Assembly (NCBI GenBank): GCA_016190825.1
Contig: JACPPV010000039.1
Span: 10,215-74,214, forward strand
Reading direction: 5' to 3'
DNA from: Chloroflexota bacterium
GTDB lineage: Bacteria > Chloroflexota > Dehalococcoidia > Dehalococcoidales > UBA2162
Length of the DNA: 64,000 nt
Under the pieces are notes generated by a model. It was not told the DNA's origin. It made no database searches and saw only the letters and a program-made list of their open reading frames with translations. Positions 1 through 64,000 of this stretch are shown here, in pieces (positions within the stretch are counted from its first letter, which is position 1; each line of letters starts with the position of its first letter). The translations under genes were made by a program, and so were the position numbers.

Positions 1-196
1 GCCCGTCCATAACCGGCATGACGATATCCATTACTACCAGGTCCGGCGTCAACTGCTGCTCTTTCTCTATGGCTTCCTTGCCGTCTGAAGCTTCGCCGAC
101 GACCTCGATTTCATCGTCGCAACTGAGCAGGGCACGGATTCCGTCCCGCATTAAGGTGTGGTCATCAACCACGAGCAACCTGATTTTTCCCATCAT
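1..196 (-). CDS. Response regulator receiver domain, N-terminal part (gene runs off the window start)
   Basis: My reverse-strand translation from ATG at 194-196 gives [43 protein letters not shown]...[14 protein letters not shown]. This is a typical REC domain with the DD pair and phospho-acceptor D. It lies directly downstream of ccmD on the same strand. Confidence 0.75.
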
Positions 197-257
197 CCAC
201 TCCGCCTGCAATCGGGAAAGTTCACGTTGGACCGTTGTGCCATGTTGTGCTCCCCGG

Positions 258-407
258 CTATTCGGTGCCTTTTTCTTCGAGTTTCGCCTTCAACAGGCTG
301 ATTTCCTGGCGCAACTTCCCCTGTTTATTCGATAGGAAAAGCGCATAGGCGAAGACTCCCGCCCAGACTACTGCGAATGCCGCAAAGAGATAACCGCCGT
401 TTTCCAT
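258..407 (-). CDS. ccmD: Small heme exporter protein CcmD-like (49 aa, single TM)
   Basis: Not in the ORF track because it is under 60 aa. My translation is [57 protein letters not shown] Shine-Dalgarno sits 5-6 nt upstream. It lies immediately after ccmC, which is the canonical CcmD position and size. Confidence 0.6.
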
Positions 408-431
408 TTTTTCTCCTCCCCGATTCTACAA

Positions 432-1091
432 TTACCGGTCTAATTCCTTCAACCTCTGCACCTCAGCCTCATCCCGCCTGACTGACACTCGGAGCATAAG
501 CAAAAAGACGTACAGGATGGTAAAGGTGCCCACGCTCGTCAGCATGACAAGCAGCATCTCCGGGGCAATATCCCCTTTAAAAACAAGGGCCGGGGGATGC
601 ATCCCCCGCCAAAGAGTGGTGGACAGGGCGATGATGGGAACATCAACCAGCCCGACGATAGCAACGACGGCGGCGAAAACCGCGCCGCGGTGCTCATCGG
701 TGGCAAAGGAACGCACGACGAAATAGGAGAGGTAGATGAACCAGAGGATCATGGTAGCCGTCAGGCGCGCCTCCCATGTCCACCACACCCCCCAGATTGG
801 TTTCGCCCAGATTGCGCCAATGAAGAGGGTCACAGTGGTAAAGACGATTCCGATCTCCGCCGATGACCGGGCAAGGAAGTCCCAACGGTCCTGTTTTTTT
901 ACCAGGAACAGGACGCTGCCCGCAAAAGTGACAACGAATGCCAGAAGCGCCAGCCAGCCCATTGGCACCATAAGGTAGAATATCCTTTCCACGATGCCCA
1001 TCTCAGTAATCGTCGGCACCCAGACGAAAATGAGGTAAAGCGTAATGACTACTGATACAAAGCCTAAAGCCAGCAGAAGGTTCCTCTTCAT
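432..1091 (-). CDS. ccmC: Heme exporter / heme-handling protein CcmC
   Basis: Polytopic membrane protein with the tryptophan-rich WWD-type motif WAKPIWGVWWTWEARLT. Sits in ccmABC order. Confidence 0.9.
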   Translation of the reverse strand: MKRNLLLALGFVSVVITLYLIFVWVPTITEMGIVERIFYLMVPMGWLALLAFVVTFAGSVLFLVKKQDRWDFLARSSAEIGIVFTTVTLFIGAIWAKPIWGVWWTWEARLTATMILWFIYLSYFVVRSFATDEHRGAVFAAVVAIVGLVDVPIIALSTTLWRGMHPPALVFKGDIAPEMLLVMLTSVGTFTILYVFLLMLRVSVRRDEAEVQRLKELDR

Positions 1092-1106
1092 AATCTCCTT
1101 TCGCCT

Positions 1107-1778
1107 CTATTCTACGATAACGAAGTCAAAAACCAAATAAGACACGGCCAGGAAAACCAGGTCAAACGCGCCGATTATCTGGAACCATGTAAAGAGGTTG
1201 CTCCACGGCTCGCCTGTGAGCGCGAGCTCGGAGACCTTGATGGCGCTTATTAAGATAGGAATGACGATCGGCAGAAAGAGAACGGGTAAGACCATTTCCC
1301 GCGCCCGTGTATTGGCTGACAGGGCGGAGAACAGGGTGCCGACGGCAACGAACCCGACCGTTGTGACAAATGTGACCAGGATGATTTGCGGCGAAAGGAC
1401 GGGCACATTGGAGAAAAAAGCGAACGCAGGCAGCGCAATGGCTTCAACAATCAACATAAAGAGGAGACTGCTGAGTCCCTTGCCGGCGTAGATGACTTCA
1501 CGGGAGATGGGGGCGGCCATCAGCCCTTCTAGGCATCCATGTTCTTTCTCAGGGACGAAGGACCGACTGAAACTAAGCACACCGGCGAAGGCAAAGGTCG
1601 CCCACAATATCCCCGGAGCTACGGTGGTCATCAGCTCACGGTCGGCGCCAAAAGCAAGAGTGAAGATAAGGATAACCAGCAGTGTGAAGACCAGCACCGA
1701 GGAAACAACTTCCCTCGTGCGCATCTCGGAGAGCCAGTCCTTCCATGTGATAGCTATGACCTTGTTCCAGAAGGTCAA
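1107..1778 (-). CDS. ccmB: Heme exporter permease CcmB
   Basis: 223-aa, roughly 6-TM ABC-type membrane protein between ccmA and ccmC. Overlaps the ccmA stop by 4 nt. Confidence 0.85.
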   Translation of the reverse strand: MTFWNKVIAITWKDWLSEMRTREVVSSVLVFTLLVILIFTLAFGADRELMTTVAPGILWATFAFAGVLSFSRSFVPEKEHGCLEGLMAAPISREVIYAGKGLSSLLFMLIVEAIALPAFAFFSNVPVLSPQIILVTFVTTVGFVAVGTLFSALSANTRAREMVLPVLFLPIVIPILISAIKVSELALTGEPWSNLFTWFQIIGAFDLVFLAVSYLVFDFVIVE

Positions 1779-2515
1779 TTGTTTGCTCCGGTGGCGTTTC
1801 GGTAGACTTCTTCGAGGTTGCGCAAGTCCATGACCTCCCTCAGCCCATCGTAAACAATCTTTCCGCGGTCAAGAATAACCAGGCGGTCGCCAAGCTCCAG
1901 CCCCCGCTCCAGGTTATGGGTTGCCAGGATAATCGTCCGCTTTCTCTCATTCTCACCGGGCAGGGCTTTCCAGAGTATTGCCAGCGCTTCCTGATCCAGT
2001 CCGGTTTCTGGTTCATCCAGGAGCATGACCGAGGGTTTGTGCAGCAGGGCGCGGGCTATGGAAAAACGTTGCTGCATTCCGCGGGAAAGGGTAGCTACAC
2101 GGTCATGGAGACGGTACGTCATACCGAGCTGCTCCGCCAGTTCATGGATTCTCTCTTTGCGCCCGGGCACATCGAACATTCGGCTGTAGAATTCCAGGTT
2201 TTCGTAGGCGGTAAGATTGCCATAGAGGAATGTCTGGTGAGTGACTATACCGATCCGGCGGCGAACATCCTCCGGATGGTTCTTCACGTCGAGCCCGTCA
2301 ACAGAAAACGTGCCCGAGGATGGGTTTGTGATGGTAGCCAGTATCTTTATCAGCGTGGTCTTGCCGGCGCCGTTAGGCCCGAAAATAACCAGCGATTGCC
2401 CCTGCTGTACTTCAAGGTTGATTCCCCGCAGCGCCATGCGGCTGCCAAAAACCTTGGTCAACCCCTCGGTCCTGATGGCTGGAGGTGTGGAAGGGGGACC
2501 CTGTTTGGCGGTCAT
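1775..2515 (-). CDS. ccmA: Heme exporter ATP-binding protein CcmA (ABC ATPase)
   Basis: Walker A GPNGAGKTT, ABC signature LSRGMQQR and Walker B VMLLDEP. Operon context supports the call. Confidence 0.85.
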   Translation of the reverse strand: MTAKQGPPSTPPAIRTEGLTKVFGSRMALRGINLEVQQGQSLVIFGPNGAGKTTLIKILATITNPSSGTFSVDGLDVKNHPEDVRRRIGIVTHQTFLYGNLTAYENLEFYSRMFDVPGRKERIHELAEQLGMTYRLHDRVATLSRGMQQRFSIARALLHKPSVMLLDEPETGLDQEALAILWKALPGENERKRTIILATHNLERGLELGDRLVILDRGKIVYDGLREVMDLRNLEEVYRNATGANN

Positions 2516-3690
2516 CGGCGGGCACTGCCCCCCCTCGACGAAGCAATCAGTTTAACCAGTTGCGCCTTTTTCATTGCCCGCTGCTTCTGGTAAGCGGCTT
2601 CAGGAGTTCGGCCGGCGGCAAAATCATCATCGAGTTGAGCAAGTTCGAGAAGCAATTTCTCCTGTCTTTGCTCGGAGTCGTTATCAATGCGTACAGGCTG
2701 GGACTGCGGCTTCGTCCGGCTTCTGCGGTAAACCACGGCGGAGCCGGCGGTGAGCAATATCAGAGCTCCCGCTACCCAGATTATGACCGCTTTCTGGCTG
2801 GTGGAGCCGGGTAGACCGGAAAGCGTGGCGGTCAAAGCCGTACCCGGGAACAGCCCTTCCGCCACGGAGTAGGCGTAGGTTGCTCCGCCCATGCTCAACG
2901 GGCCTTGACTGGTTAGCTTGTCGCCGGAAATTGTGATGCCATTTCCTTGAACAAGCAAGTTGAACTGGTCAAGCGGATAATTGACCGTCTTTACAAAATC
3001 GAAGGTTTGTCCGCTGTAGGGCACGCGGTAGGCATATATGACTTCCCTTTCTCCCGGTAATATCGGCATCGTATCCGCGAAACCGCTCTGACTGGGTAGA
3101 ACGCAGCAATTCATAAAGCCATCGCCATACTGCAAATCTGATATCTTGCCCTTAATGGGAAAATCCAGAGTCCTCCTCTTTCCTGTGCTTGTAATCTCGC
3201 CGGAGCCAATGTAAGCACGGTCTGATTCGTTGGTGAAGAGGAAATACTCGGTAACTTCCAGCATGCCCTGCCCCACGGAAATAATCGTGTGGGCTTGAGC
3301 CACTCTGATAGCTTCAAGGCTGTTTGTGGAATCGTAGACCGTTAGCTCAATGGTCATGGCCGTCTCCCCCTCATCAAACGCAAGATAGTCGCTGACATAT
3401 TCAGCTTCTTCGTAGGTAAGCGTCATCTGGTAGGTATTCTTGGCATCGGTTGAAAGATTGCTGAAGGCAAATGTGCCGTCACTTCCCGTTTTCGCCGTGG
3501 CTGATGCAACCTCCTGGCCGTTCACCAGCGTTTTCAGTTCCAGCTCAACATCGGCCACGCTCTTGCCGCCGGCGGTGCCGTTGACCAGTTGTCCGTTTAC
3601 CGTTCCAGTCTCTGCTCCGACTGCGTATGCGGATATGAGCAGACCTGATATCATTAGTGCCGTAATCAGCATTGTGAAGCGCTTAACCAC
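2512..3690 (-). CDS. Uncharacterised secreted, C-terminally membrane-anchored protein embedded in the ccm operon
   Basis: N-terminal signal peptide (LITALMISGLLISAYAVGA) and a beta-rich ectodomain. One TM (AVIIWVAGALILLTAGSAVVY) is followed by a cytoplasmic tail LLLELAQLDDDFAAGRTPEAAYQKQR. There is a 4-nt overlap with the ccmA start. Confidence 0.7.
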   Translation of the reverse strand: MVKRFTMLITALMISGLLISAYAVGAETGTVNGQLVNGTAGGKSVADVELELKTLVNGQEVASATAKTGSDGTFAFSNLSTDAKNTYQMTLTYEEAEYVSDYLAFDEGETAMTIELTVYDSTNSLEAIRVAQAHTIISVGQGMLEVTEYFLFTNESDRAYIGSGEITSTGKRRTLDFPIKGKISDLQYGDGFMNCCVLPSQSGFADTMPILPGEREVIYAYRVPYSGQTFDFVKTVNYPLDQFNLLVQGNGITISGDKLTSQGPLSMGGATYAYSVAEGLFPGTALTATLSGLPGSTSQKAVIIWVAGALILLTAGSAVVYRRSRTKPQSQPVRIDNDSEQRQEKLLLELAQLDDDFAAGRTPEAAYQKQRAMKKAQLVKLIASSRGGSARR

Positions 3691-3701
3691 CTTTCCTCCT
3701 A

Positions 3702-4262
3702 TCAGCTAAGCTTTGCCCCGCACTGAGCACAAAAGCGGCCCTCGGCTTGGCGTTTTGCCCCGCACTGTGTGCAGAACTGGCCTGCCCCAGGCGCCTCTGT
3801 GCCATCGGCAGACGGGCCTTTCTTTTGGCGCAGTTCGCTAACCTTTCTTTTTATATCATCCGGCGCGCTGCTCACGCCCTTTTTTCTCAGGCGCGCCACT
3901 TGTTCCTCTATTTCGTCCTCTACACTGGATGCCTTTCCCTTGCGAACCTGGCTGATATGCTTTTCTATCGCCTCGTCAATTTCGGCGTCATTCGCTAGGC
4001 CGTCCATATCTTTGAGGATGGCGATGCCCTTCTTCTTGTATCTTTCTTCCAGTTCGCGGTAATCCTTATCGGCGAGAATGCCGGACTGGTAATCGAACTC
4101 CAACTCCTTGAGCATGGAGAAGATGGTATCCCGTTTGAAAAGCAATTCCTGTGACCCATCATCAACTGCGGGCGCAGCCGGGTGCACCTTCTGCCGGAAA
4201 AAGGGGAGGGCAACAAAGGAGAAGGCGGCCATAGCCAGCACTAGGGCTATCGCAATAATCAT
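3702..4262 (-). CDS. Membrane-anchored protein with CcmI-like cytoplasmic motif and C-terminal zinc ribbon
   Basis: N-terminal TM (MIIAIALVLAMAAFSFVALPFF), then LKELEFDYQSGILADKDYRELEERY. C-terminus has CTQCGAKRQAEGRFCAQCGAK (CxxC...CxxC). Overlaps the ccmH-like stop by 4 nt. Confidence 0.7.
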   Translation of the reverse strand: MIIAIALVLAMAAFSFVALPFFRQKVHPAAPAVDDGSQELLFKRDTIFSMLKELEFDYQSGILADKDYRELEERYKKKGIAILKDMDGLANDAEIDEAIEKHISQVRKGKASSVEDEIEEQVARLRKKGVSSAPDDIKRKVSELRQKKGPSADGTEAPGAGQFCTQCGAKRQAEGRFCAQCGAKLS

Positions 4263-4744
4263 CTGTACCCCCTTTCGGTGAACCGGTCCAGCTCTTTTTC
4301 CAGCCGCTGGCGGTAGGTATCTTCTTCCTCAGCAGCGATGACCGTTGCGGGCGGTAGCTCACTGCGCCTGACCCATTTCCTGATGGCGAAGAAGATTACA
4401 ACACCCCCCAGCAGGATAGCGGCAAAGGGGGCAATCCAGGCGGTCAGGTTAAAGCCGCGTTTTGGCGGTGAGGCAAGCACCTGCTCACCGTAGTCATTTA
4501 CAAAGAACTGGATAATCTGCTCCTGTGTTTGACCCTGCGCCAGCTTCTGGTCAATCAGCGTTAGCATGGAGTCCCGTGACATACATTCAATATGGTTGCA
4601 GTTTGATAAAAGGAGAGTGCAGCCGCACTGGCAGATTAGCTCCTTGGCGATGTCATCCTTGGTGGCTGCGTAAACGGTAACGGCTGGGGTCAGCATAACA
4701 AGAACGCCAGCTAACGCGATTCCGCATAACTTCTTCACTCCCAT
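4259..4744 (-). CDS. ccmH: CcmH/NrfF-family cytochrome c biogenesis protein, variant Cys motif
   Basis: Signal peptide, then ELICQCGCTLLLSNC...QGQTQEQIIQFFVNDYGEQVLASPPKRGFNLTAWIAPF and a TM. The layout matches the CcmH family, but CxCxC replaces the usual RCxxC. Confidence 0.75.
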   Translation of the reverse strand: MGVKKLCGIALAGVLVMLTPAVTVYAATKDDIAKELICQCGCTLLLSNCNHIECMSRDSMLTLIDQKLAQGQTQEQIIQFFVNDYGEQVLASPPKRGFNLTAWIAPFAAILLGGVVIFFAIRKWVRRSELPPATVIAAEEEDTYRQRLEKELDRFTERGYR

Positions 4745-4757
4745 ACCGCCCTCCTCT

Positions 4758-6722
4758 TCACTCCCGTTGAGCCGAAGCCGACTGTCTGCGACCTTCCGGC
4801 CAGAAGGCGAACAACCCTCCCAGTACCAGGACTATTCCCCCGATCCAGAGCCAGCGGACCAGCGGGTTGACAATAATCTTGAAGGCCGTGGTGTCATCTT
4901 CGGCATAATCAACCAGTATTATATACAAGTCCTCCCGGATGGTCGAGCGAATAGCCACTTCAGTTACCGGCTGATCGTAGCTACGGTGAAAGTATTTTTC
5001 CGGGCTCATCCTGCCGATAGGCGTGCCGCCATTGCTGACCGATATTGATGCCGTAACGATGTCCCTGGTCTCGGTTGAGAACCTGTCCAGCCTGTCAAAA
5101 GTAAGGATGTACTGGTTGATGGTCATTGAGTCTCCGGGTTTGAGAGAGACTTCCCTGGTGACATCGAAGAGTGACGAGCCGGCAACCCCGACGGCAATGA
5201 GCACCACGCCAATGTGGACCATATAGCCGCCGTAGCGCGGGCGGTTGGCGCCAAGGAGTCCCACGAACGCTTTGAAGTAATTTTCGTTTCTGGTCCGATG
5301 CCGAGCGCGTGACCCCCGCAGCCACTCCAGCAATATCGTCGCCAGAACGAAAGAAGATATTGCAAAAGTAAGAATGCCTCCCGCCTGCCTCATACCGGCG
5401 ATGAAAAGCGCCAGACTGGTGGCGAGGGCGATTATAGCGGGCCAGAGGAAATTGCGCAGCAGGTTTTTGACCGAGGCTTGCCGCCAACCAATGAGCGTAC
5501 ATATGCCGGCGAGGAGAACTATCGCCAGGAAGATTGGTGTATTGACCTGGTTAAAGAAGGGCGGCCCCACGCTGATCTTAACTCCCCGCACCGCCTCCGA
5601 TATTATCGGGAAAAAATTGCCAACAAAAATGGCAAATGTGGCGCCTACGAGGAGAAGGTTGTTGAGCAGGAAAGTGCTCTCCCGGGATACCAGGGACTCC
5701 ATCTCAGCTTCGCTCCTAAGCTCCCGGCTGCGGTAATAGACCAGGCCGAAGGCACCGAGAAGCGTCACGCCGATGAATGCCAGGAACATGTAGCCCAGAA
5801 GAGGAGATTCGGCGAAGGTATGTACTGAAGACAGGATGCCGCTCCTCGTCAGAAAGGTGCCAAGTATTGACAGGACAAAAGTGAGTATTACCAGTACCAT
5901 GTTCCATATCTTCAGGATTCCACGCCGTCGTTGCATCATCATCGAATGCAGGAAGGCGGTGGCGACAAGCCAGGGCATGAAACTAGCATTTTCCACCGGG
6001 TCCCATGCCCAGTAGCCACCCCATCCAAGCTCAACATATGCCCACCATGCGCCAATCAGGTTGCCGATGCCGAGGAAAAGCCAGGTGATCAGCGTCCATC
6101 GCCTTACCGTGATGACCCACTCGTCACCAAGCCGTCGGGTCAACATGGCCGAGACTGCGAAGGCGAACGGAATGGTGAATCCCACGTAACCGACAAGAAG
6201 GGTAGGTGGATGGAAAAACATCCCCGGATTCTCCAGGAGGGGATTCAGGCCCTTTCCATCGGCTGGGACGAAGGACAGTTTATCGAATACATTGGCAATG
6301 AAGAGCGAAAGAACAAGGAAAAATGTCAGGGTGAACATGACCACCCCGGCGGCGTAGGGTACCAGCTCCCTGCCAATCTCTCTCTTTTGCAGGACGAGCA
6401 CCGCAGCAAAAATTGAAAGAAGCCAGCCCCAGAACAAGAGAGAACCATCATTTCCAGCCCACAGGGCGCTGAGAAGATAGCTCAGGGACATGCTGCGGTC
6501 AGTGTAGGAGGCCACGTATTCAATCTGAAAATCGTGGTTCAGGAGCGCATAAAGCAGCGCCGCTACAGAGACTGTTATCAGGCCGCAGACGGCCAGCGCC
6601 GCATTCCGAGCACTGGCGAGTAAGACCGGGTCCCTTCCCCTCCCCCCGATTATGTGAGCGACTGCCGAATAAAGCGAAACTGTGAGTGCCAGAAACAGCG
6701 CGATGTAACCTATGTCTGCCAT
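4758..6722 (-). CDS. ccmF: Cytochrome c-type biogenesis protein CcmF (heme lyase component)
   Basis: 654-aa polytopic protein with the WWD motif GWGGYWAWDPVENASFMPWL. Lies next to ccmE and ccmH. Confidence 0.9.
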   Translation of the reverse strand: MADIGYIALFLALTVSLYSAVAHIIGGRGRDPVLLASARNAALAVCGLITVSVAALLYALLNHDFQIEYVASYTDRSMSLSYLLSALWAGNDGSLLFWGWLLSIFAAVLVLQKREIGRELVPYAAGVVMFTLTFFLVLSLFIANVFDKLSFVPADGKGLNPLLENPGMFFHPPTLLVGYVGFTIPFAFAVSAMLTRRLGDEWVITVRRWTLITWLFLGIGNLIGAWWAYVELGWGGYWAWDPVENASFMPWLVATAFLHSMMMQRRRGILKIWNMVLVILTFVLSILGTFLTRSGILSSVHTFAESPLLGYMFLAFIGVTLLGAFGLVYYRSRELRSEAEMESLVSRESTFLLNNLLLVGATFAIFVGNFFPIISEAVRGVKISVGPPFFNQVNTPIFLAIVLLAGICTLIGWRQASVKNLLRNFLWPAIIALATSLALFIAGMRQAGGILTFAISSFVLATILLEWLRGSRARHRTRNENYFKAFVGLLGANRPRYGGYMVHIGVVLIAVGVAGSSLFDVTREVSLKPGDSMTINQYILTFDRLDRFSTETRDIVTASISVSNGGTPIGRMSPEKYFHRSYDQPVTEVAIRSTIREDLYIILVDYAEDDTTAFKIIVNPLVRWLWIGGIVLVLGGLFAFWPEGRRQSASAQRE

Positions 6723-7162
6723 GAACTAATATCCTTGGTAGGGGGCGCCTTGCCAACTGGCACATATCTCGTGGGGCATTTCGGCATAAGAGTCTTGGCT
6801 TCGAAGACGCCGATGGAGTTAAGTTTACCGACGATGACAATCGCACCGCCTGGCTTGAATGTATCGGGGACATCCCCTCGGTATACCACCGGCAGACTTG
6901 TGCCCCCTTCGGCGACAGTGAACTTCAGTGTAAAATCGCCAGGCGTTTGTTGAACCGTGCCCGGGACTACTTCGCCGCTGACTTTTACCATCTGGGTCCG
7001 GATGGCCTCATCCGCTTTCTGGAATTCACTGACCGTGTAATCAAATGTCTTCGCGTTCTGGTAGCCGGTGATACCCAGATAACCAATGGCGAGAAAAATT
7101 ATCGCGCCAGCGATGACAAATTTCCTTTTCTTCCTGATCATACTTCCCCGGGAATCTGGCAA
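6710..7162 (-). CDS. ccmE: Heme chaperone CcmE, CxxxY variant
   Basis: N-terminal TM anchor and an OB-fold-like body (VKVSGEVVPGTV...VVYRGDVPDTFKPGGAIVIVGKL). The C-terminal motif LMPKCPTRY sits where classical CcmE has H-x-x-x-Y. The start could instead be M8. Confidence 0.85.
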   Translation of the reverse strand: MPDSRGSMIRKKRKFVIAGAIIFLAIGYLGITGYQNAKTFDYTVSEFQKADEAIRTQMVKVSGEVVPGTVQQTPGDFTLKFTVAEGGTSLPVVYRGDVPDTFKPGGAIVIVGKLNSIGVFEAKTLMPKCPTRYVPVGKAPPTKDISSWQT

Positions 7163-7253
7163 AACTCACCACTCATCCCCGTTCACCTCCCCTCATTAAC
7201 TGGCGTTCTCCACCGGCATCGCGTCCCCACAATAACATCCTGGTTATTTTACC

Positions 7254-7661
7254 CTATGTCTGGGGTTGATGACAACCCCGGCACATGTCGCTGGTGCGGC
7301 CGGCATGGTCTGCGGGCGGTTTTGGCGCTCCGCCAATCCCATCTTTATGGCATAATAAACAATCACTCCTGTCTTCCAGCGAATGCGGTATCCGCGGTAT
7401 TCCCCCCATTGGGATGGGAGTAGGTGTGGGGATGGGGGCAGGAGTAGGGGCCGGGGTAGGCGCAGGTGCAGGAGTAGGAGCAGTAGGCGCAGGTGCAGGA
7501 ATAGGAGCAGCAGGCGCAGGTGCAGGAATAGGAGCAGCAGGCGCAGGTACAGGAATAGGAGCAGCAGGCTCCTCCGGTTTAGCCGCACAGGACACAGCCA
7601 CGAATAGCAGTCCCAGGGCGAAGAGTGATACCAGCAGATACATAATGCGGTTTACTTTCAT
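7254..7661 (-). CDS. Diheme c-type cytochrome lipoprotein with Pro/Ala-rich linker
   Basis: Signal peptide with lipobox (LFVAVSC), a roughly 55-aa PAxP repeat linker, then two CxxCH motifs (CLLCH, CRGCH). Confidence 0.8.
   Translation of the reverse strand: MKVNRIMYLLVSLFALGLLFVAVSCAAKPEEPAAPIPVPAPAAPIPAPAPAAPIPAPAPTAPTPAPAPTPAPTPAPIPTPTPIPMGGIPRIPHSLEDRSDCLLCHKDGIGGAPKPPADHAGRTSDMCRGCHQPQT
7460..7567. repeat. 4 x 27-bp tandem repeat inside the diheme cytochrome gene
   Basis: Units are gcgcaggtgcaggaRtaggagcagYag at 7460-7486, 7487-7513, 7514-7540 and 7541-7567. Each encodes a 9-aa unit of the Pro/Ala-rich linker (for example PAAPIPAPA) on the minus strand. Confidence 0.9.
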
Positions 7662-7941
7662 CGGCCACCTTCATTCAGCAAAATCGTTCCAGCAGATGAA
7701 AACTCCTCAGGTAATTCGGAGGCTCTCTTTTTTGGGGGATAATGATGTGCTGCCTGCCGCGGTTATCGTGTTCCCAGGGGTCAGGAGGAGTGAGATATCA
7801 CTCCTCTCAAAGAACGTGCGAATCCCTTTGTAGAAGTGCTCTATATGTGCTTCCACCAACAGCTGGTCAGTGCTTATGCGCACGTAATCATCCATAGAAC
7901 CATACTCATTTTATGGGAAGTATGGCGGAAATACTATCGGT

Positions 7942-7976
7942 AAAACTACCTGTATTACGCAATAAAAACTACCTGT
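7942..7976. promoter_or_regulatory. Two exact 12-bp direct repeats (aaaactacctgt), starts 23 bp apart
   Basis: Copies at 7942-7953 and 7965-7976. They lie in the intergenic DNA between the 12-heme cytochrome stop (8009) and the diheme cytochrome start (7661). This is a possible transcription-factor site. Confidence 0.25.
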
Positions 7977-8008
7977 TTGCCTCGGTCTTTTCCTGAGATT
8001 AGCAGCGT

Positions 8009-8926
8009 TTATCTGGCGGTGAAACTATGGCAGGTACCGCAGAAAAAACCAACCTGGTGCTCCACCTGCGCCGCATGACAAGAAGTGCAGGTATCCCGCT
8101 GGCTAACCTGCCACTCGTGTGGCTTGTGACAGGTCTGGCAGGAAGACGTGGCATGGGAGCGTTCCGTGTGCGCACCCGTTGCGGTGTGACAGGTCTGGCA
8201 GGCGACATCCGGGAGGACCAATTCATGGGGTTTGTGGCAGGTCGCGCATTCGAACTGCATTGGGGCATCGGCCGGCCAGTTTACCGTCTCAACGGCGCGT
8301 GTTTGGTGACAGTCCAGGCATGCCTTGCGCGTAGGATGGAGCTTTTCCTCCGTTGAGAGGAAATTGTGGCAGGTGGAGCAGTGAAAATCTGCCATCGCCG
8401 GAGTGATGACGCGCTTCTCGATGTGACATACCTGGCAGATCGGCCCCGGTGCCTCAAAACGATGCAGTGTTGTAGAATGACATTTCGTGCACGCCAGGTT
8501 CTGCTCTTCGGTATGCACCTTGTGGCCCGCTGTGGCAGCTACTTGGGGCCATCTTATGTTGGCGCTCTCGTGACATTCCTCGCATGCTTCATCCTTGACG
8601 ACCGCATGTGACTCAACTCTCTGGTACCTGCCGAGAGCAAAACTGACAACCAGCCTGGAGCTCTCGATTACACTTTGCTCGTGGCAGCTATGGCAGGTGA
8701 CGTCTTTGTGTTGGCTTATCGCCCATTTGTCCCAGGCCTGTTCCATCAGGTGGCATGAACGGCAAAAATTAGGATCCTCCTGGGTGTAGTTGTAGAAACG
8801 GAAAAACTGGAAGCCGCTGAAAACAATAATGGCCACAAGGGCGATTGCGGCCGAAAAAAGCACGCCCTTCGGGATTCTACCCAGCCAGCGCCACAGGCGA
8901 CTAGCCTGTGCGGCGAGCCATCTCAT
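8009..8926 (-). CDS. Membrane-anchored multiheme c-type cytochrome (12 CxxCH motifs; NapC/NirT-like N-terminus)
   Basis: One N-terminal TM, then CRSCH, CHSCH, CEECH, CTKCH, CQVCH, CSTCH, CLDCH, CATCH, CQTCH, CQTCH, CTSCH and CGTCH. Confidence 0.85.
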   Translation of the reverse strand: MRWLAAQASRLWRWLGRIPKGVLFSAAIALVAIIVFSGFQFFRFYNYTQEDPNFCRSCHLMEQAWDKWAISQHKDVTCHSCHEQSVIESSRLVVSFALGRYQRVESHAVVKDEACEECHESANIRWPQVAATAGHKVHTEEQNLACTKCHSTTLHRFEAPGPICQVCHIEKRVITPAMADFHCSTCHNFLSTEEKLHPTRKACLDCHQTRAVETVNWPADAPMQFECATCHKPHELVLPDVACQTCHTATGAHTERSHATSSCQTCHKPHEWQVSQRDTCTSCHAAQVEHQVGFFCGTCHSFTAR

Positions 8927-8977
8927 CAGTGTTTCGCCCTTTCAGCGCGCTAACCTATTATAACACACTGGAAGAGG

Positions 8978-9685
8978 TCATCGATCCGGAACCTTTCCGA
9001 ATCCGTGCACAAGAGGGAATCGGTAGAAGCCGAATATCTCGCGGCTGCGCAGGAAACCTGCGAAGATGATAATAACGCCGAACAGTTCAAGGAGGTAAAA
9101 CATTTCCGGTGCTCCCAGCCGCATCCGTGTTCCGCCCAGCGCCGGGAGGATTGCCCCCAGGACAATCAAGATATTGGAAATTACCCGATGCGGCATGAAA
9201 CGGCGCCTCCAGAAAACGAAAGCGCTGAAAAGGGCGCCGCCAACCAGCGCAAGAGTGCCGAAACTATTGAGAAAAGGGGTCAGCAGCCTTACCCCGGATG
9301 GCATCGCTTCCCCGCTGAGGTAGGTAAGTGCATTGAGGTCAAGAGGTGCAGCAAAAACCCTGACCACAGCATAAACGGAAACCAGTCCCAGGACTGCCAT
9401 GAAGATATGAGCAGTGCGGCGGGAGGCCAGCAGGTAGAGCGTTCCCATGCCCAGGTAAGCGGCCACAAGGATTGCGCCAAAAAGGTACCAGAGGCGGTAG
9501 GCGACTGCGTTGATTTCTTGCGCCTCCATCCAGAACTCGGCTGCGGTGGCGACGAAGTACATCAAAAGCCCGAGTGCCCACACAAGCTGGTATGGCTTTC
9601 TGCGAGCAAAAAACTGATCGAGGACGGATAATGCGAAAACAAGACTGACGATGGCAGACAGCAGGGGTATTATTGCCGTGCCCAT
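8978..9685 (-). CDS. Polytopic membrane protein, unknown function
   Basis: 235 aa with about 7 hydrophobic helices. Lies directly upstream of the 12-heme cytochrome on the same strand. Confidence 0.6.
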   Translation of the reverse strand: MGTAIIPLLSAIVSLVFALSVLDQFFARRKPYQLVWALGLLMYFVATAAEFWMEAQEINAVAYRLWYLFGAILVAAYLGMGTLYLLASRRTAHIFMAVLGLVSVYAVVRVFAAPLDLNALTYLSGEAMPSGVRLLTPFLNSFGTLALVGGALFSAFVFWRRRFMPHRVISNILIVLGAILPALGGTRMRLGAPEMFYLLELFGVIIIFAGFLRSREIFGFYRFPLVHGFGKVPDR

Positions 9686-9907
9686 TTGTTGGCTATTTTA
9701 TAGCATCCCGCACGGCAAATCAAGCTAGTCCGACTGTCTGCGATGCGTGCGGTCGAACATGAAATCGCCTTAAAGGCGGGTGTTGATGTTCTGCTCCCGG
9801 CTTTGTAATCGAAAAACTGGCTGGACACTCAGGACAGTGCCGAACTTTTGGCGCCCGGATTTGGTGGCGAGACTACGGGAGCTACTTAAAAGCCACTGCC
9901 ATCACAC

Positions 9908-10132
9908 TTAGCGTAATTTCTCGAATTCATCCACAGATACTTTAGCATCCTTGAGGATTTTTCTCAGTAAGCCCCTGCCTAAATCCTTGCCTTTATGCAT
10001 GGGCACGGTAGTCCATCTTCCGTCACTATGATGGTACACCTTGTGGCTACCGCTCCCGTGCACGAAAGTGAAGCCAAGTTTTTCCAGAACTCCCAACACC
10101 TCGTCTGGCTTGGCCGGCCTGAGTTTAGGCAA
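9908..10132 (-). CDS. hicA: HicA-family toxin (mRNA interferase)
   Basis: LPKLRPAKPDEVLGVLEKLGFTFVHGSGSHKVYHHSDGRWTTVPMHKGKDLGRGLLRKILKDAKV is a typical HicA/YcfA pattern. I chose the TTG at 10132; the track ORF starts at 10156 and overlaps hicB more deeply. Confidence 0.7.
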   Translation of the reverse strand: MPKLRPAKPDEVLGVLEKLGFTFVHGSGSHKVYHHSDGRWTTVPMHKGKDLGRGLLRKILKDAKVSVDEFEKLR

Positions 10133-10346
10133 CGACCTGCACCTCGTCAATGGCAACTTCTATGGGAACAGGTTCTCCCAAAGCCCGGCGGGCTTCGATA
10201 TGCAGCTTGATGGCGTCCTTAATGTTCTCCAGGGCTTCTTCATAGGTTTCCCCTTGCGTGTAGCAACCCTGAAGAAGCGGGACAGAAGCTACATAGAGCC
10301 CATCCTCGTCTTTTTCAACTACCACTGTAAATTTGTAGTCTGGCAT
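10125..10346 (-). CDS. hicB: HicB-family antitoxin (UPF0150 fold)
   Basis: MPDYKFTVVVEKDEDGLYVASVPLLQGCYTQGETYEEALENIKDAIKLHIE is the classic HicB N-domain. Sits upstream of and overlapping hicA. Confidence 0.75.
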   Translation of the reverse strand: MPDYKFTVVVEKDEDGLYVASVPLLQGCYTQGETYEEALENIKDAIKLHIEARRALGEPVPIEVAIDEVQVVA

Positions 10347-10359
10347 GTCTTATCACCTC

Positions 10360-10536
10360 CTAAACAACAGGAAGCCCGTCCTCAAGGAGAGCTTCAACAT
10401 AGGCCTCCATCGCCTCTTTGATATTCTTGAGGGCTTCCGCTTTGGTCTTTCCTTGCGAGACGCAGCCCTTCAAAGCCGGGGCGTAAGCCACATAGCCAGA
10501 TTCACGACCCTTTTCAATGATGATAGTGTATTCCAT
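10360..10536 (-). CDS. Second short HicB/UPF0150-like protein (58 aa)
   Basis: Not in the ORF track. My translation is MEYTIIIEKGRESGYVAYAPALKGCVSQGKTKAEALKNIKEAMEAYVEALLEDGLPVV. It is paralogous in pattern to the downstream HicB. Confidence 0.6.
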   Translation of the reverse strand: MEYTIIIEKGRESGYVAYAPALKGCVSQGKTKAEALKNIKEAMEAYVEALLEDGLPVV

Positions 10537-10589
10537 AATATTTTCCCTTTAGTCACCCATAGAGTTTGTATCAACCCAGACGGTGGAAT

Positions 10590-11117
10590 TCAAAAGTGAA
10601 ATTGGCAGTTGTGCAGGGCTATTACGCCAAGGTTACTAACATGGTCAATTTGTCCCTCGACTCGAAATGGGATGCCCTTTTTCATAACTTTAACTTCAGG
10701 ATACCGGGCAAGGTCTTGCACTGGGCATATAATCGGAGGCTGCGATTTTCCTTGACTGCTCACGTTCAAATAAGTTTCTCCATGCAACCCGGTAGACGTA
10801 CTAAACAGTGTGACATCCCAAGAGACTGTTATTCCTTCGTAATTCTTAGCAGCGGACTCTCTTTGAAAAGGAGGAAGACCATCAAGGTAACCAATGATTT
10901 CCTCAGGGAGGAGAGTGTTTTTTGGCTTCTCTTCAATCTTCTCTTCAATTGGAGGATGACTTGAGATTGGTATCGTATGTTGTTGAGGGTTTGATGTTTG
11001 CTTTTGCGCCTTGGCTTTTCCGATACCGAAGCCATGATATAAGACTAGCCCTGCAATGACAGAAGCTATGACAGTGCTTCCAATTCCAATAACCCATGGA
11101 TTTGTGAAGAACTCCAT
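10590..11117 (-). CDS. Hypothetical N-terminally membrane-anchored protein
   Basis: 175-aa ORF with one N-terminal TM. Visibly lower GC than the flanks. No motif recognised. Confidence 0.5.
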   Translation of the reverse strand: MEFFTNPWVIGIGSTVIASVIAGLVLYHGFGIGKAKAQKQTSNPQQHTIPISSHPPIEEKIEEKPKNTLLPEEIIGYLDGLPPFQRESAAKNYEGITVSWDVTLFSTSTGLHGETYLNVSSQGKSQPPIICPVQDLARYPEVKVMKKGIPFRVEGQIDHVSNLGVIALHNCQFHF

Positions 11118-11159
11118 GTTCTCTTTAACCTCTTAAACACGTGCACACGAACTCAGGCT

Positions 11160-11233
11160 TGGCTGCCGAGCCAGGATTCGAACCTGGGCAAAAGGATTCA
11201 AAGTCCTTCGTGCTACCACTACACAACTCGGCA
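11160..11233 (-). tRNA. tRNA-Gln (anticodon TTG)
   Basis: The reverse complement folds as a cloverleaf. Acceptor tgccgag/ctcggca, anticodon loop cTTTGAa, T-arm ggttcgaatcc, encoded CCA. Confidence 0.85.
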
Positions 11234-11242
11234 ATGTCTTCC

Positions 11243-11331
11243 TGGTGCCGAAGGTCGGGCTCGAACCGACATGAGAGTTTCCCCTCAACAGTTTTTGAGA
11301 CTGTCGCGTCTGCCTATTCCGCCACTTCGGC
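11243..11331 (-). tRNA. tRNA-Leu (anticodon CAA)
   Basis: Acceptor gccgaag/cttcggc, anticodon stem acagt/actgt with loop ctCAAaa, long variable arm, T-loop ggttcgagccc, encoded CCA. Confidence 0.85.
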
Positions 11332-11414
11332 GCTTCCTGGAATACTCAATAACCAAGATGCCAGATACAATCCGTTCCTTTCGCTTGGTTATTATTACTT
11401 GGTCATTTTTGTCC

Positions 11415-11502
11415 TGGTGCCGAAGGGGAGATTTGAACTCCCACGAACTCACGTTCACCACCCCCTCAAGATGGCGCGTCTACCAGCTTCCGCCACTTCG
11501 GC
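11415..11502 (-). tRNA. tRNA-Leu (anticodon GAG)
   Basis: Acceptor gccgaag/cttcggc, anticodon stem ccatc/ggtgg with loop ttGAGgg, long variable arm, T-loop agttcaaatct, encoded CCA. Confidence 0.8.
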
Positions 11503-11513
11503 ATGCCCTGGCG

Positions 11514-11711
11514 CTAATGTCTCCGGTCATCATCTGTGAGCCACCAGCGCCGCATCAAAATCCGGCGGGAACGCCAGCCCCAGATGAAGCTGATACCAAT
11601 GATGATAAGAACAACGGGCCAGAAGTAGTTCCACAGTGACCCGCTCAGTATCCCCAGCTTCGTAAGAAGCCACAAAACGCCGATGGCTGTAAGAATAAGT
11701 CCGACGATCAT
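11514..11711 (-). CDS. Possible small two-TM membrane protein (65 aa)
   Basis: MIVGLILTAIGVLWLLTKLGILSGSLWNYFWPVVLIIIGISFIWGW... The longer track ORF (to 11789) runs into tRNA-Trp, so I used the internal ATG at 11709-11711. Confidence 0.35.
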   Translation of the reverse strand: MIVGLILTAIGVLWLLTKLGILSGSLWNYFWPVVLIIIGISFIWGWRSRRILMRRWWLTDDDRRH

Positions 11712-11728
11712 AAACTCACCGTTTCCTC

Positions 11729-11804
11729 TGGCAGGAGTGGCAGGATTCGAACCCGCGACCGGCGGTTTTGGAGACCGCTGCTCTACCAACTGAGCTACAC
11801 TCCT
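11729..11804 (-). tRNA. tRNA-Trp (anticodon CCA)
   Basis: The reverse complement is aggagtgtagctcagttggtagagcagcggtctCCAaaaccgccggtcgcgggttcgaatcctgccactcctgcca. Confidence 0.85.
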
Positions 11805-11974
11805 AGCCGTGTATATATTAGCACAATTCCTTCCAAAAATTAACCCGCTTGCTTCGCAGTGGAATCACCATCAGGCGTTCTTTGGTTTTTCTCCAAACGG
11901 TGTCTTACGCCGGGGACATTTGTAAGAGCATGGCTGTTCTTGCTGTGTTATCATTACGATAAGGGCGTAATCCA

Positions 11975-13702
11975 ATGAAAAACAGCGAAATCGCGAAAGT
12001 CTTTTCCGATATTGCCGACCTCCTCGAGTTGAAGGGGGAAAACGTCTTCAAAGTTCGCGCCTACCAGAAAGTGGTGCGCTCAATTGAGCATCTGCCGGTG
12101 GAGATAGAGCAGATGGTGAAGGAAGGCAGGAGCCTCAGGGAAATCCCCGGAGTCGGCGATGCGATCGAGAAGAAGATAATCGAGCTTGTCACCACCGGCA
12201 AGCTGCCAGTGTACGAAGAACTCAAAACTGAGTTCCCCAAAGGTATCACTACCCTGCTTGAGGTGCCCGGCATCGGTCCGAAAACTGCCAGACTCCTTTC
12301 CACGGAGTTGGACATAGGCTCAATCGAGGAGCTGGAAGCGGCAATCGTCGGCGGGCAGGTTGCCCGGCTATATCGAATGGGCGATAAGACCGCCGAAAAC
12401 ATCCTGCACCAGATTCAGGCGCTCCGGCGGAAGGACCAGCGTATCCCTCTCGGCGAAGCAATGGCCGTGGTTGACGAGATTACCGCGCGGCTCAAGGACG
12501 TGCCGGGTTTGAGGAATCTTATCGCCGCTGGCAGCGTGCGCCGTTTCCGTGAGACAATTGGCGATATTGACATGATGGGCACCGCTGATGATGCCGGCAA
12601 GGTAATTCACGCCTTTACCTCCCTGCCCCAGGTGACAGAGGTCATCGCCAGCGGCGGCACCAAGGCCAGCGTGATAGTGGCCGGCGGGCTTCAGGTGGAC
12701 CTGCGCATCGTGGAGCATGAGGCCTTTGGCTCTCTATTACAGTATTTCACCGGGAGCAAGGAGCACAATATCGTTATCAGGGAAAGGGGGCGGAGGCAGG
12801 GACTGAGCCTTTCCGAATATGGCATCACCGACCTGAAGACGGGCTGGCTGGAGAAATATGCCAGCGAGGAGGCGTTCTACGGCCGGCTCGGCTTGCAGTA
12901 TATCCCGCCTGAAATCAGGGAAGGCGGCGCTGAGATCGATATGGCCGCACAGGGGAGATTGCCCGGGCTGGTTGAGATGGGGGACATTAAAGGCGACCTG
13001 CATGTTCATACCAGCGCAAGTGATGGGCGCGATACCCTGGAAGCGATGGCCCGCGCGGCGAAAGAGCATGGCTACGAATACGTGGTTATCACCGATCACT
13101 CAAAAGCCCTCGGCATGGCCCATGGACTAGATACAGAGAGGGTGAAGCAGCAGAAGGCAGAGATCGAGGGACTGAATCGCAAGATTGGAGGCATCCGCAT
13201 CCTGTCCGGCATGGAAGTTGATATCAGGGCGGATGGCAGCCTGGATATGCCCGATGAAGTCCTTGCCGGGCTGGATGTGGTGGTCGCGTCGGTGCACTCC
13301 GGCCTCACCGAGGGCGAGGAGAAGATGATGCGCCGTATTACCCGGGCCATAGAAAATCCCAACGTTGACATTTATGCCCACCCTACCTGCCGCCTCCTTC
13401 CCGGCCGGGAGCCGGCGGCGGTGAACATGGAGGCCCTTTTTCAAACGGCGCTCCGCACCGGCTCCGCGCTCGAAATCAATGCCTCTCCCAGCCGCCTCGA
13501 CCTCAAGGACGTTCACATCTACCGGGCGCGGGAGCTGGGTGTGAAGCTAGTGATGAGCACAGATGCCCACTCCACCGAGCACTTCGGCTTCATCCGCTTC
13601 GGGGTGGGGATTGCGCGGCGGGGCTGGTGCGAAGCGAAAGACATTCTGAACAGTAAGCCGCTGGATGAGTTCCTTTCTTCGCTAAAAAAGGGAGGCGTTT
13701 AG
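11975..13702 (+). CDS. polX: Family X DNA polymerase with C-terminal PHP domain (PolX)
   Basis: N-terminal HhH motifs ([36 protein letters not shown]). Pol-beta-like nucleotidyltransferase core ([16 protein letters not shown]). PHP motifs ([29 protein letters not shown]). Confidence 0.9.
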
Positions 13703-13733
13703 CACCTATCCAATATTTATCCTTTTGTCTCCA

Positions 13734-13961
13734 TTATGGTTGCGTTACCGCCTGCGATGGCGTGGGAATCAATTCTTGTAGGACTTCCAACCACGCACCG
13801 CCGATATAAAGCGTAGCGTGCGCTTGATTATCAGTGACGGATACCCAGTAGACAACTGGTACGTCCCTGAGTCTTTGGTAACCTAACTGCATATATTTAG
13901 ATGATTCCAGTGGTCCAACCTGTGCTTCGAATTGGAACATTTGCAACTGTTGTTCCATCAC
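13734..13961 (-). CDS. Hypothetical protein (75 aa)
   Basis: The only ORF of appreciable size in the 360-bp gap. No motif recognised. Confidence 0.3.
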   Translation of the reverse strand: MMEQQLQMFQFEAQVGPLESSKYMQLGYQRLRDVPVVYWVSVTDNQAHATLYIGGAWLEVLQELIPTPSQAVTQP

Positions 13962-14062
13962 CCCAAATAGTCGTCATGTCCCGCTAGCCTATCCAGAGGG
14001 CCGGTGCTGGCCTCACAGCCACCAAGATTATTCCAAAGATGAGAAGTCCCATCAAGTCCCGG

Positions 14063-15208
14063 TCATGACTTCGGCTTGTTTTTGCATATGCAATTTGAAT
14101 AGATGTCCAGCAGCTTCCTGGTAGAGACCTGGGAGCTCTGCGAACGTGCCCATTTACGGGCAGCCATGCCTATCCTCTGCCTCTCGCCGTCATCCCGCAA
14201 GAGTCTGGCACAGGCTTCGGCAAATTCATTTTCATCTTCGCCCACCAGAATTCCCGTCTCTCCGGAGGTAATGATATCCCGCGGGCCCATTATGCCGATG
14301 GCAACTACTGCGGCTCCAGCCATCATCGCCTCCATCAGAACAAGCCCCTGTGTCTCCGTCTTGGAGGCAAAGACAAAAAGCCCCGCCTGCTTATAGAGGT
14401 CGATTAAATCACGTCTTGGCAGAAAACCGATAAAGGTAACCGAATGGGCAACGCCGAGGCTCCTTGCGTATTGCTCCAGAAACTGGCGCTGAGGCCCGTC
14501 CCCGGCGAGTATTAACCTGGCTTCGGGCCGGAGGGAAAGAAGCTGACAAAACGAGCGTAAAAGAAAATCGAGGTTTTTTTCTATCCCGAATCTTCCTACA
14601 TAAAGTAGCAGGTCTTTGGTTTGGATATTCAATTCCGCTCTGATATCCCACCTGATCTCGTGAGAGAATTCCGCCTCATCTACGCCAAAAGGGAGCGCGT
14701 AGATGGGGCGGGTTATGCCGTAGCTTTCCAGCTCGTTCTTCATCTGATTTGAGGGTGCAATAATCGCATCGCAACGGTTACAGAGCATCCGGCTCAGCCA
14801 TTTGATCATACCGCGAGTGGGGCGGATTACCCTCGGGAGATAGCCGCGGTAATCCATGAAGAGGGTATGATAAGTATGGATATGGGGTATGTGGTATCTC
14901 TTGGATGCCCATAGCCCCAGGAGCCCCATAGAGCCAGGATCGTGCGAATGGATGATATCCAGTGTGGGAATGATCCGGAAAGCGCTTCTATTATATGGGA
15001 TAGCTAATCTCACCCCTTTATAGAAGATAAACTTTGCAGAAGCGAAGCGATAAACTCCTGGACCGGAACCGTTTTCGCCCGGATAGCTTGGACAAAAAAC
15101 GTAGACCTCGTGCCCTTTTTTTGTTAGTTCACGTGTCATCGTCTTTAAGACAGTGACAACCCCATTTACCTCCGGAAGATAGGTATCAGTAAAGAGTCCG
15201 ATTCTCAT
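14063..15208 (-). CDS. Glycosyltransferase family 4 (GT-B fold)
   Basis: MRIGLFTDTYLPEVNGVVTV N-terminus and the C-terminal EX7E-type region FVFASKTETQGLVLMEAMMAGAAVVA. Confidence 0.85.
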   Translation of the reverse strand: MRIGLFTDTYLPEVNGVVTVLKTMTRELTKKGHEVYVFCPSYPGENGSGPGVYRFASAKFIFYKGVRLAIPYNRSAFRIIPTLDIIHSHDPGSMGLLGLWASKRYHIPHIHTYHTLFMDYRGYLPRVIRPTRGMIKWLSRMLCNRCDAIIAPSNQMKNELESYGITRPIYALPFGVDEAEFSHEIRWDIRAELNIQTKDLLLYVGRFGIEKNLDFLLRSFCQLLSLRPEARLILAGDGPQRQFLEQYARSLGVAHSVTFIGFLPRRDLIDLYKQAGLFVFASKTETQGLVLMEAMMAGAAVVAIGIMGPRDIITSGETGILVGEDENEFAEACARLLRDDGERQRIGMAARKWARSQSSQVSTRKLLDIYSNCICKNKPKS

Positions 15209-15424
15209 TCTTGCGTAGTCGCTCTTGCAAACCGTCCATTTGCAAAGTATAGCAGAGGTTGAGAGAACTTAACAGGGACAATCAACGATAGCCTTCGCTG
15301 GAGTTCGAATACGTAGTGGGATAACGAAGGTGAGAATTGCAGGTGGCAAATCAGGAGTTAGGCTGTTCGGCTTCATCCCGGATTTTTACGCTACCATTGC
15401 ACGAACATCAGGATGTTTGCCATT

Positions 15425-15697
15425 TCATGCGTATGTATTAGCACGGTGCTTGTAAGTTTTCCTTTTATTATATTTAGGTGGCTTTCCACCATGTTGATAC
15501 TGATAGCGTTGTATCTCGTCCCATTCTCTTTCTTCTGCGGAACGTCTTGTAAGTCCGACACTAATGACATTCATATGGGTGAATCTTTTGTTAGAATGTT
15601 CCGGTTCTCTTCGTTCGGGGTCACAACTGATGCCGTAGTAAACTATTTCATGCCCATCACGTAATTCGTATAACCAACAATCTCTAGGTTCACTCAT
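15425..15697 (-). CDS. Small GIY-YIG-like protein (90 aa)
   Basis: WLYELRDGHEIVYYGISCDPERREPEH resembles the GIY-(x8-11)-YIG...R...E/H pattern. Start set at the ATG preceded by AGGGAGG. Confidence 0.45.
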   Translation of the reverse strand: MSEPRDCWLYELRDGHEIVYYGISCDPERREPEHSNKRFTHMNVISVGLTRRSAEEREWDEIQRYQYQHGGKPPKYNKRKTYKHRANTYA

Positions 15698-15904
15698 TTC
15701 AGCCTCCCTACGTAACAATAGAGTACTGATTTAGACATCGGAATTATAGCATAATGTCGGGACAAGTTCCTGCCTTTGATGCTAGAATAGCCTCAAGGCA
15801 TGGCTATAAGAAGGCAATCCCCCACACAGGAGTCCGTTTCTTTGATAAACACAATTGGCTTCAATAAACTTGACAATTCGCTATTTCGGGATAGCCGAAA
15901 GATG

Positions 15905-16162
15905 TCATCGCATGATCGAATCGTGGCAGTCCCAACACAGGACCTCGCAGTTTCTCAGCGTATCCTCGCCGGTGAAGGCTATTTTATCGGCTTCCCAGCC
16001 TCCACGCCCATCCCTTCCCCGCATCGCCCAGACCAACTGTTTGCCGCAGGGATTGTAGAAATGCCGGTGGGTGCGCCGCTGGCATTCGCACTGCCCGCCG
16101 GCTCTTTCCCAAGCCCGTTGTATTACCTCATCCGAAAATGCCACTATTCTACCCTCTGGCAT
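15905..16162 (-). CDS. Small HNH-like nuclease-fold protein (85 aa), possibly degenerate
   Basis: GGQCECQRRTHRH...PCGKQL...WEADKIAFTGEDTLRNCEVLCWDCHD shows Cys4 zinc-finger spacing and N...LC..CH. DK sits where many HNH proteins have HH. Confidence 0.5.
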   Translation of the reverse strand: MPEGRIVAFSDEVIQRAWERAGGQCECQRRTHRHFYNPCGKQLVWAMRGRDGRGGWEADKIAFTGEDTLRNCEVLCWDCHDSIMR

Positions 16163-16184
16163 TCAACAGAAATATCTGGCTTCA

Positions 16185-16256
16185 TGGGCCCGGTAGGGAT
16201 CGAACCTACGACCAATCGGTTATGAGCCGACCGCTCCACCACTGAGCTACGGGCCC
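16185..16256 (-). tRNA. tRNA with CAT anticodon (elongator Met or Ile2-lysidine type; not initiator-like)
   Basis: The reverse complement is gggcccgtagctcagtggtggagcggtcggctCATaaccgattggtcgtaggttcgatccctaccgggccca. No CCA is encoded. The anticodon stem lacks the 3 G-C pairs of initiators. Confidence 0.8.
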
Positions 16257-16412
16257 ACGCTCCGCTAATATCATATCTTAGCGCCTGGGTGACGTCAATG
16301 AATCAAGTCTGTAACCGTCAAGAGAAAAAGGACACCCGCTTAAAGCATGGCATCTAGTTGTTCATGTCTGCAGGGCTGAGGTACCCTGCGGAGGAATGAC
16401 TCCAATCCCCTC

Positions 16413-17390
16413 TCAGCCCCTGCCGATCACCAGGGGAATAGCGTTTGCCCCAGCTTTCGCAGGGATTTCCCAGACTTTGACCTTGGGCAGCAGTTTTTCC
16501 ACATCGGTCTTGCGGCAGAGCTCAGTGCCGTAAGTCATAACTGCCGCCGTGCCCATTGCCGCTCCCAAGCGGCAAGCCTCAATCAGGGACTCCCCGCAGG
16601 ACAGCTTCAAGGCAAGACCAGCGATGGTGCAATCTCCCGCTCCGACGGTGCTGCGCACCTTCACTGTGGGCGTCATGGCCTTTACCACCATGTCTTTTGT
16701 CGCGGCGATTATACCTTCTTTACCGCGTGAAATGACCACAATCTCGATGCCGGTATCAAGCAGCTTCCGTGCCGCATCGATTACCGCCTTTTCCGTCGGC
16801 AGCTTTTTCCCCACCAGTATCTCCGCCTCGTGGACATTGGGCTTTATCAAGTACGGTTTGGCTTTTATCCCTTCGGTGAGCCATTGGCCTTCAGAGTCGA
16901 GAATCGTCAGTATTCCCCTCTCCTTCGCTTCTTTGATGACATCGTAATAAATACTAGTCGGAATGCCCGGGGGTACGCTGCCGGCAATGACCAGCATATC
17001 CGGATGGGGACGGAGCTGGCGGACCTTCTTCATGAATCTTTCCAGCTCCCTTTTTGAGATGCGCGGGCCTGGAGCATCAATCCGCGTCTGCTGAGCGGTC
17101 CGGGTATCGCTGAGGATAACGTTGGTGCGCGTTTCTTCCTTGATGGGAGTGAAACTGAAAAGCACGCCCTCCTCATCCAGCAGTATCTCCAGGGTGCGGC
17201 CGGTATTTCCGCCGATGAACCCGTAAGCCACCGTTACGCCGCCCTGTTCGTGAATGGCACGGGACACGTTAATGCCTTTACCTCCGGCATAGCGGCGCAA
17301 TTTCAACCAGCGGTTAGCCTCATCCAGCACCAGACCATCGACGAGGATATCTTCGTCCAGGGAAGGGTTAAGAGTAACGGTAGCAATCAT
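16413..17390 (-). CDS. PfkB-family hexose-phosphate kinase (1-phosphofructokinase / tagatose-6-P kinase type)
   Basis: MIATVTLNPSLDEDILVD..GGKGINVSRA N-terminus and C-terminal GAGDCTIAG (the PfkB signature). Confidence 0.85.
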   Translation of the reverse strand: MIATVTLNPSLDEDILVDGLVLDEANRWLKLRRYAGGKGINVSRAIHEQGGVTVAYGFIGGNTGRTLEILLDEEGVLFSFTPIKEETRTNVILSDTRTAQQTRIDAPGPRISKRELERFMKKVRQLRPHPDMLVIAGSVPPGIPTSIYYDVIKEAKERGILTILDSEGQWLTEGIKAKPYLIKPNVHEAEILVGKKLPTEKAVIDAARKLLDTGIEIVVISRGKEGIIAATKDMVVKAMTPTVKVRSTVGAGDCTIAGLALKLSCGESLIEACRLGAAMGTAAVMTYGTELCRKTDVEKLLPKVKVWEIPAKAGANAIPLVIGRG

Positions 17391-17405
17391 CTCATCTCTC
17401 CGGCG

Positions 17406-18410
17406 TCAGTATTCCCGATACCAGTCTTCTGACACCTCCGCCAGCTCATGCGTTTCCAGCCCCCGCTTCCTGTACCAGGGTGTGGCATACCTGTTAGCCA
17501 CTTCAACCAGCCTTTTCAGGCGGTCTGCGCCGACTGTTGAAAGCCACTCGACCCGGGCCGCCGCACCGGCGAGGCTCACCACTTCCTGCCAGATGGCCCG
17601 GCCTCCAAGGAAGCCGGAAGCCCCGGCCTGGCAGGCGATTTCCACCTGCTGAAGGAACGTCTCAAAGTCCACCCCAGCGCTGAGGATAACCCAGGGAACG
17701 CGGGATGCCGCATCAAGCTGCCGGCAGAGCTCAATAAGCCTGGACCGGTCCTTTTCATAGCGGAGATCAGCGGGGAACTCCGCCTTGAGTACATCTATGG
17801 GCAGGGCAGTAATGTCTCGGGCGGTTTGAATCACAAGCTTCCCTTTGATTGCAGCAAACTTCTCTGGGTCGCTAATTTCGCTACCAACCGGATAGCTCAC
17901 CGGTTCGACCAGAAAAGGGATATCGTATTCGATGCAGTCTTGCGCCACCTGACTTATGATTGCTAGTTGCTCGCCGGCGAGCGGCTTCAGATCGGGGCGG
18001 TAGTAAAGCAATATCTTAACCGCCGAAGCGCCCATCCGCTTTATCTTCTCGACTCCCCAGTCGTTGAGAAGTTCAGTACGGCGGTTTTCTTTGCCGCCCC
18101 CGTAACCCGAGGCTTCTATACTTACCAGAAGACCGGCGTCTCTCGGCAGAGCGCCACCGGCGATGCACTGTGCCGCGCCAAAAATAGGATCGAGCAGCAC
18201 GGCGCTGCCGTATCTACCCAGGGTAGAGCAGAGCTCCATCTTTCGCACGGTCATTTCCGCCGTGCTGACCCCTTCGGGGTTTTTCCCACCGATCATATTA
18301 CGGAATGACTCACGGTGGTCAATGGCGCAGATGACAAAAATACCGTCTTCGCTGGCGATCTGTTGCAAGCCCCTCAATTTCCCGATGGTCAGCTTCTTCA
18401 TCATAGGCAC
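17406..18410 (-). CDS. Class I aldolase, LacD/YihT-like (tagatose-1,6-bisphosphate aldolase family)
   Basis: LRGLQQIASEDGIFVICAIDHR...AVKILLYYRPD pattern, paired with the PfkB kinase downstream. Confidence 0.65.
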   Translation of the reverse strand: MPMMKKLTIGKLRGLQQIASEDGIFVICAIDHRESFRNMIGGKNPEGVSTAEMTVRKMELCSTLGRYGSAVLLDPIFGAAQCIAGGALPRDAGLLVSIEASGYGGGKENRRTELLNDWGVEKIKRMGASAVKILLYYRPDLKPLAGEQLAIISQVAQDCIEYDIPFLVEPVSYPVGSEISDPEKFAAIKGKLVIQTARDITALPIDVLKAEFPADLRYEKDRSRLIELCRQLDAASRVPWVILSAGVDFETFLQQVEIACQAGASGFLGGRAIWQEVVSLAGAAARVEWLSTVGADRLKRLVEVANRYATPWYRKRGLETHELAEVSEDWYREY

Positions 18411-18469
18411 AAAATAATTATACTATAAAACAACAGGACAAGAAGTCGGACAGCGGGGTTGTTTAATGA

Positions 18470-18600
18470 CTCACCCAAGCCGTTCGTGGCTCGCCACCGA
18501 CCCTCGCCACAGGTGGTGAGCCGTTAGCCTGCCCTGAGAACAGACGAAGGGAACCACAACGGCCCTTCGACAAGAGCGAACGGAGTTATTAAGCGCTCTC
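18470..18600. repeat. Intergenic cluster of short dispersed repeat motifs
   Basis: Contains gccgttcgtgg and gcccttcgacaagagcgaacgg (18562-18583). These motifs recur at 26.9, 35.4 and 63.6 kb. Confidence 0.6.
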
Positions 18601-18677
18601 GATAGCGCACGTTTGCCTCTCAATCTTTCAGTAAGTTATAATCTTTCAGTCCACCTACTTTTAACCTGGAGGCGGTA

Positions 18678-19319
18678 ATGTCCTGGCTCTACTCGGTAGG
18701 CAAGATTTTTTTCGAAATACTTTTCTTTTCGTTCACGAACTGCAGGGTTCAGGGCAAGGAGAATGTTCCCCGTGAAGGACCGCTGCTGGTGGTGGCAAAT
18801 CACATGAACCTGACGGATCCTCCGCTTGTCGGCATTAGCATCGGGCGGAAATCCAGGTTCATGGCAAAAAGAGAACTCTTCCGGTCTCCTCTGATGAGTT
18901 TTATTCTGCGCTCTGTTGGAGCCTTCCCGGTTAATCGCCAGCGCTTCGACCGGGAAATATTGCGGCAGGTTGAGGAGACATTTGCCATGGGGTTCCCGCT
19001 GGTCATGTTTCCCGAAGCAACCCGGAGTAAAAACGCGAAGTTGCAGCGCGCCTTTCCCGGGGCGGCAATGCTCGCCGCACGCAGCGGTGTCCCGCTTCTG
19101 CCAGTCGGGATCACTGGCACTGAAAGAATCAGGGGGGTAAAATCGCTGCTGACACGCCCGCGGGTCACGGTGAACATCGGCTCTCCCTTCCACCTGCCGC
19201 CGGCCGACGGCAAATTGACCAAGGCCGACCTTTCCCGCTACACTGAGATTATCATGGCACATATTGCAGCGCTGCTCCCGGCTGGGTACCGGGGAGTGTA
19301 CGTACAGCGGGGAGAGTAA
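18678..19319 (+). CDS. plsC: 1-acyl-sn-glycerol-3-phosphate acyltransferase
   Basis: HX4D block VVANHMNLTDPP, plus FPEATRS and PVGITG motifs. Confidence 0.85.
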   Translation: MSWLYSVGKIFFEILFFSFTNCRVQGKENVPREGPLLVVANHMNLTDPPLVGISIGRKSRFMAKRELFRSPLMSFILRSVGAFPVNRQRFDREILRQVEETFAMGFPLVMFPEATRSKNAKLQRAFPGAAMLAARSGVPLLPVGITGTERIRGVKSLLTRPRVTVNIGSPFHLPPADGKLTKADLSRYTEIIMAHIAALLPAGYRGVYVQRGE

Positions 19320-20168
19320 GTGGCGCTAAGGGTAGAAAAGGCGGCCGGCATCGGCTTTTGCTTCGGGGTCAAACGCTGCATCGAGATTCTTGAGAAGGCT
19401 GCGCAGGAACGGGGTCGGATAGAATCCCTTGGCGCTCCGGTTCACAATCAACAGGTGCTGGAGAGACTGGCGCGGCGTGGTATCCATATAGCCGGTAATA
19501 TTGATGAGATTAAGGGCGATGCCGCCGCTATCAGCGCCCATGGCATTAGTCCTGTGATTGAGGCTGAGCTCCGCCAGAAATTCAACAACGTGATCAACAC
19601 CACCTGCCCCTTTGTCCACCGGGCGCAGCTCGCGGCGCGGCGACTGGCCAGAGCGGGATTCTTTGTCATTGTCTACGGAGAAGCCGAGCACCCCGAGGTT
19701 AAGGGCATCCTGGGCTGGGCAGACAACCGGGGAATAGCCACGCTGGACACAGGACTTGTCCGGGAAACGCGGCTGCCCCGCCGGCTTGGAATCCTGTCAC
19801 AAACCACGCAGATACTTCCACAGTTTACCGAATTTGCCAGCAAAATGATTGACCTGGCGCTGATCAAAGACGGCGAAATTCGCGTGATTGATACAATCTG
19901 CCATGATATTCGCCGGAGGCAAAAATCCACCATCGATCTTGCCCGAAAGGCAGACGTGATGGTCGTTGTCGGCAGCCGCACCAGCGCCAACACCCGGCAT
20001 CTGGTGGAGTTTTGCGGCGCAGTCAAGAAAACCTACCTGACCCAAACAGCGGACGAAATCCAGCCCGACTGGTTCAAGGGATGCCGCCATGTTGGCGTTA
20101 CCAGCGGCGCCTCGACACCGGATGAGACGATCGATGAGGTAGTAGCGAGGCTGGAAGAGATAGAGTAG
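19320..20168 (+). CDS. ispH: 4-hydroxy-3-methylbut-2-enyl diphosphate reductase
   Basis: GFCFGVKRCIE..LGAPVHNQQV...TTCPFVHR...DTICHDIRRRQ...VVGSRTSANTRHL shows the three conserved Cys and IspH signatures. GTG start abuts the plsC stop. Confidence 0.9.
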   Translation: MALRVEKAAGIGFCFGVKRCIEILEKAAQERGRIESLGAPVHNQQVLERLARRGIHIAGNIDEIKGDAAAISAHGISPVIEAELRQKFNNVINTTCPFVHRAQLAARRLARAGFFVIVYGEAEHPEVKGILGWADNRGIATLDTGLVRETRLPRRLGILSQTTQILPQFTEFASKMIDLALIKDGEIRVIDTICHDIRRRQKSTIDLARKADVMVVVGSRTSANTRHLVEFCGAVKKTYLTQTADEIQPDWFKGCRHVGVTSGASTPDETIDEVVARLEEIE

Positions 20169-20196
20169 TCATGGGCAGTAATCTCGCGTCTCAGCG

Positions 20197-21096
20197 CTAC
20201 CCGACAGAGATTTCCCGCGCGGAATGGCTTCCCCATCTGAGTGTCGAAAGAAAAACGGCCACCCCCAGCCCGGCAACGAAAAAAGCTACCCCCAGCCAGC
20301 CGTGATACAATGCTAAGGCCGCATCCTGCCCCAGGCGCGGGGTCAGCGCCAGGACCGCACTGACCAGGATTATCTTGGCCGCCATACCCAGCGCCGGCAG
20401 CCAGAATAAGGATATTCCCAATGACTTCAGTGAAGCCCCACGCAGATACAGAAGCGGCACCGCCAGCGCCAGCAGCGCCATAATGAAGTTGAATCCGCTA
20501 CACAGCCCGATTACCTCGTACTGGTACTGACCAACAGTAATGAGCTGGCCTGACCGGAAAACCGGCGTACCCAACAACCCCGCCAGAGGCGCCGACCCAG
20601 TAGCCACTACTTGCGCCAGAAAATTGGTTATCCCCCACTCATCCACTGGAAAGGGGACAGCCAGCAGAAAAAGCAGGAAAGGAACTGACAGACGCCGGAC
20701 TGTTGTAACGCCGGAGAAAAGGCACACCGCGCCAAGGCCGGCCGGAATAGTTGAAGCGGCGGAAAGATAAGGCATGTCCAGGAAATCCCCGGCAAACTTC
20801 AGCGCCACACCCCCGGCAAGTGCCGGTATCCCCCACGGAGACCTTCTGCCGGACAGAAGAAACTCTCTTCTTTTCCGCCAGAGCAGGTAGCCCACCATTA
20901 TCACCACCAGGAAACCGTGCGCCCAGTTCCGCGCTTCCCACACGAAGGAGCCGCTGCCCCACCACTCCCCGAACAGCCACTGCATGGTGGAGAAATAGAT
21001 AGAGAATAGCCCTGCCGCCAGCAAGAGCACCAGGGATATCCGGGAGCGGCCGGCGGTCGCGGGACTGTTTGAGACAGGCCAGTCCGAAACGGTCAT
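20197..21096 (-). CDS. Exosortase/archaeosortase-family transpeptidase
   Basis: Polytopic protein. Has WAHGFLVVIMVGYLLWRKR (N-terminal HGF-type motif), a catalytic-type Cys in IGLCSGFNF, a conserved Arg (LLYLRG) and His (ALYHGWLG). Its start overlaps the stop of the upstream Kelch protein. Confidence 0.75.
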   Translation of the reverse strand: MTVSDWPVSNSPATAGRSRISLVLLLAAGLFSIYFSTMQWLFGEWWGSGSFVWEARNWAHGFLVVIMVGYLLWRKRREFLLSGRRSPWGIPALAGGVALKFAGDFLDMPYLSAASTIPAGLGAVCLFSGVTTVRRLSVPFLLFLLAVPFPVDEWGITNFLAQVVATGSAPLAGLLGTPVFRSGQLITVGQYQYEVIGLCSGFNFIMALLALAVPLLYLRGASLKSLGISLFWLPALGMAAKIILVSAVLALTPRLGQDAALALYHGWLGVAFFVAGLGVAVFLSTLRWGSHSAREISVG

Positions 21097-23120
21097 TACC
21101 TTTTCCTGCGGCGGGAGAAGATTGCCCTGAGACCCAGTAACGGCAAGCCGCTGGCGATGAGCGCCCAGGTGGAGATGTCCGGCAGGGAACGGACCCGGGG
21201 AAAAGATGAGCCGCTGTCCGAACTGGAGGATGATTGTCCTACGGCGGAGACCGTGATTGTTTGCGCCTGAGAGCCGGTGCCGTTGGAGTTATCCCGCACG
21301 GTCAGGACCACCAGGTAGCTGCCGGCTGATGTGAAGGTATGCCCCAGTCCGGTTGGCCCCACGGCCGACGAGCTGCCCCAGTCTCCCCAGTCCCAGCTAT
21401 AGTTCGCGATAGCGCCATCCGGGTCGCCGGAACCAGAGGCATCAACCATCACCACCTGGCCCGCCTGCGGATTAGTAGGGGAATAGGTAAAGGAAGCCAC
21501 CGGAAGCTGGTTGGGCGTGGCAGTGGTAAAGCTGTCCTCCAGGCCGTAAACCGTGCCATCGCCTACCGCCTTCGCCCGGTAATAATATGTCGTCGAAGGA
21601 CTGAATCCGCTAATGGGCGACCAATAAGTCTGGGATGAGAACGCCGGGCCCCACATTGCTTCACCGGTGTAGTCTCCTGAGGTTGTGCCCCACTGGACGC
21701 CGACCATCACACTTGAGGCCGTGCCCATGGAAACCAGGTTGCCGTAAAACGTCGCTGAAGTGGTCCCAATGCCGGTAACGTCGCCGGTGGTCACCGTGGG
21801 TGGAGTTAAAGATAAGGTGGTGAAGCTCTTTTCCGAGCCATAGCTTGTGCCATCCCCCACCGCCCTGGCGCGGTAGTAGTAGGTCGTCCCGGCATTAAGT
21901 CCGGTTATGGTATCGTCAAAAATGGCCGGGGCAGCAGTTGCGTTGCCGGGTGTGGTTTCTCCGGTGTAGTTTCCGGAGCTTGTTCCCCACTGGAAAGACA
22001 CGTTGACGCTTGAAGCCGTGCCCAGAGAATCGATGTTTAGTCTTACCCTCGCTGAGGCGGCGGTGACATCGTAGTACCAATCGTTGGTGCTAACGGTGGG
22101 TGGGGTGGTCGCTGCTAACGTAAGCGCCTCGGTAGTTGCCAATGTTCCGGTACTGTTGGCACCACCGGCGATATAGAGGCTGCCATTGATAGCTCCGACC
22201 GCTGCGCCAGCGCGGGCGGTTGGCATTGCGGTCTCAGTTGTCCAGCCATCAGTGGCCGGGTCATATACATACACAGTGTTTTTATTGGTGGCACCATCGT
22301 CACCGCCAATGACGTAAAGCTTGCCATTGAGAACCGCGCTGGCAAATCCCCTCCCTCCTGCCGGCATCGGGGCTTTGGTCGTCCACGTATTGGTAGCCGG
22401 ATCGTATACATCCAGTTTCTTCCAGTTAGCAGAATTGCCCGACCAGTCGTCGCCACCGGCCACGTAAAACTTGTTATCAATGACGCCGAAAGCCGGGTTG
22501 ACGTGGTAGTTCGGTGATTCGGGAAGTTGAGTCCAGCTATTAGTGGCCGGGTCATAGACATGTAGATATTTCCACCAGCCATCGTAGCCAGTCGCAGCGG
22601 TATAGACATAGAGCTTGCCGTTGATCACGCCGGAAGCTCCATGGCCACTACCATAGTACATTCCGCCCTGAGGTATGGATGCCCTGGTGCTCCAGGAATT
22701 AGCTAGGGGATCATACACAAACAACGTATTGGTGGGAAGACTGCCACTCCATCCCCCGGCTACATAAAGCTTGCCATCGATGACGCCGGCGCCAACCCCG
22801 GTATCTCGGGGTCCCGGCATGGAAGCCAAGGTGCTCCAGGTATTTGCTGTCGCGTCATATGACCAAAGCGTGTTGATCGGTCCTGAACCGTCAGTACCGC
22901 CGGCCACGTAGAGAACGCCGTTAATCACTCCAGCCGCCGCCCAGGTGCGCGGCTCCGGCATGGAGGTTTTAGTGGCCCAGGTGCCATCCGCATATGCTTC
23001 GCTTGGGAGCAAGAGGCTGAGGAGCAGGACGAGTCCAATTGCGAAGTAGCCCAGACTGGCAAACAGGCTTCGGCCAGCACAGCGGTCCCGAAACAGGATT
23101 CTCCTAATCTTATCCACCAT
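21096..23120 (-). CDS. Secreted Kelch-repeat / Fn3-like / PKD-domain protein with C-terminal sorting signal
   Basis: Signal anchor, then about 6 Kelch blades (repeats of GVINGxLYVxGG...YDPATNxW). Two roughly 90-aa TTYYYRAxAVGDG modules follow, then a PKD-like module (DPDGAIANYSWDWGD). A Ser-rich spacer leads into LPDISTWALIASGLPLLGLRAIFSRRRKR. Confidence 0.8.
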   Translation of the reverse strand: MVDKIRRILFRDRCAGRSLFASLGYFAIGLVLLLSLLLPSEAYADGTWATKTSMPEPRTWAAAGVINGVLYVAGGTDGSGPINTLWSYDATANTWSTLASMPGPRDTGVGAGVIDGKLYVAGGWSGSLPTNTLFVYDPLANSWSTRASIPQGGMYYGSGHGASGVINGKLYVYTAATGYDGWWKYLHVYDPATNSWTQLPESPNYHVNPAFGVIDNKFYVAGGDDWSGNSANWKKLDVYDPATNTWTTKAPMPAGGRGFASAVLNGKLYVIGGDDGATNKNTVYVYDPATDGWTTETAMPTARAGAAVGAINGSLYIAGGANSTGTLATTEALTLAATTPPTVSTNDWYYDVTAASARVRLNIDSLGTASSVNVSFQWGTSSGNYTGETTPGNATAAPAIFDDTITGLNAGTTYYYRARAVGDGTSYGSEKSFTTLSLTPPTVTTGDVTGIGTTSATFYGNLVSMGTASSVMVGVQWGTTSGDYTGEAMWGPAFSSQTYWSPISGFSPSTTYYYRAKAVGDGTVYGLEDSFTTATPNQLPVASFTYSPTNPQAGQVVMVDASGSGDPDGAIANYSWDWGDWGSSSAVGPTGLGHTFTSAGSYLVVLTVRDNSNGTGSQAQTITVSAVGQSSSSSDSGSSFPRVRSLPDISTWALIASGLPLLGLRAIFSRRRKR

Positions 23121-23227
23121 GTTCGTAGTCCTAGCTTATTGCGTATACTAACGATAATATGGAAAACCATCAACCAGCTATCACCCGAAAGTATGACTTT
23201 GGGATGACTTCGGGATTGCCGGGAAGC

Positions 23228-23258
23228 TTGACATCGGGCGGGCTCGAACGCTTATAAT
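23228..23258 (+). promoter_or_regulatory. Sigma70-like promoter candidate upstream of the acyl-CoA dehydrogenase operon
   Basis: TTGACA (23228-23233) and TATAAT (23253-23258). The spacer is 19 nt, which is longer than optimal. Confidence 0.3.
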
Positions 23259-23400
23259 AGGGCTATCTCAAATGGGAATCCGTTTTTGGGGCGCCGCGGG
23301 AACGTAAATCCGTCTCACGCGCGGTGCCCTTTTCGTAGCTAGTGCGGCATACGGGGCAAGGTTCGCCACCCACAGAGAAGCAACCAACCGAGGGGGTATT

Positions 23401-24558
23401 TTGGAATATTTTCTGAGTGAAACACAGAAAGAAATAAGGGGCCTCGCCAGGAAAATTGCCGAGGAGAGGATACTCCCCGTGCGGGCTGAGCTTGATGAAA
23501 AAGAGGAGTTTCCCTGGGAAATAATGAAAGCCCTGGCCGAAAGCGATATGTTCCGTGTTTTCGTCCCGGAGGAGTACGAGGGTTTGGGCGGCGGCTGTTT
23601 CGACCTCTGCCTGGTGGTGGAGCAGCTCAGCCGCGTGTGCAGCGGGGTGGCGGTGAGCTATGCCGCCAGCGCACTGGGCAGCATCACCCTGATACAGGCC
23701 GGCAGCGAGGAGCAGAAGAAAAAGTACCTGCCGGACGTCGCATCGGGGAAGAAATTGGCCGCTTTCGCCCTGACCGAGCCATCTGCCGGGAGTGATGCCA
23801 CAGCCCTGAAGACCACAGCCCAAAAGGTGGCCGGCGGCTACATACTTAACGGGACAAAGCAGTTCATCACTAACGGCGGCGAAGCAGAGATATACACCGT
23901 CATCGTGCTGACGGATAAGACAAAGGGTCCCCGGGGCGCCAGCGCCTTTATCCTGGAAAAGGGAATGCCCGGTTTCTCCTTCGGCAAGAAAGAAAAGAAG
24001 CTCGGCATCCGCGCCTCAGCCACCAGGGAGCTCGTCTTTCGCGATTGCTTTGTTCCGGAGGCGAATCTTCTCGGCAGGGAGGGGATGGGCTTCATTCAAA
24101 CCCTTCGCACTCTCGATTGGTCGCGCCCGGGCATCGGCTCGCAGGCGGTCGGGGTGGCACAGGGAGCGCTGGAAGCCGCGGTGGATTACGCCCGCCAGCG
24201 CGTGCAGTTCGGGCATCCGCTGATCGCGCTACCAGCGGTGCAGAATATGCTGGCTGATATGGCGATACAGGTAGAAGCGGCGAGAGCGCTGGTCTACGCC
24301 GTTGCCCGGACCGTTGACAGCGGCGCAAAAGATTTCACGGAAGAGTCCGCCATGGCCAAGGTCTTCGCGGCAGATGTGTCCATGGAGGTCACCACCAAAG
24401 CGGTGCAGATTTTCGGCGGGGCCGGCTACATGCGCGATTACCCGGTGGAGAAGATGATGCGTGATGCCAAAATTACCCAGATTTACGAAGGCGCCAACGA
24501 AATGCTCCGGGGCACCATCGCTGCAGAACTGAGAAAAAGAAGAGGACGGCGAGATTGA
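23401..24558 (+). CDS. Acyl-CoA dehydrogenase (short/butyryl-chain type)
   Basis: 385 aa. Motifs AFALTEPSAGSDA, GTKQFITNGG and a C-terminal QIYEGANE-type motif (IYEGANEM). TTG start with a GAGGGGG Shine-Dalgarno. Confidence 0.9.
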   Translation: MEYFLSETQKEIRGLARKIAEERILPVRAELDEKEEFPWEIMKALAESDMFRVFVPEEYEGLGGGCFDLCLVVEQLSRVCSGVAVSYAASALGSITLIQAGSEEQKKKYLPDVASGKKLAAFALTEPSAGSDATALKTTAQKVAGGYILNGTKQFITNGGEAEIYTVIVLTDKTKGPRGASAFILEKGMPGFSFGKKEKKLGIRASATRELVFRDCFVPEANLLGREGMGFIQTLRTLDWSRPGIGSQAVGVAQGALEAAVDYARQRVQFGHPLIALPAVQNMLADMAIQVEAARALVYAVARTVDSGAKDFTEESAMAKVFAADVSMEVTTKAVQIFGGAGYMRDYPVEKMMRDAKITQIYEGANEMLRGTIAAELRKRRGRRD

Positions 24559-25340
24559 ACATCATAGTTTGCATCAAACAGGTGCCGGGCACCACGCAGG
24601 TGAAGATAGATCCCCAGACCAACAGCCTGGTGAGACAGGGCACAAAAAACATCATCAATCCTTTTGATAGCTACGCCCTCGAGGAAGGGGTCCATTTGAA
24701 AGAGCGCTTTGGCGGGAAAGTCACGGCGCTTAGCATGGGACCGCCCCAGGCAGAAGAGATACTGCGTGAAGCCATCGCCTGCGGCGCCGACCAGGCATTT
24801 CTTGTCAGCGACCGGCTGCTCGGAGGCTCCGATACCCTGGCAACTTCTTACACGCTGTCCAGGGCGATAAGAAAGATAGCCGATTTTGACCTGGTCATCT
24901 GCGGTCGCCAGACCGCAGATGGCGACACCGGTCAGGTGGGGCCAGAACTAGCGGAAACGATGGGGCTTCCGTTCGTTGCCTATGTCAATAAGATAGAAGA
25001 AGTCGGCGCCGGGCAGATACGTCTCCAGCGCATGGTAGAGGATGGCTACGAAGTTATAGAGACATCGCTGCCCGCGATGATAAGCGTGGTCAAAGAGATT
25101 AACGTGCCCCGTCTGCCATCCCTGCGGGGACTGGCCAGGGCGAAAAGCGCGGCGGTCATTGTCTGGACAGCCGCCGACATCGAAGCTGATATGAGCAGGA
25201 TAGGGCTAAATGGTTCAGCCACGAAAGTGATAAAAATATTTTTCCCCAACAGAGAACGCCGGGGAGAAAAGTTGCAGGGTTGTATGGAAGAACAGGTGGA
25301 AACCCTGGTGCAGAAACTGAGAGAGTCCAGGGTGGTGTAG
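24555..25340 (+). CDS. etfB: Electron transfer flavoprotein beta subunit
   Basis: MNIIVCIKQVPGTTQVKIDP...NPFDSYALEEG...SDTLATSYTL...VICGRQTADGDTGQVGP. Confidence 0.9.
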   Translation: MNIIVCIKQVPGTTQVKIDPQTNSLVRQGTKNIINPFDSYALEEGVHLKERFGGKVTALSMGPPQAEEILREAIACGADQAFLVSDRLLGGSDTLATSYTLSRAIRKIADFDLVICGRQTADGDTGQVGPELAETMGLPFVAYVNKIEEVGAGQIRLQRMVEDGYEVIETSLPAMISVVKEINVPRLPSLRGLARAKSAAVIVWTAADIEADMSRIGLNGSATKVIKIFFPNRERRGEKLQGCMEEQVETLVQKLRESRVV

Positions 25341-25347
25341 GAGCAAG

Positions 25348-26343
25348 ATGGAAAGTAACGGTTACCAGGGAGTCTGGACTTTTGCCGAGCAGCGCAACGG
25401 CAAGCTGAAGAGAGTGAGCTACGAGATTCTGGCCAGGGGGAGAGAGCTGGCGGATACGCTCGGCACGGAGCTGACTGCCGTGTGCTTCGGACATAACATC
25501 AGCGAAGTTGACCAGCTAATCGCCCACGGGGCGGACAAAGTTTACCTGATTGATGACCCGGCTCTGGCGGTAAACCAGGAGGACCTGTGCGCCGGCGAGC
25601 TGGCACGCCTGATCAGGGAAAACAAGCCGGAGATCCTCCTGGCGGGCGCCACCTCGCTAGGACGTGCCTTTATCCCGAGAGTGGCCGCCATTCTTCAGAC
25701 AGGGCTCACCGCCGATTGCACCGGCCTAGATATTGACGCCGGAAAGAAGCTTCTGCTGCAGACCCGCCCCACCTTCGGCGGCAACATGATGGCAACGATT
25801 ATCTGCAAGGACAAGCGCCCCCAGATGGCTACGGTGCGCCCCCGGGTGTTCAAGAAAAAAGCGCCGGATGCGAACCGCAAGGGACAGATTATCAAGGTAG
25901 ATTTCAAGAAAGAGGCGGTCACTTCGCGGACAAGACTGCTCAACTTTGTCGAAAACATCACCGAGAGCATCAAGCTCGAAGATGCCGATATCATCGTCTC
26001 CGGCGGAAGGGGACTGGGAAAGCCGGAGAATTTCAAGCTCATCGAAGAACTGGCGGAAGCGCTGGGCGCGGCGGTAGGCTCATCACGGCCGCCGGTGGAC
26101 GAGGGCTGGATTCCCTATTCCCACCAGGTTGGCCAGACCGGAAAGACGGTTTGTCCCAAACTTTACTTCGCCTGCGGAATATCGGGCGCGGTCCAGCACC
26201 TTGCCGGGATGCAGAGCTCCGAAATGATCATTGCTATTAATAGCGACCCGGACGCACCCATCTTTGATGTGGCCACCTATGGCATTGTCGGCGACCTTTT
26301 TCAGGTGGTGCCCCTGCTTATCAACAAACTGAAGTGCGAATAG
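25348..26343 (+). CDS. etfA: Electron transfer flavoprotein alpha subunit
   Basis: ADIIVSGGRGLG..GAAVGSSRPPVDEGW...QVGQTGKTVCPKLYFACGISGAVQHLAGM...IIAINSDPDAPIF. Confidence 0.9.
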   Translation: MESNGYQGVWTFAEQRNGKLKRVSYEILARGRELADTLGTELTAVCFGHNISEVDQLIAHGADKVYLIDDPALAVNQEDLCAGELARLIRENKPEILLAGATSLGRAFIPRVAAILQTGLTADCTGLDIDAGKKLLLQTRPTFGGNMMATIICKDKRPQMATVRPRVFKKKAPDANRKGQIIKVDFKKEAVTSRTRLLNFVENITESIKLEDADIIVSGGRGLGKPENFKLIEELAEALGAAVGSSRPPVDEGWIPYSHQVGQTGKTVCPKLYFACGISGAVQHLAGMQSSEMIIAINSDPDAPIFDVATYGIVGDLFQVVPLLINKLKCE

Positions 26344-26385
26344 TCCTTTGCCTCAACGAATAATCATGGAAAAAGGAGGATTCTG

Positions 26386-26592
26386 ATGAGCGTGAAGGTT
26401 ATCGATAAGAACAGTGGCAAGGAGACCATCGGGAAATGGGCTTCAATCAAGGGCGGCGAGGTTAACCTTTTCACCGGCATTATGTCAGATAAGAAAGGCG
26501 GCTGGCGGGGCTGCGGGAAAAAGATTGTCTTCCCGGCGGACAGCGTGACCATTACCGCCGATGAGCCGGGTAAAGAATTGAAAAAGGCTTAG
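26386..26592 (+). CDS. Hypothetical small protein (68 aa)
   Basis: ATG is preceded by AAAGGAGGA at 5-nt spacing. No motif recognised. Confidence 0.5.
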   Translation: MSVKVIDKNSGKETIGKWASIKGGEVNLFTGIMSDKKGGWRGCGKKIVFPADSVTITADEPGKELKKA

Positions 26593-26619
26593 TACTGTTG
26601 CAAAACCATTACATGGTTC

Positions 26620-26970
26620 ACCATTGCGAGTCCCAAAATAATCGGGACAAAGCAATCCGTTCGATTGTAGACTTAGACGGATTGCCTCGCTTCGCTCACA
26701 ATGAGAGAACTACATTCTTTTTTGTAAAGGACTTCAGATTCAAGACGCTAGTGCAGTGTCTTTGAAATAACGTTAGCTACGATAATCCCATTCCGACTTT
26801 CGTCAGTATGGTTAATCACAAGGAAAGAAGCGTAAGACGTACTCCACTAGTACTAAGTTGCAGAATTCCGCGTAACAGCATGCGCCGTTCATGGTGAGCT
26901 TGTCGAACCATCGGCGCGCCCTTCGACAGGCTCAGAGCCTGCCCCGTACTTGATACGGGGGCGAACGGTG
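26620..26970. repeat. Intergenic cluster of dispersed repeat motifs and nested hairpins
   Basis: cattgcgag...ctcacaatg encloses gcaatccgt/acggattgc. Also cctcgcttcgctcac, gccgttcatggtgagcttgtcgaacc, gcccttcgacaggctcagagc (26918-26938) and the hairpin gccccgtacttgatacgggg (26941-26960). Confidence 0.6.
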
Positions 26971-27000
26971 TCCTTGGTACGCCTATTTATAAACTAAGCA

Positions 27001-28104
27001 CTAGTGGCCCAGGACATGCCAGTGACTGATAGGGCCGGTGAGAAGCATCAGGAGCAGGGTGATGCCTAGGCTCAGAATCACTGCCAGACCCAACATCGGA
27101 GCAAGCTTGGTGTTAACATCCCACGGCCGGCCGGGACCGGGAATGCGAAATACCTGGAACATGACCCGGAAATAGGTGAACCAGATGAGGGCCGCCGTGG
27201 CAACAACCGTCAGCAACCAGGATAATACTCCCCCGGGAAGCCTGAACGCGGAAGTCGGAGCATTGTTGTCCTCGTCAAGCCCCATAGCAGATTTCGGACC
27301 GAAAACCACTTCCTCTCCTGGAGCCGGTAAATCTATCCCGATGTGCGTTGCATAGAAAGGTTTGTCTGCCGCGCCCAGGACAAGAGCCGCCGAGGATTCG
27401 GCCCCCCCGTACCGCGCCACCAGCTGGACTTCGCCATCAAACCGGGGCGTATAATCCAGGAGAGCCACTCCCCTAGCATCAGTGGCTGCCTCACCGATCT
27501 CCATTAAGCCACCTCCGTTAAGAAAGCTCACCCTGGCCAGGAACTTCACCGTCTCCCCGGCTATTGGTTTGCCGTCTTTGTCCTTGATTTCTGCCGAAAT
27601 AGCCAGCAAACGGCCAGCGGACCCTTCATTGGGAGCGGTCAGGACCAGGGAAATGCCTTCAACTGCTGCTGGCGGTGCCGCCGGTTCGACCGGTGCCGCA
27701 GCCAGCGACCAGAGGAAGGTGAGTACTTGCCAGCGCTGTTCCTCTGAAAACGCAGATTTGTAGGGAGGCATTCCCTTGTTCAAGCGTCCTTCGCTCAGTA
27801 CCCAGAAATGATGGTCAGGCTGCTCCTCCAAGTGCTTGCGGAGTTCTGGATTATCACCGAAATGGACGGTGGGCACGGCATCGCCCTTAACACCGTGACA
27901 CCCCACGCACGATTGTGTATAAAGTCGCTTGCCCGCTTCCTGCGCCGCCGCGTCCTCCCAGCGGAAGGGGTTCTTCATTCCGGCATAGGGCGGCGGTACT
28001 TCTTCCTGGGCGATAGCAGCCCGCGGCACCAGGGACAGGAGAAGAACGCCAACCACGGCCGCAAGAGGCAAGATCGCTAGTGTAGCAAACCTCATTTTAT
28101 TCAT
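27001..28104 (-). CDS. Monoheme c-type cytochrome fused to a beta-rich domain and C-terminal TM helices
   Basis: Signal peptide, one CxxCH (CVGCH) with a distal Met region (LNKGMPPY). An Ig-like middle part and two C-terminal hydrophobic helices follow. Confidence 0.75.
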   Translation of the reverse strand: MNKMRFATLAILPLAAVVGVLLLSLVPRAAIAQEEVPPPYAGMKNPFRWEDAAAQEAGKRLYTQSCVGCHGVKGDAVPTVHFGDNPELRKHLEEQPDHHFWVLSEGRLNKGMPPYKSAFSEEQRWQVLTFLWSLAAAPVEPAAPPAAVEGISLVLTAPNEGSAGRLLAISAEIKDKDGKPIAGETVKFLARVSFLNGGGLMEIGEAATDARGVALLDYTPRFDGEVQLVARYGGAESSAALVLGAADKPFYATHIGIDLPAPGEEVVFGPKSAMGLDEDNNAPTSAFRLPGGVLSWLLTVVATAALIWFTYFRVMFQVFRIPGPGRPWDVNTKLAPMLGLAVILSLGITLLLMLLTGPISHWHVLGH

Positions 28105-28155
28105 TCCCTTTCTGACTCACCCTTTCCGTACCTCGCAGTTAACTCCAAAATCCTT

Positions 28156-29562
28156 TCAACTTTGTGTCTCTTCTAACCGCCTCTGGGCAGCGCTACCGCC
28201 CATCCCCTCAGCCTCCTCCAGAGTCCCCGAAGGCCGCTCAACTGCTTCCAGCGTAGCATGTTCGGCGGATTCCATCTCCTCCGCCACTTCCCATACGGAG
28301 ATCAAAGGCATCACCTTGGCGAAGATGGCAAAGATCAGGATGAAGGCGGCGAAGGCGGCAGCAGTGATTGACCACTCAACCCAGGTAGGCCGGTATGCGC
28401 CAAACTCAAACGGCATCAACGGCACCTGCAAGCTGGGGACCAGGATGAGGAACCGCTTGACCCACATGGCAGCGTTGACCAGGACAGCCGCAATCAGCAT
28501 CCGCGGTATGACCGGGCCGCGCCTTACAATGATCAACACCGCCGGTATCACCAGTCCGGCGACCACGAAGAACCAGAACCAGCCAGCGCTCTCTCCCACC
28601 AGCAGCAGTTCAAGGAGGTGCTTGTCCTCGATTTCCAGCTTATAACCCGTGGTCAGGTATTCGCCGACGGTCAGATAAAAGTAGACCAGGAGCGCCACCA
28701 GCATCAGGTAGCCAAGATTGCGGAAGTGCCTGGCCGTAATAAATTCCTCAAGATGGTAAAACTTTCGAAACAGCGCCATAACGATGAGGAGCGAAGCGAT
28801 GCCGGAGAAGATGGCGCCGATGACGAAGTAGACGCCGAAGACAGTACTATTCCAGCCTGGCCGCAGTGTCATGGAGAAGACATATGAGACAACGGTATGG
28901 ACCGAGACGGCAATGGGTATTATGGTTACCGCCATAATGCCGATCGCCTTTTCCAGGCGGTGTCGCTGTTCGGGCGTGTTCCGCCATCCCACCGCCAGCC
29001 AGGTGTATATCTTCCTCTTAATCGCCGATGCGTCCCGCCCAAGCCGGTCCCGCATTAGCGCCAGGTCCGGAATGGCGGGCAGATAAAGGTACACCAGACT
29101 CCCGGTCAGGTAGGAAGTAATCGAGATGATATCCCAGAGAAGTGGCGATTGGAAACGCCCGAAAGCGATCATGTGCCACACCCTCTCAGGACGCCCCATG
29201 TCTATGATCGGCATCAGCGCACCGATCGAGATAGCCACCACGGTAATCATCTCCGCCATCCGGGTGATCGGCGTGCGCCAGCTTGCCTGAGTAACGCGTA
29301 AAATGGCGGAGATGAGCGTCCCGGCATGACTGATGCCGATGAAGAAGACAAAATTCACCATGTATATTCCCCAGAACACCTGGTCACGCATCCCGGTGGT
29401 GACCAGCCCCCAGCGGATCTGCGTCACGTAGGCATAAAAACCCCAGGCGACTACCGCCACCAGGAAGAGAACGAAGAGGTAATAACTAGTGGTGGTCCGG
29501 GCAAGCGGGTCCAAGGCTATGCGCTCCAGACGCCGGTGCCCGGTCTCAATCCTTGGTCTCAT
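28156..29562 (-). CDS. NrfD/PsrC-family polytopic quinone-interacting membrane subunit
   Basis: 468 aa with about 10 TM helices. Follows and overlaps a NrfC-like FeS subunit, which is the typical NrfD arrangement. Confidence 0.8.
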   Translation of the reverse strand: MRPRIETGHRRLERIALDPLARTTTSYYLFVLFLVAVVAWGFYAYVTQIRWGLVTTGMRDQVFWGIYMVNFVFFIGISHAGTLISAILRVTQASWRTPITRMAEMITVVAISIGALMPIIDMGRPERVWHMIAFGRFQSPLLWDIISITSYLTGSLVYLYLPAIPDLALMRDRLGRDASAIKRKIYTWLAVGWRNTPEQRHRLEKAIGIMAVTIIPIAVSVHTVVSYVFSMTLRPGWNSTVFGVYFVIGAIFSGIASLLIVMALFRKFYHLEEFITARHFRNLGYLMLVALLVYFYLTVGEYLTTGYKLEIEDKHLLELLLVGESAGWFWFFVVAGLVIPAVLIIVRRGPVIPRMLIAAVLVNAAMWVKRFLILVPSLQVPLMPFEFGAYRPTWVEWSITAAAFAAFILIFAIFAKVMPLISVWEVAEEMESAEHATLEAVERPSGTLEEAEGMGGSAAQRRLEETQS

Positions 29563-30523
29563 TAGGTCTCCTTTTCCATGTCAAAGGCTCTATCTGGTAA
29601 TTGTATCCATCCCCACCCCAGTTCCACACCGGCCGCTTCAATGGCCGGGGGTCAGAAGCATGGCGATTGAAATTCTGACCATGCCCCGGCAAATACCAGA
29701 CCCGCGGCTGGGTGCCAAGGCCTTCCTTCCAGCGGAAGGCATCATTTTCGTCAAGGAATTTTGATAGCTGCACCACCTCAACCCCGTTGCTGGCGATGTC
29801 TTCATTTCTGTCACCCATATAGAGCGCCTTCATCGGGCAACCGGCGACGCAGTAGGGCAGCTTGCCATCGCGCAAGAAATGGGCGCAGAACATGCACTTT
29901 ATCACCGTTCCTTTCACCGCCGGAACAGGATACAGGGGCGAATAGTGCGCCAGGGCCGCCTCAGGCGGCACCTCCGGAGCCGCCCAGTTAAAGAAGCGGC
30001 GGTGGTACGGGCAGGCTGCCATGCACATACGGCAGCCGATACACCGCTTGTGGTCGATGAGGACCACTCCGTCTTCGTTGTGATAGGTGGCGGCTACGGG
30101 GCACACGTTAACGCAGGGGGCGTTTTCGCACTGGTAGCACGGTACCGGCAGGAAACTCTGCCCGCCGCCGGGCAGGTCCACACCGAATATCTGGATCCAC
30201 TCTTGCCCCTTGGGAGCGAAATGCCCGTCGATACAGGCCTGGGTGCACTGGGGCGGAGCATCTATGGTGACGCAACCGTCACATTTCTTCAGATCTACGA
30301 CCATTGTCCAGGCCCGTACCTTCTTCGGGTCGCCTCCCTCATTCGAATGCGAGGTATCGTGTGAAGGGCCGGGCAGGGGTACATTCGCTGCCTTCACCGG
30401 GTTCAGCACTGGTAGGAAGGGGGAGGACAGCACCGCTGCCAGCCCCGCCCCCGCCGACCACTTCAGGAACTGCCGCCTGCCTAGCTTTTTTCCGTCTTGT
30501 TTATCTGGCACTGCACGTCCCAA
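29546..30523 (-). CDS. Tat-exported 4x[4Fe-4S] ferredoxin-type subunit (NrfC/DmsB/DsrO-like)
   Basis: Twin-arginine leader (GRRQFLKWSAGAGLAAV). Cys clusters CDGCVT..C, CYQCENAPCVNVCP, CIGCRMCMAACP and CMFCAH...CVAGCP. Confidence 0.85.
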   Translation of the reverse strand: MGRAVPDKQDGKKLGRRQFLKWSAGAGLAAVLSSPFLPVLNPVKAANVPLPGPSHDTSHSNEGGDPKKVRAWTMVVDLKKCDGCVTIDAPPQCTQACIDGHFAPKGQEWIQIFGVDLPGGGQSFLPVPCYQCENAPCVNVCPVAATYHNEDGVVLIDHKRCIGCRMCMAACPYHRRFFNWAAPEVPPEAALAHYSPLYPVPAVKGTVIKCMFCAHFLRDGKLPYCVAGCPMKALYMGDRNEDIASNGVEVVQLSKFLDENDAFRWKEGLGTQPRVWYLPGHGQNFNRHASDPRPLKRPVWNWGGDGYNYQIEPLTWKRRPNETKD

Positions 30524-30536
30524 CTTTCACCAAACT

Positions 30537-31322
30537 TTACCGGGAGCCTGCTACCGATGCCGTTCCCTGGGGTTGAGGCAACCTGCCAGCCAGGGCGGTA
30601 ACGATATCCAGGGTCAAGGGTATGATGGTTGTATTCCGCTCGCCGGCCATCTCGACCATGGTTTGGAGATAGCGCAGTTGCAATGCTGCGGGTTGTCCCT
30701 GGAGAATACGGGCAGCTTCCGCCAGGGTATCTGCCGCCGCCCGTTCGCCCTCGGCATGGATGACCTTTGCCCTCTTTTCCCGCTCCGATTCAGCCTGACG
30801 GGCCATCGCTCGCTGCATTCCTTCCGGCAGCAAAACGTCTTTCACTTCCACCAGGCTCGCCCTCACGCCCCATGGCAGTTCGCTCTGCTCATCAATGATC
30901 TGCCTCAGCCTCAGATTGATCTGGTCACGATGGGCAAGAAGCTCGTCCAGCTCTGATTGACCCAGTACGCTCCGCAAAGTGGTCAAGGCCAGTTGCACAA
31001 TTGCGTCCCGATAATTCTCCACGTTGATCACTACCTTTACGGGGTCGATCACATGGAAGTAAACGACGGCGTCCACTTTCACGGTAACGTTGTCCCGGGT
31101 GATGACCTCCTGCGGCTCCAGCACCGTGGTCACAATGCGCAGGCTGACTTTGGTCATGCGGTCAATGAAAGGCATAATCATATTCAGACCGGGTTCTCTG
31201 ATGCCCACGAGGCGTCCGAAACGGAACACCACGCCGCGCTCATACTGCTTCACGATTCTGGAAGCACCCGCCAACAAAACAAGGGCTGCAAGAATTATTA
31301 ACACAACAATTCCCGGATTCAT
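30537..31322 (-). CDS. SPFH/band-7 (stomatin-like) membrane protein
   Basis: N-terminal TM, then VKQYERGVVFRFGRL...GLNMIMPFIDR...TRDNVTVKVDAVVYF and an Ala/Glu-rich coiled-coil tail. Confidence 0.85.
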   Translation of the reverse strand: MNPGIVVLIILAALVLLAGASRIVKQYERGVVFRFGRLVGIREPGLNMIMPFIDRMTKVSLRIVTTVLEPQEVITRDNVTVKVDAVVYFHVIDPVKVVINVENYRDAIVQLALTTLRSVLGQSELDELLAHRDQINLRLRQIIDEQSELPWGVRASLVEVKDVLLPEGMQRAMARQAESEREKRAKVIHAEGERAAADTLAEAARILQGQPAALQLRYLQTMVEMAGERNTTIIPLTLDIVTALAGRLPQPQGTASVAGSR

Positions 31323-31503
31323 ATACTTATTCTCCTCCTTTCAAAGGCATTTTCCAGCTTTTTGTCACATCCCTTTATCCACCGCACCACATAATTGGCG
31401 TCTCTCTCATCATACTAACCTCCTTTCCCCGCGGTGATGACGATGTTCATTCTTTCTCTGCCCTCCCCCTATCATCACCGGCAGGCAAAACCTGTACAGG
31501 TCG

Positions 31504-31974
31504 CTACAGAGATGACCGCTCAGTAATTAGAATCCGCCTCGTCTCATCGAGGCGTGAAGCCACCACCCTGATCAGCCCTTTCAGCACTTCATATCCAATT
31601 CCGGGATTATCCCGGAGAAGCCACCGTAGCCTGTCTCCGGCCACCGATAACGCCTTGACCGGCTGCAAGCATACCGCAGTAAGTGTGTACTTGTAGGGAT
31701 CGACGACGAATGACCAGCCGATTACATCATTTCTATCGGCAACATCAACGGTAATCCGGCGGCTTGTCTGGGCATCCGCCCCCGAAAGAGTCATTTGCAA
31801 GGCAACCCTGCCTTCCTGGACTATCAGCAGTTCCGTGGCGCTATCGCCCTCCTGGAAAATGGTAGTGCCAGCTTCGTATTGCTTCTCTTGAACAAACTCC
31901 GCTATTATCCCCAAATCAGCATCGCTCAAGGGTGATAATACGACATTCTTCTTCAGATCCTCTATCGCTACCAT
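31504..31974 (-). CDS. Stand-alone cyclic-nucleotide-binding-domain protein
   Basis: 156 aa with a cNMP-binding beta-roll pattern (IFQEGDSATELLIVQEGRVAL...). No DNA-binding domain is attached. Confidence 0.7.
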   Translation of the reverse strand: MVAIEDLKKNVVLSPLSDADLGIIAEFVQEKQYEAGTTIFQEGDSATELLIVQEGRVALQMTLSGADAQTSRRITVDVADRNDVIGWSFVVDPYKYTLTAVCLQPVKALSVAGDRLRWLLRDNPGIGYEVLKGLIRVVASRLDETRRILITERSSL

Positions 31975-32164
31975 GGCACCGTCCTTACATATCTTGTAGC
32001 CCGGATTTACCGGATATTCTCTTTGTCACAAGACTACAATAGCACGGGCGGGCATGGCGGGAAATCCCCATCGCAAATGAATTTTGCTAGGCATAAGCAC
32101 GTAATATGACTACACATAAATAATGAGGCGTCTCATGCTAAGTAAGTAGGCAGACCGTGACCGC

Positions 32165-32833
32165 TCAGGAATCGAGCGTGATAAATCCCTGCCGCAGGGC
32201 ATACTTGATTAGCTCAGCCGGGCTGTGCAGTCCGAGTTTAGCCATGACATGAGCACGGTGGGTCTGAACCGTGGTTACACTTAGCTTGAGGAGATCAGCG
32301 ATCTCTTGATTCGTGTTTCCCTCGGCGATAAGCTTGAGTATCTCCCTTTCGCGGTTGGTGAGCCCGTCATAGCTCTCCCGCCCCTGCCCGGCGCCGATCC
32401 GGTGCAGATAGTCGGTCATCAGCTTCTTCGCCATGGTCGGGTAAAGGAAGACGTCTCCCCGCGCCACGGCATGTATGGCAGATACCAGTTCGCTAGCCGA
32501 ACCGCCCTTGATGAAGTAGCCCGATGCTCCAACTTTAAGAATCTCAAAAAAATACTCGTCGCTCTCATGCATTGTCAGCACCAGCACCTTGATTTGCGGG
32601 CTCTGCTGCTTGATCCGGCGGGTCGCCTCAAGTCCATTAAGAACAGGCATGGTGATATCCATCAGGATAATGTCCGGCTGGATATCTTTCGCCTTCTGTA
32701 CCGCTTCCGCGCCGTCTACCGCCTCAGCCACCATTTCAATATCCGGCTGGTCCTCCAGTAAAGCCCGGACTCCCTGCCGCACAATAGTATGGTCATCGAC
32801 AATCATCAGGCGTATCTTGTCTGTCTGACTCAT
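32165..32833 (-). CDS. Two-component response regulator, NarL/LuxR family
   Basis: REC domain (LMIVDDHTIVRQG...DIILMDITMP) plus a LuxR HTH (LTNREREILKLIAEGNTNQEIADLLKLSVTTVQTHR). Confidence 0.9.
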   Translation of the reverse strand: MSQTDKIRLMIVDDHTIVRQGVRALLEDQPDIEMVAEAVDGAEAVQKAKDIQPDIILMDITMPVLNGLEATRRIKQQSPQIKVLVLTMHESDEYFFEILKVGASGYFIKGGSASELVSAIHAVARGDVFLYPTMAKKLMTDYLHRIGAGQGRESYDGLTNREREILKLIAEGNTNQEIADLLKLSVTTVQTHRAHVMAKLGLHSPAELIKYALRQGFITLDS

Positions 32834-32907
32834 TTTCTATTCGATCCTCTCTTCGCATCTACCCTGCCCATTCTATGGATGTAGAGGCGCTTCCGGCTGT
32901 CTCCCAA

Positions 32908-35280
32908 TCAGACCCCCGTTTGCGGCGCCTGGATACCACCAATACTGTCACTTCCCGCCGTGGAAATGGCCAGCGGGATCCGCACCATCACAGATGTCCC
33001 TTCTTCCGGGCGCGAGCTAATATCAAAACTGCCGCCAAGGAGAATAACCCTTTCCTTGATCCCTAATAGACCCAGCGCCTTCTTGCCAACCCTTGATTCG
33101 AAAGTTTCCTCGATATCAAAACCTCTGCCATCATCTTCCACGGTGGCGGTAATCATGTCATCCTTCACCTCAAGCCGTATCCTGGCATGAGTAGCGCCGG
33201 CGTGTTTCACGATATTATTAACTGCCTCCTGGATGATGCGGAACAGCGCAGTCTCTACCATCGGAGCAATGCGTCCGCTCATTCCCTTGATTTCAAACTC
33301 GATCTGGACGCCGGCGCCGCCGAGGCGGCTCGTGACATAAGCGCGAACAGCCGGAACCAAGCCGAGGTCATCCAGCACAGATGGACGGAGGTCGAGGGTG
33401 AGCCGCCGCAAATCATCCAGTGTGCGGCTGACAAGCGACTTTACACTGCTTAGCTTCTCCCGGAGTTGCGCCTGCTGGAGCGATGTCATGTTCTCCAGTG
33501 ACTCAATGCTCATGATCAGTCCGGTGAGGGTCTGCCCGAGCTCATCGTGCAGCTCCCGGGCAATGCGCTTGCGCTCCTCCTCCTGAGCAGTGATAGCGCT
33601 TTGCAGAAGCTGGCCCCGTATTTTCTCTTTCTGCTTTGCCTCTTCATAAAGCATAGAGTTTTCAATGGCCAGCCCTACGTGTGAGCCGATGGAAGCCAGA
33701 AGACGGAAGTCCCCTTCAGTGTAGTAGTGGCTATTCGAGCCGGTCAGGTTCATAATGCCCAGTGTCTTGTCCTTGGAGTTCAGGGGCACACTGACAAAAA
33801 ACGTGATACCATCCGCTACGGCATCGGCCAATCTGGGGCACTGGGAAACATCATTAACCATGAGCAGATGCCCGTGGAGCAGTACCTGGTGGCAGGCGCA
33901 GTTCATATCGCTCGTGCCAGCCTCCTGGCACTGGAAGATACCGTCCGAGCCCCGTCTTACCATTACTTTCAGCCTGCTTTCCCCCGAAACGCGGAGAAAT
34001 ACGCACCCGGTGCTGGTCTGGGTAATTTCCAGCACCTTCCTCAAAGCATTTTCCAGTACATCCTCGAGGGCAAGGGACTGGCTCACCGTGGCGGTGATGG
34101 AATTGAGTGCCGACAATTCCCTGTTGCGCTGCGTCAATTCATCCCTGTACCTTGACAGCTCATGGGTCATCATCTTGAAAGCCCCGCTCAACTCTCCGGT
34201 CTCATCCGTCTGAGGTCTGAGCGGGATGACCGTCTCAAAATCACCGTTGGCAACCCTTTTCGCCGCCACCGTAAGCGTGCGGATGGGGATAACAATTCCC
34301 TGCATCATCACCCATGTCAGCAACACGCCACTGAACAGTATCCCTCCGCCCAGGAAAAGGAATCTCTGCTGCAAAAGCCGTGTCAGCGCCAAGGCTTCTT
34401 CTTCCGATTGCCGGATCACGATCCCCCAGGAGGTAAAGGATAAAGGGGCAAAGGCAAGCACGTCCCGCCGTCTCTCAATTTGCGTCTCAGTTTCGTGGCA
34501 GCGGTGGCACCGCCCCACGGTGGGCGTTTTCTGGCTGATAATCTCGGCAAAGCGGCCGGGATGGTCACTCTCCTCGAACTCCCCCGGCGGAGAGCCCGGG
34601 GCGGTGCGGGTAAGGACAAACCCGTTGCCGTCAACTATCTCAATGTATCCGGTCTTGCCAACAGTGACCACAGGGTTGAAGGCGTAGTTTTGCGATGCCT
34701 CCATATCTATTGAAATTAGCAGCCCGCCGACAATCGAACCCTTCTCATCAAAGAGGGGGACGGTAATAAGCACCACCGGTCTGCCAAACTGCGGGCTTGA
34801 TACCAGATTTGAGACCGTCAATATCCCGGATTGCAGTGTCTGTTGTACTTCAGGATAACCGGCCAGGTTAGTCCCCTCGATAGCGGGTTCAAGCGGGACA
34901 AGCCGGACCGCTGTGCCAGCGCTATCAACAAGAACCACGTGCCGCACAATAACCAGTGAGCTTGCCAGCGCCTCACGCAGCGAACTTGCCATTGATTCAA
35001 AACGTTCCTTGCCCGGCAGTTCATTTCCGATTTCAGCGACACTTTGGAGCTCAGCCACCACCTGCGAGAGGGCTCCATCAAGCTGCCTTGCCATCAAGAG
35101 GGCCATAGCAAGGCGCTCGTTAAAAACTTCATCAACGCTCTCATTGACAGATTTCACACCCAGCCAGCTAAATAGCCCGAGGCCGGCAGCCAGCAGCGCC
35201 AGGACAAAGATGCTTATCTTTTTCTGAAGTGTCATCCTGGAAAGAGACATCCGGAGCGAATGGCTAAATCCATTTTTCAA
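32908..35280 (-). CDS. Sensor histidine kinase: periplasmic Cache-like domain with CxxCH, HAMP, GAF, HisKA_3, HATPase_c
   Basis: TM1 at about aa 22-42 and TM2 at about aa 305-330. CHRCH at aa 258-262 lies between them. HAMP (PIRTLTVAAKRVANGDFE), a GAF-like region, the H-box ARELHDELGQTL (NarX/LiaS type) and ATPase N/G boxes. Confidence 0.85.
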   Translation of the reverse strand: MKNGFSHSLRMSLSRMTLQKKISIFVLALLAAGLGLFSWLGVKSVNESVDEVFNERLAMALLMARQLDGALSQVVAELQSVAEIGNELPGKERFESMASSLREALASSLVIVRHVVLVDSAGTAVRLVPLEPAIEGTNLAGYPEVQQTLQSGILTVSNLVSSPQFGRPVVLITVPLFDEKGSIVGGLLISIDMEASQNYAFNPVVTVGKTGYIEIVDGNGFVLTRTAPGSPPGEFEESDHPGRFAEIISQKTPTVGRCHRCHETETQIERRRDVLAFAPLSFTSWGIVIRQSEEEALALTRLLQQRFLFLGGGILFSGVLLTWVMMQGIVIPIRTLTVAAKRVANGDFETVIPLRPQTDETGELSGAFKMMTHELSRYRDELTQRNRELSALNSITATVSQSLALEDVLENALRKVLEITQTSTGCVFLRVSGESRLKVMVRRGSDGIFQCQEAGTSDMNCACHQVLLHGHLLMVNDVSQCPRLADAVADGITFFVSVPLNSKDKTLGIMNLTGSNSHYYTEGDFRLLASIGSHVGLAIENSMLYEEAKQKEKIRGQLLQSAITAQEEERKRIARELHDELGQTLTGLIMSIESLENMTSLQQAQLREKLSSVKSLVSRTLDDLRRLTLDLRPSVLDDLGLVPAVRAYVTSRLGGAGVQIEFEIKGMSGRIAPMVETALFRIIQEAVNNIVKHAGATHARIRLEVKDDMITATVEDDGRGFDIEETFESRVGKKALGLLGIKERVILLGGSFDISSRPEEGTSVMVRIPLAISTAGSDSIGGIQAPQTGV

Positions 35281-35339
35281 GTATCAATAACTCCCCGCCA
35301 ACATGAATCAAGTGGTGCTCAGTTTATGTAAATAGCAGC

Positions 35340-35420
35340 ATAAACTGGCTCAGTTGCCCCGCCGTTCGCCCTGAACCGGTCGAAGGGCTTACCACGAACC
35401 GCGCATAGTAGCGCTTTTCT
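35340..35420. repeat. Intergenic dispersed repeat copy
   Basis: ccgttcgccctgaaccggtcgaagggc (35362-35388) matches the 63560-63585 copy. It also matches, in reverse orientation, the 18.56 and 26.92 kb copies. Confidence 0.6.
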
Positions 35421-35433
35421 CTGCAACCAGTCA

Positions 35434-36123
35434 CTAAAACAATCCCTGTCTCTTAAGGCTGACATGCTTTTTTTCACCAATGATAACGTGGTCCAGGACA
35501 TCAATCCCCATGATCTCCCCCGCCTGGGCTAATCGCTTGCTCAGTTCGATATCGTCCTGGGATGGCTCCGGATTTCCAGAAGGGTGATTGTGCACGAAAA
35601 TGACAGAGGCCGCGCTGGCGGATACCGCCTCCCTGAACACCTCGCGCGGGTGGACGATGCTACTATCCAGGCTGCCCACCGAAACTTCAACGGTCTTGAT
35701 TAGCTGGCCGCGGGTATCCAGAAGCAGCGTCAGAAAATGTTCCTGTTTTTTCCCCCTCAACGCCCCCTGCATCAGCCTGGCCACGTCATCGGGTGTTTTC
35801 ACCGTGTCCTTTTCCCCCGGTCCGGGCGCGGCATCTAGACGCCTCGCTAGCTCAAAGGCGGCCTTTATTTGTGAGGCTTTGGCCAGCCCGATACCCTTCA
35901 GCTGCGCCATTTCTTCGATGGAAGCATCGGCTATTCCCCTCAAGCTGCCGAACTGGCTGAGCAACCTTTGCACCGTGACCATAACCGATTCGCCGGCAAT
36001 TCCCCGCCCCAGAATCAATGCCAGTATCTCCTGGGATGAGAGGGCATCTGCTCCGAGCTTTTGAAGCCTTTCCCGTGGCCTTTCTGTTACGGGAAGGTCC
36101 CTGATGGTGAATGACCTTTTCAC
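35434..36123 (-). CDS. radC: RadC-family (JAB/MPN domain) protein
   Basis: IRDLPVTERPRERLQKLGADALSSQEILALILGRG (HhH part) and the JAMM motif HNHPSGNPEPSQDD. I chose the GTG at 36123 to avoid the overlap with prfB that the track start (36246) creates. Confidence 0.8.
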   Translation of the reverse strand: MKRSFTIRDLPVTERPRERLQKLGADALSSQEILALILGRGIAGESVMVTVQRLLSQFGSLRGIADASIEEMAQLKGIGLAKASQIKAAFELARRLDAAPGPGEKDTVKTPDDVARLMQGALRGKKQEHFLTLLLDTRGQLIKTVEVSVGSLDSSIVHPREVFREAVSASAASVIFVHNHPSGNPEPSQDDIELSKRLAQAGEIMGIDVLDHVIIGEKKHVSLKRQGLF

Positions 36124-36163
36124 AGCTCCAATCTCAGAACCGCTATTATCCGGCACTCTTTCG

Positions 36164-37262
36164 CTATTCCTCCTTTCCTGCAATCGACCTGAGGTAGGCG
36201 GTAATGAAATCATCGAGTCCGCCGGCAAGGACAGCCTCAGGGTCACCGGTCTGGAAGTCAGTTCGGTGATCCTTTACCATCTTGTAAGGGTGAAGGACAT
36301 AGCTTCTTATCTGGTTGCCCCAGCCGGCCTCCACGTGTTTGCCCTTCAGTTTTGCTTTCTCCTCAGCTTTTTTCACCAGTTCAGCCTCAAGCAGGCGCGA
36401 TTCAAGAATCCTGAACGCTATCTCCTTATTTTGAAGCTGAGAGCGCTCACTCTGACAGGTCACCACCGTCCCGGTGGGCAGATGAGTCAACCTCACCGCG
36501 GTGCTTGTCTTCTGCATATGCTGACCTCCCGGTCCGCTGGAGCGGAAGACATCAATCTTCACATCCTCCGTCCTTAGCAGGGCGTCAACATCCTTTTCCG
36601 CCTCCGGCAGGACCTCAACAAGGGCAAAGGAGGTGTGCCGGGCATGGTCTGAATCAAACGGGGAAAGGCGCACCAGGCGGTGAACGCCGTGCTCTGACTT
36701 CAGGTAACCGTAGGCGTAATCACCGCGAATCCCGATGGTGGCGCTCTTAATTCCAGCCTCCTCACCGGGGGTGGTTTCTAGAACTTCGGCTTCGTAGTCC
36801 CACCTCTCCGCCCAGCGCAGGTACATCCTCAGCAACATCTCTGCCCAGTCCTGGGATTCGGTACCGCCGGCGCCAGCGTGGATGGAAAGCAGGGCATTAC
36901 GGGAATCATATTCGCCACTGAATGCCAGCTCTAACTCTAGCTCATCGAGCCGTTCGGCGAAATCAGCAATCCGGGGTTCGATCTCCACAATCAGCGATGG
37001 ATCCTCCTCCGCCACTGCCAGGTCTTCGGCCAGCTCAGCTACCTTTTTCTCCTCCCTCCGCCATTTCTCCACTAGCCTGGACAACTGCCCCAGACGTCGC
37101 ATTGTCTTCTGGGCTTCAGCAGTATCTGACCAGAAATCCACCCGGGCCGACCGTTTCTCCAGCCCGGCAATTTCCCTTTCATGGCCGGCGATGTCAAAGA
37201 CGATCCATCATTGTGGAAATTCTCGACTGTAAATTTTGCACTGTTTCCCTCAGCTCAGACAC
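36164..37262 (-). CDS. prfB: Peptide chain release factor 2, requires programmed +1 frameshift
   Basis: ORF1 runs from GTG 37262 (GGAGG Shine-Dalgarno upstream), encodes VSELRETVQNLQSRISTMMDRL and ends at CTT TGA C (37193-37199). The +1 frame continues DIAGHEREIAGLEKRSARVDFW... into the track ORF, which carries the SPF motif (RLSPFDS) and GGQ motif (SSGPGGQHMQ). Confidence 0.9.
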
Positions 37263-37296
37263 TGATTGACCTCCTTTTTGGGGCCAGACATTCTAT

Positions 37297-38040
37297 CTAT
37301 CTATTTAGTATATCCGCGGTCAAACCCCTTTTCATCACATCGGCATCGCCGGATGCAGCACGGTGCGCCAGCCGTAACGGCTCGGGCACGCGATATCCCC
37401 GGCAGCACTGCATGACCCAAGGCACCGCCGCCGGCAGGCTGACTTTATGGCCCACTGAAACATATACCGGCTTCGTGCCTGTCCGCGTCCTCAAAGCCGC
37501 CCCGATAATCTCGCCGTTATCAAGTATGGGCGCATGACTGCCAGCCCCGGCAGATGGCTCTTCATACTGGCCGCAAAGCAATGACTTAGCGCAGCCAATG
37601 GTCGGCCTGTCAAGAAATAGCCCCAGGTGGCAGGCAAAGCCGAACCGCCTGGGATGAGCAAAACCCTGCCCGTCAATCAGGAACAGGTCAGGCGTCAGGT
37701 CCAGGCGCTCGCACGCAGCCAGCACCAGCGGCGCCTCCCGGAAAGACAGCAGTCCCGGTATATAGGGGAACCCCAGGGTTCCCTCAGCCACCCGGATCTC
37801 CATCGCTTCCAACTCAGGGTAGCTCAGCACAACAATTGCCGCTCTCGCCGGTCCGCCGCCCTTTCCGGTGGAAATGTCCACGCCGGCAACGAACCGAGCA
37901 GAGATTATCTCATCATTTTGTGACACTCTAGAAGCCAGGGAAAACTGAAGCGCCCTCGCTTCAGCCGCACCCACCTCCCAGCCGTGTAAATTGAGTACTC
38001 TCACCATTGAGATTATAGTGTTTCCTGGCTTTAAAGACAA
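37297..38040 (-). CDS. nfi: Endonuclease V
   Basis: [20 protein letters not shown] and [21 protein letters not shown] motifs. The true start may be internal. Confidence 0.85.
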
Positions 38041-38103
38041 CTTTCTGAAGCTGACACAAACTTGACAGCCAGCAATTTATGGCGCATAATAGAACTACTT
38101 CAA

Positions 38104-38367
38104 ATGGTAAAAATCAGGTTGCGCCGTGTTGGCGCCAAGAACCAACCAAGCTACCGTCTGGTGGCCGCAGATTCGCGTTCCCCCCGCGATGGAGCTTTTA
38201 TCAGTATTATTGGCCACTACAATCCCCTGACCGATCCGGAAACAGTCACCATTGACGAAGAGAAAGCGCTCTACTGGCTTAGAATGGGTGCCCAACCGAC
38301 GGCCACTGCGGCCAGACTCTTAACCAAGGCTGGAATCCTCCAGAAGTTCAAAGCCGTCAAGGAGTAA
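38104..38367 (+). CDS. rpsP: 30S ribosomal protein S16
   Basis: [42 protein letters not shown]. The internal ATG was chosen over the track start at 38062. Confidence 0.9.
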
Positions 38368-38369
38368 AC

Positions 38370-38597
38370 ATGAAAGAACTAGTGGAATACATCGCCAGAT
38401 CAATCGTCAATGATCCAGATAAGGTAGTGGTCACCGAAGAGTCAAATGAGCAGGGTATCACACTCAAGTTACAGGTGGCGGATGAGGACAAGGGAAGAGT
38501 CATCGGGAAGCAGGGCCGGATCGCCGAGGCGATGCGCACTTTGATCAGAGTCAAGGCAGCCAAGAACGGCACCAGGGCCACCCTCGAGATTACGTGA
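38370..38597 (+). CDS. KH-domain RNA-binding protein (YlqC/UPF0109 family)
   Basis: MKELVEYIARSIVNDPDKVVV...DKGRVIGKQGRIAEAMRTLI contains the GxxG KH motif. Canonical position after rpsP. Confidence 0.85.
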   Translation: MKELVEYIARSIVNDPDKVVVTEESNEQGITLKLQVADEDKGRVIGKQGRIAEAMRTLIRVKAAKNGTRATLEIT

Positions 38598-38807
38598 TTA
38601 TCTGCCCATAACTGCGCAAGGGGATACTTCCCGAGCCGGCAGACTGTATGATCCCGAAAACCCGCCAGCCCCTGAGAAATCAAGGAATAAGGCGGTTTTA
38701 TTTTTTCCTGGAAGAGTGTCACCGCTTGAGATCAGTCCCCCACAGTTGAGAAGGAGATGGTTTTTGTTTTAGAGTATGTTTGTGGCCGGCGGCTAAGGAG
38801 ATAGCGG

Positions 38808-40223
38808 ATGGATAGTACGACTGAGAGCGAACGCTGGGTAATCTGCCCGGTGTGCCGGCAAGCTAATCCGGTGGGGACCGAGTTTTGCCGCCATTGCTGG
38901 GGGGCAGCAATTCACGTCAACAGCCGGGTGATGTCAGACACCGAACTGGCGCGCTGGCAAACACGCTTAAAGTGCCGGAAATGGGGCAAACCGCTTGCGA
39001 TCGCCATGACCGGAGCCGCTATCGTCGGGTTGGCAGTTTTCTTTTTTCTGTTCCACCTTACCGATTCCATATCCAGGCCGGAAGTCAGCCTGAGCTCCAG
39101 TTCACGCATCGGAGAATGGGCGATGTTCCGCCACGATATCAGCCATTCCGGCGCCACCGGTGAGACTGCCGTTGTGCCCCAGGGTATTGTGAAGTGGACT
39201 TTCCCGACCGGGGGCGCTATTCATTCATCGCCGGCGATCGCCGCGGGCACGGTCTACTTCGGCTCAACAGATGGTCGGCTCTACGCAGTTGATGCCGCCA
39301 CCGGAGAGAAACGCTGGGACTACCTAGTCGGAAGCTGGATTGAGACATCACCGTCCGTTGCTAACGGAATAGTCTATTTCGGTTCGAATGATGGCGTCTT
39401 CCATGCCGTTGATGCCAGGACAGGCACAAAACTCTGGGATTTTCCAACCCGGTTTCCAGTTGCCTCCTCCCCCGCCATTGCCGGGGATATCGTCTATTTT
39501 GGCGCGGACGACTACAATATCTACGCTCTTAACGCAAAGACAGGTAAGAAAATATGGGCGCGTTCGCTCGGAGGCTCCGTTAAATCCCCCCCAGTGATTG
39601 CCGGAGGTATCCTTTTTGTTGGTGTAGGCAACGAGTACTTCTACGCTCTGGACCCAATTTCCGGCCGGACGCGACTCCAGTTTATGTCTTTCGCCTCCGT
39701 GTACTCCGCTGGTGCGATCAGCAATGATACGCTTTATTTCGGCAACCGCGAAGGCATCCTGTTCGCCGTGAACGCCAGCGCCCGTAGCTGGCCACGGGAG
39801 CATTTCCTGAGACCCTACTGGGTGCAGGCTTATTTAATGGGATTACCGGGCGTGCCCCGCCCCGGGGCGCAATCCGGTTTCCTCTGGAGCACGAAGCTGG
39901 GAAAATTAATTTATTCGTCGCCGACGGTAGCCGGCAATAACCTTTACATCGGGGCGGATAACAATTTAGTGGCGATCAATCTCCAGCAACGCGAAAAACT
40001 GTGGGAGTTCAAGACGGGTGGCCTGATCAACTCCTCCCCCGCCGTAGTCAATGACGTGGTTTACATCGGCAGCAACGACGGGCGGCTGCACGCCATAAGC
40101 GCCACCAGCGGGACAAAGCTGTGGGATATTCAAACCGGAGGCAAGGTTATGACTTCCCCGGCGGTGGCTGATGGGACAGTCTTCTTCGCCTCTGAAGACG
40201 GCAGGCTATACGCCGTTAAGTAG
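38808..40223 (+). CDS. PQQ-like beta-propeller repeat protein with N-terminal zinc ribbon and one TM
   Basis: CPVCRQ...CRHC, then TM LAIAMTGAAIVGLAVFFFLF. About 8 repeats of G(T/I)VYFGSxDGxLYAVDAxTGxKxW follow. Confidence 0.8.
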   Translation: MDSTTESERWVICPVCRQANPVGTEFCRHCWGAAIHVNSRVMSDTELARWQTRLKCRKWGKPLAIAMTGAAIVGLAVFFFLFHLTDSISRPEVSLSSSSRIGEWAMFRHDISHSGATGETAVVPQGIVKWTFPTGGAIHSSPAIAAGTVYFGSTDGRLYAVDAATGEKRWDYLVGSWIETSPSVANGIVYFGSNDGVFHAVDARTGTKLWDFPTRFPVASSPAIAGDIVYFGADDYNIYALNAKTGKKIWARSLGGSVKSPPVIAGGILFVGVGNEYFYALDPISGRTRLQFMSFASVYSAGAISNDTLYFGNREGILFAVNASARSWPREHFLRPYWVQAYLMGLPGVPRPGAQSGFLWSTKLGKLIYSSPTVAGNNLYIGADNNLVAINLQQREKLWEFKTGGLINSSPAVVNDVVYIGSNDGRLHAISATSGTKLWDIQTGGKVMTSPAVADGTVFFASEDGRLYAVK

Positions 40224-40421
40224 GCGGCATCTCCCGGTATACTACTCATGTGCTTCTTTCTCAGCAGAGGTAAGCATTCCTGTCACACCCTGAGCACATT
40301 CCCCTTCACAGTGGTATCGCATCGCCCTGGTCTTTTTGCTTATTCTTTTGCCCAGCGTTCCTGGTATGCTCTTACGTAATCGAAGTTTGCTTAACTGGTT
40401 TTGGCTTAGCTGGTTTTGCCT

Positions 40422-40553
40422 TTATAGGCGGCACAACGAGTTTGCGTATTTCTGCCCGACTTGAGAAAGTGAATGAAGATTACCATCGCCTTTTAGACCG
40501 AGGCGAAGGGCGAGAGCTTCTTTTTCACGTGGTGTCAATTTATCTAATGACAT
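40422..40553 (-). pseudogene. Possible remnant of a sigma-70 region-4 HTH (43 codons)
   Basis: MSLDKLTPREKEALALRLGLKGDGNLHSLSQVGQKYANSLCRL resembles L.prEr.vl.LRfGL.dg...sL.evG of sigma region 4.2. No regions 2 or 3 lie upstream. Confidence 0.25.
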
Positions 40554-40653
40554 TCGATAAGGCCGCGTCCAACGGGGACATTCCGCCGATGAAGGCAGTC
40601 GCCAGCACGACGACAGCGGAGACACGAAACAATCTCTTGCTTCCGAAAGACTA

Positions 40654-41073
40654 CTACAGTGTTGTTCTCCGCCGTCTTCTTTCAGCGACCTTGATGCGGA
40701 GCATCGCCCGGTGCAGGGACGCTTCCGCCCTGGCGGCATCAATTCCCGGGACAACGTGGGCAAGGCGTTCCTCAGCCCGGCGTTTCGCTGCCTCAGCCCG
40801 CTCCAGGTCGATCTCTTCCGCCCTTTCGGCTACATCCGCCAGCACAATGACGCGGTCAGGCCTTACCTCAAGGAATCCGCCGGAAATAGCGAGGGAAAAT
40901 TCCTCTCCGCCCTTTCTGACAACCAGCTCGCCAGTTTGCAGCGTGGTCATCAAGGGAGCATGGTAGGGCAGGATTCCGAGCTGCCCCTCAACCCCCGGCG
41001 CCACCACTATATTTACATCATCGGAGAAGACCACCCGCTCAGCCGTCACCACGTCAAGCCTGATGGAAGACAT
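40654..41073 (-). CDS. atpC: F1 ATP synthase epsilon subunit
   Basis: [38 protein letters not shown]. Follows atpD. Confidence 0.9.
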
Positions 41074-41075
41074 CG

Positions 41076-43378
<2,303 letters not shown>

Positions 43379-43423
43379 GCTACCTTATCCCCCTTGTTGC
43401 CTGCTGCATCTTTCAACCCTCTA

Positions 43424-44938
43424 CTATTGAGAGGCGTAACCCTTCTTAAATTCCTGTATGGCTGCCTTCAGCACGTCTTCGATTTCCGGCGTAAGGTCCT
43501 TCTTCTCCTCGATGCTGCCCTTCAAGTCCGGATGATTAGCGCTCATGAACTGGTGGAATCTCGGCTCAAAAGTCCCGAGCTGCTCAACGGCAACATCGTC
43601 GAGGTAGCCATTGATTGCCGCATAGAGAATTATCACCTGGTCTGCAAGTGACATCGGGGTGTACTGGGGCTGTTTCAGCACCTCGGTGATTCGCCGTCCC
43701 CGTTCGAGCTGCGCCCTGGTCGAGGGGTCAAGCTCGGAGGTGCCGAACTGGGCAAAAGCCGCCAACTCACGGAACTGCGCCAGTTCCAGGCGCAGACGGC
43801 CCGCCACACGTCTCATCGCTCTGGTTTGAGCGCTGCTGCCGACCCTTGATACAGATAGACCAACGTTCAGCGCCGGACGCTGCCCGGCATTAAACAGATC
43901 TGACTCTAGGTATATCTGACCATCGGTAATTGAGATGACATTGGTGGGGATGTAAGCGGAAACGTCACCCGCCTGCGTTTCGATAATCGGCAGAGCAGTC
44001 AGTGAACCGCCGCCACGCTCGTCTGACAGCCTGGCAGCCCGCTCCAGCAGGCGGCTGTGGAGGTAAAATACATCGCCAGGATATGCCTCCCGCCCCGGCG
44101 GCCGCCTCAGCAAGAGTGAAAGCTGGCGGTATGCCCAGGCGTGCTTGGAAAGGTCATCAAAGATGACAAGCGCATCCTTACCCTGTTCCATGAACTCTTC
44201 CCCCATAGCACAGCCGGCGTAGGGAGCAAGATATTGCAGCGCCACCGAGTCTGAGGCATTAGCAGCGACAACAATGGTGTGTTCCATGGCGCCATGCTGT
44301 TCGAGAGTTGCCACCGTCCTGGCCACCTTGGACACCTTCTGCCCGATAGCCACGTAGATACAGATAAGGTTACCGCCCTTCTGATTTATTATCGTGTCCA
44401 GGCAGATTGCCGTCTTACCCGTCGAGCGGTCGCCGATAATCAGTTCCCGTTGCCCGCGTCCGATGGGGATCAGGCTATCAATCGCCTTGATGCCGGTCTG
44501 CACCGGCGTATTCACCGGCGCCCGGACGGCAACGTTGGGCGCAATCCGCTCTACCGCCCTGGTCCTCTCCGTCTTGATGGCGCCCTTGCCATCGAGGGGA
44601 CGACCAACCGGGTCAACTACGCGTCCGACGAGCGCATCGCCCACCGGGACCTCGGCAATGCGTCCGGTGGTGCGCACCTCATCGCCCTCTCTAACCCGGG
44701 TATAATCGCCAAGAATAACGGATGACACGCCTTCCTCTTCAAGATTCATAGCGATTCCCACGATATCGTGCGGGAACTGGAGCAGCTCGTTATACTTGGC
44801 AGCGGCCAGACCGTGGATGCGCGCGATGCCGTCACCCACCTCAATCACCGTGCCGACATCAACCATCGCCGCAGCCGCGCCAAACTGCTCTATTTGCTGT
44901 CTAATGACTGAAACTATGTCCTGTCCTCTTGTTGTCAT
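43424..44938 (-). CDS. atpA: F1 ATP synthase alpha subunit
   Basis: Walker A GDRSTGKT, plus [41 protein letters not shown]. Confidence 0.95.
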
Positions 44939-44957
44939 ACAGTAGTAACCTCCCCAA

Positions 44958-45497
44958 TCATCGCTTAGCTGAGCCCAATACCCCCTTCAGCGCTTCAAGC
45001 CGGGTCCGGGTACTGCCATCAAACAGCTTTCCCCCGACCCGCGCAACCACTCCGCCCAGCAAACCAGTGTCCACAGAAGTCTTGAGCGTCACCTTCTTGC
45101 CGACCATTGCCTCCAGGCGCCGGACCAGCCCTGCCCGGTCCTCTTCATCAAGCGGCACGGCGGTAACCACCTCTGCCGCCTCAATGCCCCGGTGGCTGTC
45201 CAGCAACTCCTGGTACTCTGCAGCGATATCACCTACCAGGCCAAACCTGTTTCTCGCCACCAGGAGATACACCAGGCTTAGAGCCAGCGGATTGACGCCG
45301 GCAAGCTCCGCAGACAATAACCTCGTTTTATCATCAAAACGCACCTTGGGATTCCCCAGCACCGCCACGAGCGCCGCATCCTCACCAAGCTTGCTGATCT
45401 TTACAAGATCAGCAAGCCACAAGTCCGGCTCTTGCTTTTCCAGAGCGATTTGGAATACAGCCTGTGCATAACGCCTGCCAGAAGCCCTTCTTGCCAC
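44958..45497 (-). CDS. atpH: F1 ATP synthase delta (OSCP) subunit
   Basis: [15 protein letters not shown]-terminus, 179 aa, located between atpF and atpA. Confidence 0.85.
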
Positions 45498-45532
45498 ACT
45501 ATCTCCTGAAATAGATTATGGATTACTGTTTT

Positions 45533-46042
45533 TCAGTTCTTCCTGAATGTGCTGCTTTCCTCGAGGGTTTTGTCAATAAGCTGACGGTGTGACTCCTTGT
45601 CAAGAGAGCGCTCGATAACCTTTTCCGCTGCCAGCACCGCCAGGTCAGCAAACTCCCGGCGCAGCTCACCAATAGCCTCATCCCGCTCCCGCTGAATTTC
45701 CCCTCTTGCCCGGGCAATAAGCGCCTCACCTTCACGTCTTGCGTCCTGCTGCGCCTGCTGGCGGACCTCCTCGCCCGTTTTCACCGCCCGGGCGATTATC
45801 TCCTGCCCTTCTCTACTGGCTGCCTCGATTCTTTTCTTGCTCTCCTCTTCCGCTCTGGCCGCCTGCTCCTTTACCCGTTCGGTCTGCTCAACACCTTCCT
45901 TGACCCGCCGGGAGCGCTCATCGAGCACCCGCAAGATAGGCTTGTAAGCTACGAAGTAGAGCAAAATAAAGAGTATACCAAAATTAACAATTTGAGCAAT
46001 CAGCCCTGGCAGATTTATACCAAGCTCGGCTAAACTTTCCAT
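45533..46042 (-). CDS. atpF: Fo ATP synthase b subunit
   Basis: One N-terminal TM followed by a long charged helix (ERSRRVKEGVEQTERVKEQAARAEEESKKRIEAA). Confidence 0.85.
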   Translation of the reverse strand: MESLAELGINLPGLIAQIVNFGILFILLYFVAYKPILRVLDERSRRVKEGVEQTERVKEQAARAEEESKKRIEAASREGQEIIARAVKTGEEVRQQAQQDARREGEALIARARGEIQRERDEAIGELRREFADLAVLAAEKVIERSLDKESHRQLIDKTLEESSTFRKN

Positions 46043-46085
46043 ATTGACTCTCCTTTATCCAGAACTTCCCCGTTAATGGATTAGC

Positions 46086-46205
46086 CTAGCCGGTAAACGC
46101 TACCACCAGCACCGCCGTCAGCACGGCACCGGCGATCACCGCAGCCGTTATGATAGCGGCGTTGATAAGGACGGCTATGAACGTCGGAATTCCCTCTTGT
46201 CCCAT
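46086..46205 (-). CDS. Possible 39-aa hydrophobic peptide between atpE and atpF
   Basis: My translation is MGQEGIPTFIAVLINAAIITAAVIAGAVLTAVLVVAFTG. Not in the ORF track. It lies in a 188-bp gap inside the atp operon. Confidence 0.3.
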   Translation of the reverse strand: MGQEGIPTFIAVLINAAIITAAVIAGAVLTAVLVVAFTG

Positions 46206-46230
46206 CAGTTCTCTCCTCTATCTCTAAACG

Positions 46231-46464
<234 letters not shown>

Positions 46465-46498
46465 TTACCTCCTCTTTTTGACTTCAGTTCGTATGCAA

Positions 46499-47455
46499 CT
46501 AATGATGAGATGATTCTTCTTCGTGACCATGAGCCGCCACCGCTACAGTCATGAAAACCAGTGTCAAACTGGCAAAAATAAATGCTTGTATCAGGCCAAC
46601 AAGCAGCTCCAATCCATAAAAGGGCAGAGCAAATACCCAGGGAATAAGGAACATTGCCACCAGAAGCAGTATCTCGCCGGCGGTCATGTTCCCGAAAAGT
46701 CTAAGCGTAAAGCTGATAATGCGGATAAACTCGCTCAATCCCTCCAGCAGTCCAACAAATATATTGATTAAGCCGGTAAACAACCCGGACACCGCTGCCT
46801 TGACATGCCCCGTGAAAAGCAGCTTAATGCTGTTCAAAAGCGAACCAACGGCAATGAACTTGCCCAGGTATCGGATACCCAGCGAACTCAACCCCATGAA
46901 TTCGATAAACACAAATGAGATGATCGCCACTCCCAGCGGGGTATTGATATCGGTATTGGCGCCGCGGAGCAGGTGCACCTCGTGCTCCCCGGTGATGACC
47001 AGGATAGAGCCGTACCCCGGCAGGAGGCTGAGCCAGGCATTAAAGGCGACGAACAGGAAAATCGTGGCGACAATTGGGAAAAAGCGCCGCCCGTTTTTCT
47101 CCCCGGCCACGCTGTTGCAGAAGTTGAGCAATCCTTCCAACACCAATTCCACGATAGCCTGGCGCCGCCCCGGCACCAGTTCCAGCCTCCTGGTCGCTAG
47201 AAAACTGAAAGCTACTAGGAATATGACCGTGATCCAGGCAGCGATGATGCTGTTGGTCACCGGGAAGCCAAGAAGGTGGAAAATTACCTCTGCCGGAAGC
47301 TCCGGGTGCGGTCTGGCCGGGACCAGCCACTCCGGGAAGCCCAGAACATTCTTGCCAATCGCTCCGGTTAGAAGACCGGCACCAAACAAAGCGACAACAG
47401 CTACAATGCCAATAAGCATCGGTGGGGATAAGCCCAGAAGCCGCTTTTTTTGCAC
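46499..47455 (-). CDS. atpB: Fo ATP synthase a subunit
   Basis: Polytopic. Conserved Arg region ISFTLRLFGNMTAGE. 318 aa, so it has an N-terminal extension. Confidence 0.9.
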   Translation of the reverse strand: MQKKRLLGLSPPMLIGIVAVVALFGAGLLTGAIGKNVLGFPEWLVPARPHPELPAEVIFHLLGFPVTNSIIAAWITVIFLVAFSFLATRRLELVPGRRQAIVELVLEGLLNFCNSVAGEKNGRRFFPIVATIFLFVAFNAWLSLLPGYGSILVITGEHEVHLLRGANTDINTPLGVAIISFVFIEFMGLSSLGIRYLGKFIAVGSLLNSIKLLFTGHVKAAVSGLFTGLINIFVGLLEGLSEFIRIISFTLRLFGNMTAGEILLLVAMFLIPWVFALPFYGLELLVGLIQAFIFASLTLVFMTVAVAAHGHEEESSHH

Positions 47456-47688
47456 TATCTCTTCCCCTTATTCCTCTTCTGATTGTTCTTGCTGATATTC
47501 GGCAGAATCATCCGGTAAACACCGTAAAAGGCCACGAAAATTCCGGCGAGGAGGCCAACGATAACCATCAGCGGTGTGGTACCAAGTTTGCTATCCAACC
47601 AGAGCCCGCCGAGCACTCCCAGCAGGATACAGGTACCCACGTACCAGCCCATGCCGATAAGCTGTAAGGCGAGCTCCCACCGGCGCAT
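47455..47688 (-). CDS. AtpZ/AtpI-like small membrane protein preceding the atp operon
   Basis: 77 aa with two TM helices (GMGWYVGTCILLGVLGGLWLD.. / LMVIVGLLAGIFVAFYGVY). Its stop overlaps the atpB start. Confidence 0.7.
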   Translation of the reverse strand: MRRWELALQLIGMGWYVGTCILLGVLGGLWLDSKLGTTPLMVIVGLLAGIFVAFYGVYRMILPNISKNNQKRNKGKR

Positions 47689-47778
47689 CTCACCGGCAGG
47701 ATAGCAGACCTACCCCTTTATTTCAAGCCCACCCCCTGGTTGTATCATCGCGGCGGTTCTGGCGCCGAACCATCAACA

Positions 47779-47808
47779 AAAAGCCCTAGGCTTATAACCT
47801 GGGGCTTT
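47779..47808 (-). terminator. Stem-loop, probable intrinsic terminator after the BFN nuclease gene
   Basis: aaagcccta (47779-47787) pairs with tggggcttt (47800-47808), giving a 9-bp stem. T-rich tracts lie on both sides. Confidence 0.4.
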
Positions 47809-47942
47809 GAGTTTTTCTGAATTTATTTGTCATGAGATTCTGGAACAAGCAACCTTTCACAATTGAACCTGTAAATAAACCGCTAAGATTCTAATGCAAT
47901 ATCAACCTTTTTGCAAGGGGTATTAGCGCTATTTTCATAAAA

Positions 47943-48518
47943 TCATGACCTGCGCTTGCCGAAATCATCCAGGTCAAGCTGGTCAATGAACTCACGGAAG
48001 GCAGACATCCTTTTCAATTCATCTTCGGAGACCTTATCTTTGCCGTCCGCCAGCGCTTTCTCATCACCGAGCAGCTTCCCGGTCTCCCGGTCAAGCAGGA
48101 TACCGGCCTTTTCCAGCACCGATTCGTCCACGTAAATAGGCACCTCCACCCTCACTGCCAGCGCCAGGGCATCGCTCGGGCGGGAGTCAACCTCAACCTG
48201 GTGGCCGTCAACGTTCAGGATAATTTTGGCATAGAAGACATCGTTTTTCAGCTCGGTGACGATTATGGAATTGACCCTGGCCCCGAGGGCATCAACCACC
48301 GAGCGCAGCAGGTCATGGGAAAGGGGCCGTTCGAGCTTGACTCCCTGGAGTTTTACCGCGATCGCATCAGCCTCAGCCGGGCCGATCCAGATTGGCAGAT
48401 AACGGTCAGCGGTTTTCTCTTTCAGAATCACCACCCGCTGATAGTTCATCAGACTTACGCGAATGCTATCAATCGTCACCTCAATCACGGCAAGACCTCC
48501 TCCCGATAATCCCGACAC
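47943..48518 (-). CDS. Bifunctional nuclease (BFN/DUF151) family protein with C-terminal acidic/UVR-like tail
   Basis: VILKEKTADRYLPIWIGPAEADAIAVKLQGVKLERPLSHDLL...FYAKIIL...VDSRPSDALALAVR. Confidence 0.8.
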   Translation of the reverse strand: MSGLSGGGLAVIEVTIDSIRVSLMNYQRVVILKEKTADRYLPIWIGPAEADAIAVKLQGVKLERPLSHDLLRSVVDALGARVNSIIVTELKNDVFYAKIILNVDGHQVEVDSRPSDALALAVRVEVPIYVDESVLEKAGILLDRETGKLLGDEKALADGKDKVSEDELKRMSAFREFIDQLDLDDFGKRRS

Positions 48519-48557
48519 ATCGGGATAATTCTACTCCCCACTCCACCGAGTGTCAAC

Positions 48558-49097
48558 CTACTTCCAGCAGCCCCGCATGAAGCGTCCGTCGATGCTGACG
48601 ACCTTGTCTGCCACCTCCCGCAGGGGTACGGAAGTCCGCTCCTTGCCGAAGAGCGCCACCTCCACATTCTTGCCATTATCCTTAACCGCCTGGAGGGCGC
48701 CAACATAATCGCCGTCCTCCGAAACGAGGATGGCAATATCATAGTTGTTCTTGAAGCTGTGGGTCAAAAGGTCGGTGGTGAGCATAATATCCACGCCTTT
48801 TTCGTACGGGGGCGAGTTTGGCCAGCCGGCGTAGACCAGGCGTCCGAGGCGCACCTCGCAGTAGGGAATCATGCGGACGCTGGAGAACCAGGCCTGCTGG
48901 CTCTGGTACCTCTCCGCCTCCTCCCTCCGCCCGACGAGGGCGTTGTAATAGTAAATCCTTATCAGCCGGCGCTTCTCCACCAGCTTCTCGCAGAACTTCT
49001 CTAGGTTGATATCCGTCCGCTTGAAGTGGTTCTTCAGGGAGTGGTACATGTTAGAGCCGTCAATGAATATCATCACCCGGTCATTTCGGTAGGTCAT
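48558..49097 (-). CDS. NYN-domain (LabA-like) protein
   Basis: VMIFIDGSNMYHSL...GVDIMLTTDLL...YDIAILVSEDGDYVGAL shows the Asp-rich PIN-like NYN pattern. Confidence 0.8.
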   Translation of the reverse strand: MTYRNDRVMIFIDGSNMYHSLKNHFKRTDINLEKFCEKLVEKRRLIRIYYYNALVGRREEAERYQSQQAWFSSVRMIPYCEVRLGRLVYAGWPNSPPYEKGVDIMLTTDLLTHSFKNNYDIAILVSEDGDYVGALQAVKDNGKNVEVALFGKERTSVPLREVADKVVSIDGRFMRGCWK

Positions 49098-49138
49098 AAG
49101 TTACCTTCTTTCACCGATTTTTCGAGTTCACGCTCAGG

Positions 49139-49432
49139 TCAGAAACAGGAGTAGGTGACGGACTCATCCTTGTTGGACTTGGCAGCAGCGATATCTTCCT
49201 TAAGCAGCTTTACCGTCTCCTCAGCGAGGTCTAGTTGCGATGCCATCCTGACCGCCTTGCGCAATACATTCAACGGCACATCTACCTCCCCGCTGCCGTA
49301 ATCATTAAGGTAAGAATGAAAACCAGCTTCCGATTCCGCCTCAATGAAGTCTACCAGTTTCCTGTCCTGGTACACATTGAAGCTGGGTTCTGCATACGTA
49401 ATTCGAACGACACGATATGCTCTTACGCTCAT
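49139..49432 (-). CDS. Hypothetical protein (97 aa)
   Basis: Clean ORF downstream of the R-M pair. Lower GC than the core genes. No motif recognised. Confidence 0.5.
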   Translation of the reverse strand: MSVRAYRVVRITYAEPSFNVYQDRKLVDFIEAESEAGFHSYLNDYGSGEVDVPLNVLRKAVRMASQLDLAEETVKLLKEDIAAAKSNKDESVTYSCF

Positions 49433-49469
49433 AGCTAGTCCTCGATAGTCAACTTTTATAGAACAAGGG

Positions 49470-50219
49470 TTAGTGTTTCGGCTTCAACAAGTCACTAATG
49501 TCCGCACGGTCAGAAACTAGACGCATCATACCCTCCAGAGCGTTCGTAACATTATTAAACGTAAGAAGCAAAGTCTCATCTTGGTCTGTTTTCAAAAGGA
49601 CTTCTACTTGCGAAACACGGCGGGACAAACCTGAAAGGTCAGTCTCTAGAACTTGGATAATGTCCCCTCGCAAATGATCCAGAATGCTTTCCGCCAGTTC
49701 AAAGGCTATCTGAGTACGAGTTGCGTCGCTCAAGGCTTCGAAGTCTTGCCATGCCTGGCTGGAACTCAAGCGATCGGACTCGCTCCAGTTGAAGCTGATA
49801 TTCCACTTAGCCAAGACTTCAACCATTTTCTGAAAAGGCAGTTCCAAGATCTCAACGCCAAAACTCCGAACCAATGCTTTCGAAGGCTGTGACCAGCGGC
49901 CAGCTAGGACAGCGATGGATTTGCGAATCGTAGGAAAGGTTTTGCGTAAGTTGTAATGGGCAACACACAGCCAACTACCCTTGTCTCGATTGTGCTTGGT
50001 ATAACGGATATATTTCGGGTCAATGATAATAACCGGATTTCCTCTTTGGTCAAATACTACGGCATCGATCTGGTAAACGTTTCCGCTACCATTCTTTAGC
50101 CTAGCTGGACGTACTGAATGGCCTCTTTCTTCAACTGCCTCCTTGATCCCTTCAATGATTGCAGTTTCGAACAATTTGCCGACCGCCTCGCCCAAAGCAC
50201 TACTAGGATTTGCTACCAT
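49470..50219 (-). CDS. Putative type II restriction endonuclease (PD-(D/E)xK-like)
   Basis: YQIDAVVFDQRGNPVIIIDPKYIRY fits the D...(D/E)-x-K spacing. Lies immediately downstream of a DNA methyltransferase. Lower GC. Confidence 0.55.
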   Translation of the reverse strand: MVANPSSALGEAVGKLFETAIIEGIKEAVEERGHSVRPARLKNGSGNVYQIDAVVFDQRGNPVIIIDPKYIRYTKHNRDKGSWLCVAHYNLRKTFPTIRKSIAVLAGRWSQPSKALVRSFGVEILELPFQKMVEVLAKWNISFNWSESDRLSSSQAWQDFEALSDATRTQIAFELAESILDHLRGDIIQVLETDLSGLSRRVSQVEVLLKTDQDETLLLTFNNVTNALEGMMRLVSDRADISDLLKPKH

Positions 50220-50229
50220 AAACCTCCTT

Positions 50230-51564
50230 CTACTTCTTGTGAATAGTTAGGATACTCTCTCGCAGAGGAATTTTGTGGCGTTGGGTATTGTTTGCCCACT
50301 TGTCACCCCTTGCCCGCAAAAATTCGACGTCATAAGCCTCGAATCCCACAGCAACGGCCAAGCGACCTATGATTTCTTCCGTTGGGACATGAACACCATA
50401 AGGCGCGGAGTCCCCAAGTACAAGTATGAACTGGCTTCTGGGTTTTAATGCGGTGTAAGCCTGCTGAAGTACCTTCGTCATATCCTCGAAATAGCCAGCA
50501 ACCATATAATCGTAAGTCTTTTTCCCCGGCTTGACACGCCTCATTTCTGTGAGCTGGCTTATTATGCCTCGAAGTTCTTCATGCACATCGGGAGATACTC
50601 TCCTAATTGTCGGGCACTCTCTTATTTGATTCATGGCACCGACATCAATCTGAGTAGTGGCAGCAATTATCAAGCGGTCACGAACATCACGAGTTATGTC
50701 ATTCCATCGTTTGTAGATTCCCCAGAAATAGGTTTCCAAGCGCGTTCGGTCAGCATAATCATAATTATTCAAATAGGGTGGTGACGTGACAATGAGATTA
50801 ATACTCTCCGGTGGAGCATATTGACTGAACTCGCGAGCATCACCTCGAATAAGAAAATGCTCAGAGGACGGTAAATTCAATGACTGCACATAACGTAGGT
50901 CGGCAAGCATCAGCATGCTTTGCTTGCCAAACTCAATGAACGCATCTCGCACAACTGTCCTCTTCGCGTATTTGGATGGAGCGATGTAAGGCCACCCAGA
51001 ACCAGCAGTCGTCACGATCCGCAACGTAGTCGTCAACGCAAGCTTGAAAAAATCAATATGGGCTGGCTCGATTTCTGCTTCAAAGATTGACTTCCTTAAG
51101 GCATACAGTTTTCGCAGGTTGTCCTCGCTAAAGCACTTGTGAATGAGATCAGGCCAAGAGTCGTCGTATTCTGTATCCTCCATTGAGCGCGCCGTGTCGA
51201 TAATTGGCTGAGTATCTCTAAAGAGGACATCCACATCGCACTCAAATCTCATCTTTGTCGATGCAACCCAGTGCACAAAAGAATGAGCCTCAATGCCCAA
51301 AGAATTGATACCCTGCATTTTCGCCGCTATCGAGGTTGTTCCTGTACCCAGAAATGGATCGGCTACCCAACTTCCCGGTGTAAGGCCATTTTCGGCTATT
51401 TTTGCTTCCACAAAGCGGTAGGAGTATCCTGCTGGATATGTGAACCATCGATGAATGGGCGCCTTCAGGCTATCGCGGAATGAACCGTAATTCTTGACTT
51501 CAACGTTAGTGGTCAAACATGGCCCTCCCTCATATTTTGGAGTCTCAAGTCTAAACTGAACCAT
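50230..51564 (-). CDS. DNA methyltransferase (N4-C/N6-A amino-MTase, motif I before motif IV)
   Basis: AdoMet motif I VADPFLGTGTTSIAA near the N-terminus. Catalytic motif IV VTSPPYLNNYDY lies about 190 aa later. Confidence 0.85.
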   Translation of the reverse strand: MVQFRLETPKYEGGPCLTTNVEVKNYGSFRDSLKAPIHRWFTYPAGYSYRFVEAKIAENGLTPGSWVADPFLGTGTTSIAAKMQGINSLGIEAHSFVHWVASTKMRFECDVDVLFRDTQPIIDTARSMEDTEYDDSWPDLIHKCFSEDNLRKLYALRKSIFEAEIEPAHIDFFKLALTTTLRIVTTAGSGWPYIAPSKYAKRTVVRDAFIEFGKQSMLMLADLRYVQSLNLPSSEHFLIRGDAREFSQYAPPESINLIVTSPPYLNNYDYADRTRLETYFWGIYKRWNDITRDVRDRLIIAATTQIDVGAMNQIRECPTIRRVSPDVHEELRGIISQLTEMRRVKPGKKTYDYMVAGYFEDMTKVLQQAYTALKPRSQFILVLGDSAPYGVHVPTEEIIGRLAVAVGFEAYDVEFLRARGDKWANNTQRHKIPLRESILTIHKK

Positions 51565-51622
51565 TTGTTCTAATCATACACGCTTCCGTGTAATCTGTCA
51601 ATACCCTTTAGCACAATTGTTC

Positions 51623-54250
51623 CTAGCACTTCGTATACCCGCACGCCGGGCATTTGAAGCAGCCTTCCTGGTAGGCAAGGATACCACCGCAGTCCGGGCA
51701 CTGCCCGGCGATATTTCTCACCGGGCCGCTATCCAGCACGCGCGCTATGGTATCGGAGCCGGAAGCGCTGTCATCATCATCGCCTTTGATATGCTTTTCC
51801 AGGACGCTGGCGATGGCATCGGCGCAGGAGAGCACCGCCTTGCCTTCCTCCCAGGCGATGGACGGGCAGCGAATTCCCCGGAGCTGCTCATAGATCGACG
51901 TAATGTCAATGCCGGAACGCAGGGATATCGAGACCAGACGACCGATCGCCTCTAGCTGGGCGGAGGCACAGCCCCCCGCCTTACCGAGCAATAGAAACAC
52001 CTCGCAGATGCCGCGCTCATCAAAGTTCACTGTCACGTATATCGAGCCGCAGCCGGTGGTCACCTTCTCGGTAACGCCGGTGGTGACCTTCGGACGGGGG
52101 CGGGGCACCAGTTTATCGGGCTGGGAAATCTCAACGTTTTGCGCTTTGCCGGCCTGCCGTGAGCCTGTCGAACCGGTCGTCAGCACCTGCGTATCACGAG
52201 AGCGGTCGCGGTAGATGGTAATCCCCTTCAACTCCATATCGTAAGCCATCGTGTACACTTTCGCCACGTCATCGCGGGTGGCCTGGTGGGGGAAATTGAC
52301 TGTCTTGGATACGGCGTTGTTGGTGGAATTCTGGAAGGCGGCCTGCATGCGCACGTGCCATTCGGGAATGATGTCATGGGCGGTAACGAATACCCGCTTC
52401 ACCCTCTCCGGAATGCCGTCGATATCATGGAGAGCCGTGCCTGAAGCCAGCTTGCCCATCAGGTCTTCGGAATAGAAGCCCTGGCTCTTCGCCGCCGCCT
52501 CGAAATAGGGATGCACCTCGACGAGACGGGCGCCATCGAGGATATTGCGCACATAGCTGAGGGCAAAGAGCGGCTCGATGCCGCTGGAGCAACCGGCGAT
52601 GATGCTGAGCGTGCCGGTGGGGGCGATGGTGGTACGGGTGGCATTTCTCACCCTTTCACCGAGCTTGTCATAGACGCTGCCCTGAAAAGCAGGGAACACG
52701 CCTCTTTCCTGCGCCAGTTCCCGGGAAGCCTCGGCAGCATGGCGCTGGATTTCAGCCATCACCTTTTCACCGACCTTCAGCCCCTCTTCCGAGTCATAGG
52801 GAATGCCGAGCCGGATGAGCATATCGGCAAAGCCCATCACCCCCAGCCCAATCTTCCGGGTCTTCTTGGTCATCTCCTCGATCTGCGGAAGGGGGAAATT
52901 GTTGACATCAATGACATTGTCCAGGAAGCGCACTGCCAGCCTGACTGTCCGGGCGAGCCTGTCATAGTCGACCTCATATCCCTTGCCCACTGCGCGCACC
53001 ATCCGGCTGAGGTTGATCGAGCCGAGGTTGCAGGACTCGTAGGGGAGGAGGGGTTGCTCGCCGCAAGGATTGGTGCTCTCGATCCTGCCCAGGTGGGGGG
53101 TGGGATTGTCCTGGTTAATGCGGTCGATGAAGACAACCCCCGGATCGCCCGTCCGCCAGGCCATATCGACGATCTTTTCGAATACCTCGCGGGCGTTGAG
53201 GCACGAATGCACCTCTTTGGTGTGGGGGTTTATCAGGTTGTAATCAGCATCCGCCTTGACCGCCTCCATGAACTCGCTGGTGACGGCCACGGAGAGGTTG
53301 AAATTATTCAGGGCGGTGGACTCTTCCTTGGCGGTGATGAACCGCATGATATCAGGATGGTCGACGCTGAGGATGGCCATGTTGGCGCCCCGCCGCATCC
53401 CACCCTGCTTGATGACATCGGTGGCGACATCGAAGGCGCGCATGAAGGAGACCGGCCCGCTGGCGACTCCGCCCGTTGAGCCGACGCGGTCTTTCTCCGG
53501 CCGGAGACGGGAGAATGAGAAGCCGGTGCCGCCGCCGCTCTTGTGAATGAGCGCGGTGTATTTCACAGCATCGAATATGGACTCCATCGAGTCCTCGATG
53601 GGCAGGACAAAGCAAGCAGACAGCTGTCCCAGCTCACGCCCGGCATTCATCAGGGTCGGAGAGTTGGGCAGGAAATCGAGGCTGATCATCGCCCGGTAGA
53701 ACGCTTCCTCCCAGTAGGTGACATCAGCCTTCGGCTCATAAATTATCTCAGCCCAGGCAATCGTCTTCGCCACGCGGCGGAACATATCCTCCGGCTTCTC
53801 GATAGCCCGGCCCTGTTTGTCCTTTTGCAGGTATCTCTTCTCCAGCACCTGGCGGGCGTTATCGGTAAGGGCAATTTCCTCGTTTTGAACGCCGGACTCC
53901 ATTCGCGATGCGTCAGGTTTCCCGACTTTGTCCGAATTAACTGTAAATGACTCGACCATAGGTTTTACCTCCTCTTTTGGAGCGGGTGTTTCATTCGCCA
54001 GGATTTCCTGGACGATAGCCTGAATCTCCGACTTTGACGGCAATGCCTTCTTCTTGTTACGGGCAGCCTCCGGCACGAAATCCTCCATGCCGGGCAGAGG
54101 CCGTGCTGACCGCTCCATGCGCTCGATCACCCGGCTGGTCAGTTCCTCTATCTGGCGCTTGTCCCGCAGGCCCATGGATTCCGCGTGCGCCACCACCAGC
54201 TTCAGAATTTCAGTGCGGGTTTTGTCGATATTCTTGTTCCTAGCTTCCAA
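51623..54250 (-). CDS. nrdJ: Class II (adenosylcobalamin-dependent) ribonucleotide reductase
   Basis: LPNSPTLMNAG, SCFVLP, STNPCGEQPLLPYESCNLGS and VSKTVNFP. C-terminal Cys4 zinc module CPDCGG...CFKCPACG. Confidence 0.9.
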   Translation of the reverse strand: MEARNKNIDKTRTEILKLVVAHAESMGLRDKRQIEELTSRVIERMERSARPLPGMEDFVPEAARNKKKALPSKSEIQAIVQEILANETPAPKEEVKPMVESFTVNSDKVGKPDASRMESGVQNEEIALTDNARQVLEKRYLQKDKQGRAIEKPEDMFRRVAKTIAWAEIIYEPKADVTYWEEAFYRAMISLDFLPNSPTLMNAGRELGQLSACFVLPIEDSMESIFDAVKYTALIHKSGGGTGFSFSRLRPEKDRVGSTGGVASGPVSFMRAFDVATDVIKQGGMRRGANMAILSVDHPDIMRFITAKEESTALNNFNLSVAVTSEFMEAVKADADYNLINPHTKEVHSCLNAREVFEKIVDMAWRTGDPGVVFIDRINQDNPTPHLGRIESTNPCGEQPLLPYESCNLGSINLSRMVRAVGKGYEVDYDRLARTVRLAVRFLDNVIDVNNFPLPQIEEMTKKTRKIGLGVMGFADMLIRLGIPYDSEEGLKVGEKVMAEIQRHAAEASRELAQERGVFPAFQGSVYDKLGERVRNATRTTIAPTGTLSIIAGCSSGIEPLFALSYVRNILDGARLVEVHPYFEAAAKSQGFYSEDLMGKLASGTALHDIDGIPERVKRVFVTAHDIIPEWHVRMQAAFQNSTNNAVSKTVNFPHQATRDDVAKVYTMAYDMELKGITIYRDRSRDTQVLTTGSTGSRQAGKAQNVEISQPDKLVPRPRPKVTTGVTEKVTTGCGSIYVTVNFDERGICEVFLLLGKAGGCASAQLEAIGRLVSISLRSGIDITSIYEQLRGIRCPSIAWEEGKAVLSCADAIASVLEKHIKGDDDDSASGSDTIARVLDSGPVRNIAGQCPDCGGILAYQEGCFKCPACGYTKC

Positions 54251-54327
54251 TTCGATTCAACCTCTACTTGTTGAAGGACGGAAGTACATCTTCGTAAACT
54301 TATCGCAAAACGAAGTATGCTTCACCA

Positions 54328-54633
54328 CTAAAGAGTACTATAGCCGACGGTATTCGTCGCGGTTGCATTAACAACGATATTATTATTGAACCACTGAGGT
54401 ACAGAAGAACTAACTGGCGCTTCGGGTAGGTGTGGTTCGCTGGAGTTAGGTGGTAAGCTTATCTCAGGTTTATACGCTGAAATTATCATAAGCACCACAA
54501 AAGCGCCACCAACAACCATACAGACCACCTTCGTAGTTAACTCACCTCTAATTGTTTTGTACGTCTTTATCCAGATAATCTTTATCCAAGTAATCTCGGG
54601 CTGGAAATTCTCACTTTTTGAGGCTTCTTTCAT
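54328..54633 (-). CDS. Hypothetical single-TM protein between nrdR and nrdJ
   Basis: ATG at 54633 is preceded by GAGGAG. TM is VVCMVVGGAFVVLMIISAY. AT-rich segment. Confidence 0.35.
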   Translation of the reverse strand: MKEASKSENFQPEITWIKIIWIKTYKTIRGELTTKVVCMVVGGAFVVLMIISAYKPEISLPPNSSEPHLPEAPVSSSVPQWFNNNIVVNATATNTVGYSTL

Positions 54634-54696
54634 AGCTAAACTCCTCACCTGACCTTACATCGCATTCAAATCTTCCAGTGGTCTATCTCTTTTCGC

Positions 54697-55260
54697 TCAT
54701 CTCCGGTTCCTCCGCCGATTCGGCAAGCTCACGGCAGGCCGTTTGCCGGCAACATCCGTTTCTTCCGCCGGCAGCAAAGGCAGTTGACTGATTATGCGGG
54801 GATCTTCCGCATCAGGGGCATTGACCAGGCTGTCAATTTCCTTTTTGAGTACCGTGATATCGGCAAACTCACGGTAAACGCTGGCAAAGCGGATATAGGC
54901 AATGTGGTCGAGCTTCTTCAGCCTCTCCATGACCATATCGCCGATGGCGCTGCTGGGTATCTCCGCCTTGCCCAGACCATACAGCTCAGCCTCGATGTCA
55001 TCCGCTATCTTGTCAACGGTCCCGGTGGGGAGGGGACGCTTCTCACACGCCCGGCGCAGACCGGACAATAGCTTTTCCTTGCTGAACTCTTCCCGGCGCT
55101 GGTCCTTTTTGATAATAAACAGGCTCGCCCGCTGGAGATGCTCGTAGGTGGTAAAGCGCGCTTCGCACTTCAGACACTCGCGCCGCCGCCTGATGCCGTC
55201 GTTGACATCGCGGGAATCAATTACCTTCGAATCATCGTGGCCGCAAAAAGGACAGTTCAT
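54697..55260 (-). CDS. nrdR: Transcriptional repressor NrdR (zinc ribbon plus ATP-cone) with C-terminal extension
   Basis: MNCPFCGHDDSKVIDSRDVNDGIRRRRECLKCEARFTTYE, plus an ATP-cone. Confidence 0.9.
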   Translation of the reverse strand: MNCPFCGHDDSKVIDSRDVNDGIRRRRECLKCEARFTTYEHLQRASLFIIKKDQRREEFSKEKLLSGLRRACEKRPLPTGTVDKIADDIEAELYGLGKAEIPSSAIGDMVMERLKKLDHIAYIRFASVYREFADITVLKKEIDSLVNAPDAEDPRIISQLPLLPAEETDVAGKRPAVSLPNRRRNRR

Positions 55261-55384
55261 AACATAACTCTACAATATATGGGATAGTGACGATAATCTA
55301 CCACAAGGGGTAGTGTCTGTCAAGGGGTTTTATCAAAATAAATCTGCCAATTATAGTTGAACTGGAATACAAGGTATAGTGGGA

Positions 55385-55414
55385 GTAGATTCCCGCCTGC
55401 GCGGGAATGACATT
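55385..55414. repeat. Palindromic dispersed repeat (gtagattcccgcctgcgcgggaatgacatt)
   Basis: Near-identical copy at 61158-61188. Stem ttcccgc/gcgggaa. Confidence 0.7.
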
Positions 55415-55513
55415 TGGTACGTAGGCGTAAGTGACGTTTGGTACAACGCCCTTTGACAGGAGAAATAGCAGGACAGGACAAGGCTGCTTACGGCATGATG
55501 CAGTACGGTATCA

Positions 55514-55960
55514 TTACCGGTAGTTGCCGGAAATATAGTTGTTCAAGAGGCGCGCCTGGGACCGGTATTCTTCAAGCTGGAAGCCGAGCAGGTCCCGCAT
55601 GGAGATCATGCCTACCACTTTCCGGTTCTCCACAATGGGAAGATGTCTTATCCTCTTATCCTTCATCACGCTGATAGCGTAATCCACATCATCTTCCCTG
55701 ACGCCGATAATCACTTCCTTGGTCATAACGTCGCGAACCTTGATCTTGGCGGTGGAGGTATCGTTGGCAAAGCATCTCCTCACGACATCGCGTTCGGTTA
55801 CTATCCCCACCAGCTCCCCTTTGTCATCGTAAACGGGAAGGGAGCTCCGGTCATACTCCATCATCTTACGGATGGCTGTGGCTACTGACTCATTATGTCC
55901 AATGGTAACGACTACCTGGTACTTGAATTCCTTGGTATTCAGTAACTGTCCAAGATTCAT
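55514..55960 (-). CDS. CBS-domain pair protein
   Basis: 148 aa with two CBS repeats (VMTKEVIIGVREDDVDYAISVMKDKRIRHLPIV...GMISMRDLL). Confidence 0.85.
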   Translation of the reverse strand: MNLGQLLNTKEFKYQVVVTIGHNESVATAIRKMMEYDRSSLPVYDDKGELVGIVTERDVVRRCFANDTSTAKIKVRDVMTKEVIIGVREDDVDYAISVMKDKRIRHLPIVENRKVVGMISMRDLLGFQLEEYRSQARLLNNYISGNYR

Positions 55961-56079
55961 ACGGTACCTCCTTTTCGCTGGGGGAGCGGAAAAGCGACTT
56001 TACTAGTAAGTATAAATGATACCGATTCTTCGTCTTGATGTCAACGCTTCGCTGCCTCACAGAGAGGTACCGGCGGGTA

Positions 56080-56123
56080 TTGCAATAAAATAAAGATTCG
56101 AGTACTATACATAATAGTACTCG
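56080..56123 (+). promoter_or_regulatory. Promoter candidate overlapped by a perfect 10-bp inverted repeat (operator-like)
   Basis: TTGCAA (56080-56085), a 17-nt spacer, then TACTAT (56103-56108). The palindrome cgagtactat-acata-atagtactcg spans 56099-56123 and ends 28 nt before the ATG at 56152. Confidence 0.4.
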
Positions 56124-56151
56124 GCATATCGCCAAACAACGGGGACACAAA

Positions 56152-56646
56152 ATGAAAAGAAACATTCAGCTAGTCTTGCTAACCGCCGGTCTCTTGGCGG
56201 CAACGCTGATCACTGCCTGTTCTGCGCAGAATACAGGCGGCAGCAGTCAATCAGATTCCCATGCTTACAGAGAAGTGAGCGCTACCATCTTCGCACCGAA
56301 CGGCTGAGAGTGCTGTACGGCGTGGTCACGCTACATGACACAACAGGGATTTCGCCCTAAGCTCACTTATGTCACTAACCTGGCGGCCATAAGACAGAAA
56401 AATGGAGTCCCCGACGAGTATGCCTCCTGTCACACGGCAATTATTGACGGATACGTGGTCGAAGGTCACGTGCCAATTGAGGCCGTAAGCAAACTGCTGA
56501 CCGAGCGGCCGGACATAGATGGAATCGCGCTGCCCGGAATGGTCGAAGGTGCGCCGGGAATGGATGGCGTTCTAACGAAGCCAATCACGGTTTACGCGCT
56601 CTCTAACGGCACGGCAACGGAGTTCATGACCTTCAATCCCCGGTGA
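56152..56646 (+). CDS. DUF411/CopG-family metal-binding lipoprotein with in-frame TGA (candidate selenocysteine; pseudogene is the alternative)
   Basis: My translation from 56152 is MKRNIQLVLLTAGLLAATLITAC... (lipobox) ...ATIFAPNG-TGA-ECCTAWSRYMTQQGF. It continues in frame into the track ORF 56335..56646 (SCHTAIIDGYVVEGHVPIEAV..LPGMVEGAPGM). TGA is at 56305-56307. Confidence 0.6.
56314..56335 (+). promoter_or_regulatory. SECIS-like hairpin downstream of the in-frame TGA
   Basis: tgta(cg)gcgt-GGTC-acgc-taca forms two 4-bp helices with a 2-nt bulge. The GGUC apical loop starts 16 nt after UGA. Confidence 0.45.
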
Positions 56647-56836
56647 CGGAAAGGGGGAGTAACGTGCACTCGATTCATTGCCGCTCACCCCGGTAATCCG
56701 GCGACTGACTGTCTTATCTCCACGTAACCCCGGCCGATTTCGCCTTCACCCAAGAGCCGCGATTTTCGGGCAAAAATTGTTGCCCCGCGCACGGCACCGT
56801 GCTATACTTGCGCCTTAGATTCCCCCGAATCAAACC

Positions 56837-58141
56837 ATGAGCACTCAACACACCCCGCCAGGCCACCGGAAACGACCCTTTTACGGCTGGATAATTGTCG
56901 CCGTCATGGCGACCATCAGCGCATTTATGCCGGCACTGGCTACACTGAACTACGGGCTCTTCATCAAGCCGATGGGCGATGAGCTCGGCATTGGACGCTC
57001 CATCTTCGGCTGGGCGATGACAGCGAGGCAGTTAGCCGCCTCAGCTACCGGTCCCCTGCTCGGGCGACTTCTCGACCGTTTTGGGTCGCGAGTCATACTG
57101 GCCATCGCCGCCATCGTGACCGGGTCAGCGATATTCAGCCTCGGCTTCATACGGGAGCCCTGGCAACTGATATTACTATTCGGAATCATGGGACTCATCG
57201 GCGCAGGACCCGGCGGCTCAATGGTCACTTCCGTTCCGCTTTTCAAGTGGTTTGTTGAGAACCGCGGCAAGGCAATCGCTTTCAGCTCTCTGGGCATTCC
57301 GGTTGGCGCCATCATCTTCATTCCCCTGACACAGGTGCTCATTGCATCAAGAGGGTGGCGCGAAGCCTGGATTATCCTGGCAGTCATCAGTGTTGCCATC
57401 ATCGTGCCTGTTTCACTGGTGCTGGTGCGGCGTCAGCCGGAGGACATGGGCCTTTTGCCCGATGGGGTTCAGCCGTCCGTACTGACCTCCAGAGACACGG
57501 CTTCTGTACCAGTCACAGACACCAGAGAGGTTTCCTGGACTGTAAAGGAAGCGATGCGAAGCCGTGTTTTTTGGCGCCTGGTAGCCGTGTTCAGCCTGAT
57601 GTTCTTGGCGATGGGAAGCATCAGCGTGCACCGGATTCCCGCTTTCATGGACCGCGGGCTTGACGCCAGTCTTATTGCATACGCCACCGCTTTTGACGCC
57701 ATCCTTGCCGGGCTCAGCACCTTTATATCGGGACTGCTGGTAAGAAGGCTGCGGACAAAGTTTCTTGGCGCAGCCAGTATCTTCTTGCTCGCGGTTGCCA
57801 GCGTACTCACGATTAACGCCTACACGCTTCCCGTCATGTTTTTGGCCATGGCATTCTTCGGCTTGGGCATCGGCGGGACGATGTTCTGCGCGAGCTTCTT
57901 GTGGGCTGAATACTTTGGACGGGAGCACCTGGGCAGCATCATTGGAATAGTCACGCCGCTAAATATGCTGGTGGGAGGAATTGGGCCACCCCTTGCCGGC
58001 TACGTTCGTGATGCCACCGGCCGTTATGACCCAATATGGTGGGCTAGCGTCAGCCTGTTGACTCTCTGCGCCGTAGCGCTGGCAACCACAGCCAGCCCCG
58101 GGAAAACAGGCACACTTGTTTCACCGGTTCCAGACCGGTAG
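56837..58141 (+). CDS. MFS transporter
   Basis: 434 aa with about 12 TM helices and an MFS loop 2-3 motif (GPLLGRLLDRFGSR). Confidence 0.85.
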   Translation: MSTQHTPPGHRKRPFYGWIIVAVMATISAFMPALATLNYGLFIKPMGDELGIGRSIFGWAMTARQLAASATGPLLGRLLDRFGSRVILAIAAIVTGSAIFSLGFIREPWQLILLFGIMGLIGAGPGGSMVTSVPLFKWFVENRGKAIAFSSLGIPVGAIIFIPLTQVLIASRGWREAWIILAVISVAIIVPVSLVLVRRQPEDMGLLPDGVQPSVLTSRDTASVPVTDTREVSWTVKEAMRSRVFWRLVAVFSLMFLAMGSISVHRIPAFMDRGLDASLIAYATAFDAILAGLSTFISGLLVRRLRTKFLGAASIFLLAVASVLTINAYTLPVMFLAMAFFGLGIGGTMFCASFLWAEYFGREHLGSIIGIVTPLNMLVGGIGPPLAGYVRDATGRYDPIWWASVSLLTLCAVALATTASPGKTGTLVSPVPDR

Positions 58142-59377
58142 CCGGCGAAAAACTGAGGTGAAGCTCTTGAACTGGGCGGCAAGGCGGCGCAGGTTGTCAT
58201 TCAGGCTACTGAATTTCAGCTCGGGCGATGCTTGCTTCTTGGCTCCCCAGAGTAATAGTCCCACGTTAGTAGCATAGGCCGGGTCCTGGAGGTTCTCACT
58301 GATGCCCGGCACCGTCACCGGCGAACCTACCCTGGCGGGCAGCCGCAACATTTCCCGCGCCATTACGTCTATACCGGCCAGGTTGGAACTGCCGCCGGTA
58401 AGTACCAGTCCGCCGGGAACCAGGGCAGCCTGGTCGTCCTGTGGCAGCTCAAGCGTTATCAACCTCAAAATCTCTTCCACCCGTGCCCGCAGAATGCGCC
58501 TTAGCTCCACACTGGAGACGCTGCGTCGCCCTTCAGCCCCCCGCTTCACCGCCTCAACCCTGTCCTCGATGACGGGCAAAACGCCGCCCTGAGTCTTCTT
58601 CAGATCCTCGGCAACATTAAATGGCAGGCCGAGGCCGATGGCGATATCCCGGGTGAGCTGATAGCCTGCCACAGGGATGATGGCTGTGTGCCAGATGCTA
58701 CCATCCCTGAAAATAGCTACATCGGTGGTGCCGCCCCCGATATCCGCCAGCACCACGCCCCTTTGCCGTTCCTGCTCGGTAAGCACCGCCTCGCTCGATG
58801 CCAGCGGTTCCAGGACAAGTTCTTCGATACCAATGCCAAGACTCTCGATGCAACTGGCAATGTTCCGCATTGAAGCCGCAGCGGCAGTGATGACGTGTGT
58901 CTCCACGTGCAGTCTTGCGCCGCGCAATCCCACCGGGTTCCTGACAGGGGCGCCGCTATCAACCGCATAGCTCCGGGGAATGACGTGGAGCAACTTCTGG
59001 CCGGTGGGAATCTTGAAGCTCCGGGCATGTTGCAGCACCCGTTTCAGGTCATCGAGCCGCACCGGCCGGTCATTTCGGGAAAAGGAAATCGCACCGCGCC
59101 GGTTGAGCGAAGCGATGTGCCTGCCGGTGACGCCGATGTAAGCCGATTCAACCCTGCGCCCGCTCACGTGCTCTGCTTTTCTCACCGACTCCCGGATTGC
59201 CTGCCTGGCATCTTCGACACTGACCACCAATCCCTTGTGCATACCGGTCGAAGGGGTGAGGCCCATGCCAATAACGCGCAGCACCTTCCCATTCTCAACC
59301 TCGGCAACAGTAGTGATAACCTTGGTGGTCCCGACATCGATAGCAGTAAGAGTAGTCATTTTTCTCATCTGCCTCAC
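58121..59377 (-). CDS. ftsA: Cell division protein FtsA
   Basis: Actin-fold motifs AIDVGTTKV, LADIGGGTTDVAIF and VLTGGSSNLAGI. Confidence 0.85.
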   Translation of the reverse strand: MRQMRKMTTLTAIDVGTTKVITTVAEVENGKVLRVIGMGLTPSTGMHKGLVVSVEDARQAIRESVRKAEHVSGRRVESAYIGVTGRHIASLNRRGAISFSRNDRPVRLDDLKRVLQHARSFKIPTGQKLLHVIPRSYAVDSGAPVRNPVGLRGARLHVETHVITAAAASMRNIASCIESLGIGIEELVLEPLASSEAVLTEQERQRGVVLADIGGGTTDVAIFRDGSIWHTAIIPVAGYQLTRDIAIGLGLPFNVAEDLKKTQGGVLPVIEDRVEAVKRGAEGRRSVSSVELRRILRARVEEILRLITLELPQDDQAALVPGGLVLTGGSSNLAGIDVMAREMLRLPARVGSPVTVPGISENLQDPAYATNVGLLLWGAKKQASPELKFSSLNDNLRRLAAQFKSFTSVFRRLPVWNR

Positions 59378-59425
59378 TCCTTGGCCCCGGCGGACCGGGA
59401 GCCTAAATTATTGGCGCATATCATA

Positions 59426-60508
59426 TCAGTCAGCCCTTCCCGAAAACGTTAAGGATGCCTCAGGATGAGCACGTGTAAAATCCGGCCCAATCTCCTCATG
59501 TCGCAGGAAAAGGTATCCGAACCCCCCGATATCCACCGCCATGTAAGACGGCCGGCTGACAATGCGGAAGCGCTCCTCTGCCAGGATGATGCGTTCCGCA
59601 GCGCGCAACCGGGCGCTCCGGCTCCGGGGATTTGCCTGTACCTCCGATACCGAGGGCGTGATGATTTTCTTGTTGATGATGGTCAGACTGGCTTTGTGCC
59701 CGCAAACACACACTGGCGTGCCGGGTGGACAGACACAGTCCGTGGACTCCCGCCGCATAAATTGCTTCACGATGCGGTCCTCAAGAGAGTGATAGCTTAT
59801 AACAACCAGCCTGCCGCCGGGATGCAGTAGTTCAACCGCCTGCCCCAGCGCCACTTCCAGGTTCGCCAGTTCTTGGTTGACAGCGATGCGCAACGCCTGG
59901 AAGGTCCTGGTGGCCGGGTGGATGCGGCCGCGGCGCGGACCAACCGCCCGTTCAATTGTCTTAACAAGGTCGAATGTTGTCCTCAACGGCCTTGAATGGA
60001 CAATCCGAGGAGCGATACGACGACTTTGCTTCTCCTCACCAAATTTCCAGATAAGGTCGGCAAGCTCCTCCTCAGAGTAGCCGTTTACGATATCCGCCGC
60101 GGTCAGTTGCTGGGCAGGACTGAAACGCATGTCCAGGGCAGCATCAATCTGAAAACTGAAACCGCGGCCGGCAGTCTCAAGCTGGAGTGAGGACAGTCCC
60201 AGGTCAAACAGAATGCCGTCCACCGGAGCGAAGTCATACTCGCGGCATATCTCACCCAGTTTGGCGAAATTATCATTCACCAGGCGGACCGAATCGCGGT
60301 AGGTGGCAAGCCGCGCTGTGGCGACTTCTATGGCCGCAGGGTCAGCATCAATGCCAAGCAGGTGCCCACCGGGCAGACACCTTTCCAGAATGGCGGCGGC
60401 ATGTCCGCCCGCGCCGAGGGTGCAATCAACATAGCGTCCTCCAGGACGCACGGCGAGGGCTTCAACCGTTTCCGTGAGCAGCACCGGAATATGGACCGGC
60501 ATGTTCAT
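59426..60508 (-). CDS. rsmH: 16S rRNA (cytosine1402-N4)-methyltransferase RsmH
   Basis: [29 protein letters not shown]...[14 protein letters not shown]...[12 protein letters not shown]. Start set at M42 of the track ORF, just after the mraZ stop. Has a C-terminal extension of roughly 50 aa. Confidence 0.85.
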
Positions 60509-60518
60509 CGCTCCCCCG

Positions 60519-60962
60519 TCAACGCCTTTCCAGGCTTTCGATAATTTGCCAGACGTGCTCCTGGCTGGAAGCTTTCTCAGCCAGCCACAGCTCATTATTC
60601 CATAACTCGAGATAGGTGTTGGCGCCGGCAATAACTACCTCGTCCCTGATACCGGCATAATCCCTCAACGGGGCAGGAAGGGTGATTCTGCCCTGGTGGT
60701 CGATTTCGAGAGAAAAAGCGGTAGCGAAAAGGGCGCGGTTCAGCCGCCGTAGTTTGCTGGAGCTCACGATGCCAGCCGTTAGTGCCGCCGCCACTTTCTC
60801 CCACTCGGAAACCGGATATGCCACGATGCACTTCTCAGCCCCGGGCGTCAAAACTACGCCATCCTTGAGCTCCGCGCGGAATCTCGGCGGAACCGGCACG
60901 CGCCCCTTGGCGTCCACCCTGTGCTCGAACTCACCAAGAAACCTGCCTGAACCTGGTGTCAT
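60519..60962 (-). CDS. mraZ: Transcriptional regulator MraZ
   Basis: Two SpoVT/AbrB-like halves, each with DxxxR-type motifs ([10 protein letters not shown] / [10 protein letters not shown]). Confidence 0.9.
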
Positions 60963-61005
60963 CTATCTATCCACCATCCACCACAAATGTAATTCTACAC
61001 GCCCA

Positions 61006-61036
61006 TTTTACCACTTTTTACCACTTTTTACCATTT
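61006..61036 (-). promoter_or_regulatory. Three 10-bp-phased direct repeats upstream of mraZ (candidate MraZ operator)
   Basis: The plus strand has ttttaccac, ttttaccac and ttttaccat with the tacca(c/t) cores at 61009, 61019 and 61029. On the gene strand this reads (G/A)TGGTAAAA x3. More GTGG units lie at 60971-60984. Confidence 0.55.
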
Positions 61037-61084
61037 TGAAACACAATTAGCTTTTTGTCAAGAGGTCCTGAAGAAATAGCGTCC

Positions 61085-61260
61085 CACGAAAATGTCACCC
61101 TCCGCGAAGCTTGCCCCACACTTGATACGGGAGCGGGGGGTCATTCGCTGAGTAAAGTAGATTCCCCGCCGGCGCGGGGAATGACATTATCAGATGGTTT
61201 GCCATAGGCACTGCGTGCCTTCGCAATAACAGAAAATAGCGGATTGATCTCCGCGTCTCG
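61085..61260. repeat. Intergenic cluster of dispersed repeat motifs
   Basis: gccccacacttgatacggg (61113-61131), gtagattccccgccggcgcggggaatgacatt (61158-61188) and ctgcgtgccttcgcaataaca. Each has a relative elsewhere in the window. Confidence 0.65.
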
Positions 61261-61349
61261 CCCTCAACGAACCCCCGAAAAACGCTCTGCGGAGAGATAC
61301 GCCCTACAGCCAGGCCGGGGAACGCCAGCGATATGACCGCGCCAATAAA

Positions 61350-63362
61350 CTAATGGAGCCGTCGGCGGACCAGCATCAACCCGATAACATAGCCCGCAGC
61401 CCCCAGGATCACCGCTGAAACAATGATGATTATGGCCCAGGCCCAGCTCTCCAGGGTAATTCCGACGAAAAAGGTGGAAGAGGTTGCCCAGGGACTTTCA
61501 TTAAAAGCGCCATCAATTGCCCTGACCCGCCAGTAGTAGGGGGTCTTCCTGCTGACCGATTTCAACTTCTCTGCTTCGGTGAGAGTATATGCCGAATTGG
61601 TCAGACCCTGCTTACGCAGAATGACATTGGCAAACCCACCATCCGTGGCAAGTTCCAGGGTATAGCTCAAGCCGCTCGGATCGGTCACGTCAGACCAATC
61701 AAGGGTTGGCATCCGGTCCGCCTTCGTGTCAGTCAGTGGCTGAAGAAGCAGCGGAGCGGATGGGGCAGTAGAATCCATGGCAAAGGTGAGCGTTTCCGTA
61801 TTGACACCATCGGTAATCGTTACCAGGTGGCTCCCGCCCCGGCTCACCGGGGCTTTGAAAACGACGACAATAGTCCCGCTCGCATCGGTGATACTCTGAA
61901 CAATCGGGGTGTCGCCATACCTGACGGTGACGGGCCGGCTTGACGCAAAGCCGGTGCCGCTGACGGTGACATCGCTGCCCACAAAACCGCTCTCCGGGCT
62001 CAGCTTGGCGGCAAGCAATACTCTGAAGGAAAAGGTCAGCGTATTGGTCTGGTCTGTGACGGTGATCCGGTGCTCCCCCGTCGGCGAGGGCAAGACCTGA
62101 AACGTGGCAGAAAGGTTACCGCTGGAGTCAGTGGAGACAGAAGCAGCGAGAAAATTGTCGTAGTTAATTGTAGCGGCAACACTGGCCCTGAATCCGGACC
62201 CGCTGACCGTCACCGCAGATCCCACAGCTCCGCTTGTTGGACTTATGCTGGCGGTTGGCTTGATAGTGAAGGTTACACTCCCCGTATTGGTCCCGTCGCT
62301 CATCACCACAGAGTAGGCTGCGGATGCGCCGGGCAGCGCTCTAAAATTGGCGGTAAAGCTGCCTCTGGTATCAGAAACAACCGATGCCGGGCTGGTATTG
62401 ACCGCCTGCCCACCCCAGGTAATACTGATGGGAGTGCTGGCAAAGAAGCCATTGCCGGTTACGGTGACTTCTGTACGCGCCGTACCGTTATCCGGTGAAA
62501 TAGTCACGGTAGAAGTCACCACAATTGTAGCTATAGCCGAATTTCCAGACCCGTCCTGAGCCTTCAAAGAATGGCTTCCCCCGGCCATCTCGGGGATAGC
62601 CAGGGTGCTCATGGTAAAGCTTCCATTGGCGGCGCTTACCACGGTCCCGCCAAAAGAGACGTCATCCAGAAGAAAGGATATGACTGAGCTGCCGGCAAAA
62701 CCTGCACCCGTAACCGATAAGGTGGAGCCGACACGCAGGGTTGTGGTGGAAAGGGTTACCTTGGGAAGGGCAGTGAAACTAGTAGGAAGAGAAAGACCGG
62801 AGAAATCACCTGCCGTTATGGTATGTGCTCCCGCGACGCTCTGTGGCACGGTGAAAGTCGTGGTAAACTGACCGTTGGCATTTGAAGACGCCGTGACCTG
62901 GGATACGCTGTCATAATATACGGTTATGAGGGAGCTCGCCGCAAAACCAACCCCTGTAACGCTGACCTGGCTCCCGACTGTACCGGAAAAGGTACTCACT
63001 GAAATCAGCGGCGTTATCATAAAAGTCGGGATTGGGGAGGTGTTATCTGAAGCATTAGACGTGGTCACCTTGACTTCGTAAGTGTTCCGCGGCAGCACGG
63101 GAACCGAAAAGGCCTGGCTCACGGTACCGCCCGCGGCCACGGTACCGGTCGCGACCACGGTGGTGCCGAAGGTCACCGTATACGTAGCACCCGCTGTGAA
63201 ACCGGCACCGGAAATATCGAGGACCGTGCCGGGAGGGCCAGAAGTGGACGACAATGTGACCGTGCCCGCATACACCGGGACTGCCGGCAACAGAGCAGCC
63301 AGAGAGGCCAGAACTGCCAATGAAACGGTAAACAGCTCTCTACGGATTCCTGTTGTTTTCAT
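61350..63362 (-). CDS. Surface protein with six IPT/TIG-like Ig repeats, an Fn3-like module and a C-terminal TM anchor
   Basis: Signal peptide. Six repeats of about 85 aa are centred on G(S/T)xVxV(S/T)GxGFxxS. These are followed by PSAPLLLQP...WRVRAIDGAFNESPW (Fn3-like) and TM WAWAIIIIVSAVILGAAGYVIGLMLVRRR. Confidence 0.8.
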   Translation of the reverse strand: MKTTGIRRELFTVSLAVLASLAALLPAVPVYAGTVTLSSTSGPPGTVLDISGAGFTAGATYTVTFGTTVVATGTVAAGGTVSQAFSVPVLPRNTYEVKVTTSNASDNTSPIPTFMITPLISVSTFSGTVGSQVSVTGVGFAASSLITVYYDSVSQVTASSNANGQFTTTFTVPQSVAGAHTITAGDFSGLSLPTSFTALPKVTLSTTTLRVGSTLSVTGAGFAGSSVISFLLDDVSFGGTVVSAANGSFTMSTLAIPEMAGGSHSLKAQDGSGNSAIATIVVTSTVTISPDNGTARTEVTVTGNGFFASTPISITWGGQAVNTSPASVVSDTRGSFTANFRALPGASAAYSVVMSDGTNTGSVTFTIKPTASISPTSGAVGSAVTVSGSGFRASVAATINYDNFLAASVSTDSSGNLSATFQVLPSPTGEHRITVTDQTNTLTFSFRVLLAAKLSPESGFVGSDVTVSGTGFASSRPVTVRYGDTPIVQSITDASGTIVVVFKAPVSRGGSHLVTITDGVNTETLTFAMDSTAPSAPLLLQPLTDTKADRMPTLDWSDVTDPSGLSYTLELATDGGFANVILRKQGLTNSAYTLTEAEKLKSVSRKTPYYWRVRAIDGAFNESPWATSSTFFVGITLESWAWAIIIIVSAVILGAAGYVIGLMLVRRRLH

Positions 63363-63489
63363 TCACTCTCCTTTTCATGGTTCGTATCCCTATGCCTAAA
63401 AGACTACCTCCCATCCGCACTCATGGTCAAACCACAAAAGTTTACCAAGTATACAATAAAAACGTGGAAACTGACAAAAGGATAGGCAA

Positions 63490-63650
63490 GAGTGTTTGAT
63501 AACCTCTTTTGTCATCGCGAGCGAAGCGTGACCATCTCAACTCAGGTCGTTTAATAATTCCGTTCGCCCTTAGCTGTCGAAGAGCTCGCCGGCGGTTCGA
63601 GATGCCTGTCCTGGGCGAAGCCGAAGAGGTCATCACGAACGGCACGTATA
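63490..63650. repeat. Intergenic cluster of dispersed repeat motifs
   Basis: gtcatcgcgagcgaagcgtgacc is the reverse orientation of the 26.69 kb ctcgcttcgctcac. Also ccgttcgcccttagctgtcgaagagc (63560-63585) and cacgaacggcac. Confidence 0.65.
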
Positions 63651-63683
63651 ATAACGCCTTTCATGACAACTAAGTTCTAATGT

Positions 63684-64000
63684 CTATCCAATTTCGCCGA
63701 CAACAAAGGCCACGGCATATTCGTGTGAATCGGAGAGGCTGATGGCCAGCTTATCCAGCCCCAATTCTGAAGCGCGGCTCTTTGCCCGTCCGTAGAGAAC
63801 AACCATCGGCTTGCCCCGGCGGTCAGCCAGGATTTCGATCTCCCGCCAGCAGACTCCCCTTGCCCCGGTACCGAGGGTTTTCATGACCGCCTCCTTGCCA
63901 GCAAAGCGGCCTGCCAGCCGGGAAGGTCTATTGCGGCAGATGCTCAGTTCGGCTTCAGTGAAGACACGCTGCAGAAACCTGTGGCCCCAGCGCCGGAGCG
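63684..64000 (-). CDS. acpS: Holo-[acyl-carrier-protein] synthase (5' end beyond the window)
   Basis: Extending the track ORF upstream in frame gives ...RFLQRVFTEAELSICRNRPSRLAGRFAGKEAVMKTLGTG...HEYAVAFVV. This is the typical AcpS pattern. Confidence 0.8.
   Translation of the reverse strand, partial: LRRWGHRFLQRVFTEAELSICRNRPSRLAGRFAGKEAVMKTLGTGARGVCWREIEILADRRGKPMVVLYGRAKSRASELGLDKLAISLSDSHEYAVAFVVGEIG

Follow-up and report, generated by a model that had tools for sequence, protein, structure and literature searches.

The locus raises the question of whether the 103-residue open reading frame (ORF) called at 56335–56646 is a gene in its own right or the downstream part of a longer gene in which an internal TGA is translated as selenocysteine (Sec). 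Positions refer to the window, the whole 64,000-nt stretch of DNA that was analysed, and features lie on the plus strand unless stated otherwise. An earlier note on this DNA had described an ATG at 56152 that opens a lipoprotein signal-peptide frame ending at the TGA at 56305–56307, starting 61 codons upstream of the called ORF and in phase with it, with a 164-codon product on read-through. Translation of the region confirmed each of these points. The full gene, a predicted Sec-containing DUF411/CopG gene, occupies 56152–56646 (164 codons including UGA-52, with the stop TGA at 56644–56646), and the read-through product runs ..IFAPNG, then the position encoded by the TGA, then ECCTAWSRYMTQQGF..SCHTAIIDGYVVEGHVP..LPGMVEGAPGMDG.. 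The lipoprotein signal peptide MKRNIQLVLLTAGLLAATLITAC (56152–56220) carries MKRNIQLVLLTAGLLAATLITA directly followed by C (lipobox ITAC, Cys23), from which an extracytoplasmic location of the window protein is predicted. A Shine-Dalgarno sequence, GGGGA (56141–56145), lies 6 nt 5' of the ATG at 56152.

Membership of the DUF411/CopG family, as initially proposed from the sequence motifs, was upheld by two matches. Pfam PF04214 (DUF411) scored 82.7 bits over residues 90–137 (gathering cut-off 27; E = 1.5e-23), and the CopG entries 6WIS/6WJE matched with E = 1.6e-19, query residues 49–138 aligning on 10–98 with residue 52 opposite the first Cys of CGCC. A thioredoxin-like fold is predicted for the window protein from this homology. 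The C93-H94-T95 ... E104-G105-H106-V107-P108 block of DUF411 (56428–56475) falls in invariant columns, and in the P128-G-M130-V-E-G-A-P-G-M137 block (56533–56562) both M130 and M137 are invariant. The metal-binding motif reads U(TGA)-E-C-C-T-A-W and counts as C-x-C-C-x-x-W only if the TGA is translated. Its Cys54-Cys55 pair (56311–56316) is invariant in the family and lies 5' of the gene-caller start, ATG 56335, and every Cys-type homologue has Cys as the first residue of the motif. The in-frame TGA (56305–56307, codon 52) is the predicted Sec codon and replaces the first Cys of CxCC, giving U-E-C-C. Alignment verified this coincidence, on which the original proposal of a Sec-containing CopG turned: all 22 aligned Cys-type homologues have Cys in the TGA column, and Cys is also found opposite the TGA in 28 Cys-type genome loci.

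A single third-position change from C or T to A turns TGC or TGT into TGA, so the codon might in principle be a nonsense mutation in a decaying Cys-type CopG gene, or an error of sequencing or assembly. The same sequence, TGA included, was also assembled from runs SRR12113390 and SRR12113401, two runs besides the window contig; because these assemblies are independent, the TGA is not an assembly error. In the two closest orthologues (L001 and L002, 70–71% identity, from other samples and runs) this codon is likewise TGA, flanked by an open in-frame lipoprotein signal-peptide ORF on its 5' side and by xCC..W on its 3' side. The frame decay and the assembly error that the earlier note had named as possible refutations were thus looked for, and the orthologous frames proved intact on both sides of the codon. 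TGA also occupies the equivalent codon in two Dehalococcoidia MAG loci (L011 and L022), in four Burkholderiales-type NCBI MAGs and in at least 120 further metagenome contigs recovered by a DNA pattern scan. NCBI MAGs that have Sec-type genes include GCA_964203275.1, GCA_945862135.1, GCA_006365115.1 and GCA_964533495.1. The scan pattern was TGA-x-C-C...CH...EGHV only and was blind to any hairpin. Pooling the metagenome, genome and window copies gave, among the matches listed, 124 unique Sec-type proteins, which fall into 50 clusters when grouped at 70% identity; the genes listed were free of further stops or frameshifts. A gene lost to mutation or misread would not be expected to recur in 70%-identity orthologues and at least 120 other genes, and we regard this explanation as having a negligible probability. 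Since independent orthologues and at least 120 homologues share TGA at this position, the match between TGA and the Cys column goes far beyond chance. A scan of genome contigs from GTDB representative genomes gave nothing closely related to the window protein, the highest identity being 53%.

If the TGA were instead a true stop, the locus would encode a 51-residue lipopeptide, with or without a cytoplasmic 103-residue DUF411 fragment started at ATG 56335. Gene callers do annotate it in this way, window genes end in TGA more often than in any other stop codon, and the database entries for the window and Burkholderiales clades are ORFs of 92–106 residues, sometimes accompanied by a separate ORF of 34–36 residues. 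This reading would leave ECCTAWSRY, the nine codons from the TGA to ATG 56335, untranslated, yet the stretch is conserved in the orthologues and includes the family-invariant CC..W. The ATG at 56335 has no purine-rich site 5' of it and hence no ribosome-binding site, whereas L001 and L002, like the window gene, have such a site (GGGGGAG and GGAG, respectively) ahead of the upstream ATG. Nor is the position of the first start codon after the TGA shared with other clades. The 103-residue fragment would also be without both export signal and metal-binding motif, while the upstream frame is open with a hydrophobic, signal-like segment 5' of the TGA in 121 of the 124 diverged Sec-type proteins among the matches listed; the lipobox equivalents in the two orthologues are LLAAC (L001) and LLVAC (L002). 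Termination at UGA-52 is accordingly very improbable in our estimate. The initial suggestion of a Sec-containing CopG in place of the 103-residue ORF is supported by the TGA at the Cys column, by the intact orthologues and by the at least 120 relatives, and the called ORF is very probably part of one 164-residue exported CopG/DUF411 protein with a TGA-encoded Sec.

UGA elsewhere in the window behaves as an ordinary stop codon. Twenty of the 44 window genes end in TGA, the Sec-DUF411 gene included. The window also encodes release factor 2 (prfB, 36164–37262, minus strand), with an SPF motif and a +1 frameshift site, CTT TGA C, at 37199–37193; this programmed frameshift in the gene for RF2 indicates that UGA is a stop in the window's organism. 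Genome-wide translation of UGA under another genetic code (4 or 25) would account for the in-frame TGA, and nothing besides that TGA speaks for it. The stop usage, the UGA-specific RF2 with its UGA-dependent autoregulatory frameshift, and a scan of the window that gave no other convincing TGA-split gene, that is, none with an in-frame TGA flanked by coding sequence, make such a code extremely unlikely.

The window's ATP synthase beta is 86–91% identical to proteins of Dehalococcoidales/Chloroflexota MAGs, and the organism is a relative of the Dehalococcoidia (Chloroflexota), a class known for Sec use. Dehalococcoidia MAGs with 46–49 selenoproteins have been documented, as have selC, selA, selB and selD in Dehalogenimonas. 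Neither tRNA-Sec nor selA, selB or selD was detected in the 64-kb window (ARAGORN; Pfam on 40 genes), as expected for single-copy genes sited elsewhere. Similarly, across about 1.2 Mb of related loci, ARAGORN found no tRNA-Sec, and tblastn with an E. coli SelD probe found no selD.

The reading of UGA-52 as a Sec codon also predicts a SECIS element downstream, and a candidate hairpin, UGUA(CG)GCGU-GGUC-ACGCUACA, is present at 56314–56335. Its apical GGUC loop (56324–56327) begins 16 nt after the UGA; the lower stem is UGU/ACA, followed by a 2-nt bulge and an upper stem GGCGU/ACGCU (56319–56323 with 56328–56332). The hairpin core GCGTGGTCACGCTAC (56320–56334) is the sole run of 8 nt or more that is identical in the window, L001 and L002. 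Outside this core, 17 of the 61 conserved degenerate codons are identical in the three sequences, and three-way identity at third positions is 0.34. The minimum free energy (MFE) is -5.4 kcal/mol for the hairpin, -9.0 for nt 56308–56344 and about -4 to -5 for the conserved core, and shuffling controls give the hairpin z-scores of +0.8 (dinucleotide shuffles) and +1.5 (codon shuffles). Support for the hairpin therefore comes from the nucleotide conservation of its core instead of from thermodynamics. The hairpin that had been put forward for its likeness to the fdhF SECIS is thus partly supported for this gene: the geometry and the conserved core speak for it, but its stability is borderline and no better than that of shuffled sequences. 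The fdhF geometry used for that comparison agreed with the E. coli K-12 sequence (UGA, 18 nt, GGUC loop). Both elements have a GGUC tetraloop, a short upper stem and an irregular lower stem, at a UGA spacing of 16 nt here and 18 nt in fdhF; unlike fdhF, the window hairpin has the stem GGCGU/ACGCU (UGCA/UGCA in fdhF) and a 2-nt bulge in place of a single bulged U, and it is less stable.

The bSECIS model, as given in the article PMC13188914, specifies a loop of 3–9 nt, an upper stem of 4–16 bp, a G within the first two loop positions, a distance of 16–37 nt from the UGA and an MFE of -7.5 kcal/mol or lower. The window hairpin lies within its limits for loop (4 nt), upper stem (5 bp), G position and spacing (16 nt), and the post-UGA regions of L001 and L002 (MFE -6.5 and -5.1 kcal/mol) fall short of -7.5. 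Of 117 Sec genes from the family, 86 passed the model; the pass rate was 48% for codon-shuffled versions (112 of 234, p = 4.5e-6) and 41% for Cys-type genes (11 of 27, p = 0.0025). The loop of the best hairpin begins 20–21 nt past the UGA in 66 of 121 Sec genes and is scattered in Cys genes. The codon-shuffle z-score of the post-UGA region is -0.82 for the Sec genes, 25% of which rank in the best 5% of their codon shuffles (internal control region, 8%; Cys-type genes, 4%). Most other Sec-DUF411 genes have a hairpin different from that of the window, GUGGGUG-GNU-CACCUGC, with its loop 20–21 nt past the UGA, and pair 28:36 of this common helix changes from GC to AU in 20 sequences by way of a synonymous His position. 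In the Burkholderiales-type gene the candidate SECIS is strong, with 12 bp. No SECIS family was reported by Rfam, either for the whole window at the gathering threshold or for 56280–56400 at E up to 10, a null result that carries no information, since these elements are gene-specific in bacteria. An alignment of 121 post-UGA regions likewise yielded no family-wide consensus with RNAalifold, as the sub-clades are in different registers; a fixed helix, hairpin enumeration per sequence and codon-shuffle controls were used in its place. Post-UGA RNA structure is enriched across the family over codon shuffles and over Cys-type genes, and the window hairpin is a candidate SECIS for UGA-52.

UGA-52 could also be recoded to a residue other than Sec, either to Cys, through a Cys tRNA that resembles tRNA(Sec) and depends on SelB, or to Trp or Cys by near-cognate read-through. 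Some bacteria have tRNAs of this tRNA(Sec)-like type that carry Cys, the unusual Cys-encoding SepRS/SepCysS is present in Dehalococcoidia, and the inserted residue is not decidable from sequence. Non-Sec recoding would yield an ordinary CxCC (or WxCC) CopG from an unusual codon. On a rough tree the Sec and Cys states interconvert readily, with at least nine switches and the Cys type ancestral, which is compatible with Cys at this position. One MAG has tandem Sec and Cys paralogues. Set against this, in well-studied cases a conserved UGA at a Cys column with a hairpin, in Sec-using lineages, has always proved to be Sec, and this Cys/Sec-pair logic underlies the standard SECIS-independent prediction method. 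Near-cognate read-through would be inefficient, and RF2 is present. Moreover, TGA has been kept in at least 50 diverged clusters where TGC or TGT would be simpler, which implies selection for something that Cys cannot give. We therefore judge recoding to another residue to be improbable, and the residue inserted at UGA-52 would most probably be Sec.

Upstream of the gene, a promoter-like element was read from the sequence on the plus strand at 56080–56108, comprising TTGCAA (56080–56085), a 17-nt spacer and TACTAT (56103–56108). The GGTATTGCAATAAA...TACTAT block is also kept in L001. A simple sigma-70 scan did not report the TTGCAA/TACTAT element, and the promoter assignment is for this reason tentative. 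A perfect 10-bp inverted repeat, CGAGTACTAT-ACATA-ATAGTACTCG (56099–56123), overlaps the -10 element and is a candidate repressor operator. The repeat occurs once in the window, where none is expected by chance, and its core TATACATAATA lies upstream of both orthologues (L001:190–200 and L002:483–493). We also considered this palindrome as a terminator for the minus strand, a reading that was rejected: the site does not follow the end of any minus-strand gene, and the orthologues keep the motif upstream.

The window gene stands alone outside any copper operon, flanked by a CBS-domain gene and an MFS transporter, unlike the copper-operon CopG. In the Burkholderiales-type clade, the Sec-DUF411 gene sits in the order OEP, multicopper oxidase, cupredoxin, DUF411, CusF, and this operon adjoins genes for a CsoR-type repressor and RND efflux. 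A CopG-like copper-resistance operon (multicopper oxidase, CusF, RND efflux) is thus found in a sister Sec-type clade. Pfam searches of 150 neighbouring ORFs found no partner conserved across the whole Sec-type set, and neighbourhoods were heterogeneous. Copper-gene linkage was sporadic in the metagenome set, and the copper operon of the one clade was seen on long NCBI contigs. In the DUF411 family at large, linkage to copper resistance is frequent and not defining.

The closest known proteins are P. aeruginosa CopG (PF04214; 6WIS/6WJE) and Rhodobacter capsulatus CutG. According to two reviews, CopG is periplasmic and thioredoxin-like, holds a tetranuclear copper cluster on CxCC and two Met, is a proposed Cu(I)/Cu(II) oxidoreductase and is important for anaerobic copper resistance. 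The window protein has in common with it C/U-x-C-C-x-x-W, S-C-H-T, E-G-H-V-P, P-G-M-x-x-G-x-P-G-M and predicted export. It differs in that the first motif Cys is encoded by UGA (predicted Sec), in being a Chloroflexota lipoprotein where CopG is soluble, periplasmic and proteobacterial, and in having PGMVEGAPGM in place of the usual PGMPxGSPGM.

Thioredoxin-fold UxxC selenoproteins (Sec-thioredoxin, glutaredoxin, DsbA-like and thiol:disulfide interchange proteins, among others; Table 1 of PMC13188914) provide a second comparison. The C1-x-C3-C4 motif of the thioredoxin-like fold contains CxxC, so the Sec form has a UxxC arrangement. As in these proteins, Sec is predicted in place of the N-terminal Cys of a CxxC-type motif, Cys-type homologues are abundant, and the UGA is followed by a hairpin in the coding region. 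Unlike them, the family has U-x-C-C with an extra Cys, and the motif of its Cys-type relative binds a copper cluster. In this Cys-type CopG relative, disulfide cycling alone is not the sole role of the motif. Predicted Sec metal-handling proteins (the cation-transporting ATPase E1-E2 with UxxC, the SO_0444 Cu/Zn efflux transporter with UxC, and CopZ-family and MerP-like proteins) similarly have Sec in place of a metal-binding Cys in heavy-metal homeostasis. Unlike Sec-DUF411, they belong to unrelated folds and families and have no multinuclear copper cluster.

Taken together, we consider it very likely that 56152–56646 is a gene for a Sec-containing DUF411/CopG lipoprotein in which UGA-52 is decoded as Sec by means of the hairpin, and whose product handles copper outside the cytoplasm. 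The ribosome would read UGA-52 as Sec and not as a stop, with SelB and Sec-tRNA(Sec) recruited by the mRNA stem-loop (5-bp upper stem, GGUC, 16 nt past the UGA). The 164-residue product would then be exported and lipid-anchored at the outer face of the membrane. There the U/C/C triad together with M130 and M137 may bind a multinuclear copper site, as homology with P. aeruginosa CopG suggests, and by analogy with CopG the probable extracytoplasmic role of the protein is to interconvert or buffer Cu(I)/Cu(II), giving copper protection under anoxic conditions. Whether as ligand or as redox centre, a selenolate would be softer and more nucleophilic than a thiolate, and its pKa would be lower. As the replaced residue belongs to the cluster-holding CxCC, the Sec form is a candidate case of biological Cu-Se coordination, or of an oxidoreductase that uses a selenol to act on Cu(I)/Cu(II). 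A broader proposal, that Sec-CopG is widespread in many lineages, arose by repeated Cys-to-Sec switches and uses the selenolate as a bridging ligand of the multinuclear copper site, is more tentative, and taken as a whole we lean slightly against it.

DUF411/PF04214 is absent from the most comprehensive inventory of 2026, with 119 prokaryotic selenoprotein families, as presented in the article text of PMC13188914, and NCBIfam holds no model that enables PGAP to call the Sec codon. Database entries of Sec-type genes are fragments of 92–106 residues named 'hypothetical' or 'DUF411 domain-containing protein', so that these genes are systematically mis-annotated. The evidence supports Sec-DUF411/CopG as a new selenoprotein family of a familiar kind, abundant in metagenomes (at least 120 genes from many environments) though absent from the catalogues searched. 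The Sec and Cys forms of CopG make a natural pair that is easy to test, and through the Sec form selenium use may be tied to the copper tolerance of anaerobes, Dehalococcoidia among them. Should the broader proposal hold, an uncatalogued family would extend over Dehalococcoidia, proteobacteria of Burkholderiales type and numerous further lineages; with a bridging selenolate it would include the first natural copper-selenolate cluster protein, and in anoxic environments the availability of selenium would have a direct biochemical bearing on copper resistance.

Read through its in-frame TGA, the gene at 56152-56646 (+) encodes a full-length DUF411 protein. A Shine-Dalgarno sequence (GGGGA, 56141-56145, +) precedes the ATG at 56152 (+), from which the frame begins with a lipoprotein signal peptide, MKRNIQLVLLTAGLLAATLITAC, bearing the lipobox ITAC. 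The TGA at 56305-56307 (+) is codon 52, and from there the frame is uninterrupted to a second TGA at 56644-56646, giving 164 codons in total. Gene callers give only a 103-residue ORF from ATG 56335, upstream of which no ribosome-binding site was found. An earlier note had suggested that this ORF may be the truncated part of a CopG-family protein with selenocysteine (Sec) at the TGA; its coordinates and motifs were all correct when re-read from the sequence, and the read-through product indeed matched Pfam DUF411 (PF04214, E=1.5e-23) and the P. aeruginosa CopG structure (6WIS/6WJE, E=1.6e-19), with residue 52 aligning to the first Cys of CGCC in the latter. The gene stands alone, flanked by genes for a CBS-domain protein and an MFS transporter. 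Upstream, a promoter-like TTGCAA-N17-TACTAT and a perfect palindrome of 10 bp (CGAGTACTAT-ACATA-ATAGTACTCG) overlap within 56080-56123; the palindrome is probably the operator for a repressor of this Sec-type DUF411 gene, and its core TATACATAATA is kept upstream of both closest orthologues (L001:190-200, L002:483-493).

In an alignment of the read-through product with 22 full-length homologues, all 22 have Cys in the TGA column, followed by an invariant CC and then a near-invariant W, and another 28 loci from GTDB genomes carry TGC or TGT at this codon (Cys-type), confirming that the TGA lies at the first Cys of CxCC. The closest relatives, sought in a 5.8-billion-protein database, were P0002 (70% identity) and P0005 (71%), likewise annotated as truncated ORFs. 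In their DNA, which comes from other sequencing runs, TGA occupies the equivalent codon, with an in-frame lipoprotein signal 5' and E/D-C-C-x-A-W 3' of it. A sequencing or assembly error, which the earlier note had named as a way for its reading to fail, is contradicted by independent assembly from two runs, both of which recovered the window sequence with its TGA. Two Dehalococcoidia MAG loci (L011 and L022) at only ~38-40% identity also have TGA at the first-Cys codon. At L022:6136-7049 two DUF411 paralogues lie in tandem; this codon is TGA in one and TGT in the other, which makes a natural Sec/Cys pair within one operon.

The family was then surveyed with a DNA pattern blind to RNA structure (TGA-G.. 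TGY TGY, 102-120 nt, TGY CAY, 27 nt, GAR GGN CAY GT). Its single match in the window compares with 0 expected by chance, and JGI metagenomes gave at least 120 matches. The metagenome matches listed were pooled with the genome loci and the window's own copy into the Sec-type set, for which all figures here hold among the matches listed: its 124 unique proteins fall into 50 clusters at 70% identity, pairwise identity has a median of ~42%, and the consensus is ..VTVYKSPT-U-GCC..W... No further in-frame stop was found in any of the 124, and in 121 an open frame 5' of the TGA codes for a signal-like hydrophobic stretch, so the frame decay that would have spoken against the proposal does not occur. 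Since the TGA is conserved in diverged, otherwise stop-free genes with an upstream signal, nonsense mutation, assembly error and pseudogene are all ruled out. A lipobox was seen in 45 signal regions and a twin-arginine-like motif in 40 (about a third; loci L035-L154); a twin-arginine signal would imply export of a folded, possibly metal-loaded selenoprotein. A rough NJ tree of Sec-type and Cys-type DUF411 proteins with a Cys root requires at least nine Sec/Cys switches. The window clade sits among Cys-type neighbours on this tree, which suggests that Sec arose in it separately from the large Sec clades.

A reassigned genetic code would make UGA a sense codon. TGA terminates 20 of the 44 window genes, the DUF411 gene included, and a scan of the 64-kb window found no other gene split by TGA. 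Release factor 2 is encoded by prfB (36164-37262, -), which has the SPF motif and a programmed +1 frameshift site, CTT TGA C, at 37199-37193; the ORF lists give only its downstream part (36164-37141). Reassignment is therefore excluded, and TGA codon 52 needs gene-specific recoding. The window ATP synthase beta subunit shares 86-91% identity with proteins of Dehalococcoidales and Chloroflexota MAGs. Dehalococcoidia have among the largest recorded bacterial selenoproteomes (46-49 selenoproteins), and Dehalogenimonas has selC, selA, selB and selD. No sel gene or tRNA-Sec was found within the 64-kb window, nor tRNA-Sec or selD in ~1.2 Mb of related loci, and there was no close relative of the window protein among GTDB representatives. 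The contig also carries cytochrome c maturation (CcmF), multihaem cytochromes c and an NrfD/4Fe-4S/cytochrome c module (4758-9685 and 27001-30523), respiratory equipment unusual for classical organohalide-respiring Dehalococcoidia. Adjoining a class II ribonucleotide reductase is a 444-residue ORF (50230-51564, -) of which the first 95 residues match only the C-terminal part of an N6/N4 DNA methylase model, the remainder being unannotated.

The hairpin described in the earlier note is present: UGU/ACA forms its lower stem, a 2-nt bulge follows, GGCGU/ACGCU forms the upper stem, and the GGUC loop begins 16 nt after the UGA. In E. coli K-12 fdhF, correctly described there, the GGUC loop lies 18 nt after the UGA and is closed by UGCA/UGCA. 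Under the published bSECIS model (PMC13188914), loops are 3-9 nt long and carry a G in their first two positions, upper stems have 4-16 bp, the spacing is 16-37 nt, and the MFE does not exceed -7.5 kcal/mol. The window hairpin agrees in loop, upper stem, G and spacing. In stability it is a borderline case (-5.4 kcal/mol for the hairpin itself, -9.0 for nt +4..+40), and the post-UGA region of the window shows no excess of stability over dinucleotide (z=+0.8) or codon (z=+1.5) shuffles. The orthologues reach only -6.5 and -5.1 kcal/mol. Of 61 conserved degenerate codons, the window gene, L001 and L002 share only 17 in identical form (third-position three-way identity 0.34), yet the hairpin core GCGTGGTCACGCTAC (56320-56334) is the gene's only identical run of at least 8 nt; this nucleotide conservation does speak for a functional hairpin in the window.

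Most Sec-type genes among the matches listed have a stronger hairpin than the window, typically GUGGGUG-GNU-CACCUGC, and in Burkholderiales-type genes it reaches 12 bp. The following Sec-type counts are likewise among the matches listed. The best-hairpin loop lies 20-21 nt after the UGA in 66 of 121 Sec genes and is scattered in 27 Cys-type genes. When synonymous codons were shuffled within each gene and the 45 nt after the UGA scored, the mean z was -0.82 and 25% of Sec genes fell in the best 5%, against shares of 8% in an internal control region and 4% among Cys-type genes. Of 117 Sec genes, 86 passed all bSECIS criteria; the pass counts were 112 of 234 for their codon-shuffled versions (p=4.5e-6) and, for Cys-type genes, 11 of 27 (p=0.0025). 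With one fixed helix, 63% of cells pair across 121 Sec sequences versus 32-44% in slid registers, and helix pair 28:36 changes from GC to AU in 20 sequences via a synonymous His-codon change. The structure enrichment is real but moderate, and the pairing follows in part from the W-[VIM]-x-H-L amino-acid sequence common to Cys-type CopG. RNAalifold found no single consensus structure across Sec-type genes because clades differ in hairpin register.

According to two reviews, CopG is a thioredoxin-like periplasmic protein whose tetranuclear copper cluster is bound by CxCC together with a pair of methionines; interconversion of Cu(I)/Cu(II) has been proposed for it, and it contributes to anaerobic copper resistance. 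These copper-binding residues are all present in the window protein, with the predicted U in place of the first Cys. As CxCC contains CxxC, replacing its first Cys by Sec yields UxxC, an arrangement typical of Trx-fold selenoproteins. Four NCBI MAGs of Burkholderiales type (L156-L161; GCA_964203275.1, GCA_945862135.1, GCA_006365115.1, GCA_964533495.1) encode, in this order, an outer-membrane factor (OEP), a multicopper oxidase, a cupredoxin, Sec-type DUF411 and CusF, with a CsoR-family repressor and RND efflux genes near. Their Sec gene is annotated as two ORFs of 34-36 and 104-106 residues, and the TGA junction was confirmed. At L156, MtrB/PioB and multihaem cytochromes are also close to the operon. 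Gene neighbourhoods are heterogeneous across the metagenome Sec-type set, among the matches listed. A 254-residue CusF-DUF411 fusion (P0245, 66% identity to the Burkholderiales-type query) lends further support to a copper-handling role. By homology with CopG, the product is most likely an exported, membrane-anchored protein that would bind copper or carry out copper redox, a selenolate taking the place of one cluster or redox thiolate.

No relevant link between DUF411 and selenoprotein, or CopG and selenocysteine, was found in the literature searched, although supplements or databases may hold a prior listing. An inventory from 2026 that covers 119 prokaryotic selenoprotein families (PMC13188914) has no PF04214, DUF411, CopG or UxCC entry, Sec-type DUF411 is absent from the GOS survey, deep-Sep and BSepDB text, and NCBIfam has no model for it. 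In the protein database, close relatives of the Sec-type query are all truncated ORFs, and its full-length matches, at no more than 67% identity, are Cys-type. With the TGA at the Cys column and kept in diverged homologues, and with UGA otherwise a stop in this organism, the proposal of a Sec-containing CopG is supported, and we consider it highly probable that the window gene is genuinely UGA-recoded, most probably with Sec. The decoding mechanism is standard; what is new is the selenoprotein family and, possibly, the chemistry of a Sec-CopG. Sec-type DUF411 thus emerges as a solid, abundant and overlooked selenoprotein family, potentially with a new kind of metal site.
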